Positions 1-30,059 of a stretch of 30,059 bases of DNA are shown here, piece by piece. Source of the DNA: Candidatus Thorarchaeota archaeon (lineage in GTDB: Archaea; Asgardarchaeota; Thorarchaeia; Thorarchaeales; Thorarchaeaceae); the NCBI GenBank assembly GCA_048882045.1, contig JBHLRZ010000034.1, positions 1 through 30,059 of the forward strand, read 5' to 3'. Numbering within the stretch: the stretch's first letter is position 1; each line of letters starts with the position of its first letter. A program made the position numbers and the translations under genes. A model generated the notes under the pieces. That model made no database searches. It had not been told where the DNA came from and saw only the letters and a program-made list of their open reading frames with translations.

Positions 1-1
1 A

Positions 2-199
2 GCAAATTACAAACGGGTTCCAAGGGGATTCGATGTGGACCACCCCCGGGCTGATCTTCTCCTGCATGATAGTCTATTTGTCAATTCACCTCAGATATCC
101 CCCAGTGTGCTCAAAAAACCAGCTTTGGTTGATGTTTGCTACGAGTATGCGCTCATTATGAAACCAATTCACAATTGGTTGAATCAATTATCACGTTAA
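2..199 (+). CDS. 3' end of a DUF2461 (TIGR02453)-like protein, truncated by the window edge
   Basis: Frame 2 is open from the window start to TAA at 197-199 and reads ANYKRVPRGFDVDHPRADLLLHDSLF...PIHNWLNQLSR*. KRVPRGFxxDHPxADLL is the typical C-terminal motif of DUF2461. Not in the ORF track. Confidence 0.75.
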   Translation, partial: ANYKRVPRGFDVDHPRADLLLHDSLFVNSPQISPSVLKKPALVDVCYEYALIMKPIHNWLNQLSR

Positions 200-311
200 C
201 TACAACCGACACCCTTCTTGACAGATTATCAATACTCTATCCCGAAGTCGATTTCTACGGCAAATAGTCATAGGATAACCTACAAAAACGGGGCTTCATG
301 AAACATGAAGA

Positions 312-569
312 GTGAGAACCATGCTCCAAGATAGTGTGAACCGAAAGAGAATCATCGGTACAGTGATTGCCAGCTCAGTCTTCATATTCTGGATTCTTGT
401 TGACCTCTATTTATTCCCATATATCGGATTGACATCCTATGAGCTCTATGAGGTGGTCGCTTATGGATCTTGGACAATAATCACCCTCGTCTGTTTTGGG
501 ATATTGTCTTGGGCAGGATGTTTCTCACTACGTCGTCAATCTGATGAAACAACAAGATCAGTTGGGTAG
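312..569 (+). CDS. Small hypothetical membrane protein (2 TM); start may be ATG 321
   Basis: Two hydrophobic segments with basic flanks. Converges on the next gene with a 12-nt overlap. Confidence 0.55.
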   Translation: MRTMLQDSVNRKRIIGTVIASSVFIFWILVDLYLFPYIGLTSYELYEVVAYGSWTIITLVCFGILSWAGCFSLRRQSDETTRSVG

Positions 570-1316
570 AGTATTCTCATTGTGTAATCCCACTGAATCT
601 CCATGACGTTCAAGACTGCGTAACAGTTGGAGTCCCAGTGTTACTGATACAAATGCAGCCACTGCCACCTTGATAGGCGTAATGAATCCAGCTGCTGACC
701 AGATAAAGGCCAAATATGATGGAGTCCATCCATAGATGAACCAATAGACCTGACCTGGAACAAGCACAAGTACACGAAACAGAATGTCTGTCTCCAATGC
801 AATCACAGTGGAAAAGAGTAGTAGAAGAACTCGTTTCCTCTCAGTAATATTAGACAATAATCCTCTGACAGTCATGAATGAGAAGATCAAAACAATTCCG
901 TATCCAATCAATATATCCCAAATTCCCCAAAGTGGAAGTTCCCAAGTAACAGGGTAGATGAAGTATCCAGTAAGCATAGCTGTATAGATGCCTAGAACAG
1001 GAAGCCACTTTTTCTGATATACAAAACCTGCAACCGCAGCGCCCAACGCGAGACCCCACATGAACAACAACTCTGTGGGATCTGCTCTGATGAAGATCAT
1101 GTGACCAATAAGACTACCAAGTCCCACTGATAATGCTCCTAGGTACGGTCCCAATAGTATTCCAACAATTGGTGCCAAAAGGAATGGCCAACTGTCCCAT
1201 ATGCCTGCATAGAATCCCGGAATTGTTGGAATTACGTCTAGAATGGCTATCATTGCTGTAAAGACTGCAAGGAACGCTACAGTTCTGCTTGAGTTGGAGC
1301 CTACTGGAATCGCCAT
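558..1316 (-). CDS. ECF transporter S-component-like membrane protein
   Basis: About 7 TM. N-terminal 'VAFLAVFTAMIAIL' followed by 'LAPIVGILLGPYLGALSVGLGSLIG', a typical S-component pattern. Substrate unknown; no ECF A/T genes nearby. Confidence 0.7.
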   Translation of the reverse strand: MAIPVGSNSSRTVAFLAVFTAMIAILDVIPTIPGFYAGIWDSWPFLLAPIVGILLGPYLGALSVGLGSLIGHMIFIRADPTELLFMWGLALGAAVAGFVYQKKWLPVLGIYTAMLTGYFIYPVTWELPLWGIWDILIGYGIVLIFSFMTVRGLLSNITERKRVLLLLFSTVIALETDILFRVLVLVPGQVYWFIYGWTPSYLAFIWSAAGFITPIKVAVAAFVSVTLGLQLLRSLERHGDSVGLHNENTLPN

Positions 1317-1429
1317 GGTTCAGCGAGCCATACACGGGTGGAATTTAAACCCTCTTGAACATAAGAGGAGTTCCTATATACCACGGAGCTGTATGCCAGG
1401 TCGTGTAAATCTAGGAGTTCGAGATTATT

Positions 1430-2374
1430 ATGGGAAAAGCACGATTTGTGTTTCCGTTTCTCTTCGCTGCTGGAGGAATTGCCCTCGGTCTGTATACGAT
1501 GTATCGAGTCACATCACTGGCACCATCATTCGAGTTCTTTCCTTGGATTGCTGGATCGCTCTTTACTGATATCCTGATTATTCTAGGGATAGCTATTCCT
1601 GTGATTACCATTGAATACTTCATTATTGCACTCCCCTTGGCAGCCCTCTTTCTGTTGGGTAGTCGACTAGTAAAATCTGCAACTTACAACTTTAGCATAA
1701 TGGACATAGGAACTGAGTTTGGCGGTTACAGAATGATTCGCAGGAGTGTTGCTCCAGCACTTTTTAGTTTGAGTACTTCTGGTTTGGTGATTGGTCTTGT
1801 CGAGGGAATAATTGTTGATGCTCTACCTCCATTGCCTCCTGAAACCAGATTCTGGATCAACCTAAGTGTGACACTGATGGGTGCTTTAGTCATAATGCCA
1901 ATCGCCCTTGCACTATTCATGCCGACCTGGATTCTTAATGACGCAGGTATCGTCACCTATCTTAAGGAGGGTCAGATGGATGTCCGACAATGCCCTGATA
2001 CAGAAGGAGTCGGCCGTTGGTACAGTAGTATGCTCAGTGGTTATTCGTTGTTCGCTTATCCAATAGCAATGATCAGTGCTCACTTTGTCCAACCATTCAT
2101 CATCGAAGGAATTGAAATATCTCAACATCCAGAGTTACTTCTCGTAAGCCTTCTCTGGACTATTGGCATCCCATTGGTGGTTGTGGCCTTCATACTCCCT
2201 GTTGTTTTCCTAAATGAAGCTGCCCAGAGAAGATCAGTTGGGTTCATTCAACGCTTTGCACGTGGACTAGCTGCTAAAGAGGTCGAAAAACCGGTCATCT
2301 CGAGGAAAGGAGCCAAAAGGAAGACTGAGGACAAACCACCAGAAGAACCAGCTGGAGAAGCACTGGACTATTGA
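1430..2374 (+). CDS. Hypothetical polytopic membrane protein
   Basis: 314 aa, about 6 TM, charged C-terminal tail. GGAG upstream of the ATG. Confidence 0.75.
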   Translation: MGKARFVFPFLFAAGGIALGLYTMYRVTSLAPSFEFFPWIAGSLFTDILIILGIAIPVITIEYFIIALPLAALFLLGSRLVKSATYNFSIMDIGTEFGGYRMIRRSVAPALFSLSTSGLVIGLVEGIIVDALPPLPPETRFWINLSVTLMGALVIMPIALALFMPTWILNDAGIVTYLKEGQMDVRQCPDTEGVGRWYSSMLSGYSLFAYPIAMISAHFVQPFIIEGIEISQHPELLLVSLLWTIGIPLVVVAFILPVVFLNEAAQRRSVGFIQRFARGLAAKEVEKPVISRKGAKRKTEDKPPEEPAGEALDY

Positions 2375-2389
2375 CGGTCTGTCAGTGCA

Positions 2390-2467
2390 TCATCTTCTTC
2401 GGATGAAGACCACCAGGACAACAACTAGTGCAGTTGCTATCATAGCTCCATGGACTGCTATCAGCAT
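2390..2467 (-). other. 25-codon ORF encoding a single TM helix plus RRR (microprotein or remnant of a C-terminal membrane anchor)
   Basis: Reverse strand reads ATG...TGA = MLIAVHGAMIATALVVVLVVFIRRR*. GAGGT lies just upstream. Confidence 0.4.
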
Positions 2468-2514
2468 GAAACCTCAACTATTAGCAATGTGACTGCAAGT
2501 TTTTGCTATAACTA

Positions 2515-3417
2515 CTACTCGCGTAGGCCAACTAGATTGTTAAATGCCTTGAGACAATTCAGCGTTATCTTACCCGCCCATTCCTTCTCAGCTATAGGCC
2601 ATACATCTTCATACTGACCCCATTTCCAAGTAGGCCACCACCCTCCATCATCAGCCTGTTTCTCCAATTCCTGATACATTAAATTGTAGACATTTCCAGG
2701 ATATGATATCAGAATTGCATCAGTATCGGGAGCCAACCAAAAAATGCGAATTTCTCCCAGATCTTTCTGAGTGTAAGGAGCATCTCTCTTGAAAGTCCGT
2801 CGTATCTTTTCTGCCACCATTGTTTGGAGTGGTTCTGGAAACTCTTTGTAGGCACGTTCCCAACACATCACCTTGTACAGACCTTCTATGTACTCTGAGC
2901 TCTTGATGTTCGCAACTAGCCGTCTATTCAGACTTACAATGAAATCATCTGGAATCAATGATCTGTATCTATAGATATACCCTGCAAGTTCTGCACTTGG
3001 ATTTGCCCAGCTATCCTCACTTGGGGGCTTGACTTCTTCCAAATTCCACCATGGTGCATGAGGTTCATCGTTAACATCGAGGAACGTATATGGCCAATTA
3101 CCGTGTTCTTTGTCATATGTCGATAACAAATACTGTATTGCTTCCGAAACGATGCTCTCATCTGCAGTTGCATCAATGTCCTTGCAATATTGCAGACCGA
3201 TAGAGGTCACAATTGGTGAGGATGCCTTCAACCTGATATCCGACTCGAGGCCGTGACCATATCCTCCATCAGAGTTCTGATATTTACTCAGTTCAGCAAC
3301 AACATCGTTTCGGGAACCATCTTCGAACAGGTAGTTGAACAAACTGCGATCAAGCGGTCTTGCATTCTCGTAGATGAAGTCACGTGCTCGAACGAACGCT
3401 TCTTTCGAGAGTTTCAT
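2515..3417 (-). CDS. Prenyltransferase/squalene-cyclase-like alpha/alpha toroid hypothetical protein
   Basis: QW-like repeats YQNSDGGYGHGLE and QADDGGWWPTW; ARPLD and PHAPWW motifs. No DXDD. Confidence 0.7.
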   Translation of the reverse strand: MKLSKEAFVRARDFIYENARPLDRSLFNYLFEDGSRNDVVAELSKYQNSDGGYGHGLESDIRLKASSPIVTSIGLQYCKDIDATADESIVSEAIQYLLSTYDKEHGNWPYTFLDVNDEPHAPWWNLEEVKPPSEDSWANPSAELAGYIYRYRSLIPDDFIVSLNRRLVANIKSSEYIEGLYKVMCWERAYKEFPEPLQTMVAEKIRRTFKRDAPYTQKDLGEIRIFWLAPDTDAILISYPGNVYNLMYQELEKQADDGGWWPTWKWGQYEDVWPIAEKEWAGKITLNCLKAFNNLVGLRE

Positions 3418-3506
3418 TTGGTGAACCTCTATTCCTTTCGAGGTTGACTGTCTGATAGGTCTTTACCTATGATAAGACTCTTATTGGAATAACAATAGTT
3501 AATGAT

Positions 3507-3959
3507 ATGTCAGAAGAGAAACTCATAGATGTGGAGATTAAGCAGACCACTCTTGTTCGTGCCAAACCTGAGGAAGTCTATGATGCAATCGCCACGGCTG
3601 ATGGGATCAATGCCTGGTTCACTCATAATACTGAGATTGACGCAAGACCTGGGGGAGCGATCACCTTTCGATGGAAGGATTGGGGTCCAGACAAGTACAC
3701 TGTCGATTCTCCAGGCACCGTTGTAGAGGCGAAGAGAGGAGAACGTTTTGTGTTTCAATGGAGTGCTGACAAACCTGATTATGTTTCAACCATCGAAATC
3801 AATTTCGAACCTGTTGAGGAAGGTACGGTTGTCCGTCTGCGTGAATACGGCTATCATGACACACCCTCTGGTAGAGCGGCTATGTTAGAGTGTGCTGCAG
3901 GGTGGGGCGAAGCTCTGACACTTTTGAAGTACTATGTAGAGCATGGAATAACATACTAG
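3507..3959 (+). CDS. SRPBCC/AHSA1 (START-like) domain protein
   Basis: PEEVYDAIAT...WF...D.RPGG, GTVVRLRE, and a GW...L..L..Y.E terminal helix. Confidence 0.9.
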   Translation: MSEEKLIDVEIKQTTLVRAKPEEVYDAIATADGINAWFTHNTEIDARPGGAITFRWKDWGPDKYTVDSPGTVVEAKRGERFVFQWSADKPDYVSTIEINFEPVEEGTVVRLREYGYHDTPSGRAAMLECAAGWGEALTLLKYYVEHGITY

Positions 3960-4048
3960 TGAATTCTCGAATGGATCTCTTCAGTAGATTCTCATTAGTA
4001 GTAGCCTCAGTATCCAATCCCTCAATGTCCTATATTTAGACCACTAAT

Positions 4049-4519
4049 CTATTTGATAACGGAAAACCTGTGTGGAACATAGTCTGTCATCGTAACTTCT
4101 TTTCCGAGAATTTTCAAGGCCATGACAATCTGACCTCTGTGATAGGTGAAGTGGTTCACCATATGGAAAAACATCTCATCGAACTGCAGTTTCAGTACTT
4201 TTCCTGCTCTTTCATCTTGGAATTCATCAACCTCTCTCTCATTGATCATCCCAATCCATTTTCTTACATACTTTGATATGAAACTGTATAGCTCGTCACG
4301 ATTCATACCTAGAAAATCTGGTTCATCTACTGTTTCACTATTCCAATCATGGAACCATTCGCAAGTGTCCTCTGCTAGATGTACGTACCTAGCATACAAA
4401 CTACCACCTGATTTATACATTGGACGCCTGAATTCCTCGTCGCTAAGATCCTTGATGATTTCCCAGATAGAGTCATTCGCCCATATCAGATAGTTTGCTA
4501 ACTTTGCCAGTAGAACCAT
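4049..4519 (-). CDS. DinB/YfiT family protein
   Basis: Y..WAN start, His in YVHLA, and HMVNHFTYHRGQI metal-binding motif. Confidence 0.9.
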   Translation of the reverse strand: MVLLAKLANYLIWANDSIWEIIKDLSDEEFRRPMYKSGGSLYARYVHLAEDTCEWFHDWNSETVDEPDFLGMNRDELYSFISKYVRKWIGMINEREVDEFQDERAGKVLKLQFDEMFFHMVNHFTYHRGQIVMALKILGKEVTMTDYVPHRFSVIK

Positions 4520-4607
4520 ACTATTCCATCATGTTCCATCGTTTTAAGTTGAATAGTTATAACAGAAGATTTCTATTGACCGTCACCAAAAGCAATCTAG
4601 AAACACC

Positions 4608-5447
4608 ATGAAGGATAAAGTCGTCATTGTGACTGGCAGTAATTCAGGAATAGGTCGAGAAACAGCCCTTGCCCTAGCGGACATGGGAGCTGTTGTTATT
4701 GCTGTTGTTCGTAACCAAGAGCTTGGTGAACAAGCGTGTGAGGCTATAATTGCAGAAACCGGGAATCAGTCTGTTGACATGATGCTCTGTGATCTGTCAT
4801 CAATGAGTATCATCAGAAATTTTGCTAAGGAGTTCAAAAGCAAGTATGACCGTCTTGATGTTTTGATCAACAATGCAGGTGCGGTCTTCAGTAAAAGACA
4901 GGTGACAAGTGAGGGCTTTGAACGTACTCTTGCCGTGAACTACCTTGCTCCCTTCCTTCTCACACAAGAACTCCTCCCACTCCTGAAGGCAAGTGCCACT
5001 TCAAGAGTAATTAACCTCTCATCAGGTTTGGCTAATAGAGCTGAATTGAACTTAGACGACCTACAGAGTGAATCAGGCTATAAATCCCGGAAGGTATACG
5101 GTAGTGCCAAGCTCATGATTGAGATGTTCACCTACAATCTCGCACGACGTCTTGAGAATACTGGTGTTTCAGTAAATGTTGTCAAGCCTGGATTTGTTGC
5201 GACAAATCTTGGTCGTAGTAGTGGCAGTCTCAGTTCTAGAATCATGTTTGGGATGATGAAACCATTTCAACTCAGTCCAAAGGAAGGTGCGGAAACTTCA
5301 ATCTATGTAGCCAGCTCACCAGAAGTTGAGGGAGTTACCGGTAAGTGCTTCAGAAAGTGCGAAGAAACAAAGACCTCAGAAATCTCATACGATGCTGACA
5401 AACAGGAACAGCTTTGGGACAAGACAATCGAGCTTCTAGGCCTCTAA
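4608..5447 (+). CDS. Short-chain dehydrogenase/reductase (retinol-DH/WWOX-like subgroup)
   Basis: TGSNSGIG, NNAG, YGSAK (YxxxK), PGFVATN. Confidence 0.95.
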   Translation: MKDKVVIVTGSNSGIGRETALALADMGAVVIAVVRNQELGEQACEAIIAETGNQSVDMMLCDLSSMSIIRNFAKEFKSKYDRLDVLINNAGAVFSKRQVTSEGFERTLAVNYLAPFLLTQELLPLLKASATSRVINLSSGLANRAELNLDDLQSESGYKSRKVYGSAKLMIEMFTYNLARRLENTGVSVNVVKPGFVATNLGRSSGSLSSRIMFGMMKPFQLSPKEGAETSIYVASSPEVEGVTGKCFRKCEETKTSEISYDADKQEQLWDKTIELLGL

Positions 5448-7535
5448 CAAGTGCCCGAACTTTTTCTGAAAGTTATCAGCCAGCTCAAAAAATCCATACT
5501 TCTTCCATGCAACCATGGCCTGGTCATAGGTTTCTCTCGAGAGTGATAGATACCTCTCATCATCCAACCTCTTCCATGCATTGGCTAATAGATCCATGAA
5601 TGTACTGGACATCATAGCTAACTCGTAGTCGAACTTTGCGGGGTCTTGAACTATTATCCTGTTGAGATCTATGACGCGGTTTACCGTCCTCATCAGTTCC
5701 ATCTCATCAAGAGAATCCACTATGAGTGATGCATGAAAGCTTGCAGACATCACATCATCACGAATTACCTCTCCAAATGACAGAAACCATTCATGAACAT
5801 CTAGGGCGATGTCTACACATCTCTTGAGAACTTCTATTCTTTCCTCGTTTTTCAACAACCTTGTAGCTAGCGAGGTCAAGGCTGTATTTGTGTTGCTGAG
5901 ATATGTCGCATATATCGTTGGACGAGTAATCTGGGCTGCATCTATTGTGTTGACATCGAGAAGGTTGATTGCTGCATACAGCAGTCGAATCTCATAATCT
6001 GGCAACTCATTCTCCCTTGCAAGGACTGGACCAATCGAATTCGCAACAACAAAGAGCGAGAACCTCATTCGAGCCTTGGGCCATTCTGATTCCATTATCT
6101 CATAGATGTCGCCAAGAAATTCGATTGTGCGCTGAAGATGATGTTCTCTTGAGATTCCGGTTGATAGGAAATAGTACTCTGCATGTGCCACACCTAGGCT
6201 CTGAAAGACACTGTCAATAGTATATGCAAAGAGTGGAATGTCCGTCTTCATCAACCCTCTGAAATAGTCTCGATATAGCATGAGGACTTCTTCTAAGATA
6301 CCTTGTCGTTCTGTAATTGTTAGGACTGGAGACTCTGTCAATGCCGTTAGAAGAGCAATGTAGTTTTGAAGTTTGAATGAGGCTGTAATACCTATCTCTA
6401 TTCCTTTCCCTTCTTTCTTCAATTCCCAAAGAAGATCATCATCGAGAACCCAGGTTACGCTACCAAGAATGCTTGAGATTTGTGATTTGTAAAGACCAAG
6501 CTCTTCCTTGAATCCATCATAACTCGTTATCGAATATAGCTTGTTGAAGATTCGTGCACGTTCTTCAATGGCATCAATGAATGCACAGACTATTTCCGAT
6601 CTCCCCTTGTAGAGACTTGTCAGTTTTGACGAAAACTCAGGATATTCTACTACAATCGGATCTAGGAATAGAAAACCCAGCATTAGATGCTCGTCATTGT
6701 TCACAAATTCGAACTTCTTCATCGATTCTCTGAAGACCCGTGTGTAATCTGCTGGGATGATTTCCCCAGTAATGGTTCCCACCAAAACTTTCGCTAGGTC
6801 TGTGAAGGGATGGTCATCTGGTAGTTTGGTCGCTAGTTCTCTGAGTTCATTCATGGTTGGAGGTACTGCCTTTGTTACCGAGTGAGCTAGTGCACCCATC
6901 TTGATGCTGAAAATTCCAGCAAGAGGTCCTTCCTCCTTCACACCAATCGCACACGCTATATCAAACTCTCCTCTCAGTGCATGTGTCAACGCATCTCTCA
7001 TTGTTCCAGAAACTTCGGCCTTTAGCTCAAACCACTTAGTTTCAGGTTCAGGCCTAGCAAGTAGCTCATCCACTTCTCGAATCGATTGTGAAAACCTTGA
7101 GTCATTCTTTAGAACTTTGAAAATTGGATCCCACGCACATGAGAGCGCAGATGGAAGAGATGTCTCAATGTGATCTCTTACATAAGCACCAAGAATTCCA
7201 GCAATGACATCCTTCTGAGGGTCATCCACGGACCCATCAGCATGTCGAATCTCCGAATCGTCAATCTTCTCTGCGATGACCCTCAAGAGACTGTCCATAT
7301 AGTCTTCTGCCTTGCTTACTAGTGCTACAATTGTGAATCCCTTCTTGGATTCAGTAACAAGGAGAGTATCATCCTTGAAGCCAAGACGTCTAACTTCGCC
7401 ACTTCCCATCACACTGCTCAGTGCCTTGACTGCCTCGATCAGCGGTCCAAGAATCAGTTCTCCGTCCGCCTCTGTTGAGCTTTTGACCACGATGGGCACA
7501 CCACCTATAGTCAAGACACCAATCAGTCTAATCAT
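5436..7535 (-). CDS. N-terminal longin-like domain fused to a long alpha-helical (TPR/solenoid-like) region
   Basis: Residues 1-120 show the beta-beta-alpha-beta-beta-beta-alpha-alpha order: IRLIGVLT-IGG-VPIVVK / LILGPLIEAVKALSSVM / VRRLGF / TLLVTE / FTIVALV / helix / helix. The rest is amphipathic helices. Confidence 0.65.
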   Translation of the reverse strand: MIRLIGVLTIGGVPIVVKSSTEADGELILGPLIEAVKALSSVMGSGEVRRLGFKDDTLLVTESKKGFTIVALVSKAEDYMDSLLRVIAEKIDDSEIRHADGSVDDPQKDVIAGILGAYVRDHIETSLPSALSCAWDPIFKVLKNDSRFSQSIREVDELLARPEPETKWFELKAEVSGTMRDALTHALRGEFDIACAIGVKEEGPLAGIFSIKMGALAHSVTKAVPPTMNELRELATKLPDDHPFTDLAKVLVGTITGEIIPADYTRVFRESMKKFEFVNNDEHLMLGFLFLDPIVVEYPEFSSKLTSLYKGRSEIVCAFIDAIEERARIFNKLYSITSYDGFKEELGLYKSQISSILGSVTWVLDDDLLWELKKEGKGIEIGITASFKLQNYIALLTALTESPVLTITERQGILEEVLMLYRDYFRGLMKTDIPLFAYTIDSVFQSLGVAHAEYYFLSTGISREHHLQRTIEFLGDIYEIMESEWPKARMRFSLFVVANSIGPVLARENELPDYEIRLLYAAINLLDVNTIDAAQITRPTIYATYLSNTNTALTSLATRLLKNEERIEVLKRCVDIALDVHEWFLSFGEVIRDDVMSASFHASLIVDSLDEMELMRTVNRVIDLNRIIVQDPAKFDYELAMMSSTFMDLLANAWKRLDDERYLSLSRETYDQAMVAWKKYGFFELADNFQKKFGHLLEA

Positions 7536-7653
7536 TCTCTATTCCCTACGTAGCATGCAATCTTATTTTCACTATAATGTGTGAGAATACTCATCCCGAA
7601 ACTAGTACTTATTCTTAATTTGTTGATATGAATAAAGACCTCCAGAGATGTAG

Positions 7654-7700
7654 GATAGAATGGACAGAACAGATGCAATCTGTCCACTCTGAATTCTATC
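7654..7700 (-). terminator. Hairpin directly after the stop of the alpha/beta hydrolase gene
   Basis: GATAGAA+TGGACAGA (7654-7668) pairs with TCTGTCCA (7679-7686) and TTCTATC (7694-7700). Confidence 0.4.
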
Positions 7701-9453
7701 ATCTTAAGGCTAATATTGATGCCAGAAGCCATGCGCAAATTATGGCATTGATCATAGCTCCAAGCCATCGATTACCAGTCACACGATATACAAACATTGT
7801 GATCACGGTGCAAATAGCAAACCATGGTGTGAAAGCATAGAAGAACAGGAACGAATATCCAATGATTCCTGGAATCAGAGGTGCACCTGCTAGATATCCT
7901 CCCACAAATTCGAAAGCCAACAGAATGAGGTAAGGGAGTGTTTTGATGAGTACAGCTTTCGCTGTCCAGATAAACTGAACCCTTGTCCAAGTACCCTCTG
8001 CGCTAGGCAACATTGGTCCTGTCAACCAAGCCCCATCTATCAATGTGTAGATTAGGAACACAATAAAGTACAATGGTACAAATGTGGCCTGTGCTAGAGT
8101 GAGGTCATGGAGTCCCGGAAGGAAGCTCCTCAAGTCCAACACAAGTCCTAGGTCTGCTATCAGGGCTAACATGTAAAGCCAGACAAACACGATCAATGCA
8201 ATAGCAAGAGTTCTGAAAATGACTAAGACCGGCTTGTCACTTCCAGTTCCGAGTAATCTTTTCACTGATAGAATCTGTACCTCTTCAACTCCGATAGTCC
8301 CATCCTGTAATTGTCTTTGTTTAGTTGCTTTTCGAGTCAGGATTATGAAGAGAAACAGAGCTGCAAAAAGTGCACTTCCAATCATCCATGACATGACAGG
8401 TATCCCGTAACTCTGAGGGAATGGAATTACATATGATAGCAGGGTCCCAACAAACAGGAATGGGAAGAATGTGATTGTACCAATCAGTCCCAAGACAATC
8501 CCATAGCCTATGAACGACCTTGTTGTGGTTGGTTTCTCCTTTGGTTCTCCTTTCAATTCTGAGAAAACTGGTATGTCCAGTAATATCGCAATCAGAGGGA
8601 AGACGGTGAGAAGGGCTCCCAATAGTCCAAAAAGCCCTCCAGCCAACCAGAATGGATAGACCAGACTTGTGCTAGCAATCCAATATTCATCCTCGACTCC
8701 ACCTTTCAGGCTGTTTTTCATCCAATCAACTGTTTCGCTGATAATGATGGGATTGATTGTTTCAAACAGATGATTGGTGGGTGCAAATATGACTCTTCGG
8801 GCAGTATTATTTGCAAAGTCACCATAAGTTGTACCAGGTGCAATCCCTGTTACATTGAAGTATGGTTCCAGCCCAGTGAGATTTTGAGGATAACTCGAGA
8901 GTGAATCAAAGTACCCAACCGCCACTAGTGTATTCGGTGTATAGTCTGGTTCTGTCCAGAATCCGGATCCTACAAAAACCAACGCTCTGACATAGACACT
9001 GGATTCCTCTATAGCACTCAAAGCGATACCGCCTCCCATACTATGCCCAATAAGACCAATCTGAGTATCATCCACGTAGTCCAGAGATGTGATATATTCC
9101 AGTGCCGCAGTTCCGCTTCCTGAGCCAGGGTCTGAATTTCCATGACCGTTTGCATCTATGGTCAAAACCACAAATCCCCGTTTAGCCAGTTCAATGCCAA
9201 ACGCCATCAGCCATTCCTTGCTCTGAAGGGATCCATGAATTACCACGACCCCAGGTAATGGGTTCGAATCGGCTGCATAGATAGGCTTCTGCAGTGTACT
9301 ATGAATCATTGAACCATCAGCAGCTTGAAAATCAACTTCGGATACTACCACTGTCCCAAAACCAGTCTGTATACTTGCTGCGCCTATGATTCCTGAGAAC
9401 ATGATAATTAATCCAAGTAGGAATACCAAGTATCTACGTTTCATTTTCTTCAT
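7699..9453 (-). CDS. Membrane-anchored alpha/beta hydrolase with a C-terminal multi-TM domain
   Basis: N-terminal TM; IHG oxyanion motif, GHSMGG nucleophile elbow, candidate Asp (FDSL) and His (NHLFE); about 8 C-terminal TMs. Confidence 0.85.
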   Translation of the reverse strand: MKKMKRRYLVFLLGLIIMFSGIIGAASIQTGFGTVVVSEVDFQAADGSMIHSTLQKPIYAADSNPLPGVVVIHGSLQSKEWLMAFGIELAKRGFVVLTIDANGHGNSDPGSGSGTAALEYITSLDYVDDTQIGLIGHSMGGGIALSAIEESSVYVRALVFVGSGFWTEPDYTPNTLVAVGYFDSLSSYPQNLTGLEPYFNVTGIAPGTTYGDFANNTARRVIFAPTNHLFETINPIIISETVDWMKNSLKGGVEDEYWIASTSLVYPFWLAGGLFGLLGALLTVFPLIAILLDIPVFSELKGEPKEKPTTTRSFIGYGIVLGLIGTITFFPFLFVGTLLSYVIPFPQSYGIPVMSWMIGSALFAALFLFIILTRKATKQRQLQDGTIGVEEVQILSVKRLLGTGSDKPVLVIFRTLAIALIVFVWLYMLALIADLGLVLDLRSFLPGLHDLTLAQATFVPLYFIVFLIYTLIDGAWLTGPMLPSAEGTWTRVQFIWTAKAVLIKTLPYLILLAFEFVGGYLAGAPLIPGIIGYSFLFFYAFTPWFAICTVITMFVYRVTGNRWLGAMINAIICAWLLASILALR

Positions 9454-9559
9454 CCAACTGACTGCAATCTTGGTCTTGTCGAAAATCAGTCTTTTATTTC
9501 ATCCGAACTTGGTTCAAAGTCCATAACATATGCTGAATTCCAGTCAAGTACTTATAGAC

Positions 9560-10753
9560 CTAGATTAGGTCATCCAATCCAAATGTTGGAAATATGAGTT
9601 CCTTCACCTTTGTAATGGTATCGTCCACAGCGCGGCGAATCTTTGGATATTGATCACTTGGCATCCGGAAAGGTCTGCTTGTCCACCCTCCCCGTTTGAC
9701 TTGAAAACCATGCTTCTGACACAGTTCTATCCATCTAGCTGGTATGGTTGGGGGCAAAGCTATGTCTGCAATATCAGCCAGAAGTATAGTCCAAATCTTT
9801 GCAGCAGCAACTGGATTATAACCACCGCCCCCCACTACAACAAGCTTTCTTGTTCCCAAGTGAACAAGCTGGCGTACTGTCTTTGACATTCTCTGGTAGG
9901 TATCATAGGTCAGCATCAAATCTGTGAGAGGATCATTCATGTATCCATCTGCACCGACTTCCCAGAACACAAAGTCCGGTTTGTAAGCTAGCCAAATGGG
10001 TACAACCACATCTTCGAAAGCTCGCCACCACTCAACATCATCAGTCAGTGGCGGCAGAGGAATATTGACAGAGTATCCCTTTCCCTCTCCAATCCCGACC
10101 TCTTCTGGCCTTCCTGATCCCGGATAGAATCCCATGCTAAGTTCATGCAATGAGATGGTCAGGACATTGGGGTCATGATAGAATGCACTCTGTGTACCGT
10201 CACCATGGTGCGCATCAGTGTCAAGATAGAGCACCCTTTTTCCTGGGTAGGCCTGTTGGTACTTCTTTATTGCTACAACACAGTCGTTATAGTAACAGAA
10301 CCCAGATGCTTGGCTCTCTGTTGCATGGTGAAGACCACCAAAGAAGGAAACAGCATCCTCATACTTCCCATCTGCAACACCAATCATTGCATCTATGGTT
10401 GCTCCTACAATGTGACTAGCATATTGGTCTACACCCGGAAAGATTGGACATTCATCTGTATCCAGACCGAATCTGGATGAAAATGCAGTACCCATGTTTC
10501 CAAAGAGTTCCAGAGTTTCAATGTAAGCTGGGTCATGGTACAGGAGTAGTTCCTCACGAGTTGCTTTTCTCATTGGTTGAACTGATATCCGAGGACTCTC
10601 CAGAATTCCTGACATCACAGGAAGACCCCAAGCAATCTCCAGACGTGCCCTATTCCAAAAGGGATTCGGCTCTGCTCTCATGGCATCCAATTCATCAATC
10701 CCACTAAGACTAAGAATGGCCTCGGGATCGAATAGAGCAGTCAACTCGGACAA
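9560..10753 (-). CDS. Zn-dependent histone deacetylase family protein (class I / AcuC-like)
   Basis: GGLHHA, SGFCYYND, DTDAHHGDG, TISLHE, YPGSG, VNIPL, GADG...DPL, GGGGY all intact. TTG start with GGAGG upstream. Confidence 0.92.
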   Translation of the reverse strand: MSELTALFDPEAILSLSGIDELDAMRAEPNPFWNRARLEIAWGLPVMSGILESPRISVQPMRKATREELLLYHDPAYIETLELFGNMGTAFSSRFGLDTDECPIFPGVDQYASHIVGATIDAMIGVADGKYEDAVSFFGGLHHATESQASGFCYYNDCVVAIKKYQQAYPGKRVLYLDTDAHHGDGTQSAFYHDPNVLTISLHELSMGFYPGSGRPEEVGIGEGKGYSVNIPLPPLTDDVEWWRAFEDVVVPIWLAYKPDFVFWEVGADGYMNDPLTDLMLTYDTYQRMSKTVRQLVHLGTRKLVVVGGGGYNPVAAAKIWTILLADIADIALPPTIPARWIELCQKHGFQVKRGGWTSRPFRMPSDQYPKIRRAVDDTITKVKELIFPTFGLDDLI

Positions 10754-10880
10754 GTGGTATCCTCCATCTTTGGAAGCGGACTTGGAAGTTTGAAGTTATT
10801 CCACTCTTATGTTTGCTGATGACATACCTTTCTTGGTTTCTTCGAAAGGCTCATTATTCCATTCAAGCTACCAAGATATC

Positions 10881-11894
10881 ATGTCAAAGTTTGATCTACT
10901 CAAAGAAACTTTCCTTGGCAATTTAGGAGAGAGATTGCCATTCTCTCTGTGGAAACATCATCCTGAGGTTGATAGGACCCCAGAGGGACTTGCACAAGCA
11001 GAGATTGCCTTCCATAAGCTCGTTGACCACGATCTTCTCAAGATCTCCTTCTTTGGACATTTTCCCTGTATCGATTTTGGTTGTACAGCTGAATATGATG
11101 GGGCTCTGACCGGATCAACAACTTTGACCAGTGCAGCCATCAATGAAGTAGGTGATTGGGAAACACTGGAACCATTGGATGTCAACACAGGCGAGCTTGG
11201 AAACCAGATTCGTGCAGTTGAACTCATTCACAAGTACGCACAAGACAAAGTACCGACGATGGCGACTGTTTTTGATCCGTCAATGGTCGCGGACAAAATC
11301 TCCGACAAACAACTTACGAGATATGCTGAAGAGCATCCAGAAGTTCTGAAGGGTGCACTTGATCTTATCACCGAGGTCATGATTGATTTTGCCAGAGCCA
11401 CCATCGATGCAGGAGCTGATGGGATATTTCTTGCCTCTCAACACTCAACACACTCTTCAGTTACAGATGAGCAATACAAAGAATTCGTCTATCCTTACGA
11501 TCTCAAATTCATCAATCGCCTTCGAGGGAAAGCCAAGTTCATCATCGTGCATCTTCATGCAAGAGAAGACAATGAAGAAATTCGTTTTTCAAAAATAGCT
11601 AAGACGCTGGGAGTTAATGGAGTCAACTGGGAGGACCAGAGCTCCGCGCTCTCACTTCTTGAGGGAAAGAAGAAGTTCAGAGGTGGAGTTCTTGGAGGGA
11701 TAGATCATAATGGCATCTTCAGAACAGGATCAGTCGATGAAGCTACAGAACAGGTCCTGACAGCTGTAAAAGACGCTGGACCTGAACGCCTAATCATAGC
11801 ACCTGGTTGCGTCGTCACTGTGGACACACCTAAGGAGAACATGCTGGCTGTGAGAGACGCAATCAGATCGTATGACCTGTTCAAAAACGAATAG
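10881..11894 (+). CDS. Uroporphyrinogen decarboxylase-like (URO-D/CIMS) TIM-barrel protein
   Basis: P.SLWKH, AGADGIF, GGID, IIAPGCVV. It lacks the HemE RQAGR motif, so it is not called hemE. Start moved from 10809 to ATG 10881 (MSKFDLL). Confidence 0.8.
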   Translation: MSKFDLLKETFLGNLGERLPFSLWKHHPEVDRTPEGLAQAEIAFHKLVDHDLLKISFFGHFPCIDFGCTAEYDGALTGSTTLTSAAINEVGDWETLEPLDVNTGELGNQIRAVELIHKYAQDKVPTMATVFDPSMVADKISDKQLTRYAEEHPEVLKGALDLITEVMIDFARATIDAGADGIFLASQHSTHSSVTDEQYKEFVYPYDLKFINRLRGKAKFIIVHLHAREDNEEIRFSKIAKTLGVNGVNWEDQSSALSLLEGKKKFRGGVLGGIDHNGIFRTGSVDEATEQVLTAVKDAGPERLIIAPGCVVTVDTPKENMLAVRDAIRSYDLFKNE

Positions 11895-11906
11895 GAGGAG
11901 TCTACA

Positions 11907-13622
11907 TTGACAAAGAATGCCAAAGTAGCACAGATTCTCAAAGAGATGGGCTTACTTTTGGAGATTGAAGGTGCCAACTCTTTCAGAGTATCTGCATATT
12001 CTCGAGCAGTACGAGCAATAAACTCACTGGGAGAAGACATTGAAGTTGTAGCCAATAGAGGTGAACTCACTGATATCAAGGGAATTGGCAAGGGACTCTC
12101 AGCTCTCATTACAGAATATCTTGCTACTGGAGAAGTTGTAGACTTACAGGAGCTTAGAACACGTGTTCCAATAAGGGTGCTCGATCTCGACTCAGTCCCT
12201 GGACTAGGTCCAAAGAAAATCAAGGTGCTTTACGATGAATTGGGAGTGACAGACCTGGAGTCACTTGAGAAAGCAGCGGAGAGTGGAAGGATTGCAGAAC
12301 TGCCTGGTTTCAGTGACAAATCACAGACTCAGATCCTAGATGGAATTCAGGTCGTCAAGGCTGGAATGGAGCGAACGCTACTAGCAGAGGCAATCATCGT
12401 ATTCGAGAAAATCGAAGAGAAACTTAGGAAGATACCTGGAGTGAAAAAGATTGAACTTGCAGGATCCTCTCGTCGTAGAAGAGAAACCATTGGTGACCTC
12501 GATATTCTAGTTGATGCTTCAGACTCGGAAATCATCATGGACACCTTCGTAAATATTGATGGTGTGTCTACGATAACCGCCCAGGGAGACACGAAGTCGT
12601 CAATTCGGTTGGACACGGGACTACAGGTTGACCTCCGAGTCATTCTTGGAGAGAGCTTTGGAGCCGGTCTACAGTACTTCACAGGAAGTGTAGATCATAA
12701 TGTCCGACTCCGAGCGATAGCACAGAAGAAGGACATGCGACTCAATGAATATGGCCTCTTCAAGAACAAGAAGATGGTAGCTGGAGAAGATGAACAGGGA
12801 ATCTATGAGAAACTGGGACTGAAGTGGGTTCCTCCAGAACTTAGAGAAGACCAAGGTGAGGTCGAAGCTTCTCAGAATGACACCCTTCCTGACCTCATAG
12901 AGCTCAAACACATTCAAGGTGATTTACATAGTCATACTGACCAGTCTGACGGAAAGAACACTATTGAGGAGATGCTTGATGCCGCCCAATCCAAGCGATA
13001 CAAGTACTACTGTGTGTCAGACCACACCCAGAGTCTTACTATTGCAAATGGAATGGATGAAGCTCGACTTCTAAAGCGAATTGACGAGATTGAAGATCTG
13101 AATGCATCTGGAAAGTGGAAGATGAAGATTCTGAAGGGTGCTGAAGTAGACATTCTAGCTAACGGAGATTTAGACATTGAGGACGATGTCCTTTCTCAAC
13201 TCGATGTTGTCACTGTGTCCATTCACAGTAGAATGAAAGACAGCAAGGATGTGATGACTGAACGTGTCTGTCATGCTCTCGAAAACAAGTTTGTACATAT
13301 ACTCGGTCATCCGTCTGGTCGTTTGATTGGTAAACGGGCTGAGTTTGAGATTGGCCTCAAGCGAATCTTTGATGTGGCCAAAGAAAACAAAGTAATCATG
13401 GAACTGAATGCACACCCTGAGAGACTGGACCTCAATGCCGGAAATCTCCGTGTCGCTGTCAAAGAAGGGTTGAAGATTGCCATCAATACAGATGCACACA
13501 AGATTGCAGAACTTGACAACATGAGATTCGGTATCTATCAAGCACGACGTGGATGGCTCACACCAAAGGATGTAGTGAATACATACCCGTTGAAGAAACT
13601 GATGAGCGTGCTAAGCAAGTAG
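11907..13622 (+). CDS. polX: DNA polymerase X / PHP 3'-5' exonuclease fusion
   Basis: HhH motifs (GIGKG, GLGPK), GSSRR, GDLD, VDLR, YFTGS; PHP motifs HSH, SDH, E, HP, NTDAH. TTG start with GGAGGAG SD. Confidence 0.95.
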   Translation: MTKNAKVAQILKEMGLLLEIEGANSFRVSAYSRAVRAINSLGEDIEVVANRGELTDIKGIGKGLSALITEYLATGEVVDLQELRTRVPIRVLDLDSVPGLGPKKIKVLYDELGVTDLESLEKAAESGRIAELPGFSDKSQTQILDGIQVVKAGMERTLLAEAIIVFEKIEEKLRKIPGVKKIELAGSSRRRRETIGDLDILVDASDSEIIMDTFVNIDGVSTITAQGDTKSSIRLDTGLQVDLRVILGESFGAGLQYFTGSVDHNVRLRAIAQKKDMRLNEYGLFKNKKMVAGEDEQGIYEKLGLKWVPPELREDQGEVEASQNDTLPDLIELKHIQGDLHSHTDQSDGKNTIEEMLDAAQSKRYKYYCVSDHTQSLTIANGMDEARLLKRIDEIEDLNASGKWKMKILKGAEVDILANGDLDIEDDVLSQLDVVTVSIHSRMKDSKDVMTERVCHALENKFVHILGHPSGRLIGKRAEFEIGLKRIFDVAKENKVIMELNAHPERLDLNAGNLRVAVKEGLKIAINTDAHKIAELDNMRFGIYQARRGWLTPKDVVNTYPLKKLMSVLSK

Positions 13623-13665
13623 AAGACTCCTCAGACCGTGTCCTGTACTATCAATTCCAAGGAAA

Positions 13666-14190
13666 TCAAGATGCAGTTTGTGATATTTGCATACTGACAC
13701 CATATGTGCCTGTGCTCTCAAAGGTGAGACCCACATAGATCATTCCAGATGTTGCCAATCCTCCCCCACCAAAGTCGAAAGTGCCTGTGGAGACTGATTC
13801 ACTGATTATGAATCTATAACCCTCATTAATTGGTTCCGCGCCGCCTAACCAAGATCCGGTCATATCACCACCCGCATCATTCACGACGTGTACGGTTATG
13901 CTGCCTACCTGCGCTAGACTCATGCCAGTTTCAGTAATCTCAATTACTATGTATCCAACTGCCATGACTGGATCATTCAATGTGTAAGTAAAAGTACTGA
14001 CCATTTCCAGATGTACATAGTGGACACTCTCAAATGAACCGCTAATTTCCATTGGTGGGTTGGTGACTAACACGTTGTTTGACACCAGATTGGAAATAAA
14101 GAAAAGTGCACCAGCGGCTGTTCCGATTAGAACTACGAGAAGCATCCATAATGGTACGGTCTTGATTACTTTCTTCTTCAAGAAACTCAT
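13666..14190 (-). CDS. Secreted or surface beta-rich hypothetical protein
   Basis: KKK + hydrophobic stretch + AAGA signal-peptide-like N-terminus; beta-strand-rich mature part; GAGGGAG upstream. Confidence 0.7.
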   Translation of the reverse strand: MSFLKKKVIKTVPLWMLLVVLIGTAAGALFFISNLVSNNVLVTNPPMEISGSFESVHYVHLEMVSTFTYTLNDPVMAVGYIVIEITETGMSLAQVGSITVHVVNDAGGDMTGSWLGGAEPINEGYRFIISESVSTGTFDFGGGGLATSGMIYVGLTFESTGTYGVSMQISQTAS

Positions 14191-14402
14191 TTTTTCTCCC
14201 TCTCTAAGAGAAGTTTAGCTCTTAACTAGGCGATTATAATCATATAAAACTACCAACAAATTCCAAAATGACTATTTACGGATAGGATTTCTTTGCTGGG
14301 CATAGTAGAGTAAGTAGTATGATGTGTGTTTCCTGTACTCTAAGTCGACATAGACTAGTAACATATTGTGACTCCCTTCTGTGACCCTGACAAGTGGCTC
14401 CG

Positions 14403-14414
14403 CTATATATACTA
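14403..14414 (+). promoter_or_regulatory. Putative TATA box of the microprotein operon
   Basis: CTATATATACTA lies about 30-40 nt upstream of ATG 14444. Confidence 0.5.
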
Positions 14415-14443
14415 AATCTGAGCAGTAATTCTTGTGAAACATC

Positions 14444-14545
14444 ATGGCTCTAAGTAAGAACTCACGAAACACAACTGTGCTGAAGAACGAGAAGACCAAG
14501 GTTTCGACCTTTGCCTTGACTCATGCTTACGTCTATCGGAGGTAA
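14444..14545 (+). CDS. Microprotein 1 (33 aa): MALSKNSRNTTVLKNEKTKVSTFALTHAYVYRR
   Basis: ATG...TAA downstream of a TATA box; its last codons form the GGAGGT SD of the next ORF. Confidence 0.55.
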   Translation: MALSKNSRNTTVLKNEKTKVSTFALTHAYVYRR

Positions 14546-14549
14546 TCCA

Positions 14550-14663
14550 ATGGCATTTGCTAAACTTCGGAGAAAACTCAGTGCTGAACCTGACCTTGAG
14601 AAACACCTGTATCTTAAGACCCAAGTACGTACTGACGTCTACAGGACATCTTTCCAGAGGTGA
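14550..14663 (+). CDS. Microprotein 2 (37 aa): MAFAKLRRKLSAEPDLEKHLYLKTQVRTDVYRTSFQR
   Basis: GGAGGT SD (14538-14543) 6 nt upstream of the ATG; ends in GAGGTGA, the SD of the next ORF. Confidence 0.65.
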   Translation: MAFAKLRRKLSAEPDLEKHLYLKTQVRTDVYRTSFQR

Positions 14664-14669
14664 ACTCAG

Positions 14670-14783
14670 ATGAACAAGTCTGACTCCGCCGCAAAGACTA
14701 CCTCCTCTAAGGTACAGAATTTCCAATCCCAGAAGGGTAGCGCCCTTACTCTGGCAGAAGTACTCGCGTTAGAAGCAACGTGA
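14670..14783 (+). CDS. Microprotein 3 (37 aa): MNKSDSAAKTTSSKVQNFQSQKGSALTLAEVLALEAT
   Basis: GAGGTGA SD (14657-14663) 6 nt upstream of the ATG; followed by a hairpin and T-tract. Confidence 0.6.
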   Translation: MNKSDSAAKTTSSKVQNFQSQKGSALTLAEVLALEAT

Positions 14784-14800
14784 GTACTGCTCTCCTTTTT
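14759..14800 (+). terminator. 12-bp hairpin plus T-tract closing the microprotein operon
   Basis: AGTACTCGCGTT-AGAAGC-AACGTGAGTACT (one G.U pair), then CTCCTTTTT. Confidence 0.6.
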
Positions 14801-14809
14801 CACCCACAT

Positions 14810-15640
14810 TCATGATTTAGGAACCAAGTTTCTGAACGCTCGTATGATCGTCTTTCGATGAGAATCGATATCACCAATGATTTCGATTCTGTCAATATTC
14901 GCTTCACCAAGACCACGTTTCTTAGCTTCCTGCAATACAGGCATCTCTGTTGGTTCAAAACCTACAAGATAACCTCCCACAGCTTCAACAGCAAATGCAT
15001 CTGTACCTACTAAGACGATATTTTGATCAACAGTAATCCTCTCTTTGCCCCATCCAAGATAGCAACGAGTTGCATCCAAGACTGCAAGGTCAATTCCTCC
15101 GATTGCTTCATAGATATCTAGGAGGGCAGTTGTAAGATTCTTGTGGAACCTATGCTTCTTTGTGTCTGGTATCATACCAAGGAGGTTCTTGATGACAAAT
15201 CCTAAGTTCATCAAATCCTCCAACCCGGCCTCCTCATATCTTCTCGGCACATGAGTACTGATGAAAGTGTTCGACTCGGAGAAAACCAAAGGAAATGGAA
15301 CATCCTCTCCAGCAATGCTCACATCCCTAGTATCTTTGTCTTCTGATAGGTTGAATGGAGTCACTCGATTAGTGAAGCAGTCCTTCCATATCTGCAAGCG
15401 TTTTAATCCAGATCCTGCACCGCTATCAGATTCTGTAATCCGAATCTCAGGTGCATTATCGAAAGCATCGATGATTGACTGTAGAACCTTCACTGTTGTA
15501 CAAATGCCAGTTTCTGGATTATAGATCCCTACCTTTACAATGACTCTCTTTTCAGGTCTGTTAAGGTTGTCCATTTCTTGAATGTAGTCTATAGCATCTG
15601 AAAAGGAATCTCTATCAACTACAACAACAGTTGGTTTCAT
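14810..15640 (-). CDS. DUF362 family protein
   Basis: ITESD, KNLLG..P..K..FH, DLAVLDA, GTDAFAVEAVG, GLGE..I..IEIIG. Start moved to ATG 15640 (MKPTVVVV). Confidence 0.8.
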   Translation of the reverse strand: MKPTVVVVDRDSFSDAIDYIQEMDNLNRPEKRVIVKVGIYNPETGICTTVKVLQSIIDAFDNAPEIRITESDSGAGSGLKRLQIWKDCFTNRVTPFNLSEDKDTRDVSIAGEDVPFPLVFSESNTFISTHVPRRYEEAGLEDLMNLGFVIKNLLGMIPDTKKHRFHKNLTTALLDIYEAIGGIDLAVLDATRCYLGWGKERITVDQNIVLVGTDAFAVEAVGGYLVGFEPTEMPVLQEAKKRGLGEANIDRIEIIGDIDSHRKTIIRAFRNLVPKS

Positions 15641-15732
15641 AGAAAACCCATCAACTACAAAATAGGGATGAATAATAAGAATCACGTACTACGCATAGTG
15701 CAGCCATTGATTGTTGACGAGAGGGAAGTCTA

Positions 15733-16191
15733 TTGGATAATGTTGATCTGCAGAATTATATTGAAACAAACAAGATAGAAGCTGAAATCCTTACAATGCA
15801 GGGTCGTGTCCATTCAGTCAATGCTGCTTCTAGTGAGCTTGGAGTCCCTCCAGAACGATTCATCAAGTCTGTTGTGTTCATAGCTAATGATAAAGTGATT
15901 CTCGCCATTGTGAATGGTACTGATCGCGCTAGCTCAAAGAGAGTAGGAAAGGTGATGGACCTTCCTCCTCCGAAACTTGCTTCACCTGAAGAAGCATTTG
16001 AGTTGACAGGATTCAAAGTCGGTGGGACACCTCCAATAGCTATCTCGAATGCTCATGTGTTAATTGATACAAGAGTTATGGAAATGCCTGAGGTGATTGG
16101 AGGTGGTGGAACTGACAGGCACCTCCTCAGAATTAAACCTGAAGAAATCGTGAAAGACACTGGTGCAAAAATAGTTCGTATCCGAAAATAG
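15733..16191 (+). CDS. YbaK/prolyl-tRNA editing (aminoacyl-tRNA deacylase) domain protein
   Basis: IKSVVF, LA.PEE...LTGF.VGGTPP, GGG. Confidence 0.9.
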   Translation: MDNVDLQNYIETNKIEAEILTMQGRVHSVNAASSELGVPPERFIKSVVFIANDKVILAIVNGTDRASSKRVGKVMDLPPPKLASPEEAFELTGFKVGGTPPIAISNAHVLIDTRVMEMPEVIGGGGTDRHLLRIKPEEIVKDTGAKIVRIRK

Positions 16192-16224
16192 TGCTCGATT
16201 ACAGAGGATGAAACCCCTCTTCAA

Positions 16225-17160
16225 TCATACTCCCTTAGTTTTTCGCAATATCTTTGATTTGAGAAGAATCAATTCTCCAAGAAGTCTAGTCTTATCCACA
16301 TTGACTCGTGGAGTCTGTTCCTCTGCAATTCTAGCAATCTCCATGTTCATTGAATCAATCTCAGTTTGTCGACCGTTCAGAATGTCCTGTAGGGTTGATA
16401 TATACTGTCCATCTGCCCTCTTACTTATTGTAAGCATTTGCTGTTTCAACTGTTCAATATCCAATTTTATTCCAATTCCAGCTGCTACTTCAATGCACTC
16501 TTCCATTATTTCAAGTGCTATCTGAGTCACCTCATCATTCCGATGGAAAATCCCATTGTCCACTTCTAGTAACGGACAGATGGAATTAAAGACGGAGTTG
16601 AGGATTGCTTTCTGCCAAATCTTCTCCTGTATATTATTCTCAGTTGAGAATGGAAACCCAGGGGTGTTCAACACTTCCACAATCTTCAGTAGACTCTGTT
16701 CACTTCCTTTAATAACTCCAATTAGAGAGGTAGTAATGGGTCTGTATCGAATTTGATACTCTCCATTCATTTGACTCGTGACAAAGAGGATACACCTGTA
16801 TATCTCAGCATAGCCTGCGTCAATGAAGGGCTGTTCCACACCCAACCCATTTTGCATTACAACAATCGGTGATTGTTTCGTCTTCTTCCCAAGTTTCGTC
16901 GCAATCGTTTCATTGGCATACGACTTAGCTGTTATCACTATAATCCCATCTAGATGCTCAAGCCTTTCAAGAGAAACAGTTCTCACATTGACATTGATCA
17001 GTCTGTCCTCTAAAGTTATCAATGATATAGGAATCATCTCTTCTTCAAAATCATCTATGCTGGTTCTTACAAGAACTGTATCTCGGCCATCAAGTTTCAG
17101 ATGAACCGCTAATGCCAATCCTATCGCACCTGCACCAAGAACGAACACTCGGTTCTTCAT
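16225..17160 (-). CDS. panE: 2-dehydropantoate 2-reductase (ketopantoate reductase)
   Basis: GAGAIG, TAKSY, QNGLG, W.K...N...N, ST.QD...GR.TEID..N. Confidence 0.88.
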   Translation of the reverse strand: MKNRVFVLGAGAIGLALAVHLKLDGRDTVLVRTSIDDFEEEMIPISLITLEDRLINVNVRTVSLERLEHLDGIIVITAKSYANETIATKLGKKTKQSPIVVMQNGLGVEQPFIDAGYAEIYRCILFVTSQMNGEYQIRYRPITTSLIGVIKGSEQSLLKIVEVLNTPGFPFSTENNIQEKIWQKAILNSVFNSICPLLEVDNGIFHRNDEVTQIALEIMEECIEVAAGIGIKLDIEQLKQQMLTISKRADGQYISTLQDILNGRQTEIDSMNMEIARIAEEQTPRVNVDKTRLLGELILLKSKILRKTKGV

Positions 17161-17211
17161 ATGAACAGTGTATCATTATTTCGTTATATGTATCTGTCCT
17201 CCAAAAAGAAA

Positions 17212-17333
17212 TGGTGCCGAGGACGAGATTCGAACTCGCGAACTCCTACAAGAGTGGATTTCTCCTTAGAGTTGGCCATTGGCAAACTAATAGATCTTGA
17301 GTCCACCGCCGTTGACCGCTTGGCTACCTCGGC
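17212..17333 (-). tRNA. tRNA-Leu(CAA) with a 36-nt intron at 37/38 (intron 17260-17295); CCA encoded
   Basis: GCCGAGG/CCTCGGC acceptor stem, D-arm, GTGGA-CTCAAG^intron^A-TCCAC anticodon arm, long variable arm, TTCGAAT T-loop, ACCA end. Confidence 0.95.
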
Positions 17334-17358
17334 TGTTGTTGACGTCTTTCCTCATCAC

Positions 17359-17364
17359 TATAAA
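17359..17364 (-). promoter_or_regulatory. TATA box of tRNA-Leu
   Basis: TTTATA on the minus strand about 26 nt upstream of the tRNA 5' end, with a purine-rich BRE. Confidence 0.65.
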
Positions 17365-17596
17365 GCCATTTCCGTTCTCTGCCCAATAATCTCCTTTTCT
17401 CACATGTGCTTTTTTAATCCAAGAAAAGAAACTCGGAAGATTTATGGCCAACCTGATATAGGGATTTTTCTTACTAGCTCATGCATGTAGATTCACTAGA
17501 ATCGACAACAAGCATCCTTGATTAGGAACCAGTACCAAGACTTCTTTATTCTGATGATTCAAGACGAGCTATAAAATTAGGAGGAGAGAGAAGAGA

Positions 17597-19117
17597 TTGA
17601 GAAAGAGGGTACTACCTCTGCTAGCCATGTTCCTCATGCTGGTTTTAATGCCTGCAACTGTCGCAGCTCATACTGAAGCTGCTCCCTTTAAAACAGACAT
17701 GATTGCTGGAGGCGGGAGTGAAGCTTCTGCGATAGATGTTGGCGACATCCTAGTCTGGAACGATGGCGACTACCTATATGTGAAATATGTGACAGACGGA
17801 TGCTGGATCATACTCGAAACTCATCTACAAGTTTCAGAAAGCTTGGATGGAATACCCCAGACCAAGAAGAACAACCCCATACCAGGACACTTCGAATATT
17901 CTTCAATGTTCGATTTTGAAGATGGAAAAACAGAGTGGCTCTACACAATCCCCTTGGAATGGGAGTACGATACCGATCTGTTCATTGCAGCACACGCTGT
18001 TGTTGTGAAGATCAGTGATCCCGTGACTATTTGTGACACTAGTCAGCCTGGAATTGATGTCTATGGGCCAAGTGAGTCATACTATGTTCTTGATGACTCT
18101 GCGTGGGGTTCACCGAGTCCTGCTGTTGCTGCCTGGGTCCATGGTTCATGGCCATTGCTTCCTGATGCAACATGGATCTCTACATCTGAATACGTAGAGG
18201 ACCCAGTCTATGATAGCTGGAGAAAGTTCCATTCTGAGATTGAACTGCCTGAGAAGGGTTACTACCTTACAGGATCAGTTGTGACAGCTACATCTGACAA
18301 CGCTGAAGAAGTCTATTTCAATGGCATAATGGTTGGCTCCGATGGAGAGGTTCAGGGTCCCTTCGAAGATGATTATGAGTGGGCAACAATCGTGGACTAT
18401 CCAGTGGAACCCGTGCCTGGTATGAACCACTTGGACTTTATTGTAAGAAACTACTATCAAGCAAGTGGCACCACTGCTTCCAACCCAACTGGACTCGTCT
18501 ACAAAGCGTGTTTCAACTGCTATCAAGAAGAAACAGCTTGGGGTGCTGGCACCACCTTCAACGATAAGAACTGGGCCACCTACTTCCATTACATTGTGCA
18601 GGACTACATTTGTGCAGTTGTTCTACAACCAGTAGATGGTAACCAGATAGTAATTGCCCAGACCTTGCTTAGCGACCTTGGGGGTCTTGACCTTTCAGGT
18701 CAAGTGTTCATAAAGGTCACGTATCCAATAGCTGGTGGCAACGCGTATTTTCCCACTTTGTACATTGACGTTAATGGCGACGAAATTTCAGACTATACCT
18801 TTGAAGGATGGTGCGTGGATACGGGACATGTCATCTACCAGAATACATGGTACGAAGTGAATGTCTATACCTGTGGGGATGACCTGACTGGAGTTGTGGA
18901 TATGCCAGAGAACAAGCATCTCGTGGATTATATCCTTTCTCAGGACTATGTGGGCAAACCATCAGAATGTGATGGTGATTTCACATACGGCGATGTTCAA
19001 CGAGCAATATGGACAGTCATAGACGATACCCTTTCAACATCTGGACTTGGTTCTTGGAGTCAGTGCCGCGTTGATGAGATTCTAACTGATGTCGGTTGGC
19101 TTAGTCTTAGTCCATAG
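17597..19117 (+). CDS. Secreted multidomain protein: beta-sandwich, inserted jelly-roll/lectin-like domain, and thioester-domain (TED)-like C-terminus
   Basis: Signal peptide ...ATVAA|H; jelly-roll motifs (ATWIS, SDN...VYFNG, G.N.L...V.N, NPTGL); GWCVD (Cys406) and VQRAIW (Gln468). GGAGGAG SD with TTG start. Confidence 0.75.
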   Translation: MRKRVLPLLAMFLMLVLMPATVAAHTEAAPFKTDMIAGGGSEASAIDVGDILVWNDGDYLYVKYVTDGCWIILETHLQVSESLDGIPQTKKNNPIPGHFEYSSMFDFEDGKTEWLYTIPLEWEYDTDLFIAAHAVVVKISDPVTICDTSQPGIDVYGPSESYYVLDDSAWGSPSPAVAAWVHGSWPLLPDATWISTSEYVEDPVYDSWRKFHSEIELPEKGYYLTGSVVTATSDNAEEVYFNGIMVGSDGEVQGPFEDDYEWATIVDYPVEPVPGMNHLDFIVRNYYQASGTTASNPTGLVYKACFNCYQEETAWGAGTTFNDKNWATYFHYIVQDYICAVVLQPVDGNQIVIAQTLLSDLGGLDLSGQVFIKVTYPIAGGNAYFPTLYIDVNGDEISDYTFEGWCVDTGHVIYQNTWYEVNVYTCGDDLTGVVDMPENKHLVDYILSQDYVGKPSECDGDFTYGDVQRAIWTVIDDTLSTSGLGSWSQCRVDEILTDVGWLSLSP

Positions 19118-19143
19118 GGCACATTCACAGTAGATTACACTCA

Positions 19144-19174
19144 AGAGGAGCTATCTGCTCCTCTCCTGTTTTTT
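19144..19174 (+). terminator. Hairpin plus T-tract terminator
   Basis: AGAGGAGC-TATCT-GCTCCTCT followed by CCTGTTTTTT. Confidence 0.7.
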
Positions 19175-19229
19175 CTAAAGTTCCAGATAAAATTCTGGCT
19201 GGATGAAGGGAGTTCAAATCGAAGACAAA

Positions 19230-19523
19230 CTAGCTTGTTTCTAGATGTGGTCTGATCTTATCATAAAACTCTGAAATTATCTTAGAACGCTCGTTTTCAG
19301 TTTCAAGAATGAAGAGTCGAATCTGCTGCCCGGCCTTTATCTCCTTGACAAGACCCATGTCAACAAGAGGTTGCATTACTCTGTGGATTGTTGAATGAGC
19401 AAGACCAGTTTCCTTTGCCAGTCTACTCAGATTGAAGAATTCCTTAGGACGGTCTAGAAAGTGCTGTACTACTCTAGTCTGAGCTCGTGATGCGAATATT
19501 TTCTCTAGCAGTTTTTTCAACAC
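19230..19523 (-). CDS. Winged-helix HTH protein, co-transcribed with pyrH
   Basis: LSRLAKETGLAHSTIHRVMQPLVDMGLV HTH plus wing. Likely GTG/TTG start at 19523/19520. Confidence 0.8.
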   Translation of the reverse strand: MLKKLLEKIFASRAQTRVVQHFLDRPKEFFNLSRLAKETGLAHSTIHRVMQPLVDMGLVKEIKAGQQIRLFILETENERSKIISEFYDKIRPHLETS

Positions 19524-19542
19524 GTTTTCGCCTCTTGTTGTT

Positions 19543-20241
19543 TCACTTGTTCGTTTCGTGTACAATTGTTGTACCTATCTTCTCCTTGTTGAATGCCTTT
19601 GTCAGATTCTCTGGATCGTTCCCATTGAAGATAACAGTAAGAATCTTGGAACGCTCCACTATTCCGATTGCTACTGGGTCAAACAGGTTGTATTCACCTG
19701 CTCGTGTGCCTTCGGATGATAGGATTTTTCTCAATTGTACAATGGACACGGTGTCCAGTTTCTTCGCCCCCTTCTCTTCCGGGTTGCGATCATAGACTCC
19801 ATCGACATTGGTTGCATTGAACAGAATGTCCGCATCTATCAGTTCTGCAGAGGCAGCAGCAACCGCATTTGTTGACTGACCTGGTATCATGCCTCCTAGC
19901 AATACAACCTTTCCACCAAAGTTGACTGCTACTTCCAGTTCATCAAAGTCATCGATGATCTTTGGGAATGCGAGGTCTCCGAGTGCAGCAGAGAGAAGCT
20001 CTGCATTGTTCCGAGCAAGTTTGATACCTAACCAGTCACACTGAGCTTCACTCGCACCCAGTTCTCGGGCTGCTGAGATGAAGGCCCGTGCAGGCTTTCC
20101 ACCGCCGACCACTACAACCAATGTGTGTCCAGCTTTCACCAGGGACCTGATAGATTCGGCGTACTCTTTAAGACGGTCAATTCGTATCTGACCATCCTTG
20201 TCATAGAGGAGTGAACCTCCAATCTTGAGTACTGCTTTCAT
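19543..20241 (-). CDS. pyrH: UMP kinase (archaeal type)
   Basis: KIGGS, VVGGG..AR, D.LGI...R.NA, PGQSTNAVAA, TNVDGVYD.NP, IGT. Start moved to ATG 20241. Confidence 0.95.
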   Translation of the reverse strand: MKAVLKIGGSLLYDKDGQIRIDRLKEYAESIRSLVKAGHTLVVVVGGGKPARAFISAARELGASEAQCDWLGIKLARNNAELLSAALGDLAFPKIIDDFDELEVAVNFGGKVVLLGGMIPGQSTNAVAAASAELIDADILFNATNVDGVYDRNPEEKGAKKLDTVSIVQLRKILSSEGTRAGEYNLFDPVAIGIVERSKILTVIFNGNDPENLTKAFNKEKIGTTIVHETNK

Positions 20242-20310
20242 AGCCTGTCCCCTTAAGCACTTACGAACATGTACAACTATTAGACGCCATTTATGAAGCT
20301 TTTTTGAATA

Positions 20311-20338
20311 GACCAGTCTGACGATATTTCGACTGGTC
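20311..20338. repeat. Perfect 8-bp inverted repeat between the AKR gene and the pyrH promoter
   Basis: GACCAGTC-N12-GACTGGTC. Confidence 0.6.
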
Positions 20339-20359
20339 GAAAATGGCTCAAAACTGGGT

Positions 20360-21340
20360 CTAGCGCGCCAAATTATCCATTTCTGCCCAATCGGACACCT
20401 CATTCAGACGTGTAATGTCATCATCATTCAACTTGATGTCAAGTGCGGCGATGTTTTCCTCAAGTTGTTCGGAGAAGTTTGCTCCAATGATCGGCGCTGT
20501 TACTATTTCCTGAGCAAGAACCCATGCCAGAGCTATCTGTGCAATAGTCGCATCATGATTCTCAGCCACTTCTTTCAGAGTCTCTACAATCCTGAAATTC
20601 CTATCCTTGAAGTATCGAGTCTTTGTGATCTCGGCTCTCTTTGAGTCAGGTAGTTTGTCTTTCGAATACCTGCCTGTGAGAAATCCTCCACCCAAGGGAC
20701 TATAGCTTGTGACACCCAAACTGAATTTTCTAATCACTGGCTGCAGATGTTTCTCAAAGTCCCGACGTCTAGCGAGACTATACGAGGGCTGAAGAGCTTC
20801 ATATCGTGCAAGACCATTGACATCACTGACCCAGAGCGACTCAACAATCTCAGCAGCTGTGTGGTTGGAAGCTCCAACATAATGGACAGCTCCACTCTCA
20901 ATCAGGGTTGTGAATGCTTGCATTGTTTCTTCCTGGGGTGTTTCAGGGTCCGACCAATGACTCCAATAGATATCAACCCACTCAGTGTTCAACCTCTCTA
21001 GACTCTTCTCAATTGCATCCATGATGTGCCTTCGTGAGAGTCCAGCATCAGTAGGTCTGCCACTCATCTCTCCCCTCACTTTGGTTGCTAAAACAATGTC
21101 CTCTCTGACTCCTCGGTCTGCAATCCAGCTACCAATGATTTCCTCGGACTTTCCAGGATAGGATCCATCACCCCATTTGCTGTAGATATTTGCGGTATCG
21201 AAAGTATTCAGTCCTGCCTCGAGAGCGTTGTCTAACAGCTTGTGACTGTTCTCCTCATCAACAATCCATCCCATCTGCATTGTCCCAAGAATGATTCTCG
21301 AAACCTTGAGACCTGTCCTTCCCAGCTTCCTATAGATCAT
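20360..21340 (-). CDS. Aldo/keto reductase
   Basis: LGRTGLKVS.I.LGTM, FDTANIY, ATK, SL.RL..D.Y..H, GASN, YSPLGGG.LTG. Confidence 0.95.
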   Translation of the reverse strand: MIYRKLGRTGLKVSRIILGTMQMGWIVDEENSHKLLDNALEAGLNTFDTANIYSKWGDGSYPGKSEEIIGSWIADRGVREDIVLATKVRGEMSGRPTDAGLSRRHIMDAIEKSLERLNTEWVDIYWSHWSDPETPQEETMQAFTTLIESGAVHYVGASNHTAAEIVESLWVSDVNGLARYEALQPSYSLARRRDFEKHLQPVIRKFSLGVTSYSPLGGGFLTGRYSKDKLPDSKRAEITKTRYFKDRNFRIVETLKEVAENHDATIAQIALAWVLAQEIVTAPIIGANFSEQLEENIAALDIKLNDDDITRLNEVSDWAEMDNLAR

Positions 21341-21484
21341 GAATGAACAATAGTTAAAATATTGGATAACTCTTTTGTTATGTTTGGTTAGTTTCGCTTG
21401 TCCATAACTCTTAAAGGTTAACCTCCTTCACCGAACCTGAGCAGCGATTGCTCACCCTTGCTGACATCAAGGAGGTCAATCCTT

Positions 21485-23956
21485 TTGTCAAAACTAGAAC
21501 CAAAGATAAAATCCAAACGTTGGAAACCAAACGCAGAGGAAGAGATTCTCACACTCTGGAAAGATGAAGACACCTATGAGTTCGACATGAACTCTGGGAA
21601 GACTCTCTATACAATCGACACACCGCCTCCCTACCTGTCTGGACCAATGCATGTTGGTCAATTCATTCATTACACACAGATTGACACCATTGCACGATAC
21701 AGGCGGATGCAAGGACTTGAAGTGAACTTCCCACTTGGTATTGACAGAAATGGTCTACCAGTAGAGGTTCGTGTTGAGAAAGAACTGGGAATCAGTATGC
21801 ATGAAAGCCCAAGAGAGGAGTTTCTCCGACTATGCAAAGCACGACTGGATGATGACGAGAAGATTACACTTGATGGGTTCAAGAGACTTGGAATCGCTTT
21901 CAATACCTATGAGGATGAGGGAAGCTATAGGACCGATAGTCCCAGATACAGAGCAGTCACACAAGCAACGTTCATCGATATCTGGAACAAGGGTCTCGTG
22001 TACAGTGATTATCGGCCAAATAACTGGTGTTTTGAGTGTGGAACAACAATTGCAGATGCTGAAGTTGAGTACGCTGAGCGTCCTACAACTCTCCACTATC
22101 TCTACTTCGAAGTGGAAGGACTCGATCCTCTTGAGATTGCTACAACACGACCTGAACTACTCTGTGCATGTGGTGCAGTGTTTGTACATCCAGACGATGA
22201 ACGATACAAGTCATATCATGGAAAGACTGCTAAGGTTCCCCTCTTTGGGTTAGAAGTTTCCATCATCCCAAGTCCTACGGCGCAAATGGATTTTGGGTCT
22301 GGAGCCCTTATGGTATGTAGTTATGGAGATCAGGGAGATGTCATGGCTTTTCGAGACCACGCACTCACTCCCATAGCAGCAGTATCAACAGATGGTACTA
22401 TGACAGAAGCAGCTGGTGAATATGCTGGAATGAAGATAGCTGATGCTCGTAGGAAGATAATATCAGATCTGAAGGAGAAGAAGATAATATTCAAACAGGA
22501 GGACTCGGTTCAGAGAGTACCCCAGTGTTGGCGTAGTCGTACACCTATTGAGTTCATCGCTATGGATGAGTATTATGTCAAACAAGTAGAATTCATTGAA
22601 GATTTGCATAAGATTGCGGCTGAAACTCCTTTCTATCCCGATTTTCACAGACAGATACTCATAGATTGGTTAAACCGAGTTACCGTGGATTGGCCAGTAA
22701 GCCGACGACGTTTCTATGGTACTGAAATTCCAATCTGGTATTGTAAATCCTGTCAGGAAGCAGTAGTTCCTGAACTGACAGATGAACCTAGATACTACCA
22801 ACCATGGCGAGAAGACCCACCATTCACGAAATGTCCAAAATGTAGTGCTGAGGGAGGCTTCATAGGAGAAGAACGAACATTTGACACCTGGATGGACTCT
22901 TCAATAAGTGGAATGCAAGCTGTTGGATACATGTATGATGACAAACTCTTCAAGAAAGGGTTCAGTAATGTCATGCGTCCTCATGCGAAGGACATTGTTA
23001 GAACTTGGCTTTACTATTCACTACTACGTACATTCCAACTGACTGGTAAACCAGCCTTCAGTGAGATATGGGTTGCTGGTCATGTGGTCGATGACAAGGG
23101 AGAAACAATGAGCAAGTCTAAGGGCAACTCACCACCTCCCATGCCTTTCGTGCAGAAATATGGTGCAGATGCAATGCGCATCTATGGTGCTTTGGAAGCC
23201 GGCTTAGGAAGCGATGTGAGATTCTCGGAGGATCGTCTCGCAGGTGTTTCAAAGTTTATGACCAAGCTGTTCAACGTTGCTCGTTTCATCTCGATGTTCC
23301 CTATTCCTGATCCGATTCCATTCAAAAAACTGACACCCGTTGACCAGTGGATTCTTGCTCAGGCGAATGCGATGGTAGAGCGGATTGTGCCTGAATGTGA
23401 CCTACTGGATTTCCACAAGCCTGCGATAGAGATACGAGGTTTCACGTGGAACTTCTTTGCTGACCATGTGTTGGAGATGATTAAGGGAAGGTCGTTCAAT
23501 ACTGGTGACGCATTCTCGGAAGATGAGCAGAAGTCTGCCTGGTTCACTCTACATGAGGTTTTGAAGATCATCACTAGAGCTCTGGCTCCTATGACTCCCT
23601 TCATAACCGATAGGATATACAGAGACCTCTATGATGAGAAGGGAATTCATCGACAGAGCTATCCATCATATGAGAAGACTTGGAAATCCGACCTATTGGA
23701 ATATACCGACCTTCTTCTACAAACCAACTCTGGATTCTGGAAGTTCAAACGTGAAACCGGTCTATCCCTCAGACAAGGTCTTCCAGAAGCCTATATTTCT
23801 GAGAAATTGAAACCATGGGCAAAGGATCTCCAGGCCATGCATGGAGTCGAGAAAATCAGCTTCGGAAAACCAAAGGACGGTAACCTCATAGAAGTGGCTC
23901 TTCCTGAATCTGAAGATGTGATTTTTGTTTTTCCACCCGCAGAAGAGAAAGACTGA
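21485..23956 (+). CDS. valS: Valine--tRNA ligase (archaeal type)
   Basis: IDTPPPY.SG.MHVGQ (HIGH), DW..SRRR..G..IP.WYC, DTWMDSS, TMSKS (KMSKS). Likely TTG start at 21485 after GGAGGT (21471-21476). Confidence 0.93.
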   Translation: MSKLEPKIKSKRWKPNAEEEILTLWKDEDTYEFDMNSGKTLYTIDTPPPYLSGPMHVGQFIHYTQIDTIARYRRMQGLEVNFPLGIDRNGLPVEVRVEKELGISMHESPREEFLRLCKARLDDDEKITLDGFKRLGIAFNTYEDEGSYRTDSPRYRAVTQATFIDIWNKGLVYSDYRPNNWCFECGTTIADAEVEYAERPTTLHYLYFEVEGLDPLEIATTRPELLCACGAVFVHPDDERYKSYHGKTAKVPLFGLEVSIIPSPTAQMDFGSGALMVCSYGDQGDVMAFRDHALTPIAAVSTDGTMTEAAGEYAGMKIADARRKIISDLKEKKIIFKQEDSVQRVPQCWRSRTPIEFIAMDEYYVKQVEFIEDLHKIAAETPFYPDFHRQILIDWLNRVTVDWPVSRRRFYGTEIPIWYCKSCQEAVVPELTDEPRYYQPWREDPPFTKCPKCSAEGGFIGEERTFDTWMDSSISGMQAVGYMYDDKLFKKGFSNVMRPHAKDIVRTWLYYSLLRTFQLTGKPAFSEIWVAGHVVDDKGETMSKSKGNSPPPMPFVQKYGADAMRIYGALEAGLGSDVRFSEDRLAGVSKFMTKLFNVARFISMFPIPDPIPFKKLTPVDQWILAQANAMVERIVPECDLLDFHKPAIEIRGFTWNFFADHVLEMIKGRSFNTGDAFSEDEQKSAWFTLHEVLKIITRALAPMTPFITDRIYRDLYDEKGIHRQSYPSYEKTWKSDLLEYTDLLLQTNSGFWKFKRETGLSLRQGLPEAYISEKLKPWAKDLQAMHGVEKISFGKPKDGNLIEVALPESEDVIFVFPPAEEKD

Positions 23957-23983
23957 TTGGACGACAATTGTCGTTCCAATTCA

Positions 23984-24421
23984 TCATTTTTCGATGAAAA
24001 CTTGATTCTCATGTTCAGTGGGGCATTTCATTGAGTTTGAAACTAGACAATACTTCTCAGCAAGCTCAAGTGCTCTCTCAGTCTTTGGTATCAAATCCTC
24101 AGACGCTACTCCAATCTTTGTTTTGAGTAGCAGCTTTGTAAACTGAAATCCCTTGTCAACCCGCTCAAGTGTCCCGTGCCCCTCACATGAGAATGACTTG
24201 AATTCAATATGCATCTTCTTGTTAAATGTCACAAATGTGGTCATGAAACATGAAGTCGCAGATGCAACAAAGAGATCCTCAGGAGAGATTATCCCTTCTG
24301 GTCCCTCAAATTCTGGTGGTGATGAAACCTCAATACTTGGTTTTCCCACAACACTAAGCGTTCCAACTCGACCATGCTTCCAATCAACTGTAACCATGTA
24401 TTCATGCGTTTCGTCAGACAT
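23984..24421 (-). CDS. OsmC/Ohr family protein (copy 1)
   Basis: PPEF.G...SPEDLFVAS..SCF and AEKYCLVSNS. Start moved to ATG 24421. Confidence 0.9.
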   Translation of the reverse strand: MSDETHEYMVTVDWKHGRVGTLSVVGKPSIEVSSPPEFEGPEGIISPEDLFVASATSCFMTTFVTFNKKMHIEFKSFSCEGHGTLERVDKGFQFTKLLLKTKIGVASEDLIPKTERALELAEKYCLVSNSMKCPTEHENQVFIEK

Positions 24422-24473
24422 CTCTATCACTAAGACTCGAAACTCCACAACCCTCGAAAAGCGTTTGGTTATG

Positions 24474-24920
24474 TCAATCAACAATAACATGGGTTTCATG
24501 TGATATTGGACATTTCATCGAATTTCCCACGTAGCAATATTTCGCAGCCAACTCAAGAGCTCGATTAATCCTCTCTCGGATTTCCTCTGAATCAATCGCG
24601 ACTTTGGTTTTCATGTCTATCTTGGTGATCTCAAAACTCCTCCCGACCTTTTCGAGAGTCCCTATAGCATCACACTCGAATGACTTGAACTCAACACGCA
24701 TCTTTCTTGTAAACTCAACAAACCCATTCATGTAGCAAATTGTCGCTGAAGCCACGAAGAGGTCTTCTGGGGAATGCAACATTGCTTCACCCTGACCACC
24801 TGAGGGCACGCCTGTTCTGATTTCCGCTTTTCCTTCAACTATAAGACTTCCACTTTTTCCACCAGTCCAGACAAGCTTCACTGGGTAATATTTTGGTGGC
24901 ACCTCTTCTTCCATACTCAC
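24474..24920 (-). CDS. OsmC/Ohr family protein (copy 2)
   Basis: SPEDLFVASATICY and AAKYCYVGNS. Likely start GTG 24920 or ATG 24914. Confidence 0.88.
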   Translation of the reverse strand: MSMEEEVPPKYYPVKLVWTGGKSGSLIVEGKAEIRTGVPSGGQGEAMLHSPEDLFVASATICYMNGFVEFTRKMRVEFKSFECDAIGTLEKVGRSFEITKIDMKTKVAIDSEEIRERINRALELAAKYCYVGNSMKCPISHETHVIVD

Positions 24921-24953
24921 ATTGATCACCAATTTCTTGCCCAACATTCATCT

Positions 24954-25721
24954 CTATATCTTCTGTGCTTTGAACACTGCAAAGAATGGAATTCTTCTCT
25001 CACGGTCAAAGAATTCATCATCGTCTATCGGTTGAGGTTCTGCAAATTCCAGTAAATGGAATCCCGCTTTTAAGAGCGAGTTCAAGTATGTTGAGAGGGT
25101 GCGATGGAAGAAGCTGATTGGCTCTGGAAACTTCTCTCCCTCCCTTGTTCTCCAGTATCGTTGATACTCTTCTTCATGGAAATATCTGTCGACTTTGAAA
25201 TAGAGCCCCTCTCGTCTTCTTGTTTCTGGATCCTTCTCCCCTATCTCCCACGACCCTGGGCCATAGAAATTGAATGCTGGATGAACAATCGAAAACACCA
25301 AGATGCCGTGAGTTTTCAAAACACGATGACACTCACTGATGGCCTCATCCAGACATGGAATATTAAGCAGGACTAGATTGGAGAGCACAATATCAAACAC
25401 CTCATTGGGAATGGACTTCATACGGCATAAGTTGTCCACCTTGTATTCTACACTTTCATCTTCAGTCAGTTGTTTTGCCATTTCGATAAGACGTTGTGAC
25501 AGATCGATACCTGTCACAATGGCTCCTCTCTTGGCATAGTGTCTAGTCAGGTAACCCTCACCACATCCTGCATCCAGCAGTTTCTTACCCTGTACATCTC
25601 CCAAGAGCTTCTCAACACACGGATTGAGTATCATCCTGTGGTGTGGAGTTCCTTTTCCAGCAATTAGGGCCGAGAACGCCTGAGCGTTGCTCTCCCACTG
25701 CTCACGAATCCTTTCATCCAT
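24954..25721 (-). CDS. Class I SAM-dependent methyltransferase
   Basis: LLDAGCGEG, GIDLS, FD.V.S, RVLK..G.L.FS..HP. Start moved to ATG 25721. Confidence 0.92.
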   Translation of the reverse strand: MDERIREQWESNAQAFSALIAGKGTPHHRMILNPCVEKLLGDVQGKKLLDAGCGEGYLTRHYAKRGAIVTGIDLSQRLIEMAKQLTEDESVEYKVDNLCRMKSIPNEVFDIVLSNLVLLNIPCLDEAISECHRVLKTHGILVFSIVHPAFNFYGPGSWEIGEKDPETRRREGLYFKVDRYFHEEEYQRYWRTREGEKFPEPISFFHRTLSTYLNSLLKAGFHLLEFAEPQPIDDDEFFDRERRIPFFAVFKAQKI

Positions 25722-25746
25722 GGTTCCGAACGAACCAACAATCCTT

Positions 25747-26142
25747 CTATATCTTGTCCCAGACCTTCTTGACGGCGTTCCCAGTTTCTTCAATCAAATC
25801 CTTCATTACCTCTCTGTCTGCAAGACCAGTTTCCGCACCAATCTTCATGATTGAGGTATGAGCGACCATGATCTTTCCATCATCTTCATAGACTGTGAAG
25901 CTGCATGGGAATATAGTTCCCATGTCCTTAGAGATTTCAATAGCCTTCTTTGCTAGATGAGGATTACAGACAAGGATAACTGTATATTTTGGATAGTCCT
26001 CAATTCCAAGTTTCTGTTTTAGGATGTCATGAAGACCTTTTGTGAGTTGAAGACCAAATCCCTCACTCACACATGCGTCTTCTACTTTTGTCACTGCTTC
26101 GTCGAATCCATACGGGACTTCTTTACGCAAAACGTCGACCAT
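25747..26142 (-). CDS. DUF302 family protein
   Basis: F.EAV..V......GF, Y.IL.VCNP.LA..A, G..FPC...VYE.DG. Confidence 0.88.
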   Translation of the reverse strand: MVDVLRKEVPYGFDEAVTKVEDACVSEGFGLQLTKGLHDILKQKLGIEDYPKYTVILVCNPHLAKKAIEISKDMGTIFPCSFTVYEDDGKIMVAHTSIMKIGAETGLADREVMKDLIEETGNAVKKVWDKI

Positions 26143-26210
26143 AATGATTCCAAGGTTCTTTCAGTAAAATGGGTTTGGATAGGGGAGAGTTCCAATCAAG
26201 ATAATAGAGA

Positions 26211-27440
26211 GTGAGTTTCAGTAAATCTGGGCGTAGGATAGTGTCCATTGAGGAAAATCAGACTAGAAAGGAAGAAACTACGCGCAATCCTGAGTATATC
26301 TTCGGAGCGGCTTCTTTCCTGAATGATACAGGGTCCGACATGATTGCGCCAATCTGGCCAACGTTCCTGAATTCCCATCTCGGACTCACAGAAGGTCATG
26401 TTCTGATAGTTGATGGTCTTGCTCTGATGATCACATCATTGTCTAAACTGGGTGCTGGGTATGCATCAGACAGGACTGGAAAGAGAAAAGGCTTCATCAC
26501 ACTTGGATATTCTCTCTCGATGTTTTCCAGAATTGGCTTTGTTCTTGCAACATATGGGTATCAGTTCCTGCAGATTGTGGTCTGGAAATCAATGGACAGA
26601 TTAGGCAAGATGCGCGGGCCCCCTCGAGATGCAATCGTGGCTGGTCATGTCACTGAGAAGGAGAGAGGGAGTGCTTTTGGTATACTTCGGGCACTCGATA
26701 CCGCTGGGGCAGTTCTAGGGACATTTATCACGTTCCTCTTCTTCGGGTATCTTGGATACATTGGCGTCATCCTCTTGGCCGCAATCCCGACGGCAGGATC
26801 AGTCATTGTAGTTTCAGTCCTCGTGAAAGAAAAGCGAGGTAAGGACGTCTTCAGAGGGGTCAGCTTCGGAGGACTTGACAGGAATCTGAAAATCTTCCTG
26901 CTGGCATCTGTCATCTTTGCTTTAGCTACATTCAGCTACTCGTTGCTTATCTTTCTCTCTGAAAGCTATGGATACAATGTTCAACAGCAGACACTGCTTT
27001 ATCTGCTGTTCACCAGTGTCTATGCTGCCTCCGCATATCCCTTTGGCAGGCTTTCAGATACGTATGGAAGAAAACCCATACTTGTCGTGGCATTCATATT
27101 TCTGATAGCGACCGCTGCATGGATCTACTTGGTATTTGACCCACTGATGATTATCCCTATGTTCATATTCTTCGGTCTGATGAATGGTGCACTGGATCCT
27201 GTTCAAACAAGCTTCGTTGCTGACCTAGTTGAAGAAGAACGTCGTGCCAGTATTATTGGTGGATTCCAGATGGCAGTGGGTATCAGCGCATTTCCTGCCG
27301 GGCTCATTATAGGCTATCTCTGGGACGTCTTCACCCCTGTGGTAGCATTCCAGTACTCCATTGTTCTCACTCTGATAGCACTAATTCTACTGTCATTAGT
27401 TAAGACCAGAAAGAGAGATGGTGGACCGGGCGAGATTTGA
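26211..27440 (+). CDS. MFS transporter
   Basis: About 12 TM; G..SDR.G.RK and G.LSD.YGRK motif A copies; DR.GK.R.PPRDA. Exact start uncertain. Confidence 0.92.
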   Translation: MSFSKSGRRIVSIEENQTRKEETTRNPEYIFGAASFLNDTGSDMIAPIWPTFLNSHLGLTEGHVLIVDGLALMITSLSKLGAGYASDRTGKRKGFITLGYSLSMFSRIGFVLATYGYQFLQIVVWKSMDRLGKMRGPPRDAIVAGHVTEKERGSAFGILRALDTAGAVLGTFITFLFFGYLGYIGVILLAAIPTAGSVIVVSVLVKEKRGKDVFRGVSFGGLDRNLKIFLLASVIFALATFSYSLLIFLSESYGYNVQQQTLLYLLFTSVYAASAYPFGRLSDTYGRKPILVVAFIFLIATAAWIYLVFDPLMIIPMFIFFGLMNGALDPVQTSFVADLVEEERRASIIGGFQMAVGISAFPAGLIIGYLWDVFTPVVAFQYSIVLTLIALILLSLVKTRKRDGGPGEI

Positions 27441-27495
27441 ACTCGCGACCTTCTGAATGCGAATCAGACGATCTACCAGTCTGATCTACCGGCCC
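27419..27495 (-). tRNA. tRNA-Ala(CGC); CCA encoded
   Basis: GGGCCGG/CCGGTCC acceptor stem with G3.U70, TCTGA-TTCGCAT-TCAGA anticodon arm, TTCAAAT T-loop, ACCA. TTTTAA TATA-like box at 27524-27529. Confidence 0.96.
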
Positions 27496-27557
27496 AGTCT
27501 AGAAAACCACCTCAGTAGATTTCTTAAAACCTTGTCTACGGATGGTTTGAATCCGAT

Positions 27558-27851
27558 CTAGATCTCAATTCCGAACGCTTCAGAAAACCGTTCTATCCTC
27601 ACATACTCTTTGAGAAATTCCCTTCCTTTCTCCGTAAGATAGTATATTCTATTTTCATTTCCGTGATTTGCCTCTGTTATAAGGGCCTTCTCAACCAGTT
27701 CTTCGAGATACTGTGTCAACCTATCATGGGACAAATTCGCAGCGTAGAGTATCTTTGTCGGACCTGCTCCCTCCTCTCCCTCGATCTGGATGGCACGCAT
27801 CATGTCAGCTAGAATGCGCATCTTTGAGCGATAGGTCCTTTTTCTACTCAT
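27558..27851 (-). CDS. Archaeal winged-helix transcription regulator
   Basis: RS...I...M...I, T.I.Y.ANLS...L..YL.EL...LI, Y.LTEKGREFL. Confidence 0.9.
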   Translation of the reverse strand: MSRKRTYRSKMRILADMMRAIQIEGEEGAGPTKILYAANLSHDRLTQYLEELVEKALITEANHGNENRIYYLTEKGREFLKEYVRIERFSEAFGIEI

Positions 27852-28495
27852 TCTACTTTGCCTGCCCTTACTAGCATGACCAGTAGTGACAAGAATCCTA
27901 GGAATTGAGTCAGTTGACTCGATAGATACATCATGGGATCTTCAAGAGTCTGTGCAACAAGAATATGACTCAGTAGGAGCAGGAAAAATCCCAGAAGTAC
28001 AAAGAATGCCAACTCACTGCGTGTCGAAACATAGTTGACGATTGCTTGAATAACCACAACAACAAGAACTAGAATAGCAATGACCTCCAAATTGAAGTCT
28101 ACTAGTATGGTGGCAGCAAGTAGCAGATTTATGCCATTGCCATTCACAATCTCGTTATCTAGAGGTATTCGGTGGCGTGCTGGTCTTGTTGCTATAACGA
28201 ATAGTACGTACGCCATTATTCTGGACATACCATATGCAATCGTCACAATCGAAAACAACAACTCACCAGAAGGATCAGCCAATCCGAATTGGACAATGAA
28301 ATACCATGTTCCAATGACTCTCCCAAACATCCCAGCTGAAAGTACAAGAAATCCAGTCGAAAGGTCTGAGAGCTTCTTCTGTCCAGTCAGATTGTAGGCT
28401 CGAGTGGCATAGATAGTCACAATGAGGGCTATTATTCCACTGAAGACTTCAAAGATTAGGTCCAATCTGATCAGTTGCAATAGTTCGGTCTGCAT
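27848..28495 (-). CDS. 6-7 TM membrane protein translationally coupled to the wHTH gene
   Basis: Hydrophobic helices arranged as two similar 3-TM units (..GF.LL/VL..). ATGA overlap with the downstream gene. Confidence 0.8.
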   Translation of the reverse strand: MQTELLQLIRLDLIFEVFSGIIALIVTIYATRAYNLTGQKKLSDLSTGFLVLSAGMFGRVIGTWYFIVQFGLADPSGELLFSIVTIAYGMSRIMAYVLFVIATRPARHRIPLDNEIVNGNGINLLLAATILVDFNLEVIAILVLVVVVIQAIVNYVSTRSELAFFVLLGFFLLLLSHILVAQTLEDPMMYLSSQLTQFLGFLSLLVMLVRAGKVE

Positions 28496-28541
28496 TTGGT
28501 GACGCCTACCTTATTCTTGTCAGGTTTGGTCTTATTATCAA

Positions 28542-28573
28542 TGGATGAATCATCTATGGCTTTTGGATGAATC
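28542..28573. repeat. 10-bp direct repeat TGGATGAATC x2 (22-bp period) upstream of the membrane protein/wHTH operon
   Basis: Copies at 28542-28551 and 28564-28573. Confidence 0.55.
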
Positions 28574-28664
28574 TATGATATAATTCGCGGATGGTCTTAC
28601 TATATGATTCGTACATACAATTCGTTCATCATTACTTTATATCCAAACTTCTCTATATTATCTT

Positions 28665-28740
28665 GGATGGAAGTTACCGATAACTGCAGGAAGCGGCACC
28701 AACCGCTGTGAGAGGCGGGGCATTCCCCCGCCCTTCCATC
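28665..28740 (+). ncRNA. Candidate structured RNA (closing stem plus up to three hairpins), family unknown
   Basis: GATGGAAG/CTTCCATC closing stem, AGCGG/CCGCT and GGCGGGG/CCCCGCC hairpins, weak TTA-CCGA-TAA hairpin. TTTATA at 28636-28641; T-run at 28747-28750. Confidence 0.5.
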
Positions 28741-28817
28741 ACCTCGTTTTCTATGCGCTGAGGCGAAGAATGATATCAAATTCTATGACAACTCTACCTG
28801 AGACTGAGGCTGTAGGT

Positions 28818-29609
28818 ATGCTGGTTGATGTTCACAATCATTTCACGTACTACAATGAGGATATAGACCGTGCTTTGGTTGACATTCGTGAGAATGGAGT
28901 CCTGATGGTTTCAGTGTCAATCGACCTCCCATCCTATGAAGACACCCTCAAATTGACAAAACGTTCCGAACTAATTCTCCCGAGCTTTGGAGTGCATCCT
29001 ATCAATGCACACGAACATATGGACAAACTCCCTGAAATCAAAAGAATTGCTGATGAGGCGCTTATGCTGGGTGAGATCGGATTAGATCGAAAGTGGGCAG
29101 AGGACCCCTCGCATTTCCCAGAACAGGAAAGGCTCCTCGAAACATTTCTTGAGTCCGCACAACACCATGATAAGGTCGTGATTCTTCATGTAGCTGGAGC
29201 TGAAGTTGAGGTTCTTTCTATGTTGGACAGTTTCTCAATCAGAAAGGCCATCATCCACGACTATTATGGCTCTGTAAAAATGGTTGAGAAGATAATCGAC
29301 AGCAATCTCTATTTTGCCTTTGATAGAAGTTATCTTGAGGAGTATAAACCTGAGATAAAAGGTTGGCAAGAGCGACTCGATATTGCGTCCATGATTCCAG
29401 ATGATTTGATCTTAATAGAAACGGACGGTCCAAACAAACCTCCTCGAAAGATGCCCTATGAAGCATTACATATAGTTGCAGAACGGATTGCTGAGCTTCG
29501 AAGCACTAATCCTGAAGAGATAATTTCATGTTCGAGTACAAACTTCACACGATTGATTTCGGGTGATGAAGGGCTAGCTCAATTTACGAAAATTATGAGA
29601 AGAAGCTAG
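28818..29609 (+). CDS. TatD family metal-dependent hydrolase/DNase
   Basis: D.HNH, GVHP, GEIGLD, ILH, IIH, IETDGP. Start moved to ATG 28818. Confidence 0.9.
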   Translation: MLVDVHNHFTYYNEDIDRALVDIRENGVLMVSVSIDLPSYEDTLKLTKRSELILPSFGVHPINAHEHMDKLPEIKRIADEALMLGEIGLDRKWAEDPSHFPEQERLLETFLESAQHHDKVVILHVAGAEVEVLSMLDSFSIRKAIIHDYYGSVKMVEKIIDSNLYFAFDRSYLEEYKPEIKGWQERLDIASMIPDDLILIETDGPNKPPRKMPYEALHIVAERIAELRSTNPEEIISCSSTNFTRLISGDEGLAQFTKIMRRS

Positions 29610-29655
29610 GAATCCATAAAATCGCCCTCCAAAGGCTCTAGATTCGTCGCCCCTT

Positions 29656-29670
29656 GGAAAGCTTTTTATT
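29656..29670 (+). promoter_or_regulatory. BRE/TATA promoter of the rRNA transcript
   Basis: GGAAAGCTTTTTATT, about 325 nt upstream of 16S. Confidence 0.6.
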
Positions 29671-29689
29671 CGAACTCCTCGCGGGGGGA

Positions 29690-29990
29690 TTTGCTTTCGC
29701 ATCATACGGTGTCAGGCCGGATGCTGTCGGCGAGTGCCAAGCGATGATGGTTGGTGATTTCCAGATGCGAGTACAAGATGCGGACGTGAGATAGACTGGC
29801 ACGAGGTGTGTCAGAATGCCCTCAGGTCTAAGAAATGCTCAACAGTGTGCAGGTGTAATAAGGGTAAGCCATCTCTGCTAACCCCGTTAGGCCTGTACTT
29901 CATCAAGCTAAGTTCAAAGTGTGTAAAAAAGTCGTACACGGTGACTGAATACTACTCCAGTCGCACCTTGCTAACGTGTATGATTAGGAC
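29690..29990 (+). other. Pre-rRNA 5' leader (external transcribed spacer)
   Basis: No long ORF between the promoter and 16S; hairpins such as GTGACTG/CAGTCGC (29941-29964). Confidence 0.55.
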
Positions 29991-29991
29991 A

Positions 29992-30059
29992 ACTCTAGTT
30001 GATCCTGCTAGAGGGCACTGCTATCGGCTTGGGATTAAGACATGCAAGTGGAACGGGCT
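29992..30059 (+). rRNA. rrs: 5' end of 16S rRNA (partial)
   Basis: ACTCTAGTTGATCCTGCTAGAGGGCACTGCTATCGG...TAAGACATGCAAGT matches the archaeal 16S start (consensus TTCCGGTTGATCCTGCCGGA...CTGCTAT...TAAGCCATGC.AGT). Confidence 0.93.

Follow-up and report, generated by a model that had tools for sequence, protein, structure and literature searches.

Multi-peptide leaderless bacteriocins such as aureocin A70, garvicin KS, and the cereucins are encoded as three or four tandem cationic peptides of 30-35 aa per operon (PMC6131525). In archaea, the M. mazei protein sP36 is a small protein that regulates a transporter (PMC10714827). In bacteria, translation can arrest at a stop codon, as described for TnaC and PepNL (PMC11890864), and translational coupling, which requires very short intergenic distances, is enriched among genes for complex subunits (PMC10666635). 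For Asgard archaea we found no paper on regulons and small proteins, a field that is almost undescribed, and a literature search of limited coverage returned no description of the microprotein families reported here. These families are represented by a cassette in the 30,059-nt stretch of Candidatus Thorarchaeota DNA that we refer to as the window.

The original prediction described an unannotated operon with a TATA box, three back-to-back ORFs, a 12-bp hairpin, and a T-tract, and each of these features is present where it was placed (Table 1). The gaps of 4 nt (ORF1-ORF2) and 6 nt (ORF2-ORF3) are likewise as described, and the first two peptides are basic (net charges +6 and +5; ORF3, +1). 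Shine-Dalgarno (SD) motifs do precede the ATGs of ORF2 and ORF3 by 6 nt, although the statement that they are built from the last codon and stop of the preceding ORF does not hold for ORF2, whose SD draws on the last two codons and the stop. Two features go beyond the original prediction, namely operator boxes at 14357-14399 and the position of the ORF3 stop within the hairpin's 3' arm. The SD assignments assume the general anti-SD; the 16S 3' end was not found in the assembly. Dinucleotide shuffling of the intergenic region (3000 rounds) never produced three chained ORFs of 25-50 codons with SDs, and did so once when no SD was required. The cassette lies between a divergent gene for a 174-aa membrane-anchored protein and a convergent DUF362 gene, with polX one gene further upstream. 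Relatives have polX directly upstream of the cassette, with no 174-aa gene between, and in several genomes a tRNA-like gene, seen by eye, follows the polX-locus cassette on the opposite strand (L003, L009, L013, L016, L248). The three ORF sequences of the window are absent from a collection of 15 billion proteins, that is, they are unannotated.

Table 1. The window cassette, its promoter and the adjacent divergent gene, in window coordinates
Feature	Position	Strand	Remarks
Gene for 174-aa membrane-anchored protein	13666-14190	-	resembles PKD weakly; an insertion between polX and cassette
Operator palindrome GTAAC-N5-GTGAC	14357-14373	+	family consensus GTCAC-N5-GTGAC, from 70 cassette promoters
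Two more boxes (TGTGAC, GTGGCT)	14380-14399	+	13-bp spacing; last abuts TATA box; putative activator sites
TATA box TATATATA	14404-14411	+	32-nt spacing to first ATG, fixed between loci
Putative 5' leader, ~10 nt	14434-14443	+	start placed from usual archaeal TATA spacing; GTGA mini-SD, 6 nt 5' of ORF1, conserved between loci
ORF1, family A microprotein, 33 aa, basic	14444-14545	+	
SD of ORF2, GGAGGT	14538-14543	+	made of ORF1 Arg-Arg-stop codons; ends 6 nt before ATG
ORF2, family B microprotein, 37 aa, basic	14550-14663	+	
SD of ORF3, GAGGTGA	14657-14663	+	made of ORF2 final codons and stop; 6 nt to ATG
ORF3, family C microprotein, 37 aa	14670-14783	+	N-terminal part near-neutral, polar
12-bp RNA hairpin	14759-14788	+	12 pairs; covers final 8 codons and stop of ORF3; covarying
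Pyrimidine tract, putative terminator	14790-14801	+	contains T5 (14796-14800)

The three ORFs are very probably real genes. Profile searches found family A in 80 of the 85 other genomes of the host's taxonomic family, with 1-14 matches each, and in none of 314 other Asgard genomes; family C (ORF3-like) occurs in 62 and family B (ORF2-like) in 37 of the same 85, and the relatives are named Thorarchaeota. No internal stop was present in the 150 family A matches listed, though the search reads through stops. Pairwise dN/dS was 0.35 for ORF1 types, 0.14 for B, 0.25 for second-slot A peptides, and 0.35 over the last 15 codons of C, as compared with 0.9-1.5 in shifted sense frames, these being descriptive values from non-independent comparisons among kin. 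The first 24 codons of family C gave 0.82, near neutral yet in frame. About half of all differences fall at third codon positions, indels are whole codons, and an SD is present at 129 of 132 closely coupled starts. Spacers as well as frames and SDs are preserved between loci, and the termini of A and B and the C-terminus of C are under purifying selection. A DNA search with the hairpin, whose pattern partly contains the stop but not the start, returned 59 true matches, 55 of them with the stop in register and an SD-led in-frame start 22-50 codons upstream. The proposal of a dedicated, translated peptide cassette is supported by the evidence it called for, namely conserved frames, SDs, synteny, and synonymous bias.

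No significant matches to A, B, or C were found in Pfam, NCBIfam, PHROG, PDB sequences, or Rfam, in agreement with the earlier failure to recognize a family. A search of 1.84 billion protein representatives yielded 38 proteins, and all those inspected were family members. Apparent A+C fusions of 70-72 aa proved, where checked, to be gene calls in which TAG was read as Gln. A read-through fusion at pyrrolysine was rejected: PylS exceeded the TIGR02367 cut-off in 0 of 86 genomes, and of 51 junctions preceding C, 17 lack the shared frame that such a fusion would need. Where the stop is TAG, the following ORF shares its frame at 33 of 41 junctions, as against about a quarter for TAA and TGA, an excess that may reflect shared ancestry. 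An antisense ORF of 94 aa (14442-14726) was also discarded, the antisense frames being stopped in 24-25 of 25 ORF1 homologs. No viral contigs were found with the tight alignment.

The operon is not a single locus but belongs to a multicopy system spread across the genome. We distinguished 134 cassettes, with the layouts A-A-C (47), B alone (29), A-A (26), and A (15), followed by A-A-A (7), A-C (5), A-B-C (3, in three genomes), and A-A-A-C (2). The window cassette and those of two congeners carry B in place of the usual A at slot 2, which indicates that slots are exchangeable. Its own genome holds A genes at five other places as well as two stand-alone B genes. The window copy is the polX-locus copy, and polX lies directly upstream of the cassette at 18 other loci in several genera. 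At this locus the promoter and first ORF are 77-99% identical to another locus of the same genome, as against 67-73% to the polX locus of other genera, and the own-genome copy was the closer one in 5 of 6 genera tested, which points to concerted evolution. Neither terminal repeats nor a transposase was found at the cassettes, and the insertion sites are ancient and fixed. Several cassettes sit at contig ends (L091, L098, L121, L126, L054), as expected for near-identical repeats, and copy numbers counted in these metagenome-assembled genomes are probably underestimates.

In most cassettes the last ORF is followed by a terminator belonging to the cassette and then by a convergent gene, which argues that the peptides are themselves the product. 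A DHA3/MFS_3 exporter gene stands directly downstream of 14 cassettes (in layouts including A-A-MFS), often coupled to the array as if it were one more peptide, and in 9 of the 14 only 5 nt separate its start from the preceding stop; the window cassette has no exporter, its next gene being the convergent DUF362 gene. Some GNAT and MFS genes stand behind a single A peptide. Recurring neighbors include polX, MFS, desulfoferrodoxin, PadR-like, and methyltransferase genes.

Family A peptides are 22-37 aa long, with a mean charge of +5.4, and consist of an N-terminal MAL[AT][KT], a basic linker of free length, and a C-terminal S-T-x-A-[IL]-x-[YHR]-A-Y..R-R. In 159 cores the T and A are invariant and the S, Y, and R nearly so. 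The terminal Arg-Arg is retained, with non-SD codons, in uncoupled family A copies, so that the arginines evidently matter to the peptide itself. Profiles of A and B have their N-terminal segment in common (E 9e-5), and similarity is confined to it; the suggested duplication of ORF1 and ORF2 is thus upheld for the N-terminal MA[LF]AK only, while the V of the VYR motif near both C-termini is not conserved in family A. Family C, which by sequence is unrelated to A and B, is neutral to acidic and ends in a conserved L[TS]xxEVLALEAT. Mean GRAVY is -0.66 for A, -0.99 for B, and -0.64 for C, the best 15-residue hydropathy is about 0 for A and B, and no TM-like segment was found in the peptides. No double-glycine leader was detected, Gly-Gly occurring in 1 of 186 family A peptides. 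AlphaFold predicts ORF1 as a single helix (pLDDT 70; 81 at residues 21-30), a low-information model. A scan of the host's proteins for a comparable motif gave nothing above shuffled background. An HbYX proteasome-activator tail fits copies ending in LYR but not the majority, which end in YRR or FRR, and readings as a PIP-box, a split HTH, or BRC-type mimicry were not supported.

The 3' hairpin is doubly constrained, by RNA pairing and by codons. Across homologs, 90.4% of cells are paired, with 37 double changes (0 of 500 shuffles; slid controls 19-48%). The ORF3 stop codon lies within the 3' arm, as it does in 58 of 59 homologs, and the changes in loop and stem are synonymous, including covariation of a Leu codon with the stop codon. 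The conserved L[TS] residues of family C fall outside the stem. A T-tract follows the hairpin in nearly all homologs, and the whole unit folds as RNA at z -2.5.

The consensus promoter consists of a GTCAC-N5-GTGAC palindrome followed by boxes spaced 13 bp apart up to the TATA box. Its proximal part was recovered in 35 of 36 genomes of the family and 17 of 19 of a second Asgard family (f12), as against 0-1 in the reversed control. The host genome has eight such sites, three of them at peptide cassettes; the other five precede genes for an MFS_1 transporter, a GNAT of 1106 aa, a beta-helical protein with a bactofilin domain, a 10-TM protein, and a 2-TM protein of 159 aa. No gene of the regulon passes the cut-off for a curated function. 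Other genomes show the same set of targets, and there are GNAT, MFS_1, and bactofilin genes that have the promoter while lacking peptides. In the second family the promoter precedes the orthologous bactofilin-domain gene and also drives a multicopy basic peptide of 29-30 aa ending in WFACR[NRH] (L314:1375-1464 (-); L293-L319), which has its own hairpin and T-tract behind it, sometimes with a zinc-finger GNAT gene next, and whose profile showed no detected similarity to those of the three cassette families. A GNAT is part of the regulon in both families.

Further observations concern individual regulon members and promoters. The 10-TM protein (365 aa; L152:1302-2396 (-)) has internal repeats, an acidic N-terminus, and about 130 homologs, nearly all from Thorarchaeota and belonging to no family. 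The long bactofilin-domain (PF04519) protein (L153:1692-3011), with the same promoter in two Asgard families, has homologs also in Bathyarchaeia. Not every cassette or stand-alone B gene has this promoter; some have different ones and lie next to PadR-like or tandem Lrp-like regulators. A tandem Lrp/AsnC-type regulator is often the divergent neighbor of a stand-alone B gene (7 loci; L160:936-2015 (-)), and a PadR-like regulator is that of cassettes with a second type of promoter (8 loci; L161:1448-2239 (-)). An inner element of repeated GGTCAC boxes, TCTCAGAAACAGCATAT, and GTGACC is conserved within GNAT and MFS leaders as well as between A peptides (L021:1360-1461 (-), L156:3921-4022 (-), L023:1635-1736). 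It overlaps an ORF of about 40 codons ending in AYxVTNL in several loci and may represent inverted operator boxes or an RNA hairpin.

We tentatively propose, with a probability of roughly 40%, that the cassette is a self-contained inducible operon whose soluble microproteins of families A, B, and C act through their C-terminal helix as dosage-amplified intracellular stress effectors. A predicted transcription factor would bind the GTGAC boxes and activate the regulon in response to envelope stress or toxic compounds, a trigger suggested by the kind of genes that are co-regulated. An mRNA of about 365 nt would be translated by termination-reinitiation, for which the intergenic distances fit the published requirement (PMC10666635), giving roughly equal amounts of the peptides, and several near-identical loci would supply a high dose quickly. 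The short C-terminal aromatic helix of A and B, ending in Arg-Arg, may dock on an abundant intracellular partner, such as a protein machine, the ribosome or RNA, or a regulon member (transporter or regulator), and the variable, basic linker would strengthen the contact. Family C would act through its acidic-hydrophobic C-terminal helix and would, in addition, link translation with 3' hairpin stability. A broader version, which we regard as doubtful, holds that the operator regulon, present in at least two Asgard families, is a hitherto undescribed kind of archaeal stress response in which homogenized arrays of interchangeable microproteins bind and switch a core machine (the ribosome, the proteasome, or a bactofilin-like cytoskeleton or envelope) and the last peptide senses translation, controlling the end of its own mRNA. 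The peptides can be synthesized and the operator is short enough for a DNA pull-down, so that partner, regulator, and trigger can be tested without culturing.

It is rather unlikely that the peptides are instead exported unmodified, as antagonistic or signalling cationic peptides like the leaderless bacteriocins, with the MFS protein as exporter and GNAT and membrane proteins for self-protection. Tandem cationic paralogs of 30-37 aa without a leader would suit such a role, as would the exporter directly downstream in 14 cassettes and the GNAT of the two-family regulon. However, GRAVY values are -0.64 to -0.99, as against aureocin A70 and garvicin KS at +0.40 to +0.71, an ABC exporter or immunity gene is absent among the conserved neighbors, copies are homogenized and under purifying selection rather than diversified, and the window cassette lacks an exporter altogether.

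Unlikely as a general account is that the peptides are cis-acting nascent-peptide sensors, in which a pause at the C-terminal motif and stop would gate re-initiation at the overlapping SD of a downstream MFS or GNAT gene, and a pause on ORF3 would melt the hairpin and so set mRNA termination or decay. This idea is most plausible for family C, where the N-terminal part is near-neutral and the stop lies in the 3' arm of the hairpin in 58 of 59 homologs, and it is compatible with the stress-effector proposal. Also in its favor are the strong conservation of the 12-14 residues that precede the stop, peptide lengths on the scale of the ribosomal tunnel, and the single A peptide ahead of some GNAT and MFS genes. 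Yet a co-oriented downstream gene is absent at most cassettes, including that of the window and most A-A-C cassettes (it is present in the 14 MFS-linked and a few GNAT-linked ones), 29 B genes are solitary and have a terminator to themselves, the N-terminal MA[LF]AK is conserved despite variable length, and some GNAT, MFS_1, and bactofilin genes have the promoter without peptides.

We consider it improbable that the peptides are RiPP precursors, their Tyr/His-rich C-terminal core being cross-linked or modified in some other way by enzymes encoded elsewhere before MFS export. Multicopy short ORFs, YxY/HxY-type patterns, an exporter, and one copy facing a radical SAM gene (L162) recall such systems, but that sole radical SAM neighbor is convergent and not conserved, and conservation of both ends around a variable middle is unlike a leader/core design. 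No radical SAM, P450, YcaO, LanM, or peptidase gene recurs among the neighbors of the 134 cassettes or in the regulon, which are the genes that the search covered. Gene context lends no support to the suggestion of precursors modified in trans. A non-coding origin, with ORFs that are incidental to a repeat or a structured RNA, might be suggested by multicopy, homogenized units with a conserved hairpin and a folding z of -2.5, but it is scarcely credible in view of the position-3 bias, dN/dS of 0.14-0.35, whole-codon indels, SDs at nearly all coupled starts, synonymous stem and loop changes, the lack of an Rfam match, and ancient, fixed insertion sites without terminal repeats or transposase.

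The cassettes have features in common with several described systems; their organization is that of multi-peptide leaderless bacteriocin operons, while their way of working may be that of archaeal regulatory small proteins. With leaderless bacteriocins they share short, related, tandem cationic peptides that lack a leader (A and B) and a transporter near some copies; they differ in being hydrophilic (GRAVY -0.6 to -1.0, as against +0.4 to +0.7), chromosomal, homogenized, present at up to about seven loci, without an adjacent ABC exporter or immunity gene, and without sequence similarity. Type I toxin-antitoxin toxins are single hydrophobic TM helices, whereas the cassette peptides have no TM-like segment. 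By the features tested, the cassettes do not qualify as bacteriocins, RiPPs, or type I toxins, and no named family fits. In operator design, the Thermococcales TrmB/Tgr TGM operator, TATCAC-N5-GTGATA, is similar in being a palindrome of N5 geometry near the TATA box, but here the half-site is GTCAC/GTGAC, extra boxes follow at 13-bp spacing, and other genes are targeted. TnaC and PepNL resemble the cassettes in having conserved C-terminal residues at a stop that forms part of an RNA structure or of the SD that follows; the cassettes, however, are arrays of paralogs, mostly without a regulated downstream gene. Like sP36, the peptides are unannotated, soluble, co-regulated with a transporter, and plausibly bind a larger partner, but sP36 is a single 61-aa gene, to which family searches turned up no similarity, while the cassettes draw on three families, combined in modular, translationally chained arrays, and a single genome can have as many as 14 matches. 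A regulated small-protein operon is, as a kind, already known. What is new are three microprotein families that rank among the most repeated genes of Thorarchaeota and were missed by standard annotation, a defined operator with its target genes in two Asgard families, and a dual-coded hairpin and multi-locus homogenization that are each unusual in themselves.
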